In this document: one piece after another, positions 1 through 62,479 of the stretch
Layout of the letters: the number at the start of each line of letters is the position of its first letter
Position numbering within the stretch: position 1 is the first letter of the stretch
Assembly (NCBI GenBank): GCA_964568925.1
Contig: CAZMSJ010000004.1
Coordinates: forward strand, 1 to 62,479
From: an uncultured Gammaproteobacteria bacterium
GTDB lineage: Bacteria; Patescibacteriota; Microgenomatia; UBA8517
DNA: 62,479 nucleotides
Direction of reading: 5' to 3'
Translations under genes and position numbers: made by a program
Notes under the pieces: generated by a model
Seen by the model: only the letters and a program-made list of their open reading frames with translations
What the model was told of the DNA's origin: nothing
The model's database searches: none

Positions 1-31
1 TTTTGTGTCTCGGATAGTGTAGTCTTACCAG

Positions 32-595
32 ATGATACGAGTCATCGGGATTGATCCAGGCACAGCAACAACTGGCTTTGCGGTTCTTGATGCATATGAA
101 GATGATATTCAGATTGTAGAATTTGGCTTAATTGAAACCGCAAAAGATTTATCTCCAGAAAAGCGTTTGATTAGTATATACACAGAACTAAACGCCATTG
201 TTGATCGCCACAACCCAAGTATTCTTGTTATTGAGAAAGTCTTTTTCTCATCAAACGTAAAGACTGCTATTCGTGTTGGCCAAGCCCAAGGAGTAATGCT
301 TTTGTCAGCGGCCTACAAAAATATTCCGGTTGCAGAGTATGCACCAGGTACCATTAAAAAGGTAGTTGCCGGGGATGGGAGAGCGGACAAGAAACTTATG
401 GTTGAAATGGTACGAGTAATTTTAGGGCCAAAAGCAGTTGGTCAGGTAGGGAAAAAGACACATTTTGATAATGCGGCTGACGCCTTAGCTATTGCAATGA
501 CGCATATTTACACAACAGATGTTACGGAAAAACTCAAAAAATTCATTGACGATGTGGTTCCACGTAAAGTCGACACCAAAAAGAAAAAGTCCTAG
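32..595 (+). CDS. ruvC: Holliday junction resolvase RuvC
   Basis: 187-aa ORF. The N-terminal IGIDPGTATTGFAVLD motif and overall length are typical of RuvC. Confidence 0.9.
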   Translation: MIRVIGIDPGTATTGFAVLDAYEDDIQIVEFGLIETAKDLSPEKRLISIYTELNAIVDRHNPSILVIEKVFFSSNVKTAIRVGQAQGVMLLSAAYKNIPVAEYAPGTIKKVVAGDGRADKKLMVEMVRVILGPKAVGQVGKKTHFDNAADALAIAMTHIYTTDVTEKLKKFIDDVVPRKVDTKKKKS

Positions 596-617
596 AAAAA
601 AGGCACGTCTTCAGGCT

Positions 618-992
618 ATGGAATGGGTTGCAGCACCTGATGTAGCTGCGCGCCTTCAAGTGTTAGTCCCAACACTTGAAATAGATTGGGTAGACCCAAC
701 ACGAATCTATTGCTTCCGATCAGTAAACACAACGTCCCGCGCAATTGCTCGTATCTGGGGTATGAGTAAGATCTGGCAATTAGCTCTGGCTACACCACCG
801 GGCTACTGCTTAGAAGTCGTTTCAGAGCGCTACGACCGTATGAGTCCACGCGAGCAAGACAAAGTACTATTGCATGAGTTATCTCATATTCCTAAAAACT
901 TTTCTGGAGCGCTGCTTGCCCACACCAGAGGAAAGGGCGGATTTCATGACAAGTTGCATGATCTTGAATCCCGATATGACAAGCTCTTCTAG
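618..992 (+). CDS. Putative zinc metallopeptidase (HExxH)
   Basis: The track ORF 519..992 overlaps the ruvC end, and the ATG at 618 lies just after the ruvC stop. It contains LLHELSH (HExxH) followed by a basic C-terminus. The family is not verified. Confidence 0.5.
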   Translation: MEWVAAPDVAARLQVLVPTLEIDWVDPTRIYCFRSVNTTSRAIARIWGMSKIWQLALATPPGYCLEVVSERYDRMSPREQDKVLLHELSHIPKNFSGALLAHTRGKGGFHDKLHDLESRYDKLF

Positions 993-1050
993 TTTTTAAA
1001 CTTGACCTCATTCATGGTATACTAACCCATAGCTAAGTAAGGAGGCTTAC

Positions 1051-1245
1051 ATGAAGTTGCCGAAGAATCCTTTTGTGATTCTTGTAATGACCGTTTCGAT
1101 TATTGTGTTTGGTGTCGTGGTAGGTACCATTCCTGATCTTTCAATCTTTGTGAAAATTGGAGTTGGTACCGCCAGCGGAATGCTGGCTGCAACTGTCCTT
1201 TTTAGTATCGTTCCACCCATCAAGAAAGATGGGGAAAACCGTTAA
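1051..1245 (+). CDS. Small membrane protein (64 aa, two hydrophobic segments)
   Basis: A strong SD (AAGGAGG) lies 6 nt upstream of the ATG. The protein is hydrophobic. Confidence 0.5.
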   Translation: MKLPKNPFVILVMTVSIIVFGVVVGTIPDLSIFVKIGVGTASGMLAATVLFSIVPPIKKDGENR

Positions 1246-1258
1246 AAAAGGGGAATAG

Positions 1259-1417
1259 ATGAAAAATAGATCTTGGGAAATAGCTGCCCTTACCCTTGCG
1301 GGTTACCTGACTATCGTTATTCCAAGTGCTAAAAGCGGAGACTCATTGCTTGTGAAGATTCTTTTCGGGATTTTCTTTAGTGCCGCTCTTGGCAAGTTTG
1401 CAGGCAGTAGGGTTTAG
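1259..1417 (+). CDS. Small membrane protein (52 aa), not in ORF track
   Basis: Hand translation gives MKNRSWEIAALTLAGYLTIVIPSAKSGDSLLVKILFGIFFSAALGKFAGSRV. There is a purine-rich SD-like AAGGGG upstream, and a strong terminator follows at 1425..1456. Confidence 0.4.
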   Translation: MKNRSWEIAALTLAGYLTIVIPSAKSGDSLLVKILFGIFFSAALGKFAGSRV

Positions 1418-1424
1418 TTATATC

Positions 1425-1456
1425 GGCAGGACACATTTGATGTCCTGCCCTTTTTT
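1425..1456 (+). terminator. Rho-independent terminator
   Basis: GGCAGGACA-cattga-TGTCCTGCC stem followed by CTTTTTT. Confidence 0.7.
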
Positions 1457-1478
1457 GTGCCTGGTATACTTGTCAGAT

Positions 1479-2153
1479 ATGAAGGTTGTAGCACTCTTTG
1501 GTTCTGACTCAGATCGAGTTACCTCACGAATGCTTGATATCGTTCGTGGAGTGAAAAAAAAGGGGTATCGCGTTTCAGAAATAGCGAATAAGACCTCATT
1601 TAAAGAAGCCCTTTCAGAGACCAGTCTTTTTGAAGAAGATGTCTTATACGTTTGCGAAGGTGCTTCAAAAAGAGGTGAATCAGATTGGGAGTGGATTTCA
1701 AAAAATGCAGCATCTTCTGCTTCAAGTATCTTGTTTACGTTTGGAGAAACGATTCCCGTTAAAATTAAAAAGCTTCTTCCCTCTGACGCAAAACTTGAAG
1801 AGTTCAAAGTTCCGGTAATCATCTTCCAATTTTTAGACTCACTTACACCTCACAACAAAGCATGTTTACCACTTCTTAAGAAAGTTACCGCAACCGAGCC
1901 AGTTGAACTTGTTTTTTCATTGCTGGTAACACATCTTCGAGATATGTACTGGGTGCTGACTGATCCAAATAGTTATGCTGGTCCAGATTGGAAAAAGGGA
2001 AAGATCACCTCACAGGCACGAAAAATAGGTATGGAGAACCTTACGAAAGCTTTTGATGAGTTGTCACGAATTGATATGGATGTAAAAAGCAGTGTGGGAA
2101 ATCTAACGATCTTTCTTGACCGATTTTTAATACGATTTCTTGTGTTAGAATGA
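1479..2153 (+). CDS. Hypothetical protein, possibly a short DNA polymerase III delta (HolA)-like subunit
   Basis: The track start at 1380 runs through the terminator, so the ATG at 1479 (MKVVALFGSDSDRV...) is more plausible. The N-terminus only loosely resembles the HolA pattern, so this is a weak call. Confidence 0.3.
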   Translation: MKVVALFGSDSDRVTSRMLDIVRGVKKKGYRVSEIANKTSFKEALSETSLFEEDVLYVCEGASKRGESDWEWISKNAASSASSILFTFGETIPVKIKKLLPSDAKLEEFKVPVIIFQFLDSLTPHNKACLPLLKKVTATEPVELVFSLLVTHLRDMYWVLTDPNSYAGPDWKKGKITSQARKIGMENLTKAFDELSRIDMDVKSSVGNLTIFLDRFLIRFLVLE

Positions 2154-3574
2154 GCTACATGTCAATTCCTACAAACATATTTAGAGGGTATGATATACGC
2201 GGGTTAACCGGAAGTGAATTAACTCCTGAACTTCTTGAAACGCTTGGAAAGGCATATGCAACGTTTCTTTATCGCAGACAGATTCGTGAATGTGTTGTTG
2301 GTATGGATATTCGTGAAACCTCACCAGTCTACAAAGAAGCGTTTATAAAAGGTTTGACCTCTCAAGGAATTGACGTAATCGATTTTGGACTAACTCTCAC
2401 TCAAATCATGTATTTCGCTCAATATCATTACCTTTCAAAAGGAGGAGCCATGATCACTGCATCTCACAACCCTCGTGAATTTAATGGATTAAAGTTAGCT
2501 GTTGGTTTTTCAGATACCCTGGTAGGTTCTGAAATTCAAGAGATTCGCCAAATTGCAGAAAGTGGCTCGTTTGCAGGCTGGGGCGCAACAGGTGCGGTCC
2601 GGGTTGATGATGTATTTCCTTTCTATAAGGCTGATTTGTTTAAACGAATTCCCCTTCATGATTCAGGGTTAACGGTTGTTGTTGATTCATCATGTGCAAC
2701 CACAGGTAAATTTTTACCAGAGATCTTACGTGAGGCTGGCTGCACGGTCATTGAACAAAACACAAATCTTGATCCTACCTTTCCGTTGGGTACTCCTGAC
2801 CCAACTGAGGAATCAGTGTTAAAACGCCTTTCTGATCGAGTTCTTGCTGAAGGTGCTGACTTAGGCGTGACCTATGACTCAGATGGTGATCGATTGGGGG
2901 TCGTAGACAGTACCGGACGACTGTTGTGGAATGATATTTTAGTAGCACTCTTTTCAAAAGATATTCTTCATTTCCTTCCAGGTAGTCCAATTGTGTTTAA
3001 CGCTCTTTGTTCAAAAACAGTTATTGATACGATTCATGCGGCCGGTGGAGTACCCACAATGTGGTTAACAGGACACAGTTTCATTAAGGCAAAAGTACGA
3101 GAAACAAGAGCTCCATTTGGAGGAGAACTCTCAGGACACTTTTTCTTTATGGATAATTTCTTTGGACATGATGATGGAGCATTTGCAACCTTGCGTCTTT
3201 TGCAATTTTTAAAGCGTGAAGGTAAGAAACTATCTCAAGTTGTTGATGAGCTTCCGGCATATATTGGGAGTCCAGAAATAAAGTTGGGCTTGGGGGACCA
3301 AATTAAGTTTGATTTCATCAAAAATCATTTTGCGAAAGACTTAATGGAACTTTTTCCTGGAGCAACATACACAGATATCGATGGGTTCCGCGCAGACAGC
3401 GAAACAGGAATGGCAATTATTCGAGCGAGCCAAAATGGTCCATATGTAACGATTAAGTTTGAAGGGAAAACCCAAGAAGAATATGATCGATTGAAGGTGT
3501 CACTTCGAGATATTTTAAAGAAATATCCCGAGGTTGATTGGACCTCGGGAGTAAATACTCATGCATTTGAGTAA
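2150..3574 (+). CDS. Phosphoglucomutase/phosphomannomutase (alpha-D-phosphohexomutase family)
   Basis: Phosphoserine loop MITASHNPREFNGLK, metal loop YDSDGDRLG and sugar loop GGELSGHFFF. Confidence 0.85.
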   Translation: MSYMSIPTNIFRGYDIRGLTGSELTPELLETLGKAYATFLYRRQIRECVVGMDIRETSPVYKEAFIKGLTSQGIDVIDFGLTLTQIMYFAQYHYLSKGGAMITASHNPREFNGLKLAVGFSDTLVGSEIQEIRQIAESGSFAGWGATGAVRVDDVFPFYKADLFKRIPLHDSGLTVVVDSSCATTGKFLPEILREAGCTVIEQNTNLDPTFPLGTPDPTEESVLKRLSDRVLAEGADLGVTYDSDGDRLGVVDSTGRLLWNDILVALFSKDILHFLPGSPIVFNALCSKTVIDTIHAAGGVPTMWLTGHSFIKAKVRETRAPFGGELSGHFFFMDNFFGHDDGAFATLRLLQFLKREGKKLSQVVDELPAYIGSPEIKLGLGDQIKFDFIKNHFAKDLMELFPGATYTDIDGFRADSETGMAIIRASQNGPYVTIKFEGKTQEEYDRLKVSLRDILKKYPEVDWTSGVNTHAFE

Positions 3575-3577
3575 TGC

Positions 3578-3805
3578 TTAGGACTGGTATTCTCCAATAC
3601 GGTAGTCTCCATGTTTATTCATATAATCATCAAGTGCTTTTTTTACCTGAGGATCATCACTTTCTGTATCAAAAAGCATTATTTCGTCGTTATTTTCCTC
3701 ATATATTTTGATAGCTCTCATGAGAGCTTGTATTTGAGAAACAGACAAGTTGAACTTACTTATACAGATTGATAACTTGTTCAAAACAGTACTTACTGAG
3801 TTCAT
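3578..3805 (-). CDS. Hypothetical small acidic protein (75 aa)
   Basis: It is the only ORF in this gap and lies on the opposite strand to its neighbours. No recognisable motif. Confidence 0.35.
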   Translation of the reverse strand: MNSVSTVLNKLSICISKFNLSVSQIQALMRAIKIYEENNDEIMLFDTESDDPQVKKALDDYMNKHGDYRIGEYQS

Positions 3806-3870
3806 CAGACATGCTCCACTAACTTTGTTATCGGTTCGTGATTGTACGGCGCGTGCTGTTTTTCGTCAAA

Positions 3871-3879
3871 TGCTATACT
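3871..3879 (+). promoter_or_regulatory. Extended -10 promoter element (TGcTATACT) for the PGI/PMI gene
   Basis: TGCTATACT ends 6 nt before the ATG at 3886, implying a leaderless or near-leaderless mRNA. Confidence 0.4.
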
Positions 3880-3885
3880 GAAATC

Positions 3886-4953
3886 ATGAATCTTGATTCC
3901 ATGAATGAGATCGTAAAGCTTGATGTAAAAGATACCTTCTCTTCCATTACTCACTTAGCAGATCAGATGGAACAAGCTTGGTCTGAAGTAATGGAACTGT
4001 CAGTTCCTGAGGACTTTGCTTCTGCAAAAAACATAGTACTGGCTGGTATGGGTGGCTCCGCTTTAGGTGGAAGAATGATTCATTCTTTATTCACAGGAGA
4101 GCTTCGTGCCCCATTTGAAGTGGTGACTGGGTATCACCTTCCTCATTATGTAAATTCTGAAACGCTTGTCATTATTAGTTCCTATTCAGGGACAACAGAG
4201 GAGACCGTTGCAAACCTTTCAGAGGCAAAAGAGAGGGGCGCAAAAATTTTTGTTCTCACAACAGGTGGAACACTTGCTGAGGAGGCAGAGAAATATTCAC
4301 TCTGTTCCTATACTTTTACCCCTACCTTTAATGGCAGTGGTCAACCCCGACTCGCTTTGGGTTATTCTGCAACGGCAGTAATTGCCCTTTTAACAAAACT
4401 CTCGTTTCTTTCAGTTCCTGAAGAGTCGTTTACAGAGACGATACGTGTTGTGAGAGAGTTATCAACGACCTTTGGTGTTTCCTCACCTGAGTCTTCAAAT
4501 GTAGCAAAACACTTAGCTCGTCAGATAAAAAACCATATTCCTATTCTTATTGCCAGTGAACATCTTGTTGGCGTGACGCATGCCGTTAAAAATCAATGTA
4601 ATGAAACAGGTAAACATTTTTCAGCTCTCTTTGATTTGCCAGAACTCAATCATCATTTGCTAGAAGGATTAAAGTTTCCTGCAGTTTCTCATGAGCAGTT
4701 GTTATTTATTATGTTTGATTCAGCTCTGTATTCACCAAGAATTCAAAAGAGAGTACAGGTAACAAAGGAAGTTATTGGCAAAAATGACTGTACATCTGTT
4801 GTTTATAAGTTAACCAGTGAAAATAAGCTCACCCAAGTTTTTGAACTCTTAACCCTTGGTTCTTTCATGACTTTCTACCTTGCTATGCTTGCACAGGTTG
4901 ATCCATCCCAAATTCCTTGGGTTGATTACTTTAAAGCCCAAATGGGGCACTAA
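3886..4953 (+). CDS. Bifunctional phosphoglucose/phosphomannose isomerase (SIS domain)
   Basis: SIS motifs GMGGSALGG and SSYSGTTEET. The ATG at 3886 is preferred over the GTG at 3838, which would lie upstream of the -10 element. Confidence 0.7.
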   Translation: MNLDSMNEIVKLDVKDTFSSITHLADQMEQAWSEVMELSVPEDFASAKNIVLAGMGGSALGGRMIHSLFTGELRAPFEVVTGYHLPHYVNSETLVIISSYSGTTEETVANLSEAKERGAKIFVLTTGGTLAEEAEKYSLCSYTFTPTFNGSGQPRLALGYSATAVIALLTKLSFLSVPEESFTETIRVVRELSTTFGVSSPESSNVAKHLARQIKNHIPILIASEHLVGVTHAVKNQCNETGKHFSALFDLPELNHHLLEGLKFPAVSHEQLLFIMFDSALYSPRIQKRVQVTKEVIGKNDCTSVVYKLTSENKLTQVFELLTLGSFMTFYLAMLAQVDPSQIPWVDYFKAQMGH

Positions 4954-4964
4954 ATGAGCTTGGC

Positions 4965-4993
4965 TTTACTTCAAATACTACTTATAGTATAAT
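4965..4993 (+). promoter_or_regulatory. Sigma70-like promoter (TTTACT-17-TATAAT)
   Basis: -35 TTTACT at 4965..4970, a 17-nt spacer, and -10 TATAAT at 4988..4993, upstream of the 5027 ORF. Confidence 0.45.
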
Positions 4994-5026
4994 TCTCATG
5001 TTATCCTTTTATTTTAGGAGCGTATT

Positions 5027-5431
5027 TTGTCACAAGATACCATTACTCGCGAAAAACTGGATACTTTGCTGCGCAACGAGGGTATTAATCCTATCTTCGT
5101 TGAACAACCTATGGTGCCTTGTTGGGATGAAACACAACCCAAAGGGGTTGGCGTTCATTCTGCTCTGCTGACCAGCGATTTGATCGTTCGTTCAGATGGT
5201 TCCTATGTTTATCTCGATGGTGAGGTAAGCATGGATGCAACAATGTTGGCACGGATTCATCATGGCGTTGAAAACGTAGATGATGTTAGAGAACGGCTTC
5301 TCGATATATTTCCAGAGCTCAAGAAATCTACTGTTGCCACCAATGAATTGTGCCCGGTTGCACGAGACATCTTGGGCTGGAAAGAATATGTAAATCGCCT
5401 AAGTGAGATTCCCAATGGCGGAGTCCTTTAG
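5027..5431 (+). CDS. Hypothetical protein (134 aa)
   Basis: TTG start preceded by TAGGAG. It has its own promoter and terminator. No motif recognised. Confidence 0.5.
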   Translation: MSQDTITREKLDTLLRNEGINPIFVEQPMVPCWDETQPKGVGVHSALLTSDLIVRSDGSYVYLDGEVSMDATMLARIHHGVENVDDVRERLLDIFPELKKSTVATNELCPVARDILGWKEYVNRLSEIPNGGVL

Positions 5432-5445
5432 TTTATGTGTTTGTG

Positions 5446-5475
5446 CCCGTGGATTACTCCACGGGTATTTTTATT
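5446..5475 (+). terminator. Rho-independent terminator
   Basis: CCCGTGGA-ttac-TCCACGGG stem followed by a T-rich tract. Confidence 0.7.
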
Positions 5476-5502
5476 TACCACTGCCTTAAGTCTTTTATAC
5501 TC

Positions 5503-5531
5503 TTGCCAAAGGTGTGCAACTTCACTACTAT
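5503..5531 (+). promoter_or_regulatory. Sigma70-like promoter (TTGCCA-17-TACTAT) for ppsA
   Basis: Hexamers with a 17-nt spacer. The -10 ends 9 nt before the ATG at 5541 and there is no SD, so the mRNA is near-leaderless. Confidence 0.45.
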
Positions 5532-5540
5532 GAATAAAGT

Positions 5541-7820
5541 ATGGCTGCCCAACCATTAGTAGCGTTTTTCAAAGATATCGATAAACATGATGTTGCCTTA
5601 GTCGGTGGAAAGGGTGCAAATCTAGGAGAAATGACTCAAGCAGGTTTCCCTGTTCCTTATGGTTTTGCCATCACCGTTGCCTCCTATGACATCTTCCTCA
5701 AAGAAAACAATTTAATTGAGCCGTTAAATAAAATTATTGCCGAGCTTGATACTACTGATTCAACTGCTCTTTTGGCTGCATCAAAGAAAATTGAGAAGCT
5801 TATTATGTCTTCTCGTATGCCAGATGAAGTGGCAAAAGAAACGATTAAAGCATACAAAAAACTCTCTGGTGTCTTTAAGAAAGCTCTTGTTGCCGTTCGT
5901 AGTTCTGCAACCGCTGAAGACCTTCCTGGGATGTCATTTGCTGGTCAGCAAGCCACCTTCTTGGATGTGAAAGGTGAAGTTGCGCTTCTTGAGAAAGTAA
6001 AAGAATGTTGGGCATCTCTCTTTACTGCTCGAGCTATCTTCTATCGACACGAAAACAAAATCGATACAACACGGGTTAAGATTTCTGTCATTGTACAGAA
6101 AATGGTTCAGTCAGTTGTCTCTGGTGTTATGTTCTCCATTAATCCAGTAACCAACCAAAAGGATCGCATTGTTATTGAGTCTGTTTGGGGACTCGGAGAA
6201 ATGATTGTGCAAGGAGCAGTAGCACCTGACAATTATGTAGTTCAAAAGGATACATACGCTATTCTTTCTCGTGAGATTTCAGATCAGTCAATTATGCTTG
6301 TCAGAAAAGGTGGAGAACCAAAAGAGGTTGAAGTTCCAAAGGCATGGAGAGACAAACAGAAAATTAGTGATGAAGAAATAGTAAAGCTCGCTAAAATTGC
6401 ACAGAAATTGCAAGACCACTATTACTTCCCACAAGATATGGAGTGGGCAAAAGAAGGTGACAAACTGTTTATCACACAAACTCGTCCTGTTACAACCATT
6501 GATGTAACTCGAAAGTCAGTAAAGTCTACTGAAGGAAATACCGATGTTGCTGAACTTACACCAATTTTAACGGGTGTTGCATCAAGTCCTGGAATTGGAA
6601 GTGGTCATGTGAAGATTTTAAGGTCCCCAAGCGAAATTGGTAAAGTTCACACCGGTGATATTTTGGTTGCAGAAATGACTTCTCCTGACTATGTGCCTGC
6701 AATGAAGAAGGCATCTGCAATTATCACTGATCAAGGCGGATTAACTTCTCATGCAGCTATCGTTTCTCGAGAACTTGGAGTTCCGTGTGTCGTTGGTACA
6801 CGAGAAGCTACAAAGAAGCTGAAGGAAGATATGGTTGTGACCGTTGATGGAGCAAAGGGACTTGTTTATATGGGTGGAAAGGTTGCAGTAGATATTAAGG
6901 CCAACACTGCAAAGATTGCAGTACGAGATACCAGCAAACTTAAAACTGCAACAAAACTCTACGTTAACTTAGCTGAGCCAGAAAGAGCTCGTGAGGTAGC
7001 AAAGATGAATGTTGATGGGGTTGGACTTCTCAGAGCTGAATTCATGATCGCAAATATCGGTGTTCATCCAAAAGAAGCAATTAAAACCAAAACTCAGCAA
7101 ATGTTTATTAAGAAGTTAGCTGCTGATCTTGAACTTTTCTGTAAAGCATTTGATCCACGACCAATTGTGTATCGAGCAACTGATTTTAAGACAAATGAGT
7201 ATCGATCTCTCCAAGGTGGTAAGGCATGGGAACCTGAAGAGCCAAATCCATTGATGGGATTCCGAGGAGCATTCCGATATGTGAATTCACCTGAGGTCTT
7301 TAATCTTGAGCTTGAAGCGATAAAAATAGTGCGAGAAAAGTATAAGAACTTGAGACTCATGATTCCATTTGTTCGCTCACCGGAGGAACTCTTGAGAGTC
7401 CGACGAATGGTTCATGCATCAGGGTTGTTTGAAAGTCCAACCTTTAAGTTCCAAATGATGGTTGAGTTACCAGTAAACGTTATTAAGCTTGAAGACTTTA
7501 TTAAAGTTGGAATTGATGGAATCTCAATTGGAAGTAATGACTTAACCATGTTATTGTTGGGTACGGATCGAGATAATGCTGAAGTTGCTCAAGCATACAA
7601 TGAGCGCGCTCCAGTAGTTGATTGGGCATTGCGACGAGCAATTCGCCTTTCAAACAAGCATGGAATCACCAGTTCAATTTGTGGACAGGCACCATCAAGT
7701 CATGATGAGTTAGTCACAAAGCTTGTTCGTTGGGGAGTGACCAGTATCTCAATTAATCCAGACTCAATCGATCGTGTTCGTGGAGTAATCTACGATGCAG
7801 AGAAAGAGCTCATGAAGTAA
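5541..7820 (+). CDS. ppsA: Phosphoenolpyruvate synthase (pyruvate, water dikinase)
   Basis: N-terminal GGKGANLGEM, phospho-histidine loop GGLTSHAAIVSRELGVPCVVG and a C-terminal PEP-utilizer domain. The 759-aa length fits PpsA better than the longer PPDK. Confidence 0.85.
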   Translation: MAAQPLVAFFKDIDKHDVALVGGKGANLGEMTQAGFPVPYGFAITVASYDIFLKENNLIEPLNKIIAELDTTDSTALLAASKKIEKLIMSSRMPDEVAKETIKAYKKLSGVFKKALVAVRSSATAEDLPGMSFAGQQATFLDVKGEVALLEKVKECWASLFTARAIFYRHENKIDTTRVKISVIVQKMVQSVVSGVMFSINPVTNQKDRIVIESVWGLGEMIVQGAVAPDNYVVQKDTYAILSREISDQSIMLVRKGGEPKEVEVPKAWRDKQKISDEEIVKLAKIAQKLQDHYYFPQDMEWAKEGDKLFITQTRPVTTIDVTRKSVKSTEGNTDVAELTPILTGVASSPGIGSGHVKILRSPSEIGKVHTGDILVAEMTSPDYVPAMKKASAIITDQGGLTSHAAIVSRELGVPCVVGTREATKKLKEDMVVTVDGAKGLVYMGGKVAVDIKANTAKIAVRDTSKLKTATKLYVNLAEPERAREVAKMNVDGVGLLRAEFMIANIGVHPKEAIKTKTQQMFIKKLAADLELFCKAFDPRPIVYRATDFKTNEYRSLQGGKAWEPEEPNPLMGFRGAFRYVNSPEVFNLELEAIKIVREKYKNLRLMIPFVRSPEELLRVRRMVHASGLFESPTFKFQMMVELPVNVIKLEDFIKVGIDGISIGSNDLTMLLLGTDRDNAEVAQAYNERAPVVDWALRRAIRLSNKHGITSSICGQAPSSHDELVTKLVRWGVTSISINPDSIDRVRGVIYDAEKELMK

Positions 7821-7824
7821 TCAT

Positions 7825-9099
7825 ATGGCAAAAATTTCACGAATATGGGCAAGAGAAATTCTTGACTCTCGTGCAACTCCTACAATTGAAACCGCTTGTC
7901 AGCTTGATAATGGAATGGTTGCTGTCGCATCCGTTCCATCAGGAGCTTCAACCGGAAGTTATGAGGCGCTTGAGCTTCGTGATGGTGATACCTCTCGCTT
8001 TTTAGGGAAGGGTGTTTTAAGTGCAGTGAACAACGTAAACACCATTCTTGGACCAGCTATTGTTGGAATGGACATCTCTGATCAGTGGTCAATTGATGCC
8101 AAACTTCTTTCAATTGATGGAACTGAAAACAAATCAAAGATGGGAGCAAATGCAATCCTCTCTATCTCTGAAGTTGTAGTGAAAGCTGCCGCGATGGCAT
8201 TAAATGTTCCTCTTTATATTTGGGTTAATAAACTTGCTGCAGCCAAAGGTATCGCTGCAACTCTCCACACGCCGACACCACTCTTTAATATGATTAACGG
8301 AGGATTGCATGGTGCTGGAAATCTTGATTTCCAGGAATTCTTCGTCATTCCTGCTAGTTCAAAAAATTACAGTGATGGATTGCGTTTAGGTGTTGAGGTC
8401 TACACAACCATTGGTAAAAATTTAGCCAGACGAGGTGCCATTCATTCAGTTGGGGATGAAGGTGGGTATGCACCTAACCTTTTTACAAACGCAGACGCAC
8501 TTGAAATTTTAGTTGAAGCAATTCGAGAAACAACCTATCAATTAGGTCGAGATGTTTTCCTCGGTCTTGATGTTGCAGCGTCCACTTTCTATAAAGCTGG
8601 CGCTTACACCATTCGGGACAAATCAACACCAATGAACGAACTTGGAATGATTGAGTTTTATAAGGAGTTAAATGGTATGTATCACTTGGCTGTTCTTGAA
8701 GATCCTTTAAACGAAGATGCTTGGAGTGGATGGCAAGCAATGCACAAGACTTTTGGTAACACATTCACCGTGGTTGGGGATGATCTTCTTGCGACAAACC
8801 CAGCTCGTGTTAAGAAAGCTATTGAAGAAGATGCGTGTAATGCCGTTCTTATTAAACCAAATCAAATCGGAACAATCACTGAAACACTTGATGTTATCAA
8901 GCTTGCTCGAGACGCCAAGTGGAAGATTATTGTTTCACATCGCTCTGGTGAAACCAATGAATTTTTCATTGCAGACTTTGCAGTAGGTGTTGGTGCTGAT
9001 CACGTAAAGTTTGGTGCACCAGCTCGTGGAGAACGTGTTGCCAAATATAACAGACTTTCGTCAATTGATGCAGAGCTTTCGATGCAACCCCACAGTTAA
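7825..9099 (+). CDS. eno: Enolase
   Basis: N-terminal ISRIWAREILDSRATPT and C-terminal VSHRSGETNEFFIADFAVG motifs. Confidence 0.95.
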   Translation: MAKISRIWAREILDSRATPTIETACQLDNGMVAVASVPSGASTGSYEALELRDGDTSRFLGKGVLSAVNNVNTILGPAIVGMDISDQWSIDAKLLSIDGTENKSKMGANAILSISEVVVKAAAMALNVPLYIWVNKLAAAKGIAATLHTPTPLFNMINGGLHGAGNLDFQEFFVIPASSKNYSDGLRLGVEVYTTIGKNLARRGAIHSVGDEGGYAPNLFTNADALEILVEAIRETTYQLGRDVFLGLDVAASTFYKAGAYTIRDKSTPMNELGMIEFYKELNGMYHLAVLEDPLNEDAWSGWQAMHKTFGNTFTVVGDDLLATNPARVKKAIEEDACNAVLIKPNQIGTITETLDVIKLARDAKWKIIVSHRSGETNEFFIADFAVGVGADHVKFGAPARGERVAKYNRLSSIDAELSMQPHS

Positions 9100-9116
9100 C
9101 TGACTTTTTTGAATGT

Positions 9117-10763
9117 ATGAATGATAACCCGCGATTCGCGATTTTGGCGATCCTTGATGGATGGGGACTAGCACCCGCTGGTCCTGGAAACGCGATTACT
9201 CAAGCAAATATACCTAACATGAGGGGGTACTGGGTGAGTTTTCCCCACACACAACTGGGTGCCAGTGGTCAGTCTGTTGGTCTTCCTCGTGGTGAAGTTG
9301 GTAACACAGAAACCGGACACTTAAATATTGGTGCAGGGAGAATTGTGTACCAGGATTTAGCTCGTATCAACATGGCGATTGCTGATGGTTCATTTTTTGA
9401 AAACCCTGAGCTTCTTGGTGCCATTGATCACGCGAGAAGAAACAACTCGAGTATTCACTTGATGGGACTTGTTGGAGCCGGTGGAGTACATTCAAATTCA
9501 GAACACTTGTATGCGCTCCTTTCGTTAATGCACAAGCATAATGTTTCAAACGTGTTTATTCATGTATTCACTGATGGTCGTGATTCTCCTCCAAACGCTG
9601 CCAAAACGTATATTACGGAACTAGAAAAGGTATGTAGTCGTGAAGGGGTTGGAACCATTGCTTCAGTCATGGGGAGATATTTTGCTATGGACCGTGACCA
9701 CCGATGGGAGAGAACACTTGCAGCATACAACGCTTTAGTTGCAGGGGAAGGAAAAACTGCACCAACTCCAATAGGCGCCATTGACGCCTCCTATGCACAG
9801 GGAAAAACTGATGAGTTCGTTGAGCCAACTCTTGTCGTGAAACCTGGAGAGAAAGCTCATCTAATTACAGATAACGATGCAATTATATTTTTTAATTTTA
9901 GAATTGATCGACCACGACAACTGTCTCGTGAGTTTTTAATGCAAGATGGCAATGCTCTTGCAACCAATTGGGGGTTTGATCCATTCAGCGTTAAGTATGG
10001 CGGAAAGCACACGGAAGAAGTTGTACCAGTCGTATTGCCTGAAAAGCGCAAGAAGATATTAAAAAATTTATACTTTGCAACGATGACAGAGTATGAGCGA
10101 CCACTCGTTGATGCTGGTGCACATGTGTGTTTCCCTCCTGAGAAAATTGCGATGCCACTTGGTCGAGTAATCTCTTCACATGGATACCGCCAGTTACGTG
10201 CAGCCGAGAGTGAGAAGGAGCGTTTTGTTACCTTCTATATGAATGGACAAGAAGAAGGTGCCTTTGCCGGGGAAGAGAGACTTATTGTTCCTTCACCAAA
10301 AGTTGCAACCTATGACCTGGCTCCACAAATGAGTGCTGTTGAATTAACAGAAGCTGTTATTAATAAAATTAGCCCTGGTGGGTATTCACTTGTCATTATG
10401 AATTTTGCGAATGCAGATATGGTAGGGCACACCGGTAACCTTGCTGCATGTATTAAAGCAGTTGAGACAATTGATGCGTGTATTGGGAAACTTGGGAATT
10501 TTGTATTAAGTCGTGGTGGTGCATTGTTTATAACCGCCGATCATGGAAACGTAGAAGAAAAGATTGATGCGCATACCGGTCAGATTTCAACAGAACATAG
10601 TGGAAACCCGGTACCCTTTATCGTTGTTTCCCAGCCATACATTGGAAAAGGAACCATGCTTCCGAGTGGAATACTTGCTGATGTTGCACCAACTATTTTG
10701 CAATACCTTTCAATTGAAGCGCCATCATCAATGATGGGAAAGAACCTCTTAAGTAGTCTTTAA
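9117..10763 (+). CDS. gpmI: 2,3-bisphosphoglycerate-independent phosphoglycerate mutase
   Basis: AILDGWG N-terminus, NFANADMVGHTG and ITADHGNVE metal-site motifs. The 548-aa length fits. Confidence 0.9.
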   Translation: MNDNPRFAILAILDGWGLAPAGPGNAITQANIPNMRGYWVSFPHTQLGASGQSVGLPRGEVGNTETGHLNIGAGRIVYQDLARINMAIADGSFFENPELLGAIDHARRNNSSIHLMGLVGAGGVHSNSEHLYALLSLMHKHNVSNVFIHVFTDGRDSPPNAAKTYITELEKVCSREGVGTIASVMGRYFAMDRDHRWERTLAAYNALVAGEGKTAPTPIGAIDASYAQGKTDEFVEPTLVVKPGEKAHLITDNDAIIFFNFRIDRPRQLSREFLMQDGNALATNWGFDPFSVKYGGKHTEEVVPVVLPEKRKKILKNLYFATMTEYERPLVDAGAHVCFPPEKIAMPLGRVISSHGYRQLRAAESEKERFVTFYMNGQEEGAFAGEERLIVPSPKVATYDLAPQMSAVELTEAVINKISPGGYSLVIMNFANADMVGHTGNLAACIKAVETIDACIGKLGNFVLSRGGALFITADHGNVEEKIDAHTGQISTEHSGNPVPFIVVSQPYIGKGTMLPSGILADVAPTILQYLSIEAPSSMMGKNLLSSL

Positions 10764-11401
10764 TAAAACTCAGGATAACGACGGAGGAGCCCAACAACTC
10801 TTCCTTGAATCGTTACGTTTCTTACAAAGATAGGATTCATTGTTGTGTTTGCTGGTTCAAGTCGAATACGTGTGGCTTCTTTAAAGTATCTTTTTAAGGT
10901 TGCCATTCCATTATCAAGAAGTGCAACAACGATTTGACCATTTTTCGCTTCTTTAGTTTCTTCACAAATTACAAAATCTCCATCTCCAATTTGTGCATCA
11001 ATCATACTGGTACCTCGTACCTGAAGTACAAATGTTCGCTTGTTTGACTTGATAAAGTCTGGGGGAATAGAAAGAGTTGAGTTTGGATCTGTCATTGGTT
11101 CAATTGGAGAACCTGCTGCGATATATCCAAGTACTGGAACTGATACAACCTTTTCACTAAAGACATCAGCTGCAGGAGTATTTATTTGAATGTCTCTACT
11201 GTTATATCTACTTCTTGTGATAAATCCTTTTCCTTCAAGAGTTTGTAAGTGTTCATGTACGGTTGCAAGAGAGGTTACACCAACACCATCTGCAATTTGA
11301 CGAAGAGTAGGAGCATGACCATTCTTGCCAATAAATTGAACGACATAATCAAGTACTCGTTTCTGTTTTGGGTAGATGACTTGTGATGTGAAGGCGTTCA
11401 T
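10760..11401 (-). CDS. lexA: LexA repressor
   Basis: Winged-helix N-terminus (APTLRQIADGVGVTSLATVHEHLQTLEGKGFI), AAG cleavage site (GYIAAGSPIEP), and S24 Ser/Lys (VRGTSM, ATLKRY). The ATG at 11401 is preferred, because the track start at 11455 is the TTG inside a TTGACA box. Confidence 0.85.
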   Translation of the reverse strand: MNAFTSQVIYPKQKRVLDYVVQFIGKNGHAPTLRQIADGVGVTSLATVHEHLQTLEGKGFITRSRYNSRDIQINTPAADVFSEKVVSVPVLGYIAAGSPIEPMTDPNSTLSIPPDFIKSNKRTFVLQVRGTSMIDAQIGDGDFVICEETKEAKNGQIVVALLDNGMATLKRYFKEATRIRLEPANTTMNPIFVRNVTIQGRVVGLLRRYPEFY

Positions 11402-11426
11402 TTGTTCGGGTTTATTACTGCTATTC

Positions 11427-11455
11427 AATGTACAAACATTTACCGAACATGTCAA
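11427..11455 (-). promoter_or_regulatory. lexA promoter (TTGACA-17-TACATT) with overlapping 5-4-5 palindrome
   Basis: On the minus strand, TTGACA (11455..11450), a 17-nt spacer, and TACATT (11432..11427). The palindrome AATGT-N4-ACATT (11427..11440) overlaps the -10. Confidence 0.45.
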
Positions 11456-11484
11456 ATACCAATTTTAATAATTAATATCTAAGC

Positions 11485-11509
11485 ACAAAAAAGGTGCCTT
11501 ACGGCACCT
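11485..11509 (-). terminator. Rho-independent terminator of the 11525..11791 gene
   Basis: AGGTGCC-gtaa-GGCACCT on the minus strand followed by TTTTTTGT. Confidence 0.7.
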
Positions 11510-11524
11510 CCTTATATGAGTATT

Positions 11525-11791
11525 CTAGAACTGAATTCGTTTACCTTTGAACCCAGTAAAACCGTTTGGAACGTGTTCGCAATATTCAACTTGAAAAGGA
11601 ATATTTGATGACATTAGTGCCATCATCAATCTTTCAAGCCAAAATTGTTGATCAAAGTAGAAGGAGACTTCTCCGCTACCTTCTTGGAAACAATTGATAC
11701 CTGGGTAATCAGTGTTGTCTGCCTCCTGCTTCTCCAAAGAAGCTTGTGCCTTACCAAAATTTACACTGTTAATTACAACAAGAGGAATCAT
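11525..11791 (-). CDS. Hypothetical protein (about 89 aa)
   Basis: ORF upstream of lexA with its own terminator. The internal ATG (MIPLVVINSV...) is preferred over the AT-rich N-terminal extension. No motif recognised. Confidence 0.4.
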   Translation of the reverse strand: MIPLVVINSVNFGKAQASLEKQEADNTDYPGINCFQEGSGEVSFYFDQQFWLERLMMALMSSNIPFQVEYCEHVPNGFTGFKGKRIQF

Positions 11792-11976
11792 ATGAACTCC
11801 AGTATTGAGTAATGATTTTATATAACAAAGATAGTATATGATAAACAAGATGATCTGTCAATTATGGGATATACAATTTATGCTACCTAAATAATCCTTT
11901 CTATTGTTGACGTAGACTTTAAACTCCTTGTATAGTGTTTTCGCTTACTTAAAAAAAGATTCTTTTGGAGGAAGTC

Positions 11977-12306
11977 ATGGGGAATCTACGAAACAACCTG
12001 GGGTTTCTCTCAGTTTCAGATTCTGAGGTTCACTTGGTAGACAATGAGACTGGTGCTGTGTATGCACACATCACTCATACATCTGTTACAGAAGTTGTCT
12101 TACGTGGCAATTTCTTTCAGATGCCCGGTTCGTTTGAGGAAAAGCAGTCAGTCGTTGCAATATTGTTTGAGCATGCACGGAGCATCGCAACTGCGAACGG
12201 TTTACCTGAATCAGTACAGATCTCGGTAAGTATTAATCGTGTGCAGTCTGTACGTGCTATGGCAGGTCTCTTAATGTGTGCTTCGCCTGGTATGTCGTTT
12301 CCGTAA
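11977..12306 (+). CDS. Hypothetical protein (109 aa)
   Basis: GGAGG SD 5 nt before the ATG at 11977, and a strong terminator follows. No motif recognised. Confidence 0.45.
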   Translation: MGNLRNNLGFLSVSDSEVHLVDNETGAVYAHITHTSVTEVVLRGNFFQMPGSFEEKQSVVAILFEHARSIATANGLPESVQISVSINRVQSVRAMAGLLMCASPGMSFP

Positions 12307-12309
12307 GCT

Positions 12310-12338
12310 TCTCTCCCGGTAACCCGGGAGAGATTTTT
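12310..12338 (+). terminator. Rho-independent terminator
   Basis: TCTCTCCCGG-taac-CCGGGAGAGA stem followed by TTTTT. Confidence 0.75.
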
Positions 12339-12368
12339 CATTTGTGCTTTCTTCGGGTACAATGAAGG

Positions 12369-14393
12369 ATGACTCCATTCAAAATTCACGCGAAATTCTC
12401 CCCCATGGGAGACCAAGAGCAGGCAATTGCTAAGCTTGCTGATGGAGTGCGCAAAAAAGTTCCCTATCAAACGTTACTTGGTGTAACTGGTTCTGGGAAA
12501 ACATTTTCTATGGCAAATGTCATTGAAAGAACTCAGCGCCCAGCACTTATTATCTCTCACAACAAGACACTGGCTGCGCAGCTGTATCAGGAGTTTCGTG
12601 ACTTCTTTCCAGAAAATGCCGTCTCATACTTTGTTTCCTATTATGACTACTACCAACCTGAAGCATATATTCCCTCGACTGATACCTACATTGAAAAGGA
12701 CTCTGCAATCAATGAGTTGATTGATAAGATGCGACTTGCCACAACAACCAATCTCTTAACTCGAAAGGACACGATTGTAATTGCTTCAGTCAGCTGTATC
12801 TATAACATCGGTTCTCCAAAAGAATATGGTCGCTTTGTCTTTGAGATTGCCAGGGGAATCAGAATTGCTCGTGAGAGCATTATCGATCGACTTCTTGATC
12901 TTCAGTATCAACGTGGTGACTTTGGTTTCCATCGAGGGACCTTCAGAGTGCGTGGTGACACCATAGATATCTATCCTGCTTATCAAGATGAAGGGGTACA
13001 AATTGAGATGACTGGGGACTTAATTACAAACATCTTTTTGTTTGATCCAATTACTGGTAAAACTCTTGGTGATGGAAAATCTGTTGAGAAGTTTAGTTTG
13101 TTTCCAGCAAAGCACTTCATGACTGACCCAGCTAAAAATATGGCAGTCTATGAGCAGATAGAAAAAGATCTTGCGGAGCGTGTTGCCTGGTTTAAAAAGG
13201 AAGGACGAGAACTTGAAGCACATCGACTTCATCAGAAAGTTACCTATGAATTAGAAATGCTTCGTGAAGTTGGCTATGTGAAGGGGGTTGAAAACTATTC
13301 TCGATATTTTGACGGACGATCCCCAGGTGACGCACCAAACTCATTAATGGAATATTTTTGGGAAGCATATGGTGACGACTGGATTGTAATTGTTGATGAA
13401 AGTCACATAACCTTCCCACAGGTACGGGGAATGTACGCTGGTGACCTTTCACGAAAGAGAACCCTCGTTGATTATGGTTTCCGTCTTCCTGCCGCTTTTG
13501 ATAACAGACCAATGATGTTTGAAGAGTTTATGAGAAGAATTCCAAACTTTATTGCAGTTTCAGCGACACCTTCAGCTTGGGAACTGTCACTGTCTGATGA
13601 GCATGTTGTGGAACAATTGGTGCGTCCAACCGGTATTCCTGATCCTATTGTTGAAATTCGCCCAACTAAGTCACAAGTACAAGACGTGATGAATGAAGTG
13701 AAACTCAGAATAGAAAAAGGTGAGCGTACCTTAATTACCACTCTTACGAAGAGAACAGCCGAAGACTTAGCAGAATTTATGACACAAGCAGGAGTCAACG
13801 TGCACTACCTCCATTCAGATGTTCACACCCTTGATCGAACAGATATCTTAGATGACTTACGAAAGGGTAAGTATGATGCATTAATTGGAATTAATTTATT
13901 GCGTGAAGGGCTCGACCTACCTGAAGTGTCTCTTGTAGCAATTCTTGATGCTGACAAAGAAGGCTTCCTTCGAAGTGATGTGGCATTAATTCAGACGATG
14001 GGTCGTGCCGCTCGCCACATCGATGGGAAAGTTATTATGTACGCTGACCGAACAACTGGTTCAATGGAACGGGCATTAAATGAAGTTAAAAGACGACGCG
14101 CGTATCAGCTTGAGATGAATGAAAAGTATGGCATTGTTCCAACCGCTATTAATAAGCCTATTCGAGAAAAGCTCATCGAAAAGATTGAAGATGATGAGGA
14201 ATCATTTGTTTGGAAAACAAAACATCCTGGATTTTTGTCACTCCCGAACGTTGATACTGAAAGTTTGACTCCAATGGATCGCAAACGATTGGTCAAAAAC
14301 TTGCGTAAAGAAATGTCACTTGCAGCGGGAGACTTAAACTTTGAATTAGCTGCGCAAATTCGTGACAAGGTCAAAGAAATTGAAGCATTGTAA
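12369..14393 (+). CDS. uvrB: Excinuclease ABC subunit B
   Basis: Walker A GVTGSGKTF, VDESHITFPQ helicase motif, and a C-terminal UVR motif (AAGDLNFELAAQIRDK). Confidence 0.95.
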   Translation: MTPFKIHAKFSPMGDQEQAIAKLADGVRKKVPYQTLLGVTGSGKTFSMANVIERTQRPALIISHNKTLAAQLYQEFRDFFPENAVSYFVSYYDYYQPEAYIPSTDTYIEKDSAINELIDKMRLATTTNLLTRKDTIVIASVSCIYNIGSPKEYGRFVFEIARGIRIARESIIDRLLDLQYQRGDFGFHRGTFRVRGDTIDIYPAYQDEGVQIEMTGDLITNIFLFDPITGKTLGDGKSVEKFSLFPAKHFMTDPAKNMAVYEQIEKDLAERVAWFKKEGRELEAHRLHQKVTYELEMLREVGYVKGVENYSRYFDGRSPGDAPNSLMEYFWEAYGDDWIVIVDESHITFPQVRGMYAGDLSRKRTLVDYGFRLPAAFDNRPMMFEEFMRRIPNFIAVSATPSAWELSLSDEHVVEQLVRPTGIPDPIVEIRPTKSQVQDVMNEVKLRIEKGERTLITTLTKRTAEDLAEFMTQAGVNVHYLHSDVHTLDRTDILDDLRKGKYDALIGINLLREGLDLPEVSLVAILDADKEGFLRSDVALIQTMGRAARHIDGKVIMYADRTTGSMERALNEVKRRRAYQLEMNEKYGIVPTAINKPIREKLIEKIEDDEESFVWKTKHPGFLSLPNVDTESLTPMDRKRLVKNLRKEMSLAAGDLNFELAAQIRDKVKEIEAL

Positions 14394-14465
14394 CTTATAC
14401 CAAATCTCCTCTCGCTTTTTCCTTCTCAATACACAATAATAGCCACAAACCTTAATACGAACAGG

Positions 14466-15083
14466 ATGTTTGAACGCGTCGAACTCGCACCAGTACAAAC
14501 ACCTTCTGCCGTTGAGAGTGCACTTAACAAAGTAATCAATTCTGCTGAGCACATCGAGAGTCGGCCCGAATTTGAGATCGCAAGAGATCTCTCCGGAAGA
14601 GTCTTTGAAACAATTGCACACGAAACGGTACAAGCACGACAGCCGGAATACCGGAGGCTGCTTTCACCGGACGAAACCTTCAGAATATTTGCAAAAAGTC
14701 ATCCTCATGATGCAGTTATGTCAGATTCGTTTGGCCCCAAAGGGATAAAAGGCATCAGTGTTCCAGATGGCATGCTCTACGACTTGCGTTGGCAAGAAGA
14801 GAAAAATCGGGGACTCGTGAAGCTGTATGAATACACGTTGACGAAGCCATCATCGTTTATGGATTATGTACACAAGAAAGAACATGCATTTAGTATCATG
14901 AGAAATTTATATGGTTCTATTCTTTCAAATGCTGATTTGGTATTTGTTATTCCAGCTGCTTATAGCGTTGAACTTCCTTTAAAATTCCGGAAAAACAGTC
15001 GAATTGAGACCGTTTCTGTTTCACCAGCTGAAATCAGGAAAGTAACCACCGAATATCTTCATCGGGTCAATTTCATGCTATAA
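14466..15083 (+). CDS. Hypothetical protein (205 aa)
   Basis: Long ORF in coding-like sequence between uvrB and the metzincin-like pair. No convincing motif. Confidence 0.5.
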   Translation: MFERVELAPVQTPSAVESALNKVINSAEHIESRPEFEIARDLSGRVFETIAHETVQARQPEYRRLLSPDETFRIFAKSHPHDAVMSDSFGPKGIKGISVPDGMLYDLRWQEEKNRGLVKLYEYTLTKPSSFMDYVHKKEHAFSIMRNLYGSILSNADLVFVIPAAYSVELPLKFRKNSRIETVSVSPAEIRKVTTEYLHRVNFML

Positions 15084-15136
15084 TATTGCGTTTCAGGTTA
15101 CACGAGCATACAACGTAAGGAGTAGAAGGAGCAGGT

Positions 15137-15859
15137 ATGTTAAAAGTAATCGACCGCATGATTACCGTTTGCGTCTTCTTAGTTGCAATTTTGGTACTTG
15201 GTTTAACGGTAGTAAATAGAACCAAACCAGTCGGTTCTTTTAAAATTTATATTGAAAACGGGAAGAAAAGTCTTTCCCAGAGCATCAGACTTATTACCGA
15301 TGATGCTTGTTTGTTTGATACCCATGCGGTGGATGTGGTATCCGACAAAACGATACTAATTCATGGAGAATCCCTTTGGCTGACTGACAATCAGATTCGT
15401 CGTCTTGACTCTCTGGTTTCAAAAACAATGCAGAAGTCACTGCCACCTGCTTTTGTCTGGATGGTTGATGCAACGATTCCGCCAGAGATAGCTGTTATGT
15501 ATCAAACGACAGCGTGGGATGCCAGAACCGCAATAAATATCTTTTGGTGGGATGGCTGCAACTTAACAGCGGAATCTGACAAGTTGTCGGTATCTGTCAT
15601 TGCGATTAAGCACTATCCGGATATACAAACACAGGTAAACCTGTATTTGCATGAGCGCTCTCACACCATGGGATCCCTGCATGGTGCAGCAACAGACAAA
15701 GGTTTTTCTGCAGATGACCGGGCAGTTACCGGGCCATATGATGCCTATTGGTGGTCATTTGTTGGAACAGATGGGTATAGTGGAAATTGTACCCGATATG
15801 TGGATCAGGTGTACCTGACAGCATGCCAGGAGGTACATACGATTTTGACAAATCCGTAA
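15137..15859 (+). CDS. Membrane-anchored putative zinc metalloprotease (metzincin-type HExxHxxGxxH)
   Basis: N-terminal TM helix. Exact HERSHTMGSLH motif at 15650..15682. A conserved C-terminal Cys pair is shared with the paralog at 15999..16949. Confidence 0.6.
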   Translation: MLKVIDRMITVCVFLVAILVLGLTVVNRTKPVGSFKIYIENGKKSLSQSIRLITDDACLFDTHAVDVVSDKTILIHGESLWLTDNQIRRLDSLVSKTMQKSLPPAFVWMVDATIPPEIAVMYQTTAWDARTAINIFWWDGCNLTAESDKLSVSVIAIKHYPDIQTQVNLYLHERSHTMGSLHGAATDKGFSADDRAVTGPYDAYWWSFVGTDGYSGNCTRYVDQVYLTACQEVHTILTNP

Positions 15860-15864
15860 GATTT

Positions 15865-15898
15865 TGCCTTGGATGATTACTCATTCAAGGCATTTTTT
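15865..15898 (+). terminator. Rho-independent terminator
   Basis: 12-bp stem TGCCTTGGATGA/TCATTCAAGGCA followed by TTTTTT. Confidence 0.75.
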
Positions 15899-15998
15899 GT
15901 GTAAAACGGGGATTTGCGATATACTACTCATAGTATTCTAGTTTGTTAAGGAGAAGCCGGTGAAACGAGTACTTTAGCTCGTAAAATCTCTTGCACTG

Positions 15999-16949
15999 TT
16001 GGTAATATGGATTTTGTTTACAATTATCGTAGGAGCGACAATATCGCATGGAGCAAATCTTCTTTTTCCATTATTCATGGCACAGGGAGAGTTTACTACC
16101 TCAAACGGCGGGATTACGAGCGAATGTGGAAAGACATTAGCTCGAGTTAGATTGCGTGAATACCCCTCAGTTGATGGTTACACGATTATTGTGTTTCCAC
16201 CGGGCGAGATTGTGTGTTTCAGCTCATTTAAAGAGGCGGATGGCTATAAATGGGGACAGGTGACTGACCTCTATTATGGGAAACCGGGATGGGTGGCATT
16301 AAAGTACATTTCAGATCTGCGTGAAACCACGTTGAACTCTGGTTTTGATTTGGCGAATAAGTCAACTGATCCAACCTGCTTGTATAACAAATACGACTTG
16401 AAGATGGTTTCCAACAAGAACCTCATTATTGGATCAGGTTTACAAAGCTCTAGTCTTAATCAATTGCAGAAATTTGACACCGTAGTTGCTAAGTACATGA
16501 ACAGGTCTTTGACTCCGGTTATCAATTGGTATATTGATTCAGATAATCCACCTGAGATTTCCAGAGCCACTTCTATTGAAGGATGGGCTGGAATAAATTT
16601 GAAATTTGACTATACATGGGACGGATGCACAATTGGTTTCGATATTCGGAATATGTCAATCTCAGTAAATGTCTTTAAGGCCTACGATTTTGCATTCTTT
16701 CGATTGCAAGTGTATTTACATGAAAGATCCCATTCACTCGGGGCAGTGCACGGAGCCGAAACAGGTAACTATATTGCGGAAAGATATTTAGTTAATTTCT
16801 TTCCAGAGCACTTGGCATATGGTCCGATGGACGCCTTTTGGTGGTCAGATGTTGGCCTAGATGCATATAGCAATTCTTGTACTCGGTTCACCGATGAGAC
16901 ATACCTCTCGGCATGCCAGGAGATAGTACAGATTCTCGCATCACCATAA
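15999..16949 (+). CDS. Membrane-anchored SH3b-like plus metzincin-motif protein (paralog of 15137..15859)
   Basis: HERSHSLGAVH at 16719..16751. WDGC, NPPEI and C..ACQE blocks are shared with the paralog. Residues about 45-105 resemble a bacterial SH3 domain (GYKWGQV...GWVALKYI). The TTG start is uncertain. Confidence 0.6.
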   Translation: MVIWILFTIIVGATISHGANLLFPLFMAQGEFTTSNGGITSECGKTLARVRLREYPSVDGYTIIVFPPGEIVCFSSFKEADGYKWGQVTDLYYGKPGWVALKYISDLRETTLNSGFDLANKSTDPTCLYNKYDLKMVSNKNLIIGSGLQSSSLNQLQKFDTVVAKYMNRSLTPVINWYIDSDNPPEISRATSIEGWAGINLKFDYTWDGCTIGFDIRNMSISVNVFKAYDFAFFRLQVYLHERSHSLGAVHGAETGNYIAERYLVNFFPEHLAYGPMDAFWWSDVGLDAYSNSCTRFTDETYLSACQEIVQILASP

Positions 16950-16975
16950 GAAATTTGGGTCGTTGAAACAAAAGA

Positions 16976-17006
16976 AGCCTTGAATGAAATCATTCAAGGC
17001 TTTTCT
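16976..17006. terminator. Bidirectional hairpin terminator
   Basis: AGCCTTGAATGA/TCATTCAAGGCT stem flanked by an A-run and a T-run. The stem is nearly identical in sequence to the terminator at 15865..15898. Confidence 0.7.
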
Positions 17007-17017
17007 TATATCTATCG

Positions 17018-17275
17018 CTATCTGTTATTAGCAAACCAACGATATAAACCGGTTATTCCGCCAATACAGGTAGGGACAACGAAACTAAGTACGATTGCTT
17101 CAAGGTTTTTCTTCACTTCACCACCTTGAGCACCTGCGACCGTGAACAAGACAATCTCAAGCACAATGATCGCCACCAATGTGTAAAACAGATATTTTAG
17201 CTCTCTTTGAGCAGAAAGAATTGCTGCTATACCGGCTAAAATACCTGTCCCAAGCGAGAAAATCACATAGATCAT
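17018..17275 (-). CDS. Small 3-TM membrane protein (85 aa)
   Basis: Hydrophobic protein. Paralog of the upstream gene (shared LSFVV...LY C-terminal block). Its start overlaps the stop of the upstream gene by 4 nt. Confidence 0.55.
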   Translation of the reverse strand: MIYVIFSLGTGILAGIAAILSAQRELKYLFYTLVAIIVLEIVLFTVAGAQGGEVKKNLEAIVLSFVVPTCIGGITGLYRWFANNR

Positions 17276-17532
17276 AGCTTTCCTCTTTTGTGATACAAAA
17301 ATGGCGAGAGTAAACCAACTACAAAGGAAAGTAATATTCCTTCTTTGTTCAAAACGACTGAGCCTGTTTGTGCAAAAATGATTTGGGTGACTGTGACAAA
17401 CCCAATGACTAGGATGACAAGCAAAAGGATCAACTTCTTAACGTTGAAATTGTCATGCCACACGATGTACCTCAAAAGAGCACCAAACACGAAACCGACT
17501 GCTAAAGAAAGAATTGCAGGCAAGATAATCAT
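17272..17532 (-). CDS. Small 3-TM membrane protein (86 aa)
   Basis: Hydrophobic tandem paralog of 17018..17275. Confidence 0.55.
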   Translation of the reverse strand: MIILPAILSLAVGFVFGALLRYIVWHDNFNVKKLILLLVILVIGFVTVTQIIFAQTGSVVLNKEGILLSFVVGLLSPFLYHKRGKL

Positions 17533-17670
17533 TTACAAGCCTCCATCTATATTCTAACTTCAATATTATGAGATTCTGTATGCCGATTGTCAAGACAGGT
17601 GAAACTATTTCGGGAAGTTCGGGTGTGCTCACCCCAAGGTGGACAATTTGAGGTATAATAGACATTTGCA

Positions 17671-20577
17671 ATGGAAAAATACATCAAAGTTCGGGGTGCC
17701 CGACAACACAATCTACAAAACGTTGATTTAGACATTCCCAAAGACCGCTTAGTCGTTTTTACCGGGGTTTCTGGGAGTGGAAAGAGTTCTATGGCGTTTG
17801 ACACCATCTACGCTGAAGGACAAAGACGCTATGTAGAATCTCTTTCAACCTATGCTCGCCAATTTTTAGGCGTCATGGGCAAGCCTGACGTGGATCACAT
17901 TGAGGGGCTTTCTCCTGCCATTTCAATTGACCAGAAAACCGTTTCCCACAACCCTCGCTCAACCGTTGGAACAGTCACTGAAATTTATGACTATATGCGT
18001 CTTCTGTTTGCTCGTGTTGGGCATCCACACTGTCCAATTTGTGGACGTGAAATTGCAAGCCAATCCTTGGATCAGATTGTTGCCAAAGTTATGGTCTTAG
18101 TTGAGGAGCAAATTAAAAAAGACAAAATGGGAAGATACTTCATTATTTCTCCTGTTATTAAGGATCGAAAGGGAGAGTTTACTGCTTTGTTTGAAAACTT
18201 GAAGGCAAAAGGATTTCGACGGGTACGAATTGATGGACATGTGAGAGATTTGCAAGATGACCTTGTATTAATTAAAACCAATAAACACACCATCGAAGTT
18301 ATTGTTGATCGACTTGCAGTAACTGCAGCAGAACTAAAAGATGAAGTATCAAAGAATAATTTTGTTAAACGCTTAACTGATTCGATCGAACAATCTCTCT
18401 CCCTTTCAAACGGTCTCGTTAAAGTTTCTCGAGTCTTAGACGCAAGTTTTGAAATGCCAGAGTTTCCAAAGGAATTTGAAGATCATTTGTTCTCTGAAGC
18501 ATTTGCCTGTCCAGTCGACAACATTGAACTTCCTGAAATTGAACCACGAACATTTTCGTTTAACTCTCCACATGGTGCGTGTCCTGAATGTGCCGGTATT
18601 GGTCGCATCTTAAAAGTAAATGAGGCATTGGTCTTTGCACCAGAGCTTTCCATTAAAGAGGGCGGTATTATTCCGTTCTCAAGTATCTTTGAACATGACA
18701 CCTGGTTTTCTCGTATTTTGCTCACTGTTTGTGAAGAAAACAATATTAACGCCAGTACCGCTATCAAAAATTTAACTGCTGAGGAGAAAAAGATTATTCT
18801 GGGAGGAACTGGAAAGAGAACATACAAAGTATTTGGTCGAAACAGAATGGGTAAAGAAACTTCTATCTCAGAAGAGTTTCATGGAGTTACTGCAGAACTT
18901 GATAGGAGATACCGAGAGAGTGACAGTGACTATGTTAAAAATGCGATTGAAAAATACATGGTTGAGCAACCTTGTCCAGACTGTAAAGGAAAAAGACTTA
19001 AGCCAGAGGCATTGGCCATCACCATTGAAGGAATGTCTATTTCTGATGTGTGTGACTTAAGTATCGCGAAGTCACTTGTTTGGACCACAAATCTAACAAA
19101 CCCAAATGTGCTCTCAAATCGTGAAACCCAAATTGGAAGTTTAGTTATTAAAGAAATACGAGAACGTCTCGGTTTCTTAATTGATGTGGGACTAGACTAC
19201 ATTACTCTCTCTCGTGCAGCAGATACCCTTTCAGGTGGAGAAGCACAGCGTATTCGTTTAGCTTCCCAAATCGGTTCAGGACTCACCGGAGTCTTGTATG
19301 TCTTGGATGAACCAACGATTGGTTTGCACCCTAGGGACAATCTTCGATTAATTGAAACACTCAAAAGAATGAGAGAGCTTGGAAACTCTGTTGTTGTTGT
19401 AGAACACGATCGGGATGTCATGCTTTCAGCTGACTATATTTTTGATTTTGGACCAGCCGCAGGAAAGCATGGAGGAACTGTTGTTGCCAAAGGTACACCA
19501 GAGCAGTTAATGAATGACAAGCATTCGGTCACCGGACCTTATTTAGCTGATGCCAATAGAATTAACATTAGAAAGCCAAAGCCACGTGAGACGAAAGGGA
19601 CATTAACCTTGTCTGGTGCAAGACAATTTAACTTGAAAAACCTCACCTTAAAGATTCCTCTTGGAAAATTGACAGCAGTCTCTGGTGTTTCTGGAAGTGG
19701 TAAATCTACTTTAGTAGTTGAGACCTTGTACCACGCAATGCAGAAAGAATTACTTCGAAATTATCGACACCCAATTGGAGAATATGACCAAGTGCATGGC
19801 ATGGAAAACATCGACAAAGCAATTTTAATTGACCAGTCACCAATCGGAAGAACACCACGAAGTAACCCTGCAACATACACCAAGGTCTTTGATCTTATCC
19901 GTGATGTCTTCTCTGGAACACGAGAAGCAAAGGCCATGGGATTCAAAAAGGGACGATTTTCATTTAACGTAAAAGGTGGACGATGTGAGGCCTGTGAAGG
20001 ACAAGGACAAGTAAAGATTGAAATGCAGTTTATGCCTGACTTGTGGGTTACTTGTGAAGTCTGTAAAGGTGCACGATTTAATAGTCAAACCTTGGAAGTT
20101 CTCTATAAGGGAAAAAACATTGCTGAGGTACTCAAAATGACTGTTGGAGAAGCAAAGGAATTTTTCCATGTGTACCCAAACATCACTTCAAAGATTGAGA
20201 CACTTTCTGCAGTAGGACTTGATTATATGGAGTTAGGCCAAAGTGCTACAACACTCTCTGGAGGAGAAGCCCAACGGGTGAAACTTGCTACAGAGCTTGC
20301 TCGACGAGCAACTGGAAACACAGTCTACATTTTAGATGAACCAACGACAGGCTTACACTTCAAAGATCTTGAGAAACTCTTGGCTGTGTTAAATATTCTT
20401 GTTGAAAGAGGTAACACCGTTGTTGTTGTTGAACACAATCTTGATGTTATTAAAAATGCAGACTTTGTTGTTGATATGGGACCTGAAGGTGGAGAAGGTG
20501 GAGGATATATCGTTTCACAAGGAACACCAGATGACATTAAAAAAGACCCTCAAAGTGTGACAGGTAAGTTTTTGTAA
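17671..20577 (+). CDS. uvrA: Excinuclease ABC subunit A
   Basis: Two ABC modules (GVSGSGKSS and GVSGSGKST), two LSGGE signatures, and CxxC zinc-finger pairs. Length 968 aa. Confidence 0.95.
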   Translation: MEKYIKVRGARQHNLQNVDLDIPKDRLVVFTGVSGSGKSSMAFDTIYAEGQRRYVESLSTYARQFLGVMGKPDVDHIEGLSPAISIDQKTVSHNPRSTVGTVTEIYDYMRLLFARVGHPHCPICGREIASQSLDQIVAKVMVLVEEQIKKDKMGRYFIISPVIKDRKGEFTALFENLKAKGFRRVRIDGHVRDLQDDLVLIKTNKHTIEVIVDRLAVTAAELKDEVSKNNFVKRLTDSIEQSLSLSNGLVKVSRVLDASFEMPEFPKEFEDHLFSEAFACPVDNIELPEIEPRTFSFNSPHGACPECAGIGRILKVNEALVFAPELSIKEGGIIPFSSIFEHDTWFSRILLTVCEENNINASTAIKNLTAEEKKIILGGTGKRTYKVFGRNRMGKETSISEEFHGVTAELDRRYRESDSDYVKNAIEKYMVEQPCPDCKGKRLKPEALAITIEGMSISDVCDLSIAKSLVWTTNLTNPNVLSNRETQIGSLVIKEIRERLGFLIDVGLDYITLSRAADTLSGGEAQRIRLASQIGSGLTGVLYVLDEPTIGLHPRDNLRLIETLKRMRELGNSVVVVEHDRDVMLSADYIFDFGPAAGKHGGTVVAKGTPEQLMNDKHSVTGPYLADANRINIRKPKPRETKGTLTLSGARQFNLKNLTLKIPLGKLTAVSGVSGSGKSTLVVETLYHAMQKELLRNYRHPIGEYDQVHGMENIDKAILIDQSPIGRTPRSNPATYTKVFDLIRDVFSGTREAKAMGFKKGRFSFNVKGGRCEACEGQGQVKIEMQFMPDLWVTCEVCKGARFNSQTLEVLYKGKNIAEVLKMTVGEAKEFFHVYPNITSKIETLSAVGLDYMELGQSATTLSGGEAQRVKLATELARRATGNTVYILDEPTTGLHFKDLEKLLAVLNILVERGNTVVVVEHNLDVIKNADFVVDMGPEGGEGGGYIVSQGTPDDIKKDPQSVTGKFL

Positions 20578-20610
20578 TTCTTCGCGGATTTTCCTTTTAG
20601 ATAATTCTTC

Positions 20611-23577
20611 TTATCGAATATCCACTGACCCATCTGGGAAGAATGTCATCATTGTACCTTCATATGTGGCAACGACGTCATCAGGATAAAATACAGTTGC
20701 CGCTCTCCCTGTTGGGGCAGTAACTGGTAGGTTCAATTCTCGGGCGAGAGCTTCAGCTAATGGTTCCATATTATTTGGACAAGCAGCTGCATAGCATACT
20801 GAAAGTAACACTCCAGATGTTCCATCATTTATTTGTCCACTTGCAACAATCAATTGTGCCATTTCTTGTACTGTTGCCGGTTGCCCGTTTATTACAAAGA
20901 CAACTGAACCATCAGGATAGACACCCCCATGTCCACCGACAACAATTTCTCCTGGCTTTGCAATTTGTGCTGCCCAGCTTTCTGCATTCTGTACAGCAAC
21001 TGAGTCAGTTGGGTCGGCATAAACGATTGTTGGTGCCGAATTACTTCCGCCAATTGCTACCCCATATGCACCTGCAGAGTCAGTCAATAATCCTTGTTTT
21101 TGAAGATATACATAGAGTTCGTATTCTGTTTCACATGTTGGGCATAGGTTTAGTAATGATGCAAAATCATTTTTAAATACTGAAGGTGTTATCTTTCCGT
21201 TTGCTGCAACAATGTCGTCAACGACATTTGTTGGTAATGTTGCTTCTGAAACTGAAACACCTGCTCCAAATTGGAAATTTTGAGCAATACTTTGTGGTAA
21301 TGAAACGAGGAACTTTGCCCATCCAACGAGCGATTGTGAAACGTTCAGCCCATTAATTACGACTAAAGCTGCTTCAAGTACACAACTTGATCTCTTTCCT
21401 TCACCATATTCTTTTATACAAAGCTTGTATGCATCAATTGATGCGTTTGTTGCTGATACTCCTCCAAGTGACAAAGCGTCTGCAGATTGATATAACCCAA
21501 GTCCTATACACTGTAGACCTGAAAGTTGACCAGTCGAGCATGCTTGTCGTAATGCATTTGTTCGATCAATCCATTGTTGAATACCTGGTTCGAAAGGTCG
21601 GCATTGTGCACCAAAAGCAATTACAAGACCACTAGTCGGACAGTAACAAGATCTACTATCTCGACAGTAGTCATTTGCTGCAATACTTGGCTGACAATAA
21701 TCACCTGGAGCGATAAATTGATTTCCACATACACATTTACCACCTGTTGCTGGACAAGTCTGGCCAACATTAACTGTTATCGGGAAATTCGCGTTTTTAC
21801 AAACACATGAATTTGGGTCTGACGTATATGTACTATGTCCACAAACACCTGGTAACCCATCCGCATCTGTACACTTTGAACCAACAGTACCACCAAAATC
21901 ACAACTTCCCGCACCTCCTTGGCAAAGATTTGTTTGTCCATAAACTACACAAGATTTTGTATCTGAATAATACCTACAACCTGCAAGAATACAACCGATT
22001 TGATTACCGCTATTTTTCTCACACGTTGTATTTGGGTCAGCTGCGGCAGGCGCTGTTGTTGGCGGAATATAAGCAGGCTTTGTTCCACAGTAGGTTAGGC
22101 CATTTGCTTGATATGTTGCGTTCCCTGAACAACATGGTTTTGTACTTCCAACAGCTTTTACATTTCTATCTGCAATACATGAGAGTGGTATACATTTGTT
22201 GTTCGCAAAATCGTATTGGCAAGAATTTCCACCAGCTTCACATGTTGAAATTGTTGTGTATTGCCCACAGGCAGCTATTTGCCCAGCCACTGTTGTACAG
22301 TTATTGCTGTCAGCTCTTTTGACAGACGAGTTCCCTCCACAGAAGAATTGTTGTCCACTTTGTGCTATTTGTGACTCATACTTCCATCTTGCTTCACCGT
22401 TACACCAGACGTTGTTGAATGAAGTTTGTTGAGCTCCATCTGCACATTGGTTTCCACATTGCCACTGACCGGTTGCACATGTAGCTGTTGGCTTAATACC
22501 ACCACAGTTAAATCCATTTTGTGCAAATGTTTTTGAACAACCAACTGGACATGCACAAACACCCGCTGCACTATTACAGACCTGAATACAGGAGTTAATT
22601 GTTGTTGGCTTGTTACTACAAAAACCATTTGATGTTATGTCTGAGAAACTGTTCCAGGTACAAGATGGGTTTGCTTGGCATACTGCAATACCTTTGAGAG
22701 CAGAACAATTTAGCGTAACAACTTGGCCCCCACATGTTGCCCCAGACCCAAGTGACACTGATGTTTTCGCACATCCTGGTGGGCAGGTACAACTTCCGTT
22801 CAATGGACAAGGACTGATACAGGTACTGAGTGCATAGCTTCCCGTTTCCGTTTGTTGTGTGCACTTGTTGTTTGACCACAGACATGTTGCGGTATATCCA
22901 CATTCGAATTCGTTCGTTATCGTTGAACAAACCTTTGTTGTGCCTCCAGCTGGAATAGATGTTGGTGACGGAGAGGTAGATGGCTTTTGGCAATCAAGTG
23001 TTTCGTGTGCAACACCATTAACACAGGTATTCCAGCAAGCTCCTTGTCTCCAGAATGAATTATGCGGATGAATTCCACAGGAGGCTCCACTGGTTGGTTG
23101 TGGTGTTCCAACTGGTGGGGCAGTAATAACGGGAGGCGGTGTTGGAAGCCCTGATGGTCGAGGTGTTGCTGTTGGAGTGAGTGTCGCAGTTGGATTACAA
23201 GAAATTTGTATGGTTAATCCATTCCGACACATATAGGTGCACCCAAGGCTTAACCATTGAGAGCCGTTGGGATGTACACCACAGGGCTTTGGTGTTGCAG
23301 GAGGATTTGTTGGTCCAACAGGAGGCGCCGTTACAACTGGTGGCATGGTTGGAGGAACTGGAGTAGGAGGTTTGGGTGTTGGTTTTGGAGTTGGCTTTGG
23401 CGTTGCACAACTTCCAATTGGTAGCCATTGTGCACCTGAAGCTGGACAATATTGTTTAACCCCACCTACACACTGAGTTGCACCAGCTGTTGGGCATTGG
23501 GCTGCCTGAACAGTAATAGGGAAGACAACAAAGAGACCAAAAACCAACGCGAGGGTGCTAATTACTCTTCTGTACAT
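20611..23577 (-). CDS. Large secreted cysteine-rich modular protein (988 aa)
   Basis: Signal peptide (…FPITVQA/AQ), two Pro/Thr linkers, and repeated Cys modules (about 70 Cys by hand count). The C-terminal roughly 190 aa form a distinct domain with GGHGG...SVC. Confidence 0.8.
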   Translation of the reverse strand: MYRRVISTLALVFGLFVVFPITVQAAQCPTAGATQCVGGVKQYCPASGAQWLPIGSCATPKPTPKPTPKPPTPVPPTMPPVVTAPPVGPTNPPATPKPCGVHPNGSQWLSLGCTYMCRNGLTIQISCNPTATLTPTATPRPSGLPTPPPVITAPPVGTPQPTSGASCGIHPHNSFWRQGACWNTCVNGVAHETLDCQKPSTSPSPTSIPAGGTTKVCSTITNEFECGYTATCLWSNNKCTQQTETGSYALSTCISPCPLNGSCTCPPGCAKTSVSLGSGATCGGQVVTLNCSALKGIAVCQANPSCTWNSFSDITSNGFCSNKPTTINSCIQVCNSAAGVCACPVGCSKTFAQNGFNCGGIKPTATCATGQWQCGNQCADGAQQTSFNNVWCNGEARWKYESQIAQSGQQFFCGGNSSVKRADSNNCTTVAGQIAACGQYTTISTCEAGGNSCQYDFANNKCIPLSCIADRNVKAVGSTKPCCSGNATYQANGLTYCGTKPAYIPPTTAPAAADPNTTCEKNSGNQIGCILAGCRYYSDTKSCVVYGQTNLCQGGAGSCDFGGTVGSKCTDADGLPGVCGHSTYTSDPNSCVCKNANFPITVNVGQTCPATGGKCVCGNQFIAPGDYCQPSIAANDYCRDSRSCYCPTSGLVIAFGAQCRPFEPGIQQWIDRTNALRQACSTGQLSGLQCIGLGLYQSADALSLGGVSATNASIDAYKLCIKEYGEGKRSSCVLEAALVVINGLNVSQSLVGWAKFLVSLPQSIAQNFQFGAGVSVSEATLPTNVVDDIVAANGKITPSVFKNDFASLLNLCPTCETEYELYVYLQKQGLLTDSAGAYGVAIGGSNSAPTIVYADPTDSVAVQNAESWAAQIAKPGEIVVGGHGGVYPDGSVVFVINGQPATVQEMAQLIVASGQINDGTSGVLLSVCYAAACPNNMEPLAEALARELNLPVTAPTGRAATVFYPDDVVATYEGTMMTFFPDGSVDIR

Positions 23578-24593
23578 AGTGGTGAATTAAAACGCGGATA
23601 ACCAATAAAATTCTCATTTCCTAGTATCATCGGTGAACTTTTCAGTAAACAATAAAAGATTCCCGTTTTAGGATCTAGATTTAAGTGTGACAGAGTTTCA
23701 TTTGTTTGGTCAACATCGTTCTTCCAGAAATTATTGTCACTACCAGTAACTTCCATTGTTGAGTCGAGCGCTGTTCCATTTTGAACGAACAGAGTTTTAC
23801 TGAGGTCTATCTTTGTTGGTACATCACCATATATATAGAGCCCAATTTTCTTTGAGTCAGCAATTGTTACGCCTTCAATGGAAGTTTTTTCTGGGTAAAT
23901 TAAAGAAACAGCGTTGTTTGCACTTTGTACAAGAAGATTATTTGTAAAGGTAAGATTTGATTGGGTTGCCTGTAGGTGATCAGTGTTTTTTACAAATTGA
24001 GAGTTGTTGATGATAACCGAAGGAGTCTTGTCAGTTGTAATCCCGGTAACTGAATCTCCAATGTATGCATTTTCAACAAATACTTCGGTTGCTTGTTGTG
24101 CAGCAACAACTGTTCCACTTTTGTTTTGTAACTTACTGTCAGCTATTTTAATTTTTGCATTTTCTGATACATCAAACAGAGCTGACTTACTATCTCCAAT
24201 AACTGAAACCCAAGAAAGTGACAATACACTATTAGTTAGTCGCACATTACTGGTCATTTGTATTTGAATGTCTGTATTTGAGTCAGATTGATTGCCTTCA
24301 ATAACGACATTCATATTGTCTAGTTTAATCGGGTGTGAAATTGTGTAGGTCCCACGGTTAACAAAGATAGTAGCTTGACTGGATGTATTAATAGAAGCAA
24401 GTGCTGCTTCAAGATCTGTGCATGGACCTTCTTTTGTTACAACGACCTGGTTATCGTCATCAAGGAAACAATTTCCAGCTGCACTTGATCTGTTTATAGT
24501 TGGAGCTGCAATTTGAAGAGACAAAATCATGAGGAGGCTAAAAGCCAAAACTGCTGGTGCTGCTAGTAGTGTCCAGACTCGGACATGTTTCAT
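23562..24593 (-). CDS. Secreted parallel beta-helix repeat-like protein
   Basis: N-terminal signal or anchor. Roughly 22-aa periodic N/S/T-rich repeats (NSQFVKN, TFTNNLL, VQNGTAL). Its stop overlaps the start of the 988-aa gene by 16 nt. Confidence 0.5.
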   Translation of the reverse strand: MKHVRVWTLLAAPAVLAFSLLMILSLQIAAPTINRSSAAGNCFLDDDNQVVVTKEGPCTDLEAALASINTSSQATIFVNRGTYTISHPIKLDNMNVVIEGNQSDSNTDIQIQMTSNVRLTNSVLSLSWVSVIGDSKSALFDVSENAKIKIADSKLQNKSGTVVAAQQATEVFVENAYIGDSVTGITTDKTPSVIINNSQFVKNTDHLQATQSNLTFTNNLLVQSANNAVSLIYPEKTSIEGVTIADSKKIGLYIYGDVPTKIDLSKTLFVQNGTALDSTMEVTGSDNNFWKNDVDQTNETLSHLNLDPKTGIFYCLLKSSPMILGNENFIGYPRFNSPLCTEE

Positions 24594-24637
24594 ACTCTCA
24601 TATTACATGTTATTACTAGATACTGTACACTGACAGT

Positions 24638-25408
24638 ATGAAGCGAGTGTTTGCCATCTTCTTAGTTTTGTCCCTCCTTGTTTTCATCCCAAAAACAGTT
24701 TTAGCGAGTGATAGTTGTACTTTAGGTGAGCCACGAGTCAGTCGTAATCCAGATGGGTCATTTAATGTTGACGTTGCAGCTAACGCTTCAGGTCTTTCGG
24801 TTGGACCTAATTATCATTTAGTTATTGATTCAGGTACCACTGGAGATGTTGGCGGGAACTTAGGCAGCGAACGGGAAGTATTTGCGTTTCGTATTCCAAC
24901 CCTTCCATCTTCATACGCGGGATCAACTCATTTGGTGTATGTAAAAGATGTTACTTGTGTTGATTCTGATGTTGCTTCATGTGCTCCAGGAGGAATAAAG
25001 GGACCTTGTGTTCGTCCAGTCTTTTTTGATCCAAATGCTCTCGGTCCACAAGACTTGTCTACGCTCGCTCTTCCTCGGGCAGCAAAACAATTCAGTGTCT
25101 ATGAAGGTGGTTGTGACACATCTGCCGGTCCACTAACAGGAGTACAAACGGCAATTGGGTGTGTTCCTGTTGGCAACGTTACCGCCATGACTGCCTTTGC
25201 ATTACGATGGGCATTAGGAATTGCCAGTGGTGTCGGATTTTTAATGATTATTGTTGCAGGATATCGATATATGACCAGCAAAGGTGACCCAACGATTGTT
25301 ACCAGTGCAAAAGACTTGGCGACTGCTGCGGTCTATGGCATTTTAATGATTATTTTCTCAATTTTTATTCTTCGCATTATTGGAATAAATATATTGGGAC
25401 TTTTCTAA
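24638..25408 (+). CDS. Secreted protein with C-terminal TrbC/VirB2-like (T4SS-pilin-type) two-TM domain
   Basis: Signal peptide. The C-terminus TAIGCVP...FALRWALGIASGVGFLMIIVAGYRYMTSKGDPTIVTSAKDLATAAVYGILMIIFSIFIL matches, from memory, the pilin-like family common in CPR genomes. Confidence 0.55.
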   Translation: MKRVFAIFLVLSLLVFIPKTVLASDSCTLGEPRVSRNPDGSFNVDVAANASGLSVGPNYHLVIDSGTTGDVGGNLGSEREVFAFRIPTLPSSYAGSTHLVYVKDVTCVDSDVASCAPGGIKGPCVRPVFFDPNALGPQDLSTLALPRAAKQFSVYEGGCDTSAGPLTGVQTAIGCVPVGNVTAMTAFALRWALGIASGVGFLMIIVAGYRYMTSKGDPTIVTSAKDLATAAVYGILMIIFSIFILRIIGINILGLF

Positions 25409-25437
25409 TTCCCTTCGTGTACAATGTGGCCTCACAC

Positions 25438-27231
25438 ATGAAGAACATTTTGATAGTCCTTGTTACCCTGTTTCTTTTGTCTCCAGTTTCTGTATATGCA
25501 TCTGATTCACCGTTTGATATTCGTATTAATTCAACCTACACGTTGAAAGATGCTGGAAAAACACAAGCAGAGCACGAGATTTCAATACGGAACATAACAA
25601 CGGAGAAATTTGCTGAGTCAATTGATATTACGTTGTCTGATATTTTGTATGACTCAGTTGTGGCCTATGAAAATGGGGTAAAGCTTGCTGTTAGTTCCGT
25701 CTCAACAAATCCTCCCGTTTATAAAATAGTCTTTATCGATAAAGTTGTTGGTCGTGACCAAGTACGGAAGTTTATTTTGCAGACTGAGGACCACACATCG
25801 ATGAAGAAAGCTGGCGAAGTTTGGGAAGTGCGTCTACCAACCATTCTTGGAGACTTTAATAGGAAACGTCTTACAGTGAAAGCAGATAAGTCACTCGGGG
25901 AAATTGCAACGGTACGCCCTGAGCCAACAAAATTAAGTGATACGACTATTTCCTTTGAAAATGTAGGGGAGCATGAAATCTTTTTAGTCTTTGGTAAGTT
26001 TCAAGTATTAACCTTTGAATTAGGGTATGACTTAGTTAACAGGAGTAACGCAAGTGAAACCCGTGAACTTCCCGTTCCACCTGATACTGCTTATCAGAGA
26101 GTTCATCTAACAAACATTACACCGACCCCGACCAATATGCGGGTCGATGATGATGGCAATTGGATAGCACAATATAGCCTTAGTGCAGGACAGAAAATCC
26201 ATGTTGTTGCACGAGGTTCAGTTCAAGTCTATGAGTCTCCTATCCACTTTTTAAATAAACCAACCACAACTGACACAAATATCGGAGAAGCACCGTTCTG
26301 GGAAACTACAGACAGTCAATTGCTTGGTGTGGCAAACACTCTGACTGATGCACGTTCAGTGTATGACTATGTAGTCAATCATTTGTCATATGACTATCAG
26401 CGTGCACAAACTGATGGGAAACGAATGGGAGCACTGGCCGCATTTCAAAATCCTGAGTCAGCGTTGTGTCAGGAATTTTCTGATTTGTTTGTTACCTTAA
26501 TGCGTGCGAAAGGAATTCCTGCAAGAGTTGTAAATGGGTATGCCGTTGTTGATGATGAACGACTTACTCCACTTTCACAAAAGGGAGATGTGTTACATGC
26601 ATGGCCAGAGTATTGGGATAAGGATCGTGGGCTGTGGGTTGCCGTTGACCCAACCTGGGGAAAAACATCGGGTTTAAATTACTTTGATCGAATGGACTTT
26701 AAACGTATCGCATTTGTGATGCATGGGGAGTCCTCAGAGCTGCCACTTCCTCCTGGAAGTTTTCAACTTGAAGGAAGTGATGAGAAACTTATTTCTGTTT
26801 CCATTGGCACCTGGAATCAAGATCAAAACCAAGTGCAAGTTTCCTTAAGTGAAGAAAGTAGATTTCCTCTTTTTACATTGTCATTTGTTGCCAGGGTTGC
26901 AAACGTCGGTACCACAGCTTTTTACAATCAACGAGTGACAATTAAAACAGACAAGAGTGTAATCTCTGATTCAGTTGTTCCGGTGCTTCTTCCATATAGT
27001 CAGCTAGTTTATCCAATTCGAATTAAAGCCGGAATATTGGGAAATAGTTTGCCTCAGACCATTTCTATCGTGTCTGATGAGAGTGCGCGGGAACTTCCCA
27101 TTTCAAAGTCAGGTGTCACGATGACTCAATTACCACTTATTCTTTTGATTCTCACTCTTGCTGCCATTACAATTGTTGTAGTTGTCCCTCGACATCGAAA
27201 ATTCACCTTAAAGCATTTTTTGCGAACATGA
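25438..27231 (+). CDS. Transglutaminase-like cysteine protease-fold surface protein
   Basis: Signal peptide from the ATG at 25438. Core LCQEFSDLFVTLMRAKGIPARVVNGY ... HAWPEYW ... VAVDPT (Cys-His-Asp). C-terminal TM anchor. Confidence 0.8.
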   Translation: MKNILIVLVTLFLLSPVSVYASDSPFDIRINSTYTLKDAGKTQAEHEISIRNITTEKFAESIDITLSDILYDSVVAYENGVKLAVSSVSTNPPVYKIVFIDKVVGRDQVRKFILQTEDHTSMKKAGEVWEVRLPTILGDFNRKRLTVKADKSLGEIATVRPEPTKLSDTTISFENVGEHEIFLVFGKFQVLTFELGYDLVNRSNASETRELPVPPDTAYQRVHLTNITPTPTNMRVDDDGNWIAQYSLSAGQKIHVVARGSVQVYESPIHFLNKPTTTDTNIGEAPFWETTDSQLLGVANTLTDARSVYDYVVNHLSYDYQRAQTDGKRMGALAAFQNPESALCQEFSDLFVTLMRAKGIPARVVNGYAVVDDERLTPLSQKGDVLHAWPEYWDKDRGLWVAVDPTWGKTSGLNYFDRMDFKRIAFVMHGESSELPLPPGSFQLEGSDEKLISVSIGTWNQDQNQVQVSLSEESRFPLFTLSFVARVANVGTTAFYNQRVTIKTDKSVISDSVVPVLLPYSQLVYPIRIKAGILGNSLPQTISIVSDESARELPISKSGVTMTQLPLILLILTLAAITIVVVVPRHRKFTLKHFLRT

Positions 27232-28568
27232 AAACAATTTCCTTTACCAGAGAAAATATATTGAAGAGTCCTCAGACACCAGGTGTCTATATTTTTCGTG
27301 ACCCAAAAGGCAAACCAATCTACATTGGGAAAGCTAAAAATTTGAAGAACAGGCTAACGAGCTACATTGCTGTTTCCATGGGACCAAAGACCTATGCGAT
27401 GGTACACGAAGCAACAAACCTCTCGATGATTCAAGTTAATTCTGAAATTGAAGCCCTGTTACTTGAATCAAATTTAGTTAAAAAGTATTTACCAAAGTAC
27501 AACATTGAATTAAAAGATGATAAGAGCCCTCTCTACATTGCAATAACAAAAGAACCCTACCCACGGGTATTAACCTTGCGACAAACACAACTGGCTAGTT
27601 TTCCGGTCAAGAGATACTTTGGTCCCTTCGTTAATTGTGGTAGTGTCCGCAAAGTTTTAAAATTATTGCGCCGAGTTACCCCATACTCTCAGCACCCCAT
27701 TGGCAAGCGTGCCTGTATCTATCATCAGATTGGATTGTGTAACCCGTGTCCAAACACCATTGTGTATACCCAAGATGACAAAAGAAGAGAAACCTTAAAG
27801 CGAGAGTACATCTCAAATATTACTCGTCTTACAAAAATTCTTTCAGGAAAGCCAGATTTGGTCAAAACTGATTTGCAAAAAGAAATGGAAAGACATGCAA
27901 AGCTTGAAGAATTTGAAGAGGCATCTATTTATCGAGAGCGACTTGCAGCCCTTCATGCGGTTACAAGTCCCAATGCTTCAATTGAAGGGTATGTTCGTGA
28001 TCCCGAAATGTTAAGTGATATTCGGTATAAAGAAGCCCAAGAATTAAGTACTATCATCGAGCCATTCTTTGGGAAAAAGGAAATTGTCCGCATTGAATGT
28101 TTTGATATAGCTCACTTGTCTGGTACCCACCCAACGGCTTCAATGGTTACCTTCATTAATGGAGAACCAGACAAACATTTTTATCGTCATTTTCGTATAA
28201 AGAAAGAACGACAAAATAATGACACTGAAAGCATGAGAGAAGTATTAACTCGTCGATCAAAATATTTTGAATCGTGGGGCAAGCCTGATCTTCTTGTTGT
28301 TGATGGGGGAAAGGGACAGCTTTCAAAAGCAATTGAAGTATTGGGGAATGAGGTGACGATTGTTGGACTCGCAAAGCGATATGAAACAATCATTGCATTT
28401 GTTAACGGAGAGTTTCAAAGCATTGTGCTCCCTGACGGTGGGGCAAAGAACTTGATGCAGCGGATACGTGATGAAGCTCATCGTTTCGCTCGAAGGTATC
28501 ACCACAAGCTGGTAACTGATGCACTCCTATCCGCAGAAGAGAAAAGCAGTGTTAAAATAAAATCATGA
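27228..28568 (+). CDS. uvrC: Excinuclease ABC subunit C (short form, 446 aa)
   Basis: GIY-YIG (GVYIFRDPKGKPIYIGKAKNLKNRL), UVR motif (EEFEEASIYRERLAAL) and the DEAHRFA endonuclease motif. ATGA overlaps at both ends. Confidence 0.85.
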   Translation: MKTISFTRENILKSPQTPGVYIFRDPKGKPIYIGKAKNLKNRLTSYIAVSMGPKTYAMVHEATNLSMIQVNSEIEALLLESNLVKKYLPKYNIELKDDKSPLYIAITKEPYPRVLTLRQTQLASFPVKRYFGPFVNCGSVRKVLKLLRRVTPYSQHPIGKRACIYHQIGLCNPCPNTIVYTQDDKRRETLKREYISNITRLTKILSGKPDLVKTDLQKEMERHAKLEEFEEASIYRERLAALHAVTSPNASIEGYVRDPEMLSDIRYKEAQELSTIIEPFFGKKEIVRIECFDIAHLSGTHPTASMVTFINGEPDKHFYRHFRIKKERQNNDTESMREVLTRRSKYFESWGKPDLLVVDGGKGQLSKAIEVLGNEVTIVGLAKRYETIIAFVNGEFQSIVLPDGGAKNLMQRIRDEAHRFARRYHHKLVTDALLSAEEKSSVKIKS

Positions 28569-28957
28569 AGAAAATTGTAAAGATATTTGCTGTTGAAGTA
28601 GTGAGTCTTTTTGTCGCGACACAGATTGCTTCAGGTATTGTTTTTCAGAATGGATTAGAAGGATTGTTTGTTGCTGGTGTTGCATTAGCGATAGCCGCTT
28701 ACTTTGTTCGCCCGGTTGTAAATGTCTTGTTACTGCCACTAAACCTCGTTACCCTTGGCCTCTTCCGGTTCATCGGACACGCGGTTACCTTGTTTATCGT
28801 TGATCTTGCCTTAAATCAATTCCAAATCACAGGGTTTCACTTCGTTGGTATGACATCTCGTTTCTTTGACCTTCCTGCATTTAACCTCGAGTCAGGAGCT
28901 CTCTCCTATATTGCCTTCTCTATTTTGATCTCAGTGGTAAGTGGACTGCTGTCCTGA
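28565..28957 (+). CDS. DUF360 / Phage_holin_4_2-family membrane protein
   Basis: Four hydrophobic segments with the characteristic PVVNVLLLPLNLVTLGLF segment. Confidence 0.55.
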   Translation: MKKIVKIFAVEVVSLFVATQIASGIVFQNGLEGLFVAGVALAIAAYFVRPVVNVLLLPLNLVTLGLFRFIGHAVTLFIVDLALNQFQITGFHFVGMTSRFFDLPAFNLESGALSYIAFSILISVVSGLLS

Positions 28958-28970
28958 TATACTATCCTTC

Positions 28971-29177
28971 ATGGGACAGTTCTTATTAGTAAGTCAACTG
29001 ATTGTGGCGCTTCTTCTCGCCTTTTTTATTCTTATTCAAGCAAAAGGAAAAGGTTTTGGTCGTATGTGGGGTGGTGGAAGTTTTAGTCGACGAGGCCTTG
29101 AAAATATCGTTTTTAAGGGAACGTTCGTTCTCTCCTTTTTGTTTATTGTCATTTCTATTCTTTCATTTGCCATCTAG
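28971..29177 (+). CDS. secG: Preprotein translocase subunit SecG
   Basis: Two TM helices flank a Gly-rich loop, ILIQAKGKGFG...GGGSF. The ATG at 28971 is preferred over 28941. Confidence 0.7.
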   Translation: MGQFLLVSQLIVALLLAFFILIQAKGKGFGRMWGGGSFSRRGLENIVFKGTFVLSFLFIVISILSFAI

Positions 29178-29183
29178 GCACTC

Positions 29184-30509
29184 ATGAAAACATTACGCTT
29201 CTACTTAGCCCTAACAGCAACATTTTTCTTCCGATTTCGGTATGTTCTTCTTTTTGGTCTCTTCTTTGGAATCGTTCTATTCCTTTTTGCCAGAGCAATA
29301 ACTCCTCGTTTGGGTATTCGTACTGAGTACATTGGTATGACCGGGAGATATTCCGTTGATGAGCTTCCAAACGTTATTCTTGAAGATGTGGGACAGGGGT
29401 TAACAGGGATCTCTGAGGATGGTCAACCGATTCCAGCACTCGCCAAGAGTTGGGAAGTGTCAGATAAAGGAAAAACCTGGACGTTTACTTTGGACACAAC
29501 ACGCACTTGGCAAGACGGTAGTCCAATTGTCTCCACTGACATTCGCTATACCTTTGATGAAGCACAGATAGAGCGACCAAACCCTGAGACTATTGTTTTT
29601 AAACTCCCCAATGAATTTGCTCCGTTTCCAGTTATTGTTTCTCGCCCTGTCTTTAAAAAAGGTTTGATTGGAACAGGTGAGTGGACCGTAGCTAGTTTAA
29701 ATAGAAACGGAAACTATATTGAAAGAATTACATTGAAAAACTCGAAGAATGAGAGAAAGATTTTCCGTTTTTACCCATCAGAGGAGCGACTTAAAGTTGG
29801 ATTTAAATTAGGAGAAGTCGACAAGATACTTGATGTATCTGATGATTCACCATTTGATACATGGAACTTGGCAGGTATCTCTTCAAACACCCGCAATGAT
29901 CGCTATATCGCCGTCTTTTTAAACAATGATTCAGATTTGTTAAGCGGAACTGCCAATAAGCCGCTTAGACAGGCCTTGCACTATGCAATTGATAAACAGT
30001 CATACAACTTGCCTCGTGCTATTAGCCCGGTGTCTCCCGACTCATGGAGTTTTAACCCACAGGTGAAGCCATATGACTTTGATCGCACTCGTGCAACACA
30101 GATACTTTCAGAACTGTTTAAAAAGAATGCGCGCCCTACCATTCATTTATCAACAACTGCGGGCCTTGTTTCAATTGCAGACCACATTGCTAAAGATTGG
30201 AAGGAAGTAGGTATCGAAACAGAAGTACAAGTGGTTTCAGGAGTTCCAGAAAACTATGAAGCATTTCTCGCGACATACAGTATCCCCGTTGACCCTGATC
30301 AGTATCCTAGTTGGCACTCAACACAAACAGCAACGAACATTTCACATTTTAAAAATCCGAGAATCGACAAACTACTTGAAGATGGTCGAATGGAGTTGGA
30401 TCACGAAAAGAGAAAAAAATTATACCTGGATTTTCAGAGATTTTTGCTTGAGGAAAGTCCTGCACTGTTTCTCTTCCATCCCGTTAGCTACGACATCTAT
30501 CGCAAGTAA
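29184..30509 (+). CDS. Family-5 (peptide/nickel type) solute-binding-protein-like, membrane anchored
   Basis: ALAKSWEVSDKGKTWTFTLDTTRTWQDGSPI is typical of SBP_bac_5. N-terminal TM. No permease or ATPase genes are adjacent. Confidence 0.7.
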   Translation: MKTLRFYLALTATFFFRFRYVLLFGLFFGIVLFLFARAITPRLGIRTEYIGMTGRYSVDELPNVILEDVGQGLTGISEDGQPIPALAKSWEVSDKGKTWTFTLDTTRTWQDGSPIVSTDIRYTFDEAQIERPNPETIVFKLPNEFAPFPVIVSRPVFKKGLIGTGEWTVASLNRNGNYIERITLKNSKNERKIFRFYPSEERLKVGFKLGEVDKILDVSDDSPFDTWNLAGISSNTRNDRYIAVFLNNDSDLLSGTANKPLRQALHYAIDKQSYNLPRAISPVSPDSWSFNPQVKPYDFDRTRATQILSELFKKNARPTIHLSTTAGLVSIADHIAKDWKEVGIETEVQVVSGVPENYEAFLATYSIPVDPDQYPSWHSTQTATNISHFKNPRIDKLLEDGRMELDHEKRKKLYLDFQRFLLEESPALFLFHPVSYDIYRK

Positions 30510-30534
30510 TTATTTTGCTGTATTATAAATTTCG

Positions 30535-31227
30535 ATGAAAAACTGGACAGTCATTTCAGTAATTTGCTTTGTCTTAATTGGAACAGGTATCTTTTTTTCC
30601 TTGAGACAACAGAAAAGTACTCTTCCAGAAAATCAGTCTCTAGGGTATACTTCTGAAAAGAAGGTGACAGACACGAGTAGTACTGAGCCAATCGCCACCG
30701 CTAAACCTACGCAAACAAAAATGAATAAACCAACAATGATCATTGATACAAAGAAGCAGTATCAAGCAATTATGCATACTTCAGAAGGAGACATGACAAT
30801 TGATTTAGCTGCGTCAATGACACCGATAACTGTTAACAACTTTGTGTATCTTGCTAAAAACAAATTTTACGATGGAGTAATTTTTCATCGTGTGATTGAT
30901 GGTTTTATGATTCAAGGTGGAGACCCAGAAGGAACAGGATCAGGTGGACCTGGTTACCAATTTGATGATGAAAAGTTTACTGGTGAATACACCAGGGGAA
31001 CAATCGCTATGGCAAACGCTGGAGCAAATACAAATGGAAGTCAGTTCTTTATTATGCACAAAGATTATCCACTTCCAAAGAACTATGTTATTTTCGGAAA
31101 GGTAAGCCAAGGAATTGAAGTTGTCGACAAGATTGCAACTGCACCAACTACTATTTCATTTGGTGGAGAGAAGAGTAAGCCAGTTAAGCCAGTGACTATC
31201 ACTTCAGTCGAGATCGTTGAAAAATAA
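30535..31227 (+). CDS. Cyclophilin-type peptidyl-prolyl isomerase, membrane anchored
   Basis: FHRVIDGFMIQGGDP, GGPGYQFDDE and MANAGANTNGSQFFI motifs. N-terminal TM helix. Confidence 0.9.
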   Translation: MKNWTVISVICFVLIGTGIFFSLRQQKSTLPENQSLGYTSEKKVTDTSSTEPIATAKPTQTKMNKPTMIIDTKKQYQAIMHTSEGDMTIDLAASMTPITVNNFVYLAKNKFYDGVIFHRVIDGFMIQGGDPEGTGSGGPGYQFDDEKFTGEYTRGTIAMANAGANTNGSQFFIMHKDYPLPKNYVIFGKVSQGIEVVDKIATAPTTISFGGEKSKPVKPVTITSVEIVEK

Positions 31228-31259
31228 GTACGTTTCGTACGTTTCAAAAATCTCATACT

Positions 31260-31748
31260 ATGAAAACTTTTTATATCTTCAGACACGGACAAACCTACTT
31301 TAGTAAAAACCAAATCCCTTACGGAGAGAACGAACACACCGCACACATTTTACCTGAGGCTCGGGAGCCAATTGAGAACATTGCTGATTATTTAAAGACA
31401 CTTCCCGTGGACCATTTGTACCGTTCAGAATTTCTGCGTTGTCAGGAGACTGCAAAAATCGTTGAGTCAAAAACTGATTTTCATTTTGAGCCAAACCCAC
31501 TTTTTAATGAATTTACAGAATCTGATTTTGAGGACTTTTTAAAACGAATGAAAGAGCTCACGAGCTTCCTTCTTTCTCTTCCTGGTACTCATATTGCCGT
31601 CTTAAGTCATGGGGCAGTTGTAGCAGCACTTCAGAAGCTTTTGGTGGGGCAAACCTTTGCAGCACATGAGCTTATGTACTACCCTCAAACTGGAGTTCTC
31701 GTTCAAATATCAGGCTCTTCAGTAGAAAGTATTGACTTCAACAAGTAA
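31260..31748 (+). CDS. Histidine phosphatase family protein
   Basis: RHG catalytic motif (FYIFRHGQT) and a later SHG (VLSHGAV). Confidence 0.75.
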   Translation: MKTFYIFRHGQTYFSKNQIPYGENEHTAHILPEAREPIENIADYLKTLPVDHLYRSEFLRCQETAKIVESKTDFHFEPNPLFNEFTESDFEDFLKRMKELTSFLLSLPGTHIAVLSHGAVVAALQKLLVGQTFAAHELMYYPQTGVLVQISGSSVESIDFNK

Positions 31749-31895
31749 TTGCCCTATAATACACACAAGTTATAGATAAGACTGCAGCGCAGTGGGTACA
31801 TTTCACTTCTAATAGGTTCTACGATCATTGTGTAAAGCATGTTACGAGTTTTTTCGTAACAGAAGATAGAATCCCTTATTAAGGAGGAAACTTGA

Positions 31896-32060
31896 ATGTC
31901 ATCAGTACAAACAGTGCTTTTTGTGTTGTTTTTCGCATATGGTTTTTTTGAATTTGGAAAAGCCGTGCTTTGGGATAATGAAAAGCAAATCAATTCTCTT
32001 TTGATATCGATTGCTTCTATCCTAATCGCCTTTTTTTTCAAATTTTTGCATCTTTCGTAA
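31896..32060 (+). CDS. Small membrane protein (54 aa), not in ORF track
   Basis: AAGGAGG SD 7 nt before the ATG. Translation is MSSVQTVLFVLFFAYGFFEFGKAVLWDNEKQINSLLISIASILIAFFFKFLHLS. Confidence 0.45.
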   Translation: MSSVQTVLFVLFFAYGFFEFGKAVLWDNEKQINSLLISIASILIAFFFKFLHLS

Positions 32061-32079
32061 GAAAAGGAGAATCATTAAC

Positions 32080-32268
32080 ATGAATAGCGTTAATGAAGCT
32101 GGGGTATATTTCGCGTTTGTGATTGGACTTATTTTTATGTTTTTCTCATTCTACTTGGATGAAAAAGGAGCGTGTAGAACAAGCCAGATACCTATCACTT
32201 TTTTTCTATATATGTGCCTGTCTGGTGAAGCTTTATCTCATTTCCCAGGCCATACAACTAATTTCTAA
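32080..32268 (+). CDS. Small membrane protein (62 aa)
   Basis: AAAGGAG SD upstream. Hydrophobic N-terminal segment. Confidence 0.45.
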   Translation: MNSVNEAGVYFAFVIGLIFMFFSFYLDEKGACRTSQIPITFFLYMCLSGEALSHFPGHTTNF

Positions 32269-32274
32269 GTGACA

Positions 32275-33909
32275 TTAGGAATAAAGTCGCTTTTGATACT
32301 CCGCAAGCATTCGCTTGGCGGAGTATTTTTGTGCCAGTGCAATTGATTTCCTCATCATTTGAATCCATTCAACTGGTATACCTTGTTCATTTCGTGTGTA
32401 GAAGAGATCTCTGGCTTTCTCAATTGTTGTGTAAAGGCTTTCAGTCAGGTTCTCGTGATCAAGTGCCCATCCAGTCCCTTGCCAATCTACCTCCATTGCC
32501 CAGCCATCTGGAATGGTTGCATTAATTACTCCATTTGAAATAGCTTTCATACCAGAGGTTCCGGAAGCTTCTTTTCCCCACTCAGGAGTATTTACCCAAA
32601 CATCACTTCCTGAAACAAGTTCACTTGCAAGAGCGATATCGTAGTTATGTACAAACATCGCATGCCCTGAAAGTTTTCCTTTCATATTGCTAATGATTGA
32701 TTGAATAAGTTCTTTGCCTGCCGTGTCACCAGGATGAGCTTTGCCTGCGATAAGCAGAATGATAGGGCGGGCAGGATCAGAAAGCATTCCTTGTAGTCGA
32801 TCAATGTCTGCAAATAGTGCTTGTAGTTGCTTATACCCAGATACACGACGTGCCCAAGAGATTGTGAGCCAATCACTATCATACCCAAAACCAACACGTG
32901 TCGTGACTTCGCGCATAAGAGAGTGTTTCTTTTGTTTATGTATTTCCCACAACGTGTGATCATCAATATTCAAATTGGTGTACTCTGGCTGCTGCCAGCG
33001 GGGAAGGTATACTCCGTTTGTTATGTTTACCCAGTTATATCCTGGATATTCTTTCTTCGCGAGCCTTCCATGTGGGGTACTGACACTACTGGCTATGTGA
33101 GACACATTCAATGCAAATTTTGTTGTATGGAATCTCCCATCTTCCATCAAGCCAAGTTTAATAATGTCTTCAGTTGAGAAACCAAATCCTTGTGCAATTG
33201 GATTTATATATTTTTCAACAAGACCTCTGTCATATGAGTGAATACCTGCAGCGACCAATGTGTGGTTTGTGTATACAATTTTTTTCTTTGTTTCCTCAAG
33301 AATTTGTTCAAAACTCAGGTCAGGGTTTTTGGCTTTAATTTCACCCATTACATGAAGTGCTACTAAAGAAGGTCTTCCTTCCTGAATATGAATTACAGAT
33401 GGTTTTACTTTGAGGTGTGAAAGAAGCTTCATTCCACCAACGCCAAAGATAATTCTTTCTCGTATCTGTTCCTCATCATCTCCCCAGTAAATCTCGTCAT
33501 ACACATTTCTCCAGTAATCTGAGTTACCTTCAACATCTGTGGTTAACAAATACAAGGTGACAGCGTCACCCAGACGTTGTTTGTAAGCTTCTATCCACAC
33601 GGTTTCGTTTCCAACTTGTATATCAAAACGTACTGGCATTCCCACAACATCAACTCTTCTGAAACAGGAGGACCCATCAAGTCGAAATGGAGTAGGTTCT
33701 TCATACTGCATGCCTTCCTCATTAATTTTTTGGATGAAGCGTTTCCCTTTGTACATCATGCCAATTCCAACCATAGGTATGTTGTCATCTGCAGCTTGAA
33801 GAAGTGTGTCAGCCGCTAAAATACCAAGGCCACCTGCATAGGTTGGTATATTTGAGTCAATTCCAAATTCAAGAGAGAAGTAGGCAATGGGAGCAGTGGC
33901 AGCTGTCAT
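32275..33909 (-). CDS. glgP: Alpha-glucan (glycogen) phosphorylase, short GT35 type
   Basis: YFSLEFGI...YAGGLGILAADTL N-terminus and PLP-lysine region EASGTSGMKAISNG. Confidence 0.85.
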   Translation of the reverse strand: MTAATAPIAYFSLEFGIDSNIPTYAGGLGILAADTLLQAADDNIPMVGIGMMYKGKRFIQKINEEGMQYEEPTPFRLDGSSCFRRVDVVGMPVRFDIQVGNETVWIEAYKQRLGDAVTLYLLTTDVEGNSDYWRNVYDEIYWGDDEEQIRERIIFGVGGMKLLSHLKVKPSVIHIQEGRPSLVALHVMGEIKAKNPDLSFEQILEETKKKIVYTNHTLVAAGIHSYDRGLVEKYINPIAQGFGFSTEDIIKLGLMEDGRFHTTKFALNVSHIASSVSTPHGRLAKKEYPGYNWVNITNGVYLPRWQQPEYTNLNIDDHTLWEIHKQKKHSLMREVTTRVGFGYDSDWLTISWARRVSGYKQLQALFADIDRLQGMLSDPARPIILLIAGKAHPGDTAGKELIQSIISNMKGKLSGHAMFVHNYDIALASELVSGSDVWVNTPEWGKEASGTSGMKAISNGVINATIPDGWAMEVDWQGTGWALDHENLTESLYTTIEKARDLFYTRNEQGIPVEWIQMMRKSIALAQKYSAKRMLAEYQKRLYS

Positions 33910-33996
33910 ACCCTTTCATTCTTCACTAGTTTAGCTACTTTTTCAATGTTTAATTACCGTCTTTGCTCCTTCACTAAAATATTGCTAGTATGAATC

Positions 33997-34695
33997 ATGG
34001 CAGCACTCCACATTTCTATTGCGGCAGAAGAAGTAACCCGAATATCAGGCTTTCCTGTCACAAACGCTTTAATCGCAACCTACGTTGCAATGGTGATATT
34101 GATTCTTTTAGCGCTTTATTCACGTTTTGTTAAAACACCTGGCTGGCTTAGCATGGGGATGTCTCTTATCTGGGGATTTTGTGAGGATGCATTGGGTAAG
34201 AAAGCTTTTCTTGCGTTTCCTATTGTGATGACGCTTTTCCTCTTTATCGTAACCAACAACTTGTTAGGTCTCCTTCCAGGTGTTGGTTCTGTTACATACA
34301 ACCATGTTCCATTACTTCGTTCACCTTCTGCTGATTTGTCTACAACCCTTGCTCTTGCAACGGTTGCGTTTGTAACTATCCAGTTTGTTAGTTTAAAGTC
34401 TTTAGGTGCAAAGGGATTCATGCACCGGTTTATTCATATTACAAAACCTGCTACATACCCATTGGGGCTTCTTGAAATACTCCTTGAGTTTGCAAAAATT
34501 CTCTCCTTTGCATTCCGTTTGCTCGGAAACATTTTTGCTGGTGAAGTGTTGCTTGCTGTGATGATATTCTTAGTTCCCTTTATTCTTCCTGCACCATTTT
34601 ATGGTTTGGAAATAGTGGTGGCTCTTCTCCAAGGGTTTATTTTTGCTCTTTTGACTATTATTTTCACATCAACAGCGATGGCTGCGCACGACTAA
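33997..34695 (+). CDS. atpB: F0F1 ATP synthase subunit a
   Basis: Polytopic protein with the conserved LSFAFRLLGNIFAGE arginine helix. Confidence 0.9.
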   Translation: MAALHISIAAEEVTRISGFPVTNALIATYVAMVILILLALYSRFVKTPGWLSMGMSLIWGFCEDALGKKAFLAFPIVMTLFLFIVTNNLLGLLPGVGSVTYNHVPLLRSPSADLSTTLALATVAFVTIQFVSLKSLGAKGFMHRFIHITKPATYPLGLLEILLEFAKILSFAFRLLGNIFAGEVLLAVMIFLVPFILPAPFYGLEIVVALLQGFIFALLTIIFTSTAMAAHD

Positions 34696-34759
34696 AAAAC
34701 TGTCGATAGCATTTTGTCTGACTTTTTGTGAGAATGATTGTTAAGGAGGTGATCGCTTT

Positions 34760-34978
34760 ATGGAATTACAAAACTTTGCTGTAGCACTTGCAATCGGACT
34801 TGGAACCCTTGGGCCTGGTATTGCCATCGGTTTAATTGGAAAGGCTGCTTTAGAGTCAGTTGGTCGTAACCCAGAAGCTGCTGGAGAAATTCGCACCATG
34901 TTGATCCTCGCGATCGCTTTCGCAGAAGCTGTTGCCATTTACGCACTCGTTGTTGCTTTAATCATTAAATTTGTATGA
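34760..34978 (+). CDS. atpE: F0F1 ATP synthase subunit c
   Basis: 72-aa hairpin proteolipid with GRNPEA loop and AFAEAVAIY carboxylate helix. Confidence 0.9.
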   Translation: MELQNFAVALAIGLGTLGPGIAIGLIGKAALESVGRNPEAAGEIRTMLILAIAFAEAVAIYALVVALIIKFV

Positions 34979-35322
34979 AAGAGCTTGGAGTAGAGGTACC
35001 GATTATTTTTGCTCAAATGGTTAACTTTGGGCTTCTTCTGTTAGTACTCAATTTTCTTCTGTATAAACCATTTCTTTCGATGATGAAAAAACGAAAGGAA
35101 GAAGAGTCTGCTTTGGCAACAAGTCGTGCTGAATTTGAATTAGAGAAACAAGCTTTTGAAGAAAAGGCTGAAAAGATGAATAGAGAATGGAAAGAGAGAA
35201 CAAAGAATGCTGAACGAGAAGTTGCTCACTCAGTCAGTGAAGCGCGACGTGAAGTGTTACTCAAAGCTCAACGAAGAGCTGAAGAGATAGTTAAAAAAGC
35301 TAAGACTGCTTCAAACTCATGA
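34975..35322 (+). CDS. atpF: F0F1 ATP synthase subunit b (short, 115 aa)
   Basis: A single N-terminal TM helix followed by a charged coiled-coil. It sits between atpE and atpA. Confidence 0.75.
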   Translation: MKELGVEVPIIFAQMVNFGLLLLVLNFLLYKPFLSMMKKRKEEESALATSRAEFELEKQAFEEKAEKMNREWKERTKNAEREVAHSVSEARREVLLKAQRRAEEIVKKAKTASNS

Positions 35323-36749
35323 AACAATTATTAGGTGAAGTTATTGCCGTTGCTGATGGAATTGCCTGGGTTTCTTTTCCCAAACTAACAAATGGTCATG
35401 TAGTGTTGTTTGAAAACAAGGTACAGGGCCTGGTTATGAGTGTTGGTGAGCGCTCTTGCGTCTTAATACTTGGTGACCCAACAAGTATTCGTTCTGGAAT
35501 GAGTGTCACGACAACCAATACCCCATTGTCTGTTCCAGTGGGAGATGCACTCTTAGGACGTGTAGTTAATCCCCTTGGTGTTCCTCTTGATGGAGAACCT
35601 CTTGAAACTGATGAAGTGCTCCCCGTTGAGCGACCTGCCTTATCAATTGCAAAACGTGAACCCGTGAATGAGCCACTCTCAACGGGAGTACTTGCGGTTG
35701 ATGCAATGATTCCAATCGGACGGGGACAACGTGAACTCTTAATTGGAGATCGAGGAACGGGAAAAACCACTCTTGCAATTGACACGATTATTAATCAGAA
35801 GAAAACAAATGTTCTTGCAGTCTATGTTGCAATAGGTCAAAAGCGCTCAGATGTTGCGTCTCTTATTGAACGGTTGATTGAAGAAGATGCGTTAAGTCGT
35901 ACTGTTGTTGTAGCAGCTGATGCGTCTACTCCTGCTGCCTTCTGGTACATTGCGCCATTTGCTGGGGCAACGATTGCTGAGTCTTTGCGTGAAAGTGGAC
36001 GAGATGTTGTCATTATCTATGATGACTTAACTAAGCACGCATGGAGTTATCGAGAAATTAGCTTATTGATGGGACGGCCGGCAGGACGTGAAGCATACCC
36101 AGGTGACGTTTTTTACCTTCACTCTCGATTACTTGAGAGAGCTAACAAACGAGCAAAAGAATTTGGTGGTGGTTCAATCACTGCGTTGCCAATCATTGAA
36201 ACACAAGCAGGGGATGTTGGAAGCTACATTCCAACGAACGTTATTTCAATTACAGATGGCCAGGTATATTTTGAAACAGATCTCTTTTTTAAAGGTATTC
36301 GCCCAGCAGTAAACCCTGGTTTATCTGTGTCTCGTGTTGGTGGAACGGCACAAACAAAAGCAATTAAAAAATTATCTGGAAAACTCCGTTTAACTCTTTC
36401 ACAATATTGGGAGTTAACTGGCTTCTCTCAGTTTGGTGGTGGAGGTGACAAAACCATTGCCAAAAAACTTCTTGAAGGAGAACGTTTGCTTGAGGCTTTA
36501 AAGCAAAACCAAGGTGCTCCATATAACCATGAACAAGAAGTTGCACTTCTCTATTTAGTTCAAAGTGGTTTCTTGCAAGAGATTGATTTGTCTGAAGTTA
36601 AGGCTGCCATGAAGTCATATATCTCTCGTGTCGTTTCAAATGAAAAACTTGCTCACTTGATTGAGGCGAAACAAGAGCTTACCCCTGAAGTGGTTGCCGG
36701 ACTTGATGAAGCTCTCGTGACCGTAAAGAAACAATTTGTAAATTCATGA
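35319..36749 (+). CDS. atpA: F0F1 ATP synthase subunit alpha (476 aa, N-terminally short)
   Basis: Walker A GDRGTGKT. LLGRVVNPLG and SVSRVGG motifs. Confidence 0.95.
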   Translation: MKQLLGEVIAVADGIAWVSFPKLTNGHVVLFENKVQGLVMSVGERSCVLILGDPTSIRSGMSVTTTNTPLSVPVGDALLGRVVNPLGVPLDGEPLETDEVLPVERPALSIAKREPVNEPLSTGVLAVDAMIPIGRGQRELLIGDRGTGKTTLAIDTIINQKKTNVLAVYVAIGQKRSDVASLIERLIEEDALSRTVVVAADASTPAAFWYIAPFAGATIAESLRESGRDVVIIYDDLTKHAWSYREISLLMGRPAGREAYPGDVFYLHSRLLERANKRAKEFGGGSITALPIIETQAGDVGSYIPTNVISITDGQVYFETDLFFKGIRPAVNPGLSVSRVGGTAQTKAIKKLSGKLRLTLSQYWELTGFSQFGGGGDKTIAKKLLEGERLLEALKQNQGAPYNHEQEVALLYLVQSGFLQEIDLSEVKAAMKSYISRVVSNEKLAHLIEAKQELTPEVVAGLDEALVTVKKQFVNS

Positions 36750-37558
36750 CAGACGTACAAACTACAAAAAAGCGTGCAAAATCAGTGGCGAATATTGGAA
36801 GAATCACAAAGTCACTTGAAATGGTTTCAGCTATTGCTGTAAAGCAAGCTGAAAAGAGACTGGGGCATAGAACTCCTTTTATCACCGAAATCACGGCATT
36901 ATTACGTTTTCTCCCTTCAGAGGAAAAGGAAGCTAACCCTTTTTACCGAGAACAGAAAGGGAAAACACTTTTAGTTGTAGTCACCAGTAACAGAGGGCTT
37001 GTTGGTGGGCTTTACTATGATCTCTTCCGCGCAATTGAAGAGAAGTGGAAAGACACCTCTTCACAAATTGAACTGATGCTCTTTGGCGAAAAAGGTTATG
37101 CACTTCGAGATCTTGGTGTTGTAACCCATGATTGGTCACACGAAGATCACGTTGAAGCACTCTTTGCTTGTGAGACCGCAATTGTTGAGGGCTGGATGAA
37201 TAAAACATATGGAGAAGTATATGTTTGTTTTCATGAATTTGTTTCTCTTACACAGTTTGTACCAACGATTCATCGACTTCTTCCGATGGGTGAAGAGAGT
37301 ACAAAACCTGACTCGCGAGCAGTCGAGCCAAATGGGTATACTGTGTATGAACAGTTAGCAAAAATGTATATCGAAGAATTTATTTCCTATGCAACTGTTG
37401 CAGGACTAACCAGTGAACATGCAGCTCGGATGATGGCAATGAAGAATGCATCTGACAATTCAAATGAATTAGCAGATATTTTACGACAACTGGCAAACAC
37501 AGCTCGACAAGAAGCAGTAACTGAAGCAATTCTTGAAGGTGCATTTCATCACTCGTAA
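36746..37558 (+). CDS. atpG: F0F1 ATP synthase subunit gamma
   Basis: Position in the operon. N-terminal KSVANIGRITKSLEMVSA and C-terminal TARQEAVTEAILE helices. Confidence 0.85.
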   Translation: MTDVQTTKKRAKSVANIGRITKSLEMVSAIAVKQAEKRLGHRTPFITEITALLRFLPSEEKEANPFYREQKGKTLLVVVTSNRGLVGGLYYDLFRAIEEKWKDTSSQIELMLFGEKGYALRDLGVVTHDWSHEDHVEALFACETAIVEGWMNKTYGEVYVCFHEFVSLTQFVPTIHRLLPMGEESTKPDSRAVEPNGYTVYEQLAKMYIEEFISYATVAGLTSEHAARMMAMKNASDNSNELADILRQLANTARQEAVTEAILEGAFHHS

Positions 37559-38959
<1,401 letters not shown>

Positions 38960-38961
38960 TC

Positions 38962-39369
38962 ATGGATACCTTTGAACTTCTGTTTTTAGGGAATACAAAA
39001 ATAATTTTTGAAGGTCAGGCTGTGTCACTATCTCTCCCTACTGAGAAAGGCAGAATGCAAATTCTTGCACATCACCAACCAATGATTGCCAGTGTTACCC
39101 TTGGTGAGTCATTTATTTTTTCAGAAGCCAACGAACTTCATGTAACCCATGGGACAGGTATCGTGTCCATTGAAACTGGTCGCGTTGTTGTTCTAGTTTT
39201 AGAAGCACATTTCCCTGACAAGTTAACCAAAGAGCATATTCAAGAAGCAAAGAGGAAAGCCAGTGAAATGCTTGAAACAACAAAAACCCCAGGGAGAAAA
39301 GAGAAGGCAATGAGAAGCTTCCGTCGAGCACTGCTTGATGAATCAGTCTTGTCCAAAAGGCACAAATAA
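38962..39369 (+). CDS. atpC: F0F1 ATP synthase subunit epsilon
   Basis: Position after atpD. The 135-aa length and beta-sandwich plus helical tail pattern fit. Confidence 0.8.
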   Translation: MDTFELLFLGNTKIIFEGQAVSLSLPTEKGRMQILAHHQPMIASVTLGESFIFSEANELHVTHGTGIVSIETGRVVVLVLEAHFPDKLTKEHIQEAKRKASEMLETTKTPGRKEKAMRSFRRALLDESVLSKRHK

Positions 39370-39392
39370 ATCTGCAAGGGTTTCTTGCAGAT
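39370..39392. terminator. Bidirectional hairpin terminator after atpC
   Basis: ATCTGCAAG-ggttt-CTTGCAGAT between convergent genes. Confidence 0.65.
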
Positions 39393-39400
39393 TGTTATTC

Positions 39401-39715
39401 CTATTCTTTCATCCAATCAGAGAGAAGACTACAAAAATCATCATATGCGTTCTGCGGGTTTTCCGTTCGTTCGAGAAGATAGATAACATTCTCACGCTCA
39501 CTTTGTCCAAAAAATACACATGAGCATTTGAAATCTCCGGTGTCATTGAGATCACGCATTTTCTCTCGAATATTTGGAACTGCTTCGCTGCTGATCATGA
39601 ACAAAAGTATCCCTCTTGCTTCATCTTTGACACCCAGATACCCAATATTTGTTAGGTTTTGGGTATACAGAATTTTCGCACGGATCGCGTTTGCGCTCAT
39701 ACACAAACCTTTCAA
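39401..39715 (-). CDS. Hypothetical protein (about 100 aa)
   Basis: ORF convergent with atpC. No motif recognised. Confidence 0.4.
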   Translation of the reverse strand: MKGLCMSANAIRAKILYTQNLTNIGYLGVKDEARGILLFMISSEAVPNIREKMRDLNDTGDFKCSCVFFGQSERENVIYLLERTENPQNAYDDFCSLLSDWMKE

Positions 39716-39866
39716 TTAGTTGACCAAGCTGAATTATAAGATTTGGTGGACACAAAGTCAAAATATTATTGGGTTCTTATCCCTTGATACCATGTGAGTG
39801 GATTCATAAAGAGTGTATTAAAAGAAGGTTACATTTGGTACTTTTCTAAAGAACTATAAAAGTGAT

Positions 39867-40169
39867 GTGTCTTGTCTTCACAAAATTTTCAATGGTAAGT
39901 ATACCCAAGGAGCTTCTGTGAAAAATGTCAGAAGGTTACTAACTTTATGCGACTTAAATACAGATATGCATATCAGATATACACAGAATATTGAGAACGT
40001 GTGGAGTCACTTAAAAAGAGGCATTAATGGTGTTTACAGAATTGTAAGTAAAAAGTATCTTCAGGCTTACGGAGATGAATATGCATTTATGTATAACCAT
40101 AGAAAAGATAAATCTCCGATGTTTGATTTACTTATAGCACAGGTGTCAGTAACGGAGAAGATAAGCTAA
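39867..40169 (+). pseudogene. IS1595-family (ISXO2-like) transposase C-terminal remnant
   Basis: YTQNIENVWSHLKRGINGVYRIVSKKYLQAYGDEYAFMYNHR matches the conserved C-terminal block of IS1595 DDE transposases. The catalytic N-terminal part is absent. Confidence 0.6.
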
Positions 40170-40296
40170 CTCTTTTGTTTTTTGTCAAAAGGAAGAGTAT
40201 TCAAAGCTTTAGAAAGCAATTTATCAAACATTTTCTTGGTACATGATAAGTGTTTAAAATCCTTATTTTTTTTCTTGGCACGTACAGATATTTTAA

Positions 40297-40330
40297 CAAG
40301 AAAAATGCCTCGAGTGTTAATTCGAGGCAT
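40297..40330 (-). terminator. Rho-independent terminator of the 40340..40810 gene
   Basis: ATGCCTCGA/TCGAGGCAT stem. A T-run follows on the minus strand. Confidence 0.65.
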
Positions 40331-40339
40331 TTATTGTTG

Positions 40340-40810
40340 CTATATATATATATGAGCAATATAAACTAAGCCGAAGACTATCTGTCCCCCGAGTGTTACG
40401 ACCATACATAATAACTGATAGCCGAATGAATATGGTTTGGGATTAATCACTGAGTATCCGCGGTTACGAAAACGGATGAGATGTATGATAAGTCGAATGA
40501 ACAAAATGCATTGTGTGTATACAACCATCGCATTTACTACCATATAGCTCAAGCCTACCAAGGTAACTGGCAAAGAAACTCCTTTATTCATCAATGCTAG
40601 TCCCATTATCACTTGGACACCATGTCCGAGGATCATTACAATCAAGATAAAGATTGCAAATAGACTTTTAGTAAGTCTTTGTTCAGGGCTACCACTGTAC
40701 GCGCTATAAAGGTATTTGCGAATGTTCAATTTTCCTCCAAGTGGAAGAGAATTCACAAATATACTTAGCCTCTTGAGCAATTTCCAAGTTTCCCTCAAAA
40801 CGCTAAACAT
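40340..40810 (-). CDS. Polytopic membrane protein, unknown function
   Basis: AAGGAG SD before the ATG at 40810 (MFSVLRETWK...). Four hydrophobic segments. Confidence 0.5.
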   Translation of the reverse strand: MFSVLRETWKLLKRLSIFVNSLPLGGKLNIRKYLYSAYSGSPEQRLTKSLFAIFILIVMILGHGVQVIMGLALMNKGVSLPVTLVGLSYMVVNAMVVYTQCILFIRLIIHLIRFRNRGYSVINPKPYSFGYQLLCMVVTLGGQIVFGLVYIAHIYI

Positions 40811-40962
40811 AGTATCTCCTTGGAAAACAACTAGGTTAGTATGAGCATTGTATATTATAAGATCCTTTATGTCAATGTGTATGGCGATTTGCACATGTGT
40901 TGAAGGGATAAGTGTTTATTTTTGTTCTTGCAGAGCAGTCTACATTAAAGATACGATGAACT

Positions 40963-42870
40963 ATGTTTAGAACTATTGCCCTTAGTTTGTCAGCACTTGG
41001 GGTTGTGTATGGAGATATTGGAACTTCACCACTGTATGCAATAAATGAAATCTTCTTTGGTTCAGGACGTGTTGCCTTAAACTCTCTCGATATTTTAGGA
41101 AGTATTAGTCTTATTTTCTGGGCCTTAACTATTGTTATTTCATTTAAGTATGTCTTCTACGTTTTGCGGGCAGACAATGAAGGGGAAGGTGGAGTCTTTG
41201 CCCTCTACAGTTTGATATCGAAAACTTCAGGAAACAAAAAGATGAGATTACTGGTTGGCTCACTGTTAATCTTTGCTGCCGGGCTTCTTTTTGGTGATGG
41301 AATTATCACACCAGCAATCAGTGTGATTTCAGCTGTTGAAGGATTAAAAATGATAACAACATCTCTTGAGTCATATATTGTTCCATTAACGATTGTTATT
41401 CTTACTGGTTTGTTTTTAATTCAAAGTAAAGGAACTGCAAAGGTTGGAACAGTCTTTGGTCCAATCGTGTTAGTTTGGTTTGGAGTAATTTCTATTTTAG
41501 GTTTACGACAAATTTTGGCATATCCTGGCATTTTGGTTGCTGTTAATCCGATGTATGCATTGGCCTTTTTGCAAGGGAGTAGCATTAAAAGTATCTTCTG
41601 GGTACTCGGTTCCGTAATGCTAACAATCACAGGTGGAGAAGCCATGTATGCAGACATGGGACACTTTGGACGTAAGCCAATTCGCTTAAGTTGGTTTAGT
41701 GCAGTCTACCCAGCACTTATTCTCAATTATTTTGGACAAGGAGCGTTCTTACTTTCCAATAGCACTGTTCTTCATGAAAATATTTTCTATAGCATGGTAC
41801 CAACATGGGCATTAATTCCAACAGTAATCCTTGCAACAATGGCAACCGTTATTGCTTCACAAGCGTTAATCTCTGGTGCTTTCTCACTTACAACGCAAGC
41901 TGTTCATTTGGGACTTTTCCCTCGACTGAAAATTATTCATACCCATCATGAACACGAAGGACAACTCTATGTACCATTTATTAATTGGGCACTCTACGTT
42001 GGTTGCGTGATCTTAGTTTTAATTTTCCAATCAAGTTCTCGACTTGCTTCAGCATATGGCTTGGCAGTATCAGGAGTCATGCTTATCACAACATTTGGAA
42101 TGATTTTAGTTACTGTTAGTTATTGGAAATGGAAAATGTGGAAGGCACTACTTATTTTTGGACCATTGGCTTTAATTGATTTCTCATTCTTTAGTGCAAA
42201 TTCTCTAAAACTTTTTGAAGGAGGTTTCATTCCACTTTTCATTGCAATTGCAATCCTCCTTATGATGAAGACCTGGGCATGGGGAAGAAAATCTGTTGCC
42301 CATGAATTTTTAAAGCTCCCAAGTATGTCTATCTCAGACTTAATTGTTCATAAGCTTCGGGCCGAACATCATATTCCAAAGACAATTATTGTTATGACTC
42401 CAACTGCCATTATGGATAAAAAGGAAAAAATACCAGCCCTGCGTCAAATGTTTTGGGATCGGTATGGAATGCTTCCTGAACACTTAATTTTCTTGACCGT
42501 ATCAGTTGAAAAAGATCCATTTATTCATGGCGATCGAAATGAAGTTATCACTTTCTACCAAGATCACGAGAAGGGGAGTATTCGTGCCATTAAGATGAAA
42601 TTTGGTTTTATGGAAGACCTTGATGTTGAAGATCAAATATTAGCCCTGGCTACTCATCGTGATTTGCACATTAGTGGAAATCCAAAGAATTGGTTAATTC
42701 ACATTACACAAGAAAAGCTCTTAATCTCAAAGCGTTTGTTAGGTATTAAAAGAATACGAACTTTGTTCTTCAGAATGATGCTTAAGAACTCAGATCGTGC
42801 AGATCACTTCTTTGGATTGGGGAACCGTGTAGCACTCTCGATCGAGGTACTCCCTGTTAAACTTCGATAA
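40963..42870 (+). CDS. kup: KUP/HAK/KT potassium transporter
   Basis: Signature GVVYGDIGTSPLYA near the N-terminus. About 12 TM segments plus a cytoplasmic tail. Confidence 0.9.
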   Translation: MFRTIALSLSALGVVYGDIGTSPLYAINEIFFGSGRVALNSLDILGSISLIFWALTIVISFKYVFYVLRADNEGEGGVFALYSLISKTSGNKKMRLLVGSLLIFAAGLLFGDGIITPAISVISAVEGLKMITTSLESYIVPLTIVILTGLFLIQSKGTAKVGTVFGPIVLVWFGVISILGLRQILAYPGILVAVNPMYALAFLQGSSIKSIFWVLGSVMLTITGGEAMYADMGHFGRKPIRLSWFSAVYPALILNYFGQGAFLLSNSTVLHENIFYSMVPTWALIPTVILATMATVIASQALISGAFSLTTQAVHLGLFPRLKIIHTHHEHEGQLYVPFINWALYVGCVILVLIFQSSSRLASAYGLAVSGVMLITTFGMILVTVSYWKWKMWKALLIFGPLALIDFSFFSANSLKLFEGGFIPLFIAIAILLMMKTWAWGRKSVAHEFLKLPSMSISDLIVHKLRAEHHIPKTIIVMTPTAIMDKKEKIPALRQMFWDRYGMLPEHLIFLTVSVEKDPFIHGDRNEVITFYQDHEKGSIRAIKMKFGFMEDLDVEDQILALATHRDLHISGNPKNWLIHITQEKLLISKRLLGIKRIRTLFFRMMLKNSDRADHFFGLGNRVALSIEVLPVKLR

Positions 42871-42939
42871 ACTTCTTTTGTTCGTGATAACGACGATCTC
42901 CGTACTGTATAAGTAAGTAGCTAAAATGGAGGCAAACAA

Positions 42940-44286
42940 TTATGTTCGAATTACTTCATCAAGTCGTGGGGTGAACACTTCTGACTGACGTTTCTTTTGT
43001 ATCTCCGACTTTAATGTTTCTCGTGGGCCATCTTCACCATGAGTGAGAATTATCTTTTTAGCTCCATCAATCTTTGAAAGCCAATTGAGTAATCGAGGTT
43101 GATCTGCATGTGAACTTAGCGCTTGTGTATCAGCAATCGAGGCATTTACTTCAACATGTTGCCCATATATCGTGACACTCTTTTCTCCAGACATAATAGC
43201 TCTCCCGATTGTTGCTTCTGCCTGGTAGCCTACAAACAAAATACGGGTGTCATGACGAGGAAGGAAATCAATTGCATGGTTTAAAATTCTTCCCCCTGTC
43301 ATCATTCCACTTCCTGCAATAATTACTTTTGCGCCACTCTGCTCTTTAATCTTAGCACTGTCATGACCTTTCTCAACAGTAATTAGACCTGGAAAACTAA
43401 ATGGATCATCGTGGCTCATGTGGTTTGCAAGTTCTTGGTTATAGAGTTTTCTGTACTGTTTGAATATTTCAGTAGCTCGCTCTGCCATCGGAGAATCAAG
43501 ATACACCTTTGTTTCATTCTTTACCTTTTTGTCTCTCTTCAAGTGATCAATCTTATGCAAAAGCTCTTGAGTTCTTTCAAGCGAAAATGAGGGAATTAAC
43601 AGCGTAGCCTGACTGTCTTCTATTGCTTGGATTTCGTGAGCTAAAACAGCAACAGGATCTTCGTCAGGATGAATTCGATCGCCATAAGTTGACTCCATAA
43701 TGATCGTGTCTCCGCGATCAAAGTACTCCGTTGGTTTAATGATGTCTTGTGGAGTGTTCCCAAGATCACCTGAAAAAATAATCGTTTCCTTTTTGCCAGC
43801 AGGGGAGGAGTAGACAACCTCAAGACTGGCCGAACCTAATATGTGACCAGCATCTTTCATGGTTATTGTGAAGTTCCCAACTTGAAACGGTCTGTGGTAC
43901 TCAACATTTGTGAAGTAGGGAATTTGATGCAACACATCATCGATTGTGTAGAGTGCAGTATCACGTTCTGCACCCACTTTTGCTGAATCAAGAAGTGAGA
44001 GTTCTGTTAATGCACGTGTAGCCTCTGTCATATAGATTGGTACACGAAAACCTGCAGAGTAGAGCATTGGGAGACGTCCGCAATGGTCCAAATGTGCATG
44101 GGTAAGTACTACCCCAGCCACTGTCGCTGGATCAATGGTTATTGGACGATTGTTTAATGCATCAATAGCGTGACTGCCTTGGAACATTCCGCAATCAATT
44201 AATAAACTCTTTCCATTTTCTGGAATAACCAAATATGAAGAACCGGTGACTGTTCCAGCTGCACCTAAAAAGAGAATGTCCACCAT
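42940..44286 (-). CDS. MBL-fold beta-CASP hydrolase (RNA-metabolising type)
   Basis: HAHLDHCGRLP metallo-beta-lactamase motif. The 448-aa length fits the beta-CASP architecture. Confidence 0.75.
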   Translation of the reverse strand: MVDILFLGAAGTVTGSSYLVIPENGKSLLIDCGMFQGSHAIDALNNRPITIDPATVAGVVLTHAHLDHCGRLPMLYSAGFRVPIYMTEATRALTELSLLDSAKVGAERDTALYTIDDVLHQIPYFTNVEYHRPFQVGNFTITMKDAGHILGSASLEVVYSSPAGKKETIIFSGDLGNTPQDIIKPTEYFDRGDTIIMESTYGDRIHPDEDPVAVLAHEIQAIEDSQATLLIPSFSLERTQELLHKIDHLKRDKKVKNETKVYLDSPMAERATEIFKQYRKLYNQELANHMSHDDPFSFPGLITVEKGHDSAKIKEQSGAKVIIAGSGMMTGGRILNHAIDFLPRHDTRILFVGYQAEATIGRAIMSGEKSVTIYGQHVEVNASIADTQALSSHADQPRLLNWLSKIDGAKKIILTHGEDGPRETLKSEIQKKRQSEVFTPRLDEVIRT

Positions 44287-44688
44287 ACAGAAAAGTGTAA
44301 CACGAAATGTTGTGAATAGTGCTCTTCATTACGGCCCTATATGAAACTACTTTTTTCGTGCAAAAAAACACGAGGGATGTTAATGGTAGACATACTCCTC
44401 GTGTACAGCACTTATGTGCTCTTGATCTGTTTCTCTCTGCTTTTTGCCAGGCGATATTGGCCGAGATCATTCCACTTCATGCGTCCTATCCGGTACAAAT
44501 TCATGTAGTAATCATAGTGCCTTTTGATGACTATCGTTTTTGAAATTGAAACGCCTTTCATGTAAACCCCACTTTCTTCCAAAAGGTAATCTGCCTCGAG
44601 CATAGTATACACAAAGACTAGAGAACTTGTGAATAATACCTCATAATGTTAAAATATCCAAGCTATTTTAAAGTTTAGAGGGGAAAGT

Positions 44689-45141
44689 ATGTCTACAAAG
44701 CAGAAGCTTGCATTGATAACCGCGGCCTTGGCTGCATTGGGTGCAATCTTAGTCTATCTGTTGATGCCACCTGTTAGCCCTGTTACAACGGGAAGTTATG
44801 TCATAAGTGGTGACAACGTTGTTTTCAGTCTACTTAAGACTGGCGGTATGGATGATGACAGCGTTAAGGCTGAAATTATTCAATTTATCGCAAACGGACG
44901 TCTTTCAGTCACTGATCAAGATGTGACAGCTGTTGATTGGAAATGGGCGACGATTCAAGCGAGCACAAAATGTGGAGTGCAATGCTACCGATTTACCTTT
45001 GAGGACAAGGAAGAACAACTATCATTTAGTGGAGTGCTTGATCTGGCACATACGCTAGTAACAGGTACATATGTACACATCATTAGTGAAGGCTACGAGA
45101 TTGTTGCAAACGTGAATATGCAAGTTCTAAAAGTTTATTGA
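44689..45141 (+). CDS. Membrane-anchored hypothetical protein (150 aa)
   Basis: GGGGAAAG SD-like sequence, an N-terminal TM helix, and a terminator following. Confidence 0.5.
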   Translation: MSTKQKLALITAALAALGAILVYLLMPPVSPVTTGSYVISGDNVVFSLLKTGGMDDDSVKAEIIQFIANGRLSVTDQDVTAVDWKWATIQASTKCGVQCYRFTFEDKEEQLSFSGVLDLAHTLVTGTYVHIISEGYEIVANVNMQVLKVY

Positions 45142-45150
45142 CTTGAGCTA

Positions 45151-45177
45151 GGACAGGAAATACTTCCTGTCCTTTTT
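45151..45177 (+). terminator. Rho-independent terminator
   Basis: GGACAGGAA-atac-TTCCTGTCC followed by TTTTT. Confidence 0.75.
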
Positions 45178-45182
45178 GTGCA

Positions 45183-45211
45183 CAAAAAGAGGGATTCAAT
45201 ATGAATCCCTC
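45183..45211 (-). terminator. Rho-independent terminator of the 45221..45649 gene
   Basis: GAGGGATTCA-tat-TGAATCCCTC on the minus strand followed by TTTTTGTG. Confidence 0.7.
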
Positions 45212-45220
45212 AAAATTCGA

Positions 45221-45649
45221 TTACTTTTGCTTCAATCGAGTGAAATGCAAATGCATACCTTTGTAACTCGGTTGAATGGTATGCATCAGAATTACGCAGA
45301 CTTCCTGGTCAAAAATTTTACCCTCTTTATTCAAGAAGCCACGCCGCATAAGTTCTTTGATAACCTCGATATTGTCCTCGTCACGGTTGTTACTGTCATC
45401 CACCGCATACTGGCGGAGTCTAATAATGCAGATGTCTGCAAATTCGTGCGTCATTGCAGTTGGGTTGTCCCATGGACAATTGAATAGATCCTTAATCTTC
45501 TGCTCCCAATACAGTACCTTTTGTGTACTGATGAAATAATCATGATGGTACCGATCGAAAGACCATCCCTGAGGGTCACGAAAATATGTGTACCCAACGA
45601 CCTTTTCAAAAAAGTAGAGAATTCGGGTCAAAAGCACGAGAAACAGCAT
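45221..45649 (-). CDS. Hypothetical protein (142 aa)
   Basis: ORF with its own terminator. No motif recognised. Confidence 0.45.
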   Translation of the reverse strand: MLFLVLLTRILYFFEKVVGYTYFRDPQGWSFDRYHHDYFISTQKVLYWEQKIKDLFNCPWDNPTAMTHEFADICIIRLRQYAVDDSNNRDEDNIEVIKELMRRGFLNKEGKIFDQEVCVILMHTIQPSYKGMHLHFTRLKQK

Positions 45650-45681
45650 GTCGAAATTCCTTTAAACCTATTTCTTTTAGA

Positions 45682-46086
45682 TTATTTCCAGAATCCGAAG
45701 GTAAGGACCCGCTGAATACTTTTCACTAGTTTCACAATGTTTTCTAGTGACTCATCTTCATCGAGTATTCGTTGTTCAAGTTTGGCTCGGGTAGAACGCA
45801 TCCACTGAAACCGACCTTCAATGATTTCGGCCGTTTCTTCTACTGTGCCCAAATAACCTTTTAGACAAAGCGGCCAATATGCGTGCTCGACCATTGACGT
45901 ATTGTAGAGGACCGCATATGCTTCCCACTTTTTACCACTATCAAATAGTTCTTGTGCAGTTCTCGATCTGAATTGAGCTGCCGTTTCTTCGTTCTTCTTT
46001 GCAGATGTTGCGTACTTGAGAGTGAAATCGGTATCCAAGCAAATTGAATCATCCCAATACTGTATAGGAATTTGAACAGGAGGCAT
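45682..46086 (-). CDS. Hypothetical protein (about 134 aa)
   Basis: GGGAG SD before the ATG at 46086 (MPPVQIPIQYWDD...). The track start is a GTG at 46104. Confidence 0.45.
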   Translation of the reverse strand: MPPVQIPIQYWDDSICLDTDFTLKYATSAKKNEETAAQFRSRTAQELFDSGKKWEAYAVLYNTSMVEHAYWPLCLKGYLGTVEETAEIIEGRFQWMRSTRAKLEQRILDEDESLENIVKLVKSIQRVLTFGFWK

Positions 46087-46154
46087 CTTATCTCCCGAAA
46101 GCACTAATGAATGGGAAAATTGTAGCAGAAAAAGGCATTAAAGTCAATATTATG

Positions 46155-46228
46155 GGTGATCGACGGGACTTGAACCCGCAACCCCTGGTACCACAAACCA
46201 GTGCTCTGCCAATTGAGCTACGACCACC
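46155..46228 (-). tRNA. tRNA-His (GTG) with genome-encoded G-1
   Basis: Hand-folded cloverleaf: acceptor GTGGTCG/CGATCAC, an extra 5' G opposite C73, and anticodon loop TTGTGGT. CCA is not encoded. Confidence 0.85.
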
Positions 46229-46270
46229 ATGAACAAACTGAGCTATTTTACCTTGTTTACCAGCTCAAAG

Positions 46271-46795
46271 CTAGTTATTGGAGACTTCTTTGGTTGCAGC
46301 GAGGTCTGCAAAGGCAATCCAGTGGTATGTTGGAATCTGATATTTGTCGTCATCTTCATTGGCAAAGTCATACCAATCTTTCTCAAATTCAGCTCTTTTC
46401 ACGGTATAAATTCCCTTTTGACCTTGTAAATTTTCTCCGTTTGATGGATCAAAAATGGTATAAGTCTCAGTGTCTGGGTCATATGAATCGACCAAAACGT
46501 AATGTCCGCCTGATCCAGTCTCATCGTGGTACATAATATTGGCAATAACCCCGTATCCACGCTTCAAAAGGTGATATACGCGTTCTGTGGTGGCTCCTGC
46601 TTCGGTTCCATGGCGCCAGAATTGTAAATGAAGGTATTTGGCCATACTTTCGTACGAGCTACCCCAATTTGGGTCATAAACCTCGTCCGCGATCTCTTTT
46701 TGAGTTTTCGTTATTCCCGCTCGGAGCAAAAGCATTTGAAGTGTTGCTGGTCCACACCAGCCATCGTCTTCCTGGTATCTGTGCAATGGATGCAT
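46271..46795 (-). CDS. Papain-fold cysteine peptidase, C39-like
   Basis: QEDDGWCGPATLQMLL (Cys), SGGHYVLVDSYD (His) and IFDPSNG (Asp/Asn), with no signal peptide. The ATG at 46795 avoids overlap with the upstream ORF. Confidence 0.6.
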   Translation of the reverse strand: MHPLHRYQEDDGWCGPATLQMLLLRAGITKTQKEIADEVYDPNWGSSYESMAKYLHLQFWRHGTEAGATTERVYHLLKRGYGVIANIMYHDETGSGGHYVLVDSYDPDTETYTIFDPSNGENLQGQKGIYTVKRAEFEKDWYDFANEDDDKYQIPTYHWIAFADLAATKEVSNN

Positions 46796-46808
46796 GGAAG
46801 GTAGCTTA

Positions 46809-47168
46809 TTATTCCTCGTCGTCTTCGTCAAGCCCCTTTGGGTCACCAATTACCCGTCCAAACGGGTCAATTTCAATATCGTCGTCGTCCAAATCCTTCT
46901 CTTCTTCCTCAGCTTCTTCGTCTTCCTCGTTCAAATCAGCGTCATTTCCTTGGTGAAGTTCAATTTCTTCAGCATCGTCGACTTCTTTAGCGATGTCGAG
47001 TGGTTCGTCGTCATGGTGTTCCTCACCAGTTAATTCAGTAAAGCGAGTGTCGACATCATCATCTGATTCGAGATCCTCGTTTGTTCCTCCGGTTGCTTCG
47101 TCACCATAGAACTCATCATCATCTTTTCGAAGTTCTTCTTCAATTTTTGTTGGATCTTGTCGTACCAT
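46809..47168 (-). CDS. Hyper-acidic protein (about 119 aa, roughly 45 percent Asp+Glu)
   Basis: Hand count gives about 55 D/E of 119 residues from the ATG at 47168. It lies 13 nt upstream of the peptidase gene. Confidence 0.5.
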   Translation of the reverse strand: MVRQDPTKIEEELRKDDDEFYGDEATGGTNEDLESDDDVDTRFTELTGEEHHDDEPLDIAKEVDDAEEIELHQGNDADLNEEDEEAEEEEKDLDDDDIEIDPFGRVIGDPKGLDEDDEE

Positions 47169-47269
47169 ACTTATGCATTTTAAAAAGAACTGAAGATAAT
47201 GCAAGAGGGGAAATGTTTTAGGCACAAAATGGGGTGGAACCTAATAGGTTCCACCCACAAACTGAAGCG

Positions 47270-47674
47270 CTAGATATCTGCGATCTTTGAGATCTGACTG
47301 AGTACTCCGTTTGCGACGAAGTAATCTTTAATTTCCGTTACCGCAAGCTTCTCTGCAATTTTGAGAGCGTTTTTAAGATTTCTACCTTCTTTGGTCAGTA
47401 GAATCCGCACTGCTCTCCGGTCACCTTCATCAGGGATACGCTTAACATATCCTTTCAATTCCAGTCCATCAAGTATTGGGGTAAATGATGTCGATGGCCG
47501 ACCAACACTTTTAGCTAAATCTGTTGGTCGTTGTCGGTCTATATCCAACAGTTTTGAGATAACTGCCCATTCAAGAGCATTTAGCTCTGTGTCCACGGCG
47601 AGATGCTTTTCGATGATTGTTGTAACACTTCGGTATACTTGGTCAAGGAAAAGCCAAATCTTTACAAGTAACAT
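47270..47674 (-). CDS. MarR-family transcriptional regulator
   Basis: Winged-helix block RPTDLAKSVGRPSTSFTPILDGLELKGYVKRIPDEGDRRAVRILLTKEG. Confidence 0.8.
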   Translation of the reverse strand: MLLVKIWLFLDQVYRSVTTIIEKHLAVDTELNALEWAVISKLLDIDRQRPTDLAKSVGRPSTSFTPILDGLELKGYVKRIPDEGDRRAVRILLTKEGRNLKNALKIAEKLAVTEIKDYFVANGVLSQISKIADI

Positions 47675-47781
47675 ACAAACCCCTTTTACTGATTCCTACA
47701 CGATTCAAGTAATCCTTTGTGTAGGCAGGGTATTCTACTTTAAAACTTATAGTTAGTCAATCTGGGGCTGTTTAATTGATT

Positions 47782-47810
47782 TTGACCAGAAAGATGGCGC
47801 CCTATATAAT
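47782..47810 (+). promoter_or_regulatory. Sigma70-like promoter (TTGACC-17-TATAAT) for valS
   Basis: Near-consensus hexamers with a 17-nt spacer. This argues against the track start at 47776. Confidence 0.5.
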
Positions 47811-47829
47811 TGCAGTACAAACGAAACCC

Positions 47830-50019
47830 ATGGACAAAGCATTTGATTCCCAAAAACACGAAGAACTCCTCTACGAGCTCTGGGAAACTTCTGGTGCTTT
47901 TACACCGAAAGCTGATGGCAAACGACCATTTACGATCATTATGCCTCCACCAAACGCGAATGATCCGCTTCATGTTGGGCACGCAATGTTTATTTCAATT
48001 GAAGACATCTTAACTCGCTATCATCGAATGAAAGGGGAGTCAGCACTTTGGCTTCCAGGAGTTGATCATGCCGGAATTGAAACACAGTTTGTGTTTGAGA
48101 AAAAACTTGCCAAGGAAGGTAAATCCCGTTTTGATTTTGATCGTGAATCTTTGTACCAAAAAATTTGGACATATGTTCAAGATAATTCTGGAATTGCCGT
48201 TAACCAAATGAAGAGACTTGGGGCGTCTGCCGATTGGAGTCGCTTCACTTTTACTCTTGATCCTCAGGTTGTCGACTTTGTGTATGACACATTTATAAAA
48301 CTTCATGGTGACGCACTTATTTATCGAGATGAGAAGTTAGTTAACTACTGTGTAAAGTGTGGAACAGGGTACTCAGAACTTGAAATTGATTATGAAGAAC
48401 GCGTTGACCCGCTTTACTATGTTAAATATCAACTCGTTGGTAAAGAAAACGAGTTTGTAACGGTTGCCACAGTTCGCCCTGAACCAATTTTTGCGGATAC
48501 TCACTTGGCAGTAAACCCGAAGGACAAGACAAAAGAATACTTGGTTGGAAGGCAAGTTATTAATCCATTAACAGGAGCTTTGATGGATATTATTGCAGAT
48601 GAATACGTTGATCCTGAATTTGGAACCGGTGTTGTAAAACTTACTCCAGCTCATGATGCTAATGATTTTGAAGTCGCTAAGCGCCACGGGCTTCCAGTTA
48701 ACACGGCAATCACTATGTGGGGACGACTCTCTGATGATGCTGGTGCTTGGGCTGGATTAAAAGTAGCTGAAGCTCGAAAAAATATTGTTGAATTTTTGCA
48801 AGCGAAAGGGAACCTTGAAAAGGTAAATGAAAAATATACCCATCGTGTTGGAACCTGTTATCGTTGCCACTCAGTCATTGAACCAATGCCACTTCCACAG
48901 TTCTTTATCTCAGTAAAACCACTTACTGAAAAAGTGTTAACTGCTCTATCTGAGAAAAAATCAAAAGTACATGGAGCTGGAAGAGACAAAATTCTAGTGA
49001 ACTGGTTAACTAATCTTCGCGATTGGAACATTAGTAGACAAATTGTGTGGGGTATTCGATTACCAGTTTGGTATGAGGTAGAACAAAACCCTCATATCTC
49101 TGTAACCTTTTTAAACAATAAGCAAGAGAAAGTAAGAGGAACAATTTCTGAACTCTTGAAAAATTATTCTCTTGAAGAAATAAAGAAAGGATTGCAGTCA
49201 GTCATCGCACCAAAAGGAGCTCCATTTATTGTTTCTAAAACTGAACCAACTGAAACATGTATTCAAGAAACAGATACCTTTGATACTTGGTTCTCATCAG
49301 GACAATGGCCAGTAGTTACTTTAAAGATTCGTGAAGGGGATTTTGAAACCTTTTATCCAACCTCTGTTATGGAAACAGGCTATGACATTTTGCCTTTCTG
49401 GGTAATGCGTATGTACATGCTCGGGATGTACTTAACTAATGAAGTTCCATTTAAAGACGTGTATCTTCATGGACTTATCCGTGATGCACAGGGAAGAAAG
49501 ATGAGTAAAAGTGTAGGCAACGTTATCAATCCGCTAGATATGGTTGAAAAGTATGGGGCTGATGCAATTCGTATGGCCTTGGTCATGGGATCAACACCAG
49601 GACAGGACAAGAGTGTCGGTGAACAGACTATCAAAGGAATGCGTAACTTTTCCAACAAAATTTGGAATGCTACTCGATATGTAAACGAATTAACTGGGAA
49701 AGAAGAAGTAGGAATACGAGACAAAGAATTTACAGACAAAATGACAACAGTTGTTCGTGATGTAACTGAACAACTTGATAAGTTAAAGATTGGGCAAGCA
49801 GCTGAGCTTATATACAGTGCTTTCTGGCATTGGTTCTGCGACGAGATGATTGAAGCACACAAAAAGAGCGAACTTTCTGATGCTGTAATTACCTCAGGAA
49901 TGAAGACATTTTTACTTCTGTTGCATCCATTTGCACCATTTGTAACAGAAGCCAGTTACCAAGCAGCTTTTGCATCAAAGGGAAAACTCCTCATTACTGA
50001 AGAGTGGCCACAGGCATAA
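47830..50019 (+). CDS. valS: Valyl-tRNA synthetase (short form)
   Basis: PPPNANDPLHVGH (HIGH-type), GVDHAGIETQ, and KMSKS (GRKMSKSVGN). Confidence 0.9.
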   Translation: MDKAFDSQKHEELLYELWETSGAFTPKADGKRPFTIIMPPPNANDPLHVGHAMFISIEDILTRYHRMKGESALWLPGVDHAGIETQFVFEKKLAKEGKSRFDFDRESLYQKIWTYVQDNSGIAVNQMKRLGASADWSRFTFTLDPQVVDFVYDTFIKLHGDALIYRDEKLVNYCVKCGTGYSELEIDYEERVDPLYYVKYQLVGKENEFVTVATVRPEPIFADTHLAVNPKDKTKEYLVGRQVINPLTGALMDIIADEYVDPEFGTGVVKLTPAHDANDFEVAKRHGLPVNTAITMWGRLSDDAGAWAGLKVAEARKNIVEFLQAKGNLEKVNEKYTHRVGTCYRCHSVIEPMPLPQFFISVKPLTEKVLTALSEKKSKVHGAGRDKILVNWLTNLRDWNISRQIVWGIRLPVWYEVEQNPHISVTFLNNKQEKVRGTISELLKNYSLEEIKKGLQSVIAPKGAPFIVSKTEPTETCIQETDTFDTWFSSGQWPVVTLKIREGDFETFYPTSVMETGYDILPFWVMRMYMLGMYLTNEVPFKDVYLHGLIRDAQGRKMSKSVGNVINPLDMVEKYGADAIRMALVMGSTPGQDKSVGEQTIKGMRNFSNKIWNATRYVNELTGKEEVGIRDKEFTDKMTTVVRDVTEQLDKLKIGQAAELIYSAFWHWFCDEMIEAHKKSELSDAVITSGMKTFLLLLHPFAPFVTEASYQAAFASKGKLLITEEWPQA

Positions 50020-50493
50020 CTACTTTTTGTAGTAGGACTTCATCTGAGCCAAGAGATAAAAACAAAAAACTGGACCCAACAAAGTAATTAGTTTTGTTTG
50101 CCCAAAAGAAATTCTAACGAGTGTCTCTAAAGTTACAATAGCTTCTGCTACAAACAGGAGTGTCCATCCTTCAATTTTTCTTGTCCGTAATGGTTTATAT
50201 GCCCACAAAAGAACAAAGCCTCTTGGTATCCACAAGAGAGCAAGGAGAAGTGTTGAAAGAAATATTAACGGATTTCCTTGTGTTACAAGGTATATAAGAC
50301 TGATTACACACATCGTTGGACCAAAGATTAATGAGATATATGCCCCCACAATGACTAAATATGGAATTACTTTCACAATAAACTCAGTCAAAACATCAGG
50401 CAAAGGAGGCAAGGAGTTAAAATATGTATTCGTGCGATTTACTACTTTTGTAACCTCTTGACTCGTAATTTTCTCTTTAAATCTTTGAAGCAT
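50020..50493 (-). CDS. Polytopic membrane protein, unknown function
   Basis: Four hydrophobic segments. Convergent with valS, with no gap between them. Confidence 0.5.
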   Translation of the reverse strand: MLQRFKEKITSQEVTKVVNRTNTYFNSLPPLPDVLTEFIVKVIPYLVIVGAYISLIFGPTMCVISLIYLVTQGNPLIFLSTLLLALLWIPRGFVLLWAYKPLRTRKIEGWTLLFVAEAIVTLETLVRISFGQTKLITLLGPVFCFYLLAQMKSYYKK

Positions 50494-50613
50494 TCTTTAT
50501 TCTATCAGTGGATTTGTGTTTCAGGGAGAAGTAGTCATGTATAACAAGTCAATTGAAAAACATCTGCTTTTTTTGTCAAGATCATCTGTGCTATTCTTTT
50601 TATGTAACCTGTC

Positions 50614-52647
50614 ATGAAAAAGAAATCTCAAAGAAATAACTTCCTTCTCCCTGTCATTTTAGCCCTCGCTAGTTTGTCAGTTATTTTTATCGCTGCTCAG
50701 AAAACCCCTACAACAGAGCAGAGCTTGGCAGCTGTTGCTCCAACCACATATAGCTACACACCAAAAGCAGGTTCATATGTTTGGAATGAAGAGTTTGGCA
50801 CGAGAGGCAGTGGATCAAAGTGGCTTGGGACTGGAACAGACACAAAGGGAAGCTACACCGTTATTACTGTTGTTGGAAATGCTATTCCAAAAGGATCTAT
50901 TGTAACAAGTGCAAAGTTAACTCTCACTTCATTGCAGCAACAAAGCAGTCCAGCGTATACCGTTTTTCATGCTGAATATGCTCCAGGTACCCACGGAGGA
51001 CAAACCGCAGGACAATGGCCAAGTACTGTTGCGAATGTCATTTTTAAAACAATTAACGTTTCATACACACAAAATCAACAAATAACAATTGATCTAACTC
51101 CTGTGTTAGCTGAATTAATCGCGAAAGAAGGAACAGCAGGAACGATTAATTTGGTTGCTCATGGAGGAACAACAAAAAATGAAAAGTTCTTTATCTATGG
51201 AGGGGACGCAACAACAGCTAGTTACAAGCCAACCCTTACTCTTTTATTCACTCAACCAGTTGTGGCAACCCCAACACCAACAGCGACGCCAGTTCCAACT
51301 GTCGCACCAACTGCAACACCACTTCCAACTAATGTTGTTGTACCAACCCCAACTTCAGCTGCGTCTGGTGACTTTATAAAAAGATCTGGAGCAGATTTAT
51401 ATTTGAATGGACAAAAGATTCGTTTAGTTGGTGCCAACATCTATTGGCTTGGAATGGCAGAAGCAGGTGGAGTTTCACAACCTGCTCAAGTTGAAGTAGA
51501 TGACGCTCTCCAAACTGCAAAAGAAATGGGTGCAAATGTCGTCAGATCATTTGGGACTATTTCAGTTGGTTGTGCAATCTGTATCGAGCCATCACTAAAC
51601 ACGTTTAATGAAAATGGATTTAAGTCTCTTGATTATGCAATTGCTTCAGGAAAGAAACTTGGATTGCGCTTTATCTTTACTCTTACTGACAATTATCAAT
51701 ACTATACTGGTGGAAAATATACCTTCACAAATTGGAGAGGGGTATCAAATGAACAGTTCTTCACTAACGCCACCGTCATTGCTGACTACAAAAATTACAT
51801 CCAAAAAATATTAAATCACGTTAATCCTTACACTGGTGTTGCATACAAAAATGAACCAGCAATTATGGCTTGGGAAACAGGAAACGAACTCTATGTTGGT
51901 GCTGCTTATTCAAAAACAAGTTTCTCAACCTGGACAGATACCATTTCAACCTACATTAAATCACTTGCTCCTAATCACTTAGTAATTGATGGACGATACG
52001 GAATTGATGATGCAAGTTTGCGCCTCGCGAACGTTGATATTTATTCAAACCACTACAGAAGTGTTACTGATATTCCAGGTGAAGCTAACTACGTACGAAA
52101 CAATGGTAAGGCATATCTCTTGGGAGAATATGATTGGACCGGAAAAAGATTAACCGTTACACTCCCAGACTACCTAAACACGATCAAAAACGCTGATGTT
52201 GATATCGTTGCATTCTGGTCACTTTTTGGACACAACGATACCTATGGTTTTATCCAACATGGTGATGGGTATACCTTGCACTACCCAGGGGACAATTCTG
52301 ATATGAGGACACGTGCAAGCCAAATTCGTTCTGCCTACTATGGTATTCGTGGACTCTCAGTCCCAGCTCATGGAGTTCCAGGTACACCAACTCTAAACAC
52401 CTTAACAAAGTCTGGTAGTAGTATTTCAATCACCTTCAGAGGTTCAGTGGCATCAGCGTCATATCAAGTCTTGAGATCTGTTGATGGTGGTTCAACATGG
52501 ACAACCGTTGTCGCTAACTTGAATGAAAACAATCTTCCATACATTGATAGTTCCAGTTGGAGCGGAACAGCCCTCTACAAGGTGAGAGGGGTTAACTTGG
52601 GTGGAGTATACGGAAACTTCTCTAATACTCAAACCATCACGAAGTAA
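50614..52647 (+). CDS. Secreted glycoside hydrolase family 5-like enzyme with N-terminal accessory domain and C-terminal Fn3-like domain
   Basis: Signal/TM segment, then a PT-rich linker. The catalytic domain has WETGNEL (acid/base) and LLGEYDW (nucleophile). The C-terminus is Fn3-like (YQVLRSVDGGSTWTTV). Confidence 0.75.
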   Translation: MKKKSQRNNFLLPVILALASLSVIFIAAQKTPTTEQSLAAVAPTTYSYTPKAGSYVWNEEFGTRGSGSKWLGTGTDTKGSYTVITVVGNAIPKGSIVTSAKLTLTSLQQQSSPAYTVFHAEYAPGTHGGQTAGQWPSTVANVIFKTINVSYTQNQQITIDLTPVLAELIAKEGTAGTINLVAHGGTTKNEKFFIYGGDATTASYKPTLTLLFTQPVVATPTPTATPVPTVAPTATPLPTNVVVPTPTSAASGDFIKRSGADLYLNGQKIRLVGANIYWLGMAEAGGVSQPAQVEVDDALQTAKEMGANVVRSFGTISVGCAICIEPSLNTFNENGFKSLDYAIASGKKLGLRFIFTLTDNYQYYTGGKYTFTNWRGVSNEQFFTNATVIADYKNYIQKILNHVNPYTGVAYKNEPAIMAWETGNELYVGAAYSKTSFSTWTDTISTYIKSLAPNHLVIDGRYGIDDASLRLANVDIYSNHYRSVTDIPGEANYVRNNGKAYLLGEYDWTGKRLTVTLPDYLNTIKNADVDIVAFWSLFGHNDTYGFIQHGDGYTLHYPGDNSDMRTRASQIRSAYYGIRGLSVPAHGVPGTPTLNTLTKSGSSISITFRGSVASASYQVLRSVDGGSTWTTVVANLNENNLPYIDSSSWSGTALYKVRGVNLGGVYGNFSNTQTITK

Positions 52648-52800
52648 AGACTTCCCAATTCTTCATTCTTCTTTGGAACATACTTCCTTTTATTCTTGTG
52701 ACCTTCTCTATATACGATATGTCTATCAAGCTCGTCTCACATATATATAATTAACTACATTGTAAGAAATCTGCCATCTATCGGAATAGTCTGTATCGAG

Positions 52801-53907
52801 TTATTTCCTTCTATTGAAGTACACAACAGCAAGTGCTGTTGTAATGGGAACCGCCAAGATGAGTCCTATGCTTCCAATTAATGTTTTAACTATCTCTTCA
52901 GCAATAATTTCATAGTTTATGATCTCGCTAAATGGATGAGGGTTATTTAGAAACAATAACAGTAATGGGAGTGACGCACCTGCATAGACTAAGACTAAAG
53001 TATTAACTAGGGAAGCAATGTGATCTCTCCCGACTCTCATTCCGCGTGTGAATAAATCATACTGAGACAGTTTTTTATTAGCTTCTCGCAATTCTTTTAT
53101 AACACTTGATTGTGAAATTGTAATATCATCCAAAATACCTAATGAAGAGATAATCATTCCTGCAAGGAGAAGACCTTTGATGTTTATTTTCCCTGCAAGT
53201 TCATTTTGTAAAAAGCCAGCTTCTTCTGATGAATATCCTGTTAGGTGTGTAAACTCTACAAAAAAGCTTGCCAAGATTCCTATTACAACTAAGGTAATCA
53301 GGGTACCTACGATTGCCACATTGGTCTTTACGTTAAAGCCATGTGAAAGATAGAAGGTTACCGGAATAATTGCTGCTGAGCCAATGACGGCGATAAGGAT
53401 TGGATCATTTCCTGCTAAAAGGCGAGGAAGGATAAAAGTGAAAATAATCAGAAATGAAAAGGCCATACCAATTAATGACGTTGCACCCCAGACGCCCCCC
53501 ACAAACACTGTACAAACGATAAACAGAAGAGCTAATACTAAGAGAGGTGTACGACGAACATAGTCAGTTATAAAGAAAATTTCTTTGCCATCTAGATCTT
53601 TACTCATCACAACCTGCAGTCTGTCTCCTTCTTTGTATCTTTGTAGATTTGATGAATCGAGATTCCCGTTTTCAACAACAATAACTCGTCCTTTGAGTGA
53701 CCCTTTCAAAACTTCCATTTCAAGTCTTTGAAACGGATGGGTGCCAAATTCATTTTCAATTACCCCATTTTTAACTACGTTTGTGACAAGAGCCTCAAGT
53801 GTTTCATCTGGAGTTTGTGAAGGAATCTCTTGGGCATGCAAAGAATGTGGAGCAAAAATAAGATATAAACAAAGGAATGAAATGGTAAGGATATTTTTTA
53901 ATATCAT
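52801..53907 (-). CDS. YibE/F-like polytopic membrane protein
   Basis: Signal peptide, a soluble N-domain of about 110 aa, then 7-8 TM segments. The pattern is recalled from the YibE/F family and is not verified. Confidence 0.5.
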   Translation of the reverse strand: MILKNILTISFLCLYLIFAPHSLHAQEIPSQTPDETLEALVTNVVKNGVIENEFGTHPFQRLEMEVLKGSLKGRVIVVENGNLDSSNLQRYKEGDRLQVVMSKDLDGKEIFFITDYVRRTPLLVLALLFIVCTVFVGGVWGATSLIGMAFSFLIIFTFILPRLLAGNDPILIAVIGSAAIIPVTFYLSHGFNVKTNVAIVGTLITLVVIGILASFFVEFTHLTGYSSEEAGFLQNELAGKINIKGLLLAGMIISSLGILDDITISQSSVIKELREANKKLSQYDLFTRGMRVGRDHIASLVNTLVLVYAGASLPLLLLFLNNPHPFSEIINYEIIAEEIVKTLIGSIGLILAVPITTALAVVYFNRRK

Positions 53908-54110
53908 GAATAGGGAAAACTATTATATAGCGCCTTGTGCATAATTATACTTCTTTGAGGTACCTATCACTAGACAACACCTATTTGCAAAAGTAGGAGA
54001 TCTGCTCTTAGGGCTGGAGACGGTACTCAGCTGGAACCTTCGCAGTCTTATTACTCCAGATCTAATTCTGCAACTTAGCATCCTCAAAGCCCATATAAAT
54101 ATTAAAAGCT

Positions 54111-54815
54111 TTACTGATAATTAAGCTTAAATGACGAAATGATGTCTTGAATGTCGAGATAGTAAGGCTTGGTGGTCTCTAAAGGTATGCCGCCAACTGA
54201 AATAAAATGATCTTTTCTATCAAAAACAAAAACAGAATTTGTCGATGATATTAATTCATAGCCCTGAATATTGTTAACAGTCTTTGGAGTAGCTTTATAC
54301 CCACGTTGATCAACAGAGTATTGTATATATTCTTGAAAATTCGAATAGTTTGGATTTGGTTTACTCACCCCAATTACAAAATAAGCTCCACTATCCAATT
54401 GGCCATTGTCTAAAGATGTCTCAGGAGCTGTAATATCACAAATATTTCTATCTAACCAATTATCATCTTGTGGTTTAGTGCAGTTTAATTTCCAGTCTTT
54501 TGGATACTGAAAACTAAATTGATAATCTTCCTCCGAATATGTTAGCACTTTAGAATTTACTATTGCAGATGGAGATGTTTGAGGAATACTTGGTTCATTA
54601 GAAGTCAATTCCTTACTACTGATATCGTTCCCAGAATGTACCGACTGTGTACCTAGATAATACCCTCCTACACCGAAAATAATTGCAGATACTACTACGG
54701 TAATTAGTATTTGTAATAAATTTAGTTTCGCAATAATACGTGTGGGGGCATGAGAAAGTGGAGCTACATCATTAGCTTGGGTACCTTGTTGGTTAAGAGT
54801 TATTTGATTTTCCAT
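54111..54815 (-). CDS. Membrane-anchored extracytoplasmic hypothetical protein
   Basis: A single TM helix (LLQILITVVVSAIIFGVGGYYLG) followed by a soluble domain of about 170 aa. Confidence 0.5.
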   Translation of the reverse strand: MENQITLNQQGTQANDVAPLSHAPTRIIAKLNLLQILITVVVSAIIFGVGGYYLGTQSVHSGNDISSKELTSNEPSIPQTSPSAIVNSKVLTYSEEDYQFSFQYPKDWKLNCTKPQDDNWLDRNICDITAPETSLDNGQLDSGAYFVIGVSKPNPNYSNFQEYIQYSVDQRGYKATPKTVNNIQGYELISSTNSVFVFDRKDHFISVGGIPLETTKPYYLDIQDIISSFKLNYQ

Positions 54816-54905
54816 AGTAAGTAAATACTATCATTTTTGAAAATGCTTCACCTCCTCACTAAAGGTTAATTAATTTAACTTTATGGTTACTAGTGTCACG
54901 TTGGG

Positions 54906-54976
54906 AGCGGGTACCGGGAATCGAACCCGGGCCGAAAGATTGGAAATCTCTCGTTCTACCATTAAACTATACCCGC
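54906..54976 (-). tRNA. tRNA-Gly (TCC)
   Basis: Hand-folded: acceptor GCGGGTA/TACCCGC, anticodon loop TTTCCAA, T-arm CCGGGTTCGATTCCCGG. Confidence 0.85.
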
Positions 54977-55123
54977 GAAGAATGTGTCTATTTTATAATA
55001 GTCCAGCCAGTTTTGCCACCTTTTCGTGTTTATTCTTCAATCTGGTCCGTTTTTGCCTATGGAGAAGTCTTTTTGTATAATACCTCTTGTCCAAGCGTTT
55101 ACCATGAAAAAGGAGTGATTTTC

Positions 55124-55510
55124 GTGAAATTTATCCGCACAAACATCGTCTACATAGCCATGGTTATTGTGACCGCGGTCTTTGTTATTGGGAATCTTAT
55201 TTCCTTACACAACACGATCGTTGCCACTCATCAGCTTGTTTTTAACGTCCCTATGAAGGTTCAATTTATTAGTGAACCTAAAATGGTAAATGGGGTGTTG
55301 GCTCGAGTCATGAGTGTTGAATGGGACCCAGAAGGCCATCCTGGTAAATTTGATAAATTCTATTATTCAGCAGGATCTTTTGAAGAAATACAAACCAAAA
55401 GAGTCTCCGGTGGTTGCATTATGACGATGATTCAAACTGAGGACGAAACACTGCTGCAGGTTAAATTACCTGTTTCAGGACGAAAAGCATGCCCAACTGA
55501 GGAGTCCTGA
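55124..55510 (+). CDS. Membrane-anchored hypothetical protein (128 aa)
   Basis: AAAGGAG SD before the GTG at 55124. The upstream part of the track ORF runs across tRNA-Gly. Confidence 0.45.
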   Translation: MKFIRTNIVYIAMVIVTAVFVIGNLISLHNTIVATHQLVFNVPMKVQFISEPKMVNGVLARVMSVEWDPEGHPGKFDKFYYSAGSFEEIQTKRVSGGCIMTMIQTEDETLLQVKLPVSGRKACPTEES

Positions 55511-55525
55511 CCTAGGACACAAAAA

Positions 55526-55555
55526 AGGACTCGATTTCTCGAGTCCTTTCTTTTT
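55526..55555 (+). terminator. Rho-independent terminator (or IS200 left-end terminator hairpin)
   Basis: AGGACTCGA-tttc-TCGAGTCCT followed by TTCTTTTT. Confidence 0.7.
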
Positions 55556-55556
55556 G

Positions 55557-56130
55557 TATCCATGCAGAGAACCCCGTACGAGCTACCTTGCAAGCGAAGC
55601 GCTGCGAGTGCGGGGGTGAATGGGGATATCACCTGAAAGGTGATATCCTGTTTCCGTGAGAATTCGTCAACTAAACCACAGTGTATATCAGGTGCTGTAC
55701 CATATTGTGTGGGGTACCAAGTATCGGAGAAATATATTGAAGGAGTATACAAAGGTTGAGTTAACAAAGAGTGTGTACAAAGTATTGAAGTCACACCCAG
55801 ATTGGTATCTCCAGAGCTTAAACACAGATCTAGATCATGTACATATCTTGATCGAAATACCTCCAAAATATGCAGTCTCCACCGTTATCCAACAAATTAA
55901 GGGAAGAACAGCACATGATTTGAGAAAAAGATTTTCCTATATCAATCGAATCTACAGCAAAACAGAGTCAATGTGGAGCCCAGGATACTTTGTATCCACG
56001 GTTGGGTTGAATGAGGAAACGATACGCAGGTATGTTGAGAGACAGGCAAGACAGGATGTGGGAATGGATATCACTGACGAGTTCTTACGGCCGCCCAAAG
56101 GAAACCCCGGACTTTAGTCCGGGGAGGAGG
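55557..56130 (+). mobile_element. IS200-type insertion sequence (IS200/IS605 family, tnpA only); ends approximate
   Basis: Y1 transposase ORF flanked by subterminal hairpins: GGATATCACC-tgaaa-GGTGATATCC (55624..55648) and CCCCGGAC-ttta-GTCCGGGG (56105..56124). The left flank is locally GC-rich. Confidence 0.65.
55656..56117 (+). CDS. tnpA: IS200/IS605 family Y1 (HUH) transposase TnpA
   Basis: YHIVWGTKYRR, HUH motif HVHILIEIP, and C-terminal PGYFVSTVG...IRRYVERQ tyrosine region. Length 153 aa. Confidence 0.85.
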   Translation: MRIRQLNHSVYQVLYHIVWGTKYRRNILKEYTKVELTKSVYKVLKSHPDWYLQSLNTDLDHVHILIEIPPKYAVSTVIQQIKGRTAHDLRKRFSYINRIYSKTESMWSPGYFVSTVGLNEETIRRYVERQARQDVGMDITDEFLRPPKGNPGL

Positions 56131-56138
56131 TCCTTTTG

Positions 56139-56211
56139 TCGGAGTGCCCAGATTCGAACTGGGGACCTCTCGCTCCCAAAGCGAGCGCTCTACCAACTGA
56201 GCCACACTCCG
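56139..56211 (-). tRNA. tRNA-Pro (TGG)
   Basis: Hand-folded: acceptor CGGAGTG/CACTCCG, anticodon stem CTCGC/GCGAG with loop TTTGGGA, T-arm CCCAGTTCGAATCTGGG. Confidence 0.85.
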
Positions 56212-56269
56212 AAACTTGCTTCAAGGGCTATTATATCAATAATTCAGCAAATTCGCTAAAATAGAAAAT

Positions 56270-57106
56270 ATGCACCTAAAAAAATTCTACCCAGACACGA
56301 TTGTACCACTCCTCTTAACTTTTGCAGTATTTGCTTTTTTTGTAGCCCTTTTGTTTGGGGAAATTAAAGTATTAAACCTTTTAGTTATTGCTCGTGAGCC
56401 TATTTTAATTCGAATTCTTCTTTCAGATGTGTTAATTGGAATGACAATTTACCTGAAAACCTCGATAGATTTTGCCATTTTCATCGGAAGACTGATGAAT
56501 ACCTATCCTGGATGGAAGAACCGCGTCATGATTGAAATTGGAACGGCTGCAGGCAATGCTCTTGGCACCTTTGCCATTCTTATTATTTGGGATGTATTTC
56601 GAGAGGTGAGGTTTTTAATGGCGGCAATGATTGTCCTTGCTGCATTGGTATTAATTCGTATGGCAGAAGATGGTTTGGAGCATGCTCGTACCAAAGACAA
56701 AACCTATCCAGTTAACATCCTTAATTGGGTTCACTATTTTGAAAAAGCACTTCAAACGATAAATAAAGCTGTCGCTCCTGTTTTGTCACGTTTAATTCCA
56801 AATCTCTCTGTGAGTGAAAAGAAGAAGATAACTTTTAAAGGATTGTTCCTTCTCTCGTTTACCGTTCCTTTTATATTAGGTTTGGATGATTTTGCGGGCT
56901 ACATTCCATTGTTTAATGTCGTTAACGTCTTTGGTTTCGCAACTGGAGTTTTCCTTGGGCACATGATCTTAAATATATTCCTTTTCTTGTCTCCTCAGGC
57001 AACAATTCGTATTGTCAAAAATCCAATCATTTCGTTAATTGGAAGTGTTGCCTTCGTTGCTTTGGCTGTTTGGGGTATTGTGGAGGCCATCCACTTAGTG
57101 GGTTAA
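56270..57106 (+). CDS. Polytopic membrane protein, unknown function
   Basis: About 8 hydrophobic segments. Possible internal repeat (SIDFAIF and GLDDFAGY). Family not recognised. Confidence 0.55.
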   Translation: MHLKKFYPDTIVPLLLTFAVFAFFVALLFGEIKVLNLLVIAREPILIRILLSDVLIGMTIYLKTSIDFAIFIGRLMNTYPGWKNRVMIEIGTAAGNALGTFAILIIWDVFREVRFLMAAMIVLAALVLIRMAEDGLEHARTKDKTYPVNILNWVHYFEKALQTINKAVAPVLSRLIPNLSVSEKKKITFKGLFLLSFTVPFILGLDDFAGYIPLFNVVNVFGFATGVFLGHMILNIFLFLSPQATIRIVKNPIISLIGSVAFVALAVWGIVEAIHLVG

Positions 57107-57112
57107 CAAATG

Positions 57113-57134
57113 AAGCCACCATTTCTGGTGGCTT
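57113..57134. terminator. Bidirectional hairpin terminator
   Basis: AAGCCACCA-tttc-TGGTGGCTT between convergent genes. Confidence 0.65.
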
Positions 57135-57140
57135 ATCTTC

Positions 57141-57908
57141 TTACTTTCTACTCACAAATTGAGTAATTATCTTCTCTTGCTCTTCAAACGAACGTGGCCA
57201 GTGGCTGATTACCTCATCGATCATGCCAACTGATTCCTCAGTTGAGACTTGCTTCCTCACAAAATGTATAGAGGTCCCAAGTAAATCTTCACGCCCACCC
57301 GAAAAGCTAATATTGAAATCTTTCGGATGAGTATTAACCGGAAGGCGAGTAAACGTGATGATGTTAAAGAGTGGACTTGCGTAGATTGCTAAGGTTGTTT
57401 TGCCGAATAGACCGTGAAGAGCTACACCGTTTCCCGTAAGGCTGACTCTTTTTGCCAACCCGTTTTGCCAAACGAGCAGACTGAATTGTGATATTGCATG
57501 GCTCACAACATTTTCTTCTGCACGAAGATATTGCAATACCATCTGCTCGACAAACTTCATTTCTGTTACGTCTGCCGCTATTTTGGCAAGTTGCTCACAG
57601 AGGACTGGCCGATGGGGATCTTTCCCCAATTCAAAAATGTCTGGAATTGAATACACTCGTGCCTTTTCAACATACCTATTCCTAATCCGAGTTATCCCTG
57701 GAGCATCTGTTATCTTAAAATAGATCATCGCTTCACCTATGATTTTGGGAAGATCAAAAATGATATCTTTCTCCTCATAGGGATCAACAACCATTGCTTC
57801 TATGTACCAGGACAGAAATGTAACAATTTCGTCGTGGCCTAAGAACTCCTTCAATTTGTTTCTCTCAAGGTACCTCTTGAATCGTCTGACTAAACTTGCT
57901 TTGTTCAC
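57141..57908 (-). CDS. Hypothetical cytoplasmic protein (255 aa) downstream of the mini-peptide genes
   Basis: AAAGGAG SD 7 nt before the GTG at 57908. The track start (TTG at 57983) would run through the terminator hairpin at 57940..57962. Confidence 0.5.
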   Translation of the reverse strand: MNKASLVRRFKRYLERNKLKEFLGHDEIVTFLSWYIEAMVVDPYEEKDIIFDLPKIIGEAMIYFKITDAPGITRIRNRYVEKARVYSIPDIFELGKDPHRPVLCEQLAKIAADVTEMKFVEQMVLQYLRAEENVVSHAISQFSLLVWQNGLAKRVSLTGNGVALHGLFGKTTLAIYASPLFNIITFTRLPVNTHPKDFNISFSGGREDLLGTSIHFVRKQVSTEESVGMIDEVISHWPRSFEEQEKIITQFVSRK

Positions 57909-57930
57909 TGTCTGACTCCTTTTTATTGGT

Positions 57931-57962
57931 AAAAATAATGGGTTGGGGGAAACCCCCAACCC
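57931..57962 (-). terminator. GC-rich rho-independent terminator of mini-peptide gene 1
   Basis: GGGTTGGGGG-ttt-CCCCCAACCC on the minus strand followed by ATTATTTTT. Confidence 0.75.
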
Positions 57963-57976
57963 TAGACATACCTTCG

Positions 57977-58135
57977 CTAACAACCAGTCCCACAGCGAAC
58001 AGGAACAACCATTCCTACGCCACCTTGGACGACCACATGTTTGGACTCGATGTTACCTCGCCGGCCTGCTAATGCAGGAACGGTAACCGACGTAAGCGCC
58101 AGACACAGACATGCGATACTAAACAACTTCTTCAT
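57977..58135 (-). CDS. Secreted mini-peptide precursor 1 (52 aa)
   Basis: AAGGGAG SD. Translation is MKKLFSIACLCLALTSVTVPALA/GRRGNIESKHVVVQGGVGMVVPVRCGTGC. It has signal-peptide features, its own terminator, and a paralog immediately upstream. Confidence 0.6.
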   Translation of the reverse strand: MKKLFSIACLCLALTSVTVPALAGRRGNIESKHVVVQGGVGMVVPVRCGTGC

Positions 58136-58190
58136 CGTTTGTCTCCCTTGGGACAGATTAGCGAGAAAAGTAGTATACACAAAAAAATAG

Positions 58191-58224
58191 ACATAAAAAA
58201 GGGGCTGGGGGAAACCCCCAACCC
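58191..58224 (-). terminator. GC-rich rho-independent terminator of mini-peptide gene 2
   Basis: GGGTTGGGGG-ttt-CCCCCAGCCC (one mismatch) on the minus strand followed by TTTTTTATG. Confidence 0.75.
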
Positions 58225-58235
58225 AAGCGCCATCG

Positions 58236-58385
58236 CTAACAGTCACTTCCGCAGCGAATCGGAATTGAGATCGCTGGTCTTACAACTTTGGCTTCAATAT
58301 TGCCTCGACGACCAGCTGCAGCAGGTGCAACAACGGAGGCCAAAACCAAACAGAGTGAAACAATTCCTACGATCTTCTTCTTCAT
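58236..58385 (-). CDS. Secreted mini-peptide precursor 2 (49 aa), not in ORF track
   Basis: Hand translation gives MKKKIVGIVSLCLVLASVVAPAAA/GRRGNIEAKVVRPAISIPIRCGSDC. AAGGAG SD. It shares the GRRGNIE and RCGxxC blocks with peptide 1. Confidence 0.55.
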   Translation of the reverse strand: MKKKIVGIVSLCLVLASVVAPAAAGRRGNIEAKVVRPAISIPIRCGSDC

Positions 58386-58435
58386 TGTCGTGTCTCCTTA
58401 GGACAACGTTAGCGAGAAAAGTATAATATCAGACG

Positions 58436-58455
58436 AAAAGGGGTGTTACAACCCC
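58436..58455 (-). terminator. Hairpin terminator after tRNA-Leu
   Basis: GGGGT-tgtaac-ACCCC on the minus strand followed by TTTT. Confidence 0.5.
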
Positions 58456-58467
58456 ATTTTTGAAGTG

Positions 58468-58550
58468 TGCCAAGGGCGGGACTCGAACCCGCACGGGATT
58501 GCTCCCACACGCTCTTAAGGCGTGAGTGTCTGCCATTTCACCACCCTGGC
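58468..58550 (-). tRNA. tRNA-Leu (TAA)
   Basis: Hand-folded: acceptor GCCAGGG/CCTTGGC, anticodon stem CACGC/GCGTG with loop CTTAAGA, long variable arm GGGAGCAATCCC, T-arm GCGGGTTCGAGTCCCGC. Confidence 0.85.
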
Positions 58551-58585
58551 GTTTCTAATTCGCAAATTTTACCATAGAATGAGAT

Positions 58586-61111
58586 ATGAAGAATGTGGTG
58601 TTCTCGTATACTCGTTTGTCCGTGAGTTATTTACTTCCAAGACTCGGTACTAGTGAGGGTGGTTTAGCCTCAAAAGATGCAGAAGCACGACTTATTGCCC
58701 ACGGGAAAAATGAGTTGGCCAGTCAGAAAACAACAGCTCTTGCCGTCTTTCTTCGTCAGTTTAAGTCTCCCTTTGTCTATTTACTCATTGCCGCCGCTAT
58801 TTTGTCATTTATTTTAGGAGAAACAACTGATTCACTCTTTATTATTGTTTTTATCACAATTAATAGTGTCCTAGGCTTCTATCAGGAATATCAATCAGAG
58901 CAAACGGTTGCACTCCTTAAAAAACTTATTGATGCACGGGTAACAGTTGTACGTGATGGGAAAAACACATTAATCCCTGCATCAGATTTAGTGCCAGGGG
59001 ATATTGTTATCCTGTCTCCTGGTGACATTGCTCAAGCTGACCTTCGATTTATTGATGTTAAAAATTTTACCGTTGATGAGTCAATTTTAACGGGGGAGAG
59101 TGAGGCGCAGGCAAAGACTGCAAGTGAAATTACAACAAAAGTTACTGAGCTGTATGAAGCCACAAACTGTATGTTTGCTGGTACAACAGCAATTGGCGGT
59201 TGGGCGAAAGCAGTTGTTGTCGCAACTGGTCATGACAAAGTCATTTCTCAAATTGCTGAAAAGACCGTTAATACAAATCGAGAAAGTACTTTTGAAAAAG
59301 GCATCTCTTCATTTAGTCGTCTAATTCTAAAAATTGTCGGTGTAACAATTATTCTAATGATTGTGGCAAACCTGTTAGTAAAAGGAGCTGACAGTAACCT
59401 GCCAGAATTACTTCTCTTCTCAATTGCCCTCTCTGTCTCTGTTATCCCTGAAGCACTTCCTGTTGTTACAACCTTCTCATTGTCTCAAGGTGCAAGAAAG
59501 CTTGCACAAAAGAAAGTTATTGTGAAACGACTCTCTGCAATTGAAGACTTAGGAAGTATCTCTGTTTTGTGTACAGATAAGACGGGAACGATTACCCAAA
59601 ACAATATGATATTAACGTCTCGCATTTCATACAAAGGAGCTGATGTGTTTTGGTGGGCAGCACTTGGCTCTGATTTTGTAGGGAACAAAGTACATCTACA
59701 GGAGCTTAACTCCTTTGATGCAGGACTCTACCCAAAGATTGGTGACGAGATTCACGAGAAGCTTAAAAAAGTTAATCGTATGAGCGAACTTCCTTTTGAC
59801 CCTGTCAGAAGAAGAACAACGGTTGTCGTTTCAGACAACAAGGATCTCTATTTAGTTTCTCGTGGAGCCCCAGAGAATATTCTTGAATTATGTGGAACAG
59901 TGCAGAAAAGAGAAGAGATAGAAAAGTGGATCACAAAAGAAGGCCTGACCGGACACAGAATAATGGCAATTGCCTACAAGAAACTAGTCAAAGACACCAA
60001 GGACTTATCCAAAGCGGAGAAAGACTTGACTTTCGTTGGTTTACTCTCATATGACGATCCATTAAAGCCATCTACTCATTTGGCTATGCAGAAAGCCACT
60101 GAACTTGGCGTGCAAATTAAAATTATTACGGGAGACAGACCAGAAGTGGCTGGAGCCGTTGCAACAGAAATTGGCCTTATCTCAAATCCACATGACGTTA
60201 TTACGGGGGCTCAGTTTATGGCAATGAATGAAGAAGAAAAAGATGATGTAGTTTTAGCTCATCATGTGTTTGCTCGTGTTGCTCCACTTCAAAAATATGA
60301 AATTGTGAAGAGACTTCAATCACATTTTGAAGTTGGGTTTTTAGGAGAAGGAATAAACGATGCCCCCGCACTTAAAGTAGCTAACGTTGGAATTGTTGTG
60401 GCAAGTGGTTCTGATATTTCAAAAGATGCAGGGGACATTATTCTCCTCAATCAAAGTTTACTTACAATCGTTGAAGGAATTGAAGGGGGAAGAAAAGTTT
60501 TTGCAAATACCGTTAAATATATTAAGGCAACCTTAACCAGTAACTTTGGTAACTTCTATGCTGTGGCTATCTCTTCGTTATTTATTCCTTTCTTACCAAT
60601 GCTTCCGATACAAATTTTATTGGTAAATATGCTGTCAGATTTTCCAATGATTAGTATTGCAACTGACAAAGTAGATGCAGAAGAATTAACATCACCAAAG
60701 CAATATGACATAAAGGATGTTGCTGTTTCGTCAACCATCTTAGGGTTAGTCAGCACCTGTTTTGATTTCCTCACCTTTGCTTTGTTCTTTAGACTCGCTC
60801 CATCAGTACTACAAACCAATTGGTTTATGGAAAGTATTTTAACTGAACTCGTTTTAATCTATTCAATCAGAAGCAAGCGAAGTATGTTTAAAGCAGGAAG
60901 ACCATCAAAAACAATACTTTTCTTAACAATTGTCGCAGCTCTTGTTACCGTTGTTGTTCCCTTTACCTCTTTTGGACACAAGACATTTAGCTTTGTTACT
61001 CCAACCCTTGCTCATGTGTTAACGATCATTGCGATCGTTGTCTGTTACTTAATTACAACAGAAATTGCAAAGGTTGCATTGTTTAAAGTAAGACGACTTT
61101 CAGCCAAATAA
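58586..61111 (+). CDS. P-type ATPase, MgtA-like (magnesium-transporting type)
   Basis: TGES (LTGESEA), CTDKTGTITQN, and GEGINDAPALK. The TM motif IPFLPMLPIQILLVNMLSDF and KVIVKRLSAIEDLG resemble MgtA. Confidence 0.8.
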   Translation: MKNVVFSYTRLSVSYLLPRLGTSEGGLASKDAEARLIAHGKNELASQKTTALAVFLRQFKSPFVYLLIAAAILSFILGETTDSLFIIVFITINSVLGFYQEYQSEQTVALLKKLIDARVTVVRDGKNTLIPASDLVPGDIVILSPGDIAQADLRFIDVKNFTVDESILTGESEAQAKTASEITTKVTELYEATNCMFAGTTAIGGWAKAVVVATGHDKVISQIAEKTVNTNRESTFEKGISSFSRLILKIVGVTIILMIVANLLVKGADSNLPELLLFSIALSVSVIPEALPVVTTFSLSQGARKLAQKKVIVKRLSAIEDLGSISVLCTDKTGTITQNNMILTSRISYKGADVFWWAALGSDFVGNKVHLQELNSFDAGLYPKIGDEIHEKLKKVNRMSELPFDPVRRRTTVVVSDNKDLYLVSRGAPENILELCGTVQKREEIEKWITKEGLTGHRIMAIAYKKLVKDTKDLSKAEKDLTFVGLLSYDDPLKPSTHLAMQKATELGVQIKIITGDRPEVAGAVATEIGLISNPHDVITGAQFMAMNEEEKDDVVLAHHVFARVAPLQKYEIVKRLQSHFEVGFLGEGINDAPALKVANVGIVVASGSDISKDAGDIILLNQSLLTIVEGIEGGRKVFANTVKYIKATLTSNFGNFYAVAISSLFIPFLPMLPIQILLVNMLSDFPMISIATDKVDAEELTSPKQYDIKDVAVSSTILGLVSTCFDFLTFALFFRLAPSVLQTNWFMESILTELVLIYSIRSKRSMFKAGRPSKTILFLTIVAALVTVVVPFTSFGHKTFSFVTPTLAHVLTIIAIVVCYLITTEIAKVALFKVRRLSAK

Positions 61112-61138
61112 AAACGCCCATCAATTGCTTGATGAGCG
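61107..61138. terminator. Hairpin terminator between convergent genes
   Basis: Imperfect stem CGCCCATCAA/TTGATGAGCG. The T-run is present only on the minus strand. Confidence 0.45.
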
Positions 61139-61147
61139 CGTCTGTCT

Positions 61148-62086
61148 TTAGAACTGGCAAACGTTAGCTACTTCTGTGTAGTTTCCTACAAAGGTTAACT
61201 CACCTTCCGGTGAGAGAAGTGAGAGCCCATTATCTTGAACAAGAGCCATTAGATTAATTCCCTTTTGAAACCAGTAGAAGGTCTCAATTGGAATTTTCGA
61301 TGAAAAGACTCGTGTCCTACTGCCCGTAATTGCATTGCTTTTCACAATCGCATCAGTGTCATCTTCTGAGACAAGATATGCAATTGAATTACCACTATTT
61401 GACCACACACTTTTCTTGACGGTTTTGGCTAAGGGAAAGCGATAGCGATGATCTGTTTGCCTAACGTCAACTTCATTGTCTACCGTTTCGCTTACAAACT
61501 GATCATCAACTGACCACTGATAGATTATCTTCGCATCATCTACTCGATACGAGTAATCATTCAGGTCCCAGGTGTTTGTTTGGTCACCCAGGGTAAATGA
61601 GAAATAACGACTACTAGGACTCCATACAAAGTTGCTTCCTTGCTCGTAGTTACCAATGTATGTTGTTATTTTGCTCTTTGTTTCAAGCAAAATAATTCCA
61701 TTATTTCGAACGATCGCTGCAGTTAACCCATCGGGTGAAACCGACAAACGACTGATGTTTTTAACAACGGTCGTTTCGTTTGTTACCCCATTAACGATCG
61801 CTGCAGTGAAAATCCCTGCCTCATTTGCTTCGGTGTAGCCGACGAGAAAGAAGGTATCTTTGCCACAGGTCAAATCAAATGTTTTGTAGCCAGGAATCCC
61901 GTCGTTCACGAGAATGATTTGTTTGAAATGAATGTCGTAAAAGTACTCATGGAACGTCTCGTCTCCCGGTTCTTTCGCCTGAAAAACGATTCCTTGTGGT
62001 ACTTTTCCCTGATCACGATTGGCGTCTTGCGCCTTTACGGCCTGAGTGCCAATGATTAATAGTAGTAGTAGGAAAAACTTCTTCAC
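61148..62086 (-). CDS. Secreted hypothetical protein, possibly beta-propeller (PD40-like repeats)
   Basis: Signal peptide MKKFFLLLLLIIGTQAVKA. Recurring SPDG/WSPS/WSNSG segments resemble TolB-type repeats. This is a weak call. Confidence 0.45.
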   Translation of the reverse strand: MKKFFLLLLLIIGTQAVKAQDANRDQGKVPQGIVFQAKEPGDETFHEYFYDIHFKQIILVNDGIPGYKTFDLTCGKDTFFLVGYTEANEAGIFTAAIVNGVTNETTVVKNISRLSVSPDGLTAAIVRNNGIILLETKSKITTYIGNYEQGSNFVWSPSSRYFSFTLGDQTNTWDLNDYSYRVDDAKIIYQWSVDDQFVSETVDNEVDVRQTDHRYRFPLAKTVKKSVWSNSGNSIAYLVSEDDTDAIVKSNAITGSRTRVFSSKIPIETFYWFQKGINLMALVQDNGLSLLSPEGELTFVGNYTEVANVCQF

Positions 62087-62197
62087 GTACTCTGTACCTC
62101 CAGATATCCACTTTGAAAGATCTGTTGAATTATAGGAGTTTTGTGGGTAAACTACAAGTTATCAGCTGTTCTGATCAAAAAAAGAAGGGGAATCTGT

Positions 62198-62422
62198 ATG
62201 AGAGCAGACGTCATTCAGCCTGTGTTAATCCTTGAAATTTTGGATGATGGAAGGATCCGAGATTCTCGAGTCGAGCCGGGTTCGTATGAGTTAGAAGAAG
62301 TTGAAAATCCCGTTTCAGGGAAATCAAAAGCTGATCCATGGCTCATGATAAAAGGGACGATGCGTGGCATGGGGATTCAAGCCTGGAAACTCAGTGACCG
62401 AATTAAAATAACAGAAATGTAG
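62198..62422 (+). CDS. Hypothetical protein (74 aa)
   Basis: GAAGGGG SD-like sequence before the ATG at 62198. A terminator follows. Confidence 0.4.
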   Translation: MRADVIQPVLILEILDDGRIRDSRVEPGSYELEEVENPVSGKSKADPWLMIKGTMRGMGIQAWKLSDRIKITEM

Positions 62423-62435
62423 AGAAAATGAAACT

Positions 62436-62463
62436 CCACGGACTCACGTCCGTGGTTTCTTTT
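62436..62463 (+). terminator. Rho-independent terminator
   Basis: CCACGGAC-tcac-GTCCGTGG followed by TTTCTTTT. Confidence 0.75.
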
Positions 62464-62479
62464 GGGAATCTCATTCTCA

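Follow-up and report, generated by a model that had tools for sequence, protein, structure and literature searches.

Large secreted cysteine-rich proteins are known from CPR Peribacteria, where they contain 7.2 ± 2.4% Cys, have a mean length of 1,655 aa, vary between strains and have a proposed role in attachment (Anantharaman et al. 2016, PMC4736985). Episymbiotic small-genome bacteria need cell contact, and few of the proteins that mediate it are known. The locus described here lies in a window of 62,479 nucleotides, by which we mean the whole stretch of DNA that was analysed. It encodes a concrete candidate for such a contact protein, expressed and conserved yet strain-variable (Table 1).

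The gene is real and transcribed, and its product is an extracellular protein exported by the Sec route. The intact ORF of 988 aa and its signal peptide, as proposed in the initial annotation, were confirmed: residues 5–23 reach a Kyte–Doolittle value of 2.49, are the sole TM-like segment, and are followed by VQA/AQ. The hand count of about 70 Cys (about 7%) was close to the actual 7.3%, which compares with 0.66% in the 34 other ORFs of the window (binomial tail 1.7 × 10−49). Sixty-eight of these Cys fall within residues 28–732, and all 72 belong to the mature chain, so that up to 36 disulfides are possible and the chain is presumably disulfide-bonded. The view that such a Cys content is striking for a small-genome bacterium did not hold, since large secreted, strain-variable proteins with ~7% Cys are known in CPR Peribacteria (PMC4736985). 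A Dsb-like oxidoreductase, also envisaged at that stage, did not appear within the 62-kb window: a CxxC-motif screen and Pfam analysis of 44 ORFs found no Dsb, thioredoxin or VKOR genes.

Table 1. Features of the cysteine-rich locus (window coordinates; residues, res, are those of the encoded protein).
Feature	Position	Strand	Remarks
Cys-rich gene, whole ORF	20611..23577	minus	988 aa + stop, ATG start, 72 Cys
Signal peptide (res 1–26: MYRR + hydrophobic core + VQA/AQ cleavage)	23500..23577	minus	Read from sequence
First 4-Cys unit (res 28–57), Cys spacing 7,7,12	23407..23496	minus	Without significant similarity to the next two units
PT-linker 1 + 4-Cys unit A2 (res 58–127)	23197..23406	minus	z = 11.7 vs res 128–196
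PT-linker 2 + 4-Cys unit A3 (res 128–196)	22990..23196	minus	Duplicate of linker 1 + A2
Supermodule copy 1 (res 217–291): C-x8-C-x5-C-x-W-x5-C, then CIxxC..CxCPxGC..CGG..C	22705..22929	minus	z = 9; also in P0007
Supermodule copy 2 (res 291–367)	22477..22707	minus	z = 9 vs copy 1
D module (res 367–427): CxxGxWxCGxxCA..FNxxWCNGExRWKYE..CGG	22297..22479	minus	Recurs in P0006, P0009, P0010 and L001 upstream ORF
Further Cys-rich units (res 437–659), including 4-Cys units 437–462 and 519–543 and three CxC..G..C mini-units (591–659)	21601..22269	minus	
Conserved Cys-poor helical module (res 663–835; motifs GIQQWIDRTNALR, LSLGG, GKITP, CPTCETE)	21073..21591	minus	Aligned in 5 proteins
C-terminal acidic alpha/beta domain (res 836–988), candidate clan-CD / Peptidase C80-like; conserved Cys928, His883 (or Asn897 at the canonical His site)	20614..21072	minus	
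Upstream operon partner, 343-aa secreted/anchored right-handed beta-helix protein	23562..24593	minus	Pfam Beta_helix/NosD/Pect-lyase

Searches with the whole protein returned no matches in Pfam, NCBIfam or PHROGs. When nine modules were submitted to Pfam separately (E ≤ 10), eight gave nothing and one, unit 97–130, matched TILa at E = 0.003 with 18.1 bits, below the cutoff of 27. The C-terminal 329 aa likewise gave no Pfam family at E ≤ 10, and PDB searches by sequence produced nothing meaningful for the whole protein, the C-terminal profile, the P0005 C-terminus or the helical-module profile. No match thus reached threshold in any of the four collections, including to well-described adhesin and EGF-like families, which agrees with the earlier opinion that the modules belong to no family that could be named. 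When 1.84 billion representatives were searched exhaustively with HMMER, only eight relatives were identified, and a word-index search recovered three to four, both with the whole protein and with profile A2. The same index returned nothing for the C-terminal 155 aa, missing even the 96%-identical C-terminus of P0001, a result that reflects the limitations of a word index rather than biology. A scan of genome contigs added nothing beyond one contig already known. The helical module found no match among metagenome contigs, in a collection that lacks the JGI contigs carrying the motif (e.g. L009). An AF2 model of the whole protein, built with five sequences, was unusable (pLDDT 38); it yielded no disulfide topology, and Foldseek on the model was meaningless. 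By these searches, the protein belongs to a very rare family without assigned domains.

Internal repeats were scored by Smith–Waterman alignment against composition-preserving shuffles. A linker together with its 4-Cys unit (~69 aa) is duplicated, and the units alone (residues 99–127 and 167–196, Cys spacing 13,3,9–10) are clearly homologous (z = 9.5). Of the three 4-Cys copies initially annotated, these two stand; the unit at 28–57 differs in spacing and shows marginal or absent similarity to them (z = 3.3 and 0.9). The Pro/Thr linkers at residues 58–98 and 128–166 were verified as 60–66% P+T+S. So was the tandem ~75-aa supermodule at nt 22477..22929, whose copies scored 101 against 39.6 ± 6.8 for shuffles, with z = 6.9 for the second half alone (C1 vs C2); its motif had been given slightly inaccurately, as C-x8-C-x6-C-W instead of C-x8-C-x5-C-x-W. 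The further 4-Cys units, 437–462 and 519–543, do share the Cys-spacing pattern of units 217–239 and 291–320, but their sequence similarity was no better than that of shuffles. The duplications are old; at the DNA level the gene contains no tandem repeats except for a 12-bp repeat within linker 1.

Several of these units recur in relatives. The region 437–659 is common to the Cys-rich protein and P0005, and all of its Cys are kept in P0003 at 41% identity. The D module occurs two to three times in each of its other carriers. In P0010 it is joined to a VirB2-like pilin domain, and fusions to this domain, to Big_7 and to a dockerin-like tail among the relatives indicate an extracellular context.

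Intact orthologues were found in P0001, P0002 and L009. The ORF was undisrupted in independent assemblies: the window, L002, L003 and a contig from run X1 all keep the 988-aa frame open, and L009 has an intact frame of 1019 aa. The contig from run X1 is identical to the window, and identical pieces occur in run X5 of another study. The L009 orthologue carries one extra linker-plus-unit copy; repeat numbers across related lineages thus differ, with either two or three N-terminal units. A dN/dS of 0.07 (vs L003) and 0.16 (vs L002) was calculated for the gene, and values by segment were 0.03–0.37 everywhere, which shows that it is under purifying selection. Between the window and L002 the adjoining gene is 96% identical, whereas along the Cys-rich protein identity drops from 100% to 44%. 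At the nucleotide level the allele comparison shows jumps from 99 to 66% and from 95 to 50%. Because dS is strongly heterogeneous while dN/dS remains below 0.4 in all segments, these patterns indicate recombination, and the alleles are recombination mosaics. Positive selection was considered as the source of the variable patches and rejected on the same values.

The C-terminal third of the protein has a different character. Although the initial annotation was right to describe a secreted, modular protein rich in disulfides, it overlooked both the helical module and the alpha/beta domain at the C-terminus; the adhesin or host-contact role that it assigned is still a matter of interpretation. 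The Cys-poor stretch of residues 663–988 was absent from its description. The helical module aligns across the window protein, P0002, P0003, P0005 and P0008, is predicted to be helical at low confidence, and has no match in Pfam or the PDB. Its hydrophobic hairpin (residues 733–759) was considered as a membrane-insertion hairpin, but at a hydropathy of 1.49 it falls short of the TM level, and this idea is speculation.

The identity of the domain behind the helical module was approached through its relatives. P0005 passes the Peptidase_C80 profile PF11713 (24.8 bits against a cutoff of 23.8, E = 3 × 10−5) and is the sole relative above the cutoff; neither the window protein nor its last 329 residues reach the gathering score. 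A profile of four window-type C-termini scored 21.9 bits against the C-terminus of P0005 (E = 6 × 10−9, for a single comparison), compared with 7.4 bits for the best of 2000 shuffles. This shows homology of the two C-termini, and any link of the window domain to C80 is transitive, via P0005. An AF2 model of residues 836–988 (pLDDT 69.7, pTM 0.73) has a beta-alpha-beta pattern with Cys928 immediately after a strand. Foldseek with this model gave a best PDB E-value of 8.5 × 10−3 (TM ~0.3); among these weak matches, CHAT/caspase-like proteases (8tl0_B, and Csx29 in 8eey_B) were mixed with nitrilase-fold amidases that scored on par with them, and the top 50 contained no C80 CPD structure. Nor did the C-terminal profile retrieve a C80 structure from PDB sequences. 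Behind the helical module, relatives carry C80-like heads (window, P0001, P0002, P0004 and P0005), a Pkinase-like head (P0008, E = 1.2 × 10−4, below cutoff) or an unrelated one (P0003), an exchange that suggests more than a passive adhesin. With modest confidence, we favour a host-contact protein that has a recombining disulfide stalk and an exchangeable C-terminal head, distantly related to Peptidase C80, whose proteolytic activity would be presumed from homology.

A competing explanation, in line with the initial annotation, is a surface protein with a solely structural or adhesive role. Its Cys-rich modules and C-terminal domain would only bind a target, for instance a glycan or protein of the host cell wall, and the C80-like domain would serve in binding or folding without catalytic activity. 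Cys928 is kept in all five C-terminal sequences and aligns to the P0005 Cys, but MAFFT and HMMER place the His of the P0005 'VIHG' opposite Asn897 (Asp in P0004) in window-type alleles, not His883. The catalytic dyad may for this reason be broken. Cys928 also has a conserved partner, Cys933, with which it could form a disulfide, and it could therefore be structural. The missing Pfam C80 match of the window protein, the attachment role proposed for CPR Cys-rich proteins (PMC4736985), and a linker-plus-module build with copy-number variation typical of adhesins are all in keeping with an adhesive function. Against it, His883-Gly and Cys928 are kept across both C-terminal allele types at 44–46% identity, dN/dS of the head is low (0.04–0.37), and a kinase-like head in relatives is hard to reconcile with a pure adhesin. 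We consider an exclusively adhesive role doubtful, though it deserves serious attention.

The genomic neighbourhood was compared with the expectations for a polymorphic toxin or antagonistic effector, in which, after the manner of contact-dependent polymorphic toxins, the stalk and a helical 'pre-toxin' module would deliver an exchangeable C-terminal toxin into competitor or host cells. The upstream beta-helix gene and the Cys-rich gene overlap by 16 nt, the stop of the former over the start of the latter, RNA-run contigs cross the junction of the two genes, and the pair is kept in L002, L003 and L009. Directly downstream there is no immunity gene: uvrA follows after 33 bp in convergent orientation, as it does in L009 and L010. 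Among relatives, three unrelated C-terminal domains follow a conserved N-terminal and helical region, which would suit a toxin, as would mosaic recombination that is concentrated toward the C-terminal half, and a related-strain RNA-run contig that differs from the window precisely over the C-terminal domain. However, no known toxin family was matched, no TM or translocation segment was found (best Kyte–Doolittle 1.49), and both C-terminal allele types represent one fold family, not distinct toxins. Together with the lack of a candidate immunity gene, this makes a toxin quite improbable. Finally, a non-functional origin as a chance ORF, assembly chimera or decaying pseudogene, to which the shortening of the L009 orthologue to 496 aa by the JGI gene caller and the apparent frameshift-split of a distant L001 homologue (which may be about 2,000 aa) could be taken to point, is effectively refuted by the conservation pattern, given the intact frames, the dN/dS of 0.07–0.16, the near-complete conservation of Cys at 41% identity, and the metatranscriptome contigs that cover the gene.

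The gene comes from an uncultured small-genome bacterium, probably of the Patescibacteria/CPR, as judged indirectly from a VirB2-like neighbour and the wastewater/freshwater habitat. The neighbour scored 22.4 bits against PF18895, below the cutoff of 26.6, and this VirB2-like family is widespread in CPR (bioRxiv 10.1101/2025.01.22.634366). Metagenomes from wastewater, freshwater and sludge contained the Cys-rich gene in eight studies.

For the favoured host-contact protein with an exchangeable head, the following mechanism is proposed. The signal peptide would be cleaved after Sec export, and the N-terminal two thirds, a chain of small disulfide modules and Pro/Thr linkers, would make up an elongated stalk or binding region that resists proteases. 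This region diversifies between strains through allelic recombination of segments and through gain or loss of linker-plus-module units. The C-terminal third comprises the helical module and, behind it, the acidic alpha/beta head with its distant relationship to the self-processing cysteine proteases of Peptidase C80 (clan CD); relatives retain the stalk and helical module but swap heads for kinase-like ones or ones of unknown kind. Together with the co-transcribed beta-helix protein, the protein may act where another cell is contacted, the stalk projecting or binding and the head acting on, or being released at, the target surface. A bolder version, which we hold to be rather unlikely, is a lineage-restricted effector-presentation scaffold of episymbiotic small-genome bacteria, in which a disulfide-knotted recombining stalk and a helical adaptor would carry interchangeable enzymatic heads (C80-like protease, kinase-like or of another kind) that attack the surface or interior of the host cell; operating with no immunity genes, it would represent a polymorphic host-manipulation protein of a new class, different from the toxin-delivery systems known so far.

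The stalk is made of disulfide modules in no assigned family, the helical adaptor has no relatives beyond its own family, and relatives exchange the head. If this head proves to be an active C80-like protease that works without InsP6, a toxin-linked self-processing domain would be extended to interfaces between bacteria. If it is inactive, the family would still contribute several new Cys-rich domain types. In either case the locus exemplifies recombination-driven surface variation beside the core repair genes uvrA/uvrC.

Comparison with known systems brings out both likenesses and differences. The modules resemble TIL/TILa, VWC, EGF and PSI modules in having 25–40 aa with 4–8 Cys, and A2 has the pattern C..G..W....C...C.NG......C, but its weak TILa match lies below the cutoff, the other modules have none, and the Cys spacings differ; the likeness of A2 to TILa would be one of pattern only. 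Polymorphic toxins share the N-terminal secretion signal, the long repetitive stalk, the conserved module before a varying C-terminus and the recombination-driven alleles, and the combination of a conserved pre-toxin region with differing C-termini is present here, with the helical module in five proteins. Unlike them, the window locus has no adjacent immunity gene, toxin domain, PT-TG/PT-HINT/VENN pre-toxin or trafficking domain in Pfam, NCBIfam or PHROGs.

The Peptidase C80 CPD of MARTX and large clostridial toxins (PF11713) has the same order of strand-His-Gly, helix, strand-Cys, helix and strand, and the homology to P0005, including the matching Cys, supports the resemblance. The window domain, however, lacks a direct Pfam, PDB-sequence or Foldseek match, its canonical His may be Asn, and it is terminal rather than internal. 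Its context is bacterial and extracellular and not the eukaryotic cytosol. As an argument from composition, with 1 Lys, 3 Arg, 8 Asp and 7 Glu (pI 4.05), this acidic domain has no InsP6-type basic activator pocket.

The CPR large Cys-rich proteins (PMC4736985) are likened to the window protein by description only. At 988 aa it is shorter than their mean of 1,655 aa, and the helical module and the C80-like, exchangeable C-terminus of its family are not in that paper. It nonetheless fits the descriptive class in its signal peptide, ~7% Cys, large size, lack of annotation and strain variation. The gene probably represents a newly seen variety of the large secreted, Cys-rich, strain-variable CPR proteins, a class that has already been described.

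The initial annotation had described a secreted, Cys-rich protein of 988 aa. Its frame was found to be open throughout, and the N-terminus reads by inspection as a standard Sec signal peptide: residues 5-23 were the sole TM-like segment (Kyte-Doolittle 2.49), with MYRR before and VQA/AQ after it. The Cys residues, previously counted by hand at about 70 (about 7%), numbered 72 (7.3%), all in the mature chain, with 68 within residues 28-732 and only 4 in the final 250 residues. The 34 other ORFs of the window averaged 0.66% Cys, with a maximum of no more than 2.3% (binomial tail for 72/988, 1.7 × 10−49). Pro, Thr and Ser made up 62-66% of the stretches at residues 58-98 and 128-166, consistent with their description as Pro/Thr linkers. 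Because the Cys total and the numbers per module are even and the location is extracellular, the Cys would be expected to pair as disulfides. Thioredoxin-fold, DsbA/B and VKOR genes and WCxxC-type motifs were absent among the ORFs scanned in the 62-kb window.

Features of the Cys-rich locus, its relatives and the internal repeats (z, Smith-Waterman score against shuffles)
Feature	Coordinates	Strand	Remarks
Cys-rich ORF, 988 aa	20611..23577	minus	uninterrupted, ATG start
Upstream ORF, 343 aa (beta-helix protein)	23562..24593	minus	stop overlaps Cys-rich ORF start by 16 nt
VirB2-like pilin-type protein, 256 aa	24638..25408	plus	signal peptide; N-terminal part 2.3% Cys; C-terminal two-helix domain
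Surface cluster between uvrA and uvrC	23562..27231 and 17671..28568		four genes
CPTC, residues 812-815	21133..21144		end of helical module
Peptidase_C39-like protein, 192 aa	46271..46849	minus	E = 8 × 10−14
L009 ortholog, 1019 aa	L009 6432..9491		JGI call P0004 496 aa only; full frame opens at ATG overlapping beta-helix gene stop, as in window
P0003	L001 7233..13192		41% homolog, together with its overlapping upstream 936-aa ORF
Supermodule	residues 217-291 vs 291-367		score 101 vs 39.6 ± 6.8 shuffled; z = 9.0
C-type half of supermodule	residues 253-291 vs 330-367		z = 6.9
4-Cys units	residues 99-127 vs 167-196		z = 9.5
Linker + 4-Cys unit	residues 58-127 vs 128-196		z = 11.7
First 4-Cys unit	residues 28-57 vs 99-127		z = 3.3
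First 4-Cys unit	residues 28-57 vs 167-196		z = 0.9

Internal repeats were assessed by Smith-Waterman alignment against composition-preserving shuffles, a strict control since Cys is retained in them. The tandem duplication of a supermodule of about 75 aa was upheld. Three copies of a 4-Cys module had been proposed; two of these are homologous, while the first unit, with different Cys spacing and weak similarity, is no demonstrable third copy. The further 4-Cys units noted at residues 437-462 and 519-543 had the spacing C-x8/9-C-x4/6-C-x8-C in common with 217-239 and 291-320, though their sequence similarity to these was no higher than that of shuffles. No DNA-level tandem repeats occurred in the gene beyond one 12-bp repeat inside linker 1, which argues that the duplications are old. 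Repeat number, which the annotation had suggested comparing, does vary among relatives: the ortholog at locus L009 has one extra linker and 4-Cys unit, giving three A2-like units against two in the window.

Searches of the whole protein against Pfam, NCBIfam and PHROGs gave zero matches, even at E ≤ 10, as did PDB sequences. When nine modules were scanned singly against Pfam, the sole match was that of unit 97-130 to TILa (E = 0.003, 18.1 bits, cutoff 27), so that the modules indeed fall outside well-described families. An exhaustive HMMER search of 1.84 billion representatives, with a profile of residues 205-988 and two homologs, returned eight proteins at E ≤ 1 × 10−3; the family is thus very rare. 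Individual modules nevertheless recur. The first supermodule occurs in P0007, and the D module (residues 367-427, CxxGxWxCGxxCA..FNxxWCxGExRWKYE) in two or three copies in P0006, P0009, P0010 and the ORF upstream of P0003. In P0010 two D modules are linked to a C-terminal VirB2-like pilin domain homologous to the window pilin-type ORF (E = 1 × 10−13), and in P0006 D modules occur with Big_7 and a dockerin-like tail; both contexts are extracellular.

Residues ~505-835 are shared with P0005 (276 bits), a 612-aa protein with an N-terminal membrane anchor, and the helical module (663-835) within them also occurs in P0008. Across five proteins the module has invariant G-[IL]-x-Q-W-[IF]-x-R-T, L-[ST]-L-G and G-[KV]-I-T. 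The CxxC at its end (CPTCETE) did not vary among the window protein, P0001-P0004 and L009, and P0005 has CGNC there; CPTC might be redox-active or bind metal instead of forming a plain structural disulfide. P0003 had no signal peptide and overlapped an upstream 936-aa Cys-rich ORF with an N-terminal membrane anchor, and Cys-rich coding carried on past this overlap in the other frame. They probably represent a single gene of ~2,000 aa broken by a frameshift near 9990, through either misassembly or decay into a pseudogene. Two other large proteins flanked P0005 on L005 (2..6430). They begin with an N-terminal anchor of its type (..FNRL..K..hydrophobic..FLAKRxTQPVH) and carry repeated Ig-like units, an arrangement that suggests clustered paralogs of an anchored surface protein. 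The L004 contig carried PEGA, PMT_2 and many ORFs with no Pfam match.

P0001 (95% identity, NCBI metagenome contig), P0002 (70%, JGI) and L009, a more distant syntenic locus, all preserve the frame intact. A contig from run X1 matched 20300..24191 with zero differences, and contigs from run X5, from another study, were identical too, so the ORF was not disrupted in other assemblies. Nearly all Cys were invariant in P0003. With dN/dS (Nei-Gojobori) of 0.07 against L003 and 0.16 against L002 (0.03-0.37 per segment), the gene is under purifying selection. The sequence was present in metagenomes of eight studies, from wastewater, freshwater, sludge, soil and riverine sources. Metatranscriptome contigs from runs X7 and X13, libraries of a type that can contain DNA, covered much of the gene as a ~95% allele. 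They span the junction with the beta-helix gene, which suggests a single transcript; the two genes are probably co-transcribed.

Divergence was unevenly distributed along the gene. The upstream beta-helix protein was 96% identical to that of L002 (dS 0.155), whereas the Cys-rich proteins were 100% identical N-terminally but only 50-59% so in residues 501-662 and 44% over the C-terminal domain. Most of the gene had 95-99% nucleotide identity to L003; residues 201-250 stood at 66% and residues 251-450 at 82-85%. As dS ranged from 0.09 to saturation among segments while dN/dS stayed low throughout, recombination between old alleles is indicated, and positive selection on new mutations is ruled out as the cause of the variable segments. 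The X7 and X13 contigs matched to the uvrA 3′ end and resumed only at ~21167, being unlike the window in 20583..21167, across the C-terminal domain; this is consistent with a second C-terminal allele type, probably in a co-occurring strain.

Beyond the helical module the C-termini of relatives diverge. That of P0005 passed Pfam Peptidase_C80 (24.8 bits, cutoff 23.8, E = 3 × 10−5), that of P0008 was protein-kinase-like (E = 1.2 × 10−4, below cutoff, with a visible HGDL...N...IDF pattern), and that of P0003 was unrelated to either. Residues 836-988 matched the P0005 domain by BLASTP (E = 1 × 10−5) over the Cys-containing strand and L-x-LPV-x-A motif, and a profile of four window-type C-termini scored 21.9 bits against it (E = 6 × 10−9 as a single comparison; best of 2000 shuffles, 7.4 bits). 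By alignment, then, the two domains are homologous, making the window domain C80-like by transitive homology, with catalysis only a candidate activity. An AF2 model (pLDDT 69.7, pTM 0.73) was beta-alpha-beta with Cys928 directly after a strand. Its Foldseek matches in the PDB were weak (best E = 8.5 × 10−3, TM ~0.3) and mixed CHAT/caspase-like proteases (8tl0_B; Csx29 in 8eey_B) with nitrilase-fold amidases; no C80 cysteine protease domain (CPD) was among the best 50.

In MAFFT and HMMER alignments, VIHG of P0005 lay opposite VING (Asn897) of the window, with Asp in P0004. His883 (GGHGG/DAHGW/DVHGW) was conserved in both window-type allele groups and would fit equally by the order helix, strand-His-Gly, helix, strand-Cys, so the catalytic His is ambiguous between these sites. 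Toxin CPDs have a basic InsP6 pocket, whereas the window domain, acidic in composition (pI 4.05, 1 Lys, 3 Arg), could not have one. We lean slightly towards a host-contact protein with a predicted functional C-terminal head; a passive adhesin whose head is catalytically dead, as the Asn opposite the His of P0005 might suggest, seems rather unlikely.

The beta-helix and Cys-rich gene pair is convergent with uvrA, 33 bp apart, and divergent from three plus-strand genes, encoding the VirB2-like pilin-type protein, a 604-aa transglutaminase-core protein and uvrC. The beta-helix, Cys-rich, pilin-type and transglutaminase-core genes form a surface cluster whose order was kept at L009 (1..11700). The pilin-type ORF scored 22.4 bits against Pfam T4SS_pilin (cutoff 26.6); the VirB2-like PF18895-type family is widespread in CPR (bioRxiv 10.1101/2025.01.22.634366). 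From this neighbour, the habitat and the gene content, all indirect pointers, the organism probably belongs to the Patescibacteria/CPR. The remaining genes are housekeeping (glycolysis, ATP synthase, uvrB, lexA, leuS, K+ and cation transporters); the window is chromosome, not a mobile element. A stand-alone Peptidase_C39-like protein with no attached ABC transporter domain adjoined small unannotated ORFs and a MarR-family regulator. A polymorphic toxin is improbable, as no candidate immunity gene follows the Cys-rich ORF in the window and no toxin family was matched.

The protein is therefore secreted, modular, rare and transcribed, with mosaic alleles under purifying selection, and co-located with a beta-helix protein. 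Its C-terminal third comprises a helical module followed by a C80-related domain, the latter exchanged among relatives. The Pro/Thr linkers would make an extended stalk, and the protein would act at a cell-cell interface.

The general kind is known. Peribacteria encode some twenty large proteins (1,655 ± 751 aa); a signal peptide was predicted for most of them, and a 14-gene cluster within the set has 7.2 ± 2.4% Cys. Large extracellular proteins there differ between strains, and a role in attachment was proposed (Anantharaman et al. 2016, PMC4736985). Roizmanbacteria, too, have been noted to encode a secreted Cys-rich protein (PMC6509639). Given these precedents, the Cys content is in itself unsurprising, and not striking for a small-genome bacterium as had been suggested. 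A literature search found no paper linking Peptidase C80 with Patescibacteria. The window protein resembles those of Peribacteria in Cys content, signal peptide and strain variation; new are its particular module types and conserved helical module, C-terminal domains that are exchangeable and related to C80, and the variation recorded in mosaic structure and copy number.

Follow-up and report, generated by a model that had tools for sequence, protein, structure and literature searches.

Two tandem mini-genes on the minus strand

Within the window, by which we mean the whole stretch of 62,479 nucleotides analysed here, two very small genes lie head to tail on the minus strand. The initial annotation had placed a pair of secreted-peptide genes here, and both its coordinates and its translations are correct. 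The features of the two units and of the gene directly downstream of them are as follows.

58423..58451, minus strand: promoter-like site of unit 2, TTGTAA-17-TATTAT, with a TG upstream of the -10 box (consensus scan)
58409..58422, minus strand: conserved leader ACTTTTCTCGCTAA of unit 2, whose CGCUAA is the predicted 5′ arm of a long-range helix
58394..58399, minus strand: Shine-Dalgarno sequence AAGGAG of gene 2, conserved in all cassettes
58236..58385, minus strand: gene 2, type A cassette ORF (ORF list), 49-aa precursor MKKKIVGIVSLCLVLASVVAPAAA followed by GRRGNIEAKVVRPAISIPIRCGSDC
58314..58385, minus strand: first 24 codons of gene 2, a predicted Sec signal peptide with cleavage expected after AAA (rule-based)
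58233..58239, minus strand: TTAGCGA across the stop codon of gene 2, predicted 3′ arm of the leader helix and cassette boundary
58192..58224, minus strand: intrinsic-terminator-like hairpin GGGTTGGGGGTTTCCCCCAGCCC with T-run, unit 2
58172..58177, minus strand: -10-like hexamer TATACT of unit 1, in register with unit 2 and all other cassettes
58158..58171, minus strand: conserved leader ACTTTTCTCGCTAA of unit 1, predicted 5′ arm of the long-range helix
58143..58149, minus strand: Shine-Dalgarno sequence AAGGGAG of gene 1, conserved in all cassettes
57977..58135, minus strand: gene 1, type B cassette ORF (ORF list), 52-aa precursor MKKLFSIACLCLALTSVTVPALA followed by GRRGNIESKHVVVQGGVGMVVPVRCGTGC
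58067..58135, minus strand: first 23 codons of gene 1, a predicted Sec signal peptide with cleavage expected after ALA (rule-based)
57974..57980, minus strand: TTAGCGA across the stop codon of gene 1, predicted 3′ arm of the leader helix
57930..57962, minus strand: intrinsic-terminator-like hairpin GGGTTGGGGGTTTCCCCCAACCC with T-run, unit 1
57141..57908, minus strand: 255-aa orphan gene with a GTG start and the Shine-Dalgarno sequence AAGGAG, directly downstream of the array

The two ORFs are paralogous (BLASTP, 53% identity, E=4e-16), and so are their surroundings: promoter-like box, leader, Shine-Dalgarno sequence and terminator are all present twice, as expected from duplication of whole units. 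The leader ACTTTTCTCGCTAA occurs exactly twice (58171-58158 and 58422-58409), and GC-rich hairpins of the form GGGTTGGGGGTTTCCCCCA(A/G)CCC, each with a T-run behind it, are found at 57962-57940 and 58224-58202. Such hairpins had been called unusual for an AT-rich window, but the window, at 39-43% G+C, is not especially AT-rich. Gene 2 was invisible only because it falls below a length cutoff, and its orthologue stands in GenBank MAGs as the hypothetical protein MBP7119277.1. The consensus scan found no -35 match for unit 1, while the -10 box is conserved in the same register in all cassettes. The non-coding parts of the units are conserved across 12 distinct cassettes, among which compensatory changes preserve the terminator hairpin. 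With this anatomy, each mini-gene would be transcribed separately.

Coding status and selection

Comparison of orthologues indicates that both ORFs are genuine protein-coding genes under purifying selection. Orthologues of gene 2 (type A) in 10 related contigs are identical or differ by one residue, and of its 6 variable sites 5 are synonymous changes at third positions; gene 1 (type B) has orthologues in the loci L001, L002, L011, L012 and L017. Variable sites at codon positions 1/2/3 number 0/1/5 in type A, 16/11/29 in type B and 1/4/19 in a third paralogue, type C. The initial annotation had proposed dN/dS across orthologues as a check, and for the mature region it comes to 0.03-0.18 by the Nei-Gojobori method; for gene 1 against divergent orthologues it is 0.09-0.11, and type B of the window against L001 gives Sd=12 and Nd=5. 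Could expression come only from the opposite strand instead? The antisense ORF of 95 aa is cut to 53 aa in the sister strain L002, and third-position changes of the sense ORFs correspond, by coordinate arithmetic, to second codon positions of this antisense ORF.

It might also be imagined that a structured small RNA, or some repeat element, is present here twice and that the ORFs arose by chance. Between the two units the non-coding boundaries are indeed conserved more than the ORFs, and the helix from the leader to the stop codon is predicted in 12 of 13 cassettes, both as expected of such an element; but the third-position bias and the low dN/dS, the survival of the frame through indels between cassette types that are multiples of 3 nt, and protein-level homologues in another phylum that use different codons together effectively refute this idea, to which we give practically no credence. 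That these are real genes for secreted peptides of a new family we consider very likely.

An array of recombining cassettes

Duplication of whole units stands, but not as a simple one-off event. The locus is an array drawn from three paralogue types (A, B and C), which related strains carry as A-B, A-C, A-B-C, A-C-B or B alone, so that copy number (1-3) and order both vary between strains. The 3′ flank follows the position in the array and not the cassette type, with the junction at TGTTAGCG; at the TTAGCGA of gene 1 the flank changes exactly to the "last-cassette" flank. Even within one gene, dS of the two halves differs sharply (0.19 vs 2.5). These patterns point to recombination both at cassette boundaries and inside genes, with cassettes gained and lost, and we are highly confident that such dynamics are real. 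The cassette, consisting of -10 box, leader, Shine-Dalgarno sequence, ORF and terminator, is the unit that is duplicated, deleted and recombined at its conserved boundaries.

Signal peptides and predicted mature products

By rule-based analysis, both precursors begin with canonical Sec/signal peptidase I signals with an AxA-type site, as had been claimed. That of gene 2 combines three Lys with a hydrophobic core of 15 residues (mean KD 2.9), Pro at -4 and Ala at -3 and -1. The same holds through the family: all 17 members examined, namely the two window peptides and 15 relatives, show a Sec signal with 2-4 Lys/Arg and a hydrophobic core of 12-16 residues, with Pro at -4 and small residues at both -3 and -1. 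Weak sub-threshold NCBIfam matches all fall within N-terminal signal regions of secreted-protein families, and AlphaFold2 predicts residues 2-26 of the gene 1 precursor as a single helix (pLDDT 72-78). The product would thus be a pro-peptide exported by Sec, from which signal peptidase I would release, by cutting after AxA, cationic peptides of 25 aa (gene 2) and 29 aa (gene 1), the lengths and the net charge of +3 both reproducing those predicted earlier. The window peptides lack a lipobox L-[AS]-[GA]-C at the signal end. A lipoprotein was considered and rejected: the Cys in the core follows a Leu and sits just 10 residues from the N-terminus, and the relative P0004 has Gly in its place.

The mature part would start with a polar GRRGNIE(S/A)K head, followed by a short run of hydrophobic residues, many of them beta-branched, and would end in P(V/I)RCGxxC, whose two Cys may be bridged in a CxxxC disulfide loop or stay as a dithiol; a disulfide is uncertain if the habitats of the organism are anoxic. 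In the gene 1 precursor, AlphaFold2 predicted no strands and did not fold the mature part with confidence (pLDDT below 50), and a beta-hairpin would be only a reading of the residue pattern.

If the hydrophobic segment were not cleaved, it would be an anchor, and the products would be small membrane proteins resembling type I toxins, in tandem copies under antisense RNA control like ldr, ibs or hok. Tandem small hydrophobic ORFs, each with its own promoter and terminator, would suit such a system, as would the strongly structured mRNA (z=-4.6) and a plus-strand promoter-like site antisense to the gene 2 leader (consensus scan). Over the ORFs themselves, the scan showed no convergent antisense promoter. 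However, the Pro(-4)/AxA pattern kept in 17 of 17 members over two phyla argues for cleavage, the long forms of the family (see below) have Ser/Thr/Pro-rich linkers typical of extracellular proteins, the conserved antisense feature is directed away from the genes, and there is no lipobox, the core Cys not being conserved in P0004. We therefore regard uncleaved toxin-like proteins as highly improbable.

A narrow family in two phyla

The peptides appear to define a previously undescribed family, characterized by a Sec signal and a C-terminal P[VI]RCGxxC-COOH. At the DNA level, the window contains two instances of the motif P-[VI]-R-C-G-x-x-C-stop, where chance would give 0.01. Members carry [ST/V][VLI]P[VI]RCGxxC directly before the stop codon, and the pattern including the stop is nearly diagnostic, 6 of 10 matches in metagenome contigs being true members. 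An alignment of 12 sequences, drawn from two phyla, shows P[VI]RCGxxC without any variation and a remainder that varies. When 1.84 billion proteins (representatives) were searched exhaustively with a profile, only nine clusters came back. The long forms, found in five of the nine clusters and six more times by DNA scan, are proteins of 63-69 aa from Anaerolineaceae; they are single-copy in Anaerolineae and anionic (charge -3 to 0), net charges of +3/+4 being limited to the Woesebacteria forms. In a scan of genomes of GTDB species, 108 pattern matches left only one confirmed locus (L017); confirmation used a short-form query, which may have discarded long forms.

Short and long forms are related, with statistical support. 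Among 5.8 billion proteins, a profile built from short forms alone reached P0006 (E=0.1), P0006 having the C-terminal 11-mer MTVPVRCGNNC in common with the short forms, and the combined profile retrieved P0009-P0013 at E=1e-5 to 3e-9 in the set of 1.84 billion. The homology and HMM searches proposed by the initial annotation found relatives in Anaerolineaceae and in one Woesebacteria-labelled lineage, whose labels are in conflict (Woesebacteria and Chlamydiae), a distribution that, on these searches, is very narrow. Its statement that no described family is recognised also holds: both peptides and the long forms gave nothing above noise in Pfam, NCBIfam, PADLOC and PHROGs, and text searches of the literature returned nothing on the motifs or on an association of Woesebacteria with Anaerolineae. 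Phage and plasmid collections gave no match and viral contigs no pattern match, and an origin from a phage or plasmid is not supported. Recent gene transfer between the two groups is not supported either, since 5 of the 11 third positions of the shared codons differ between L013 and the short forms, about as in independent codon choice.

The segment that leads into the motif alternates, in the long forms, between hydrophobic and polar residues, as in FTVTLSIPIR and SVMTFSLSLPIR. It is therefore conceivable that the peptides are structural, amphipathic beta-strands that self-assemble on the cell surface with Cys cross-linking the subunits, like the chaplins of Streptomyces (PF03777), which are also small, Sec-secreted and hydrophobic, have multiple paralogues and two Cys, and contain a local ...PV.VCGN... 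sequence. VPVRCGN resembles locally the chaplin motif PVNVCGN, a lead only, and multi-copy, monocistronic genes with strong terminators would suit abundant products. Against this stand the different Cys spacing, length and taxon, the lack of a chaplin or any other Pfam match even at E<=10, the small number of hydrophobic residues in the short forms (about 13) and the absence of strands in the AlphaFold2 model, and we think such a surface role improbable.

The neighbourhood of the array

The 255-aa gene starts only 31 nt beyond the terminator hairpin, is linked to the array in every related locus that extends past the last cassette, and is probably expressed through terminator read-through. Its protein has homologues in only two clusters among 5.8 billion proteins, no family match in Pfam, NCBIfam, PADLOC or PHROGs and no PDB match, and its AlphaFold2 model is unusable (pLDDT 43). 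The convergent neighbour encodes a 278-aa membrane protein, which gave nothing above noise in the same four family collections. Neither of these two matched a known immunity family, though a novel immunity function is conceivable for them, and family scans recognised no immunity, ABC-transporter or other bacteriocin-type gene beside the window genes.

Divergently upstream lies a P-type cation ATPase. Together with the two invariant Cys, this could suggest that the peptides are secreted thiol or metal binders, in which the CxxxC dithiol, with a His in type B, would serve a thiophilic metal or extracytoplasmic redox chemistry, perhaps in connection with the ATPase. However, the ATPase is of the P2/Mg type and not of the heavy-metal type, and a tRNA gene intervenes between it and the array. 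In L017, where tRNA-Leu is about 910 bp from the single B cassette, the ATPase does not adjoin the array at all, and the Anaerolineae loci are without it. Two thiols would also be a minimal metal site, so that this explanation is quite improbable.

The Anaerolineae loci have a different neighbour. The long-form genes of L013, L014, L016, L025, L027 and L029-L030 lie directly upstream of a TPR-HisKA-HATPase kinase, and L028 and L031, where the downstream genes are truncated, are consistent with the same arrangement. This histidine kinase, at 6442-8268 in L016, has no predicted transmembrane segment and is presumably cytoplasmic. The peptide gene stays next to the kinase even where an inserted esterase parts it from U160, its upstream neighbour. 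U160 had no match in family scans, nor did its alignment match a PDB sequence. The family of the 255-aa protein is related neither to the kinase (hhalign probability 0.1) nor to U160 (hhalign).

Do the peptides act as pheromones of the Phr/PapR (RRNPP-like) kind? This is the main rival to the extracellular ligand or effector described below. The precursor would be exported by Sec and trimmed outside, and a C-terminal piece would be re-imported or sensed and bound by a TPR-type receptor, which in Anaerolineae would be the adjacent kinase and in Woesebacteria some other protein, possibly the 255-aa orphan; the Woesebacteria peptides might even address the Anaerolineae receptor, in cross-talk or mimicry. 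Phr, PapR and NprX come from Sec-exported precursors of 40-70 aa with the conserved, presumably active part at the C-terminus, a design that the present precursors may share. In RRNPP systems, Phr and PapR signals lie at the extreme C-terminus, and it is there that our peptides are most strongly conserved. The lasting adjacency to a cytoplasmic TPR sensor, purifying selection within each type and the constant linkage of the array to the 255-aa gene also agree with a pheromone. On the other hand, the partner would be a TPR-histidine kinase fusion and not Rap, NprR or PlcR, and the kinases are 66-83% identical to each other, so that synteny may be plain inheritance within one family. Searches of the window gave neither a TPR protein nor a kinase nor an Opp system, and the dissimilarity of the 255-aa protein to the TPR kinase also counts against the orphan as receptor. 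Pheromone cores usually diverge between species, while this one is invariant across phyla. On balance we judge a pheromone possible though unlikely.

Secreted peptides as proposed extracellular effectors

As a whole, the locus is best explained by secreted peptides encoded on modular cassettes and acting as extracellular effectors, a reading to which we assign a probability of about 0.45. The peptides would act outside the producer, where their invariant C-terminal loop would bind a single conserved, specific partner; such a partner is proposed because P[VI]RCGxxC is invariant across two phyla and the rest varies. In the Woesebacteria lineage, with a cationic linker and amplified genes, they would most likely be inter-bacterial effectors, either antagonistic (bacteriocin-like) or modulating a host or neighbour. 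We suggest this since the positive charge is found only in the Woesebacteria forms, which have 1-3 copies, and since tblastn found no homologue of the Anaerolineae kinase or of U160 in the 62-kb window; the cognate receptor could of course lie elsewhere, the genome examined being these 62 kb. The effector role by itself is tentative, and we hold it with less assurance than the explanation as a whole.

Sec-dependent class II bacteriocins, such as enterocin P and hiracin JM79 with the pediocin box of class IIa, are close in design: an ordinary Sec signal without a double-glycine leader, a cationic mature peptide with a hydrophobic part, and an invariant motif with a disulfide-capable Cys pair. 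Unlike them, our peptides have no YGNGV pediocin box and no Pfam or NCBIfam bacteriocin match, their invariant motif, with Cys spaced as CxxxC, closes the peptide at its C-terminus, and they have no recognisable immunity gene and anionic homologues in Anaerolineae. Cationic peptides of 20-30 aa that end in a short Cys-bridged loop are known from animals (the Rana-box brevinins and ranalexin, and thanatin); the predicted loop here is a design analogy only, since there is no homology, the kingdom is another and their loops have 6-8 residues vs 3 here. AgrD-type peptides were set aside (no AgrB-like neighbour, a classical Sec signal, and a peptide that ends at the second Cys), and so were RiPP precursors such as SCIFF/ranthipeptides, sactipeptides and lanthipeptides (no maturase neighbour, no NCBIfam precursor match, Sec signal present).

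Several observations speak against an effector. Arms-race effectors are often under diversifying selection, and selection on the mature peptides is purifying. The lack of recognised immunity, ABC-transporter and bacteriocin-type genes nearby is another. The cationic charge behind the antimicrobial idea is, moreover, not a family-wide trait; the Anaerolineae homologues are anionic, and positive charge is thus not needed for the core function of the family.

[quoted passage not shown] We raise this scenario, with considerable doubt, because the C-terminal epitope MTVPVRCGNNC is identical in an Anaerolineae peptide; if true, the CPR peptides would engage the Anaerolineae partner of the native peptide.

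Concluding remarks

Bacteria of the candidate phyla radiation are generally regarded as living in attachment to other cells, and to our knowledge few secreted molecules that mediate such contacts have been described. The family is compact and clearly delimited, with an invariant C-terminal epitope, unusually tidy cassettes and a copy number that varies between strains, and it is a useful test case for the annotation of small ORFs in metagenome-assembled genomes. At 25-29 aa the peptides are short enough for synthesis, and antagonism, signalling through the TPR kinase and mimicry are all directly testable.

Two paralogous mini-genes and their modular cassettes

When the minus strand of 57800-58700 was read again, the two ORFs that the initial annotation had proposed were recovered with exactly the same positions and peptides, and the gene pair it had observed is thus confirmed.

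58467-58550, tRNA-Leu(UAA) gene, directly upstream of the pair
58385-58236, minus strand, gene 2, 49 aa, type A, MKKKIVGIVSLCLVLASVVAPAAAGRRGNIEAKVVRPAISIPIRCGSDC
58224-58202, terminator-like hairpin 3' of gene 2, 10 bp with 8 G-C pairs, then a T-run
58135-57977, minus strand, gene 1, 52 aa, type B, MKKLFSIACLCLALTSVTVPALAGRRGNIESKHVVVQGGVGMVVPVRCGTGC
57962-57940, terminator-like hairpin 3' of gene 1, likewise 10 bp with 8 G-C pairs and a T-run
57908-57141, minus strand, 255-aa orphan gene, GTG start, SD AAGGAG

The two products are paralogous (53% identity, E=4e-16 in BLASTP). Across the window there are two occurrences of the DNA pattern for P-[VI]-R-C-G-x-x-C-stop, with 0.01 expected, and exactly two of the 14-nt leader ACTTTTCTCGCTAA; there is no rRNA gene. 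If the two units are aligned, the ORFs are less conserved than the -10 box, leader, SD, stop-codon context and hairpin, in agreement with the earlier proposal that leader, SD and terminator were duplicated as well; the structural interpretation as a whole is supported and can be extended.

Protein searches detected orthologues, from near-identical to divergent, on a further 13 contigs (L001-L012, L017), and these fall into three paralogue types arranged in different arrays.

Paralogue types and arrays of the short forms
Type A, 49 aa: ...VVRPAISIPIRCGSDC
Type B, 52 aa: ...HVVVQGGVGM[VT]VPVRCG(TG/NN)C
Type C, 51 aa: GS[KR]SNI[EA]SKRVVVKESIMTVPVRCG(NN/TG)C
A-B: window, L011
A-B-C: L002
A-C: L003-L010
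A-C-B: L012
B alone, a single cassette: L001 and L017, the more distant clade

The cassettes are modular: each consists, in identical order, of a T-rich stretch, a -10 hexamer (TATACT, TATTAT or TATGAT, in most preceded by TGn), the common leader and SD AAGGAG, an ORF starting with ATGAAGAAG and ending with TG(T/C)TAGCG, and a hairpin whose stem is preserved through base changes that compensate each other (for example GGGTTGGGGG/CCCCCAACCC vs GAGCTGGGGG/CCCCCAGCTC). The 3' flank is set by the place in the array, independently of cassette type. The B cassette of the window shares its downstream flank with the terminal C cassettes of L002 and L003, the switch point being exactly TGTTAGCG, so that the window array looks like that of L002 less one unit. 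Between the signal-peptide and mature halves, dS is 0.19 and 2.5 for type C in L002 vs L012, and 1.0 and 0.10 for type B in L001 vs L012. Such sharp contrasts within a gene, together with the exchange of the TG/NN tail between types, point to recombination inside cassettes.

It is to be noted that the leader has its complement in the sequence across the stop codon (UCGCUAA : UUAGCGA; arms 58164-58158 with 57980-57974 in unit 1, and 58415-58409 with 58239-58233 in unit 2), and that this sequence coincides with the recombination boundary. In ViennaRNA the pairing probability is 0.7 or more for 12 of the 13 distinct cassette transcripts, but only 0.08 for window gene 2; RNAalifold retains an 8-bp helix in 12/12 sequences, and as both arms are invariant, covariation provides no evidence for it. 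Folding of the complete gene 1 transcript gives z=-4.6. Candidate roles of this sequence are mRNA stability, translational control or a recombination site.

Selection on the peptides

Are these short ORFs really translated? Within each orthologous set most variable sites lie at third codon positions (positions 1/2/3: A 0/1/5, C 1/4/19, B 16/11/29), and the majority of type B replacements fall in the signal peptide with hydrophobicity retained. The suggested dN/dS comparison, made with the Nei-Gojobori method, gives 0.03-0.18 for mature regions, even at dS as high as 0.8-2.5. The opposite-strand ORF 58139-58426, named earlier as something that might overturn the pair, is cut down to 53 aa in L002, a sister strain; as its second codon positions coincide with the sense third positions, nearly all of the substitutions seen would alter its amino acids. 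Both ORFs are real genes under purifying selection.

The linked 255-aa gene and its surroundings

Wherever a contig reaches past the last cassette, the 255-aa gene comes after the array, including L001 and L017 with their different upstream context. Its start codon lies only 31 nt beyond the terminator hairpin, and a promoter scan found no minus-strand promoter in this gap, so that the gene is probably expressed by terminator read-through. Its cytoplasmic product is matched by two homologue clusters among 5.8 billion proteins; it resembles no known family and no PDB entry, has no detected homology outside the short-form clade, and gives an unusable AlphaFold2 model.

A 278-aa multi-pass membrane protein without family match (56270-57106, plus strand) is encoded convergently, and a bidirectional terminator-like hairpin (57113-57134) is common to both genes. 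It is syntenic in most sufficiently long relatives (L003-L007, L011 and L017; partial copies in L001 and L012). L002 lacks it there and has an IS200/IS605-type Y1 transposase gene (2839-3270) directly after the 255-aa gene. In the near-identical window this transposase gene lies at 55656-56117 (plus strand), adjoining tRNA-Pro, and it is absent from the region in L003; these differences suggest a recently mobile IS. L017 (887-1795; also L001, 1-700) has an insert of about 910 bp, containing small ORFs, that begins exactly behind the 3' end of tRNA-Leu; the 3' flank of the tRNA recurs with its hairpin (GCACACTTCAAAAAGGGGTTGTAAC...) at the right junction, and the insert is possibly a small integrated element. 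A plus-strand promoter-like site at 58400-58427 (AGGACA-16-TATAAT, 10/12 matches), antisense to the gene 2 leader, is directed through the antisense of tRNA-Leu toward a P-type ATPase gene (58586-61111), for which it may serve as promoter, or it may have arisen by chance from the palindromic -10 region. A 312-aa protein (61148-62086, minus strand) has only faint beta-propeller-type matches, namely to the propeller regions of lasso-peptide isopeptidase and Dpp5, and to Tricorn_2nd.

Export signal and the wider family

Judged by classical rules, all 17 family members, both window precursors included, have the canonical Sec features that had been predicted: 2-4 Lys/Arg in the n-region, a hydrophobic core of 12-16 residues (mean Kyte-Doolittle hydropathy 2.1-3.1), and Pro at -4, Ala or Val at -3 and Ala at -1. 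The Cys of the hydrophobic core cannot belong to a lipobox: it follows Leu, lies too close to the N-terminus and is replaced by Gly in the family protein P0004. For the mature products of the window genes, 29 aa and 25 aa are again predicted, each at a net charge of +3. SPase I would cleave the precursor, and the peptide would then be released outside the cell. AlphaFold2 modelled the gene 1 precursor with some confidence for the signal helix alone (mature part pLDDT <50), so a hairpin fold of the mature peptide is our reading of the residue pattern.

A search for relatives, as the initial annotation had advised, uncovered a small two-phylum family in which the eight C-terminal residues, P[VI]RCGxxC, are invariant. 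A profile built solely on short forms found P0006 (64 aa), which ends in the identical 11-mer MTVPVRCGNNC, and an exhaustive HMM search gave nine clusters at E<=0.001 in 1.84 billion representatives, five of them new (P0009-P0013, 63-69 aa). Scanning metagenome contigs with a degenerate DNA pattern for the motif and stop codon yielded ten stretches, six of them clear members built of a signal peptide, a Ser/Thr/Pro-rich acidic linker, a hydrophobic stretch and the motif; viral contigs, phage records and plasmid records gave zero. Names of neighbour genes and peptides place the long forms in Anaerolineaceae/Chloroflexota, one being from a wastewater metagenome. For the short forms, two GenBank MAGs with identical proteins are labelled 'Candidatus Woesebacteria bacterium', in conflict with the third-party CONCOCT bin of L017, 'uncultured Chlamydiae bacterium', in the same clade.

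Each long-form gene is present in one copy, is monocistronic and has a hairpin of its own; it is placed between a KAS-4HBT-HIT-U160 group and a gene for a TPR-HisKA-HATPase kinase of about 610 aa without predicted transmembrane segment (L013 6413-8254, L016 6442-8268, L025 1257-3083, L027 266-2092, L029 4526-6343). This kinase gene, with a cytoplasmic product, is conserved directly downstream of the peptide gene, and U160, a 160-aa single-pass membrane protein without family match, is usually encoded upstream; both appear uncharacterised. An esterase gene lies between U160 and the peptide gene in L029-L031; in L029 and L030 the peptide gene is still directly upstream of the kinase despite this insertion, and the L031 contig stops inside the next gene. 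Since the kinases are mutually 66-83% identical, the synteny is a lead and does not prove that the neighbours are functionally linked. Neither the kinase nor U160 has a homologue in the window, and the 255-aa protein is related to neither of them.

What the peptides may do

Eight invariant residues in an otherwise fast-changing small peptide speak for a protein partner and against non-specific membrane activity, and the peptide would act through a specific partner recognising P[VI]RCGxxC; membrane-toxin, structural, metal-binding and non-coding readings are less likely than the two discussed next. In the Woesebacteria lineage a basic GRRGNIESK head stands in place of the acidic linker and amplification has brought the gene to up to three copies, which favours, among the bacteriocin-like, antimicrobial and signalling roles first proposed, that of inter-bacterial effectors, with a probability of roughly 0.35-0.4. 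The main rival, that they are pheromones, we hold to be rather unlikely; the TPR-kinase neighbour in Anaerolineae and the constant linkage of the 255-aa gene speak for it. Phr/PapR pro-peptides are indeed of similar build, but their adjacent TPR receptor was not found in the window. Sec-dependent class II bacteriocins are also similarly built, but the pediocin box, an HMM match and a recognised immunity gene are all wanting here. The window peptides thus fail the defining tests of both systems, and the P[VI]RCGxxC motif is not mentioned in the databases or literature searched. By general type we rate them as small Sec-secreted Cys-loop peptides; what is unusual is the diagnostic C-terminal motif, the strain-variable cassette arrays and the distribution over CPR and Chloroflexota.
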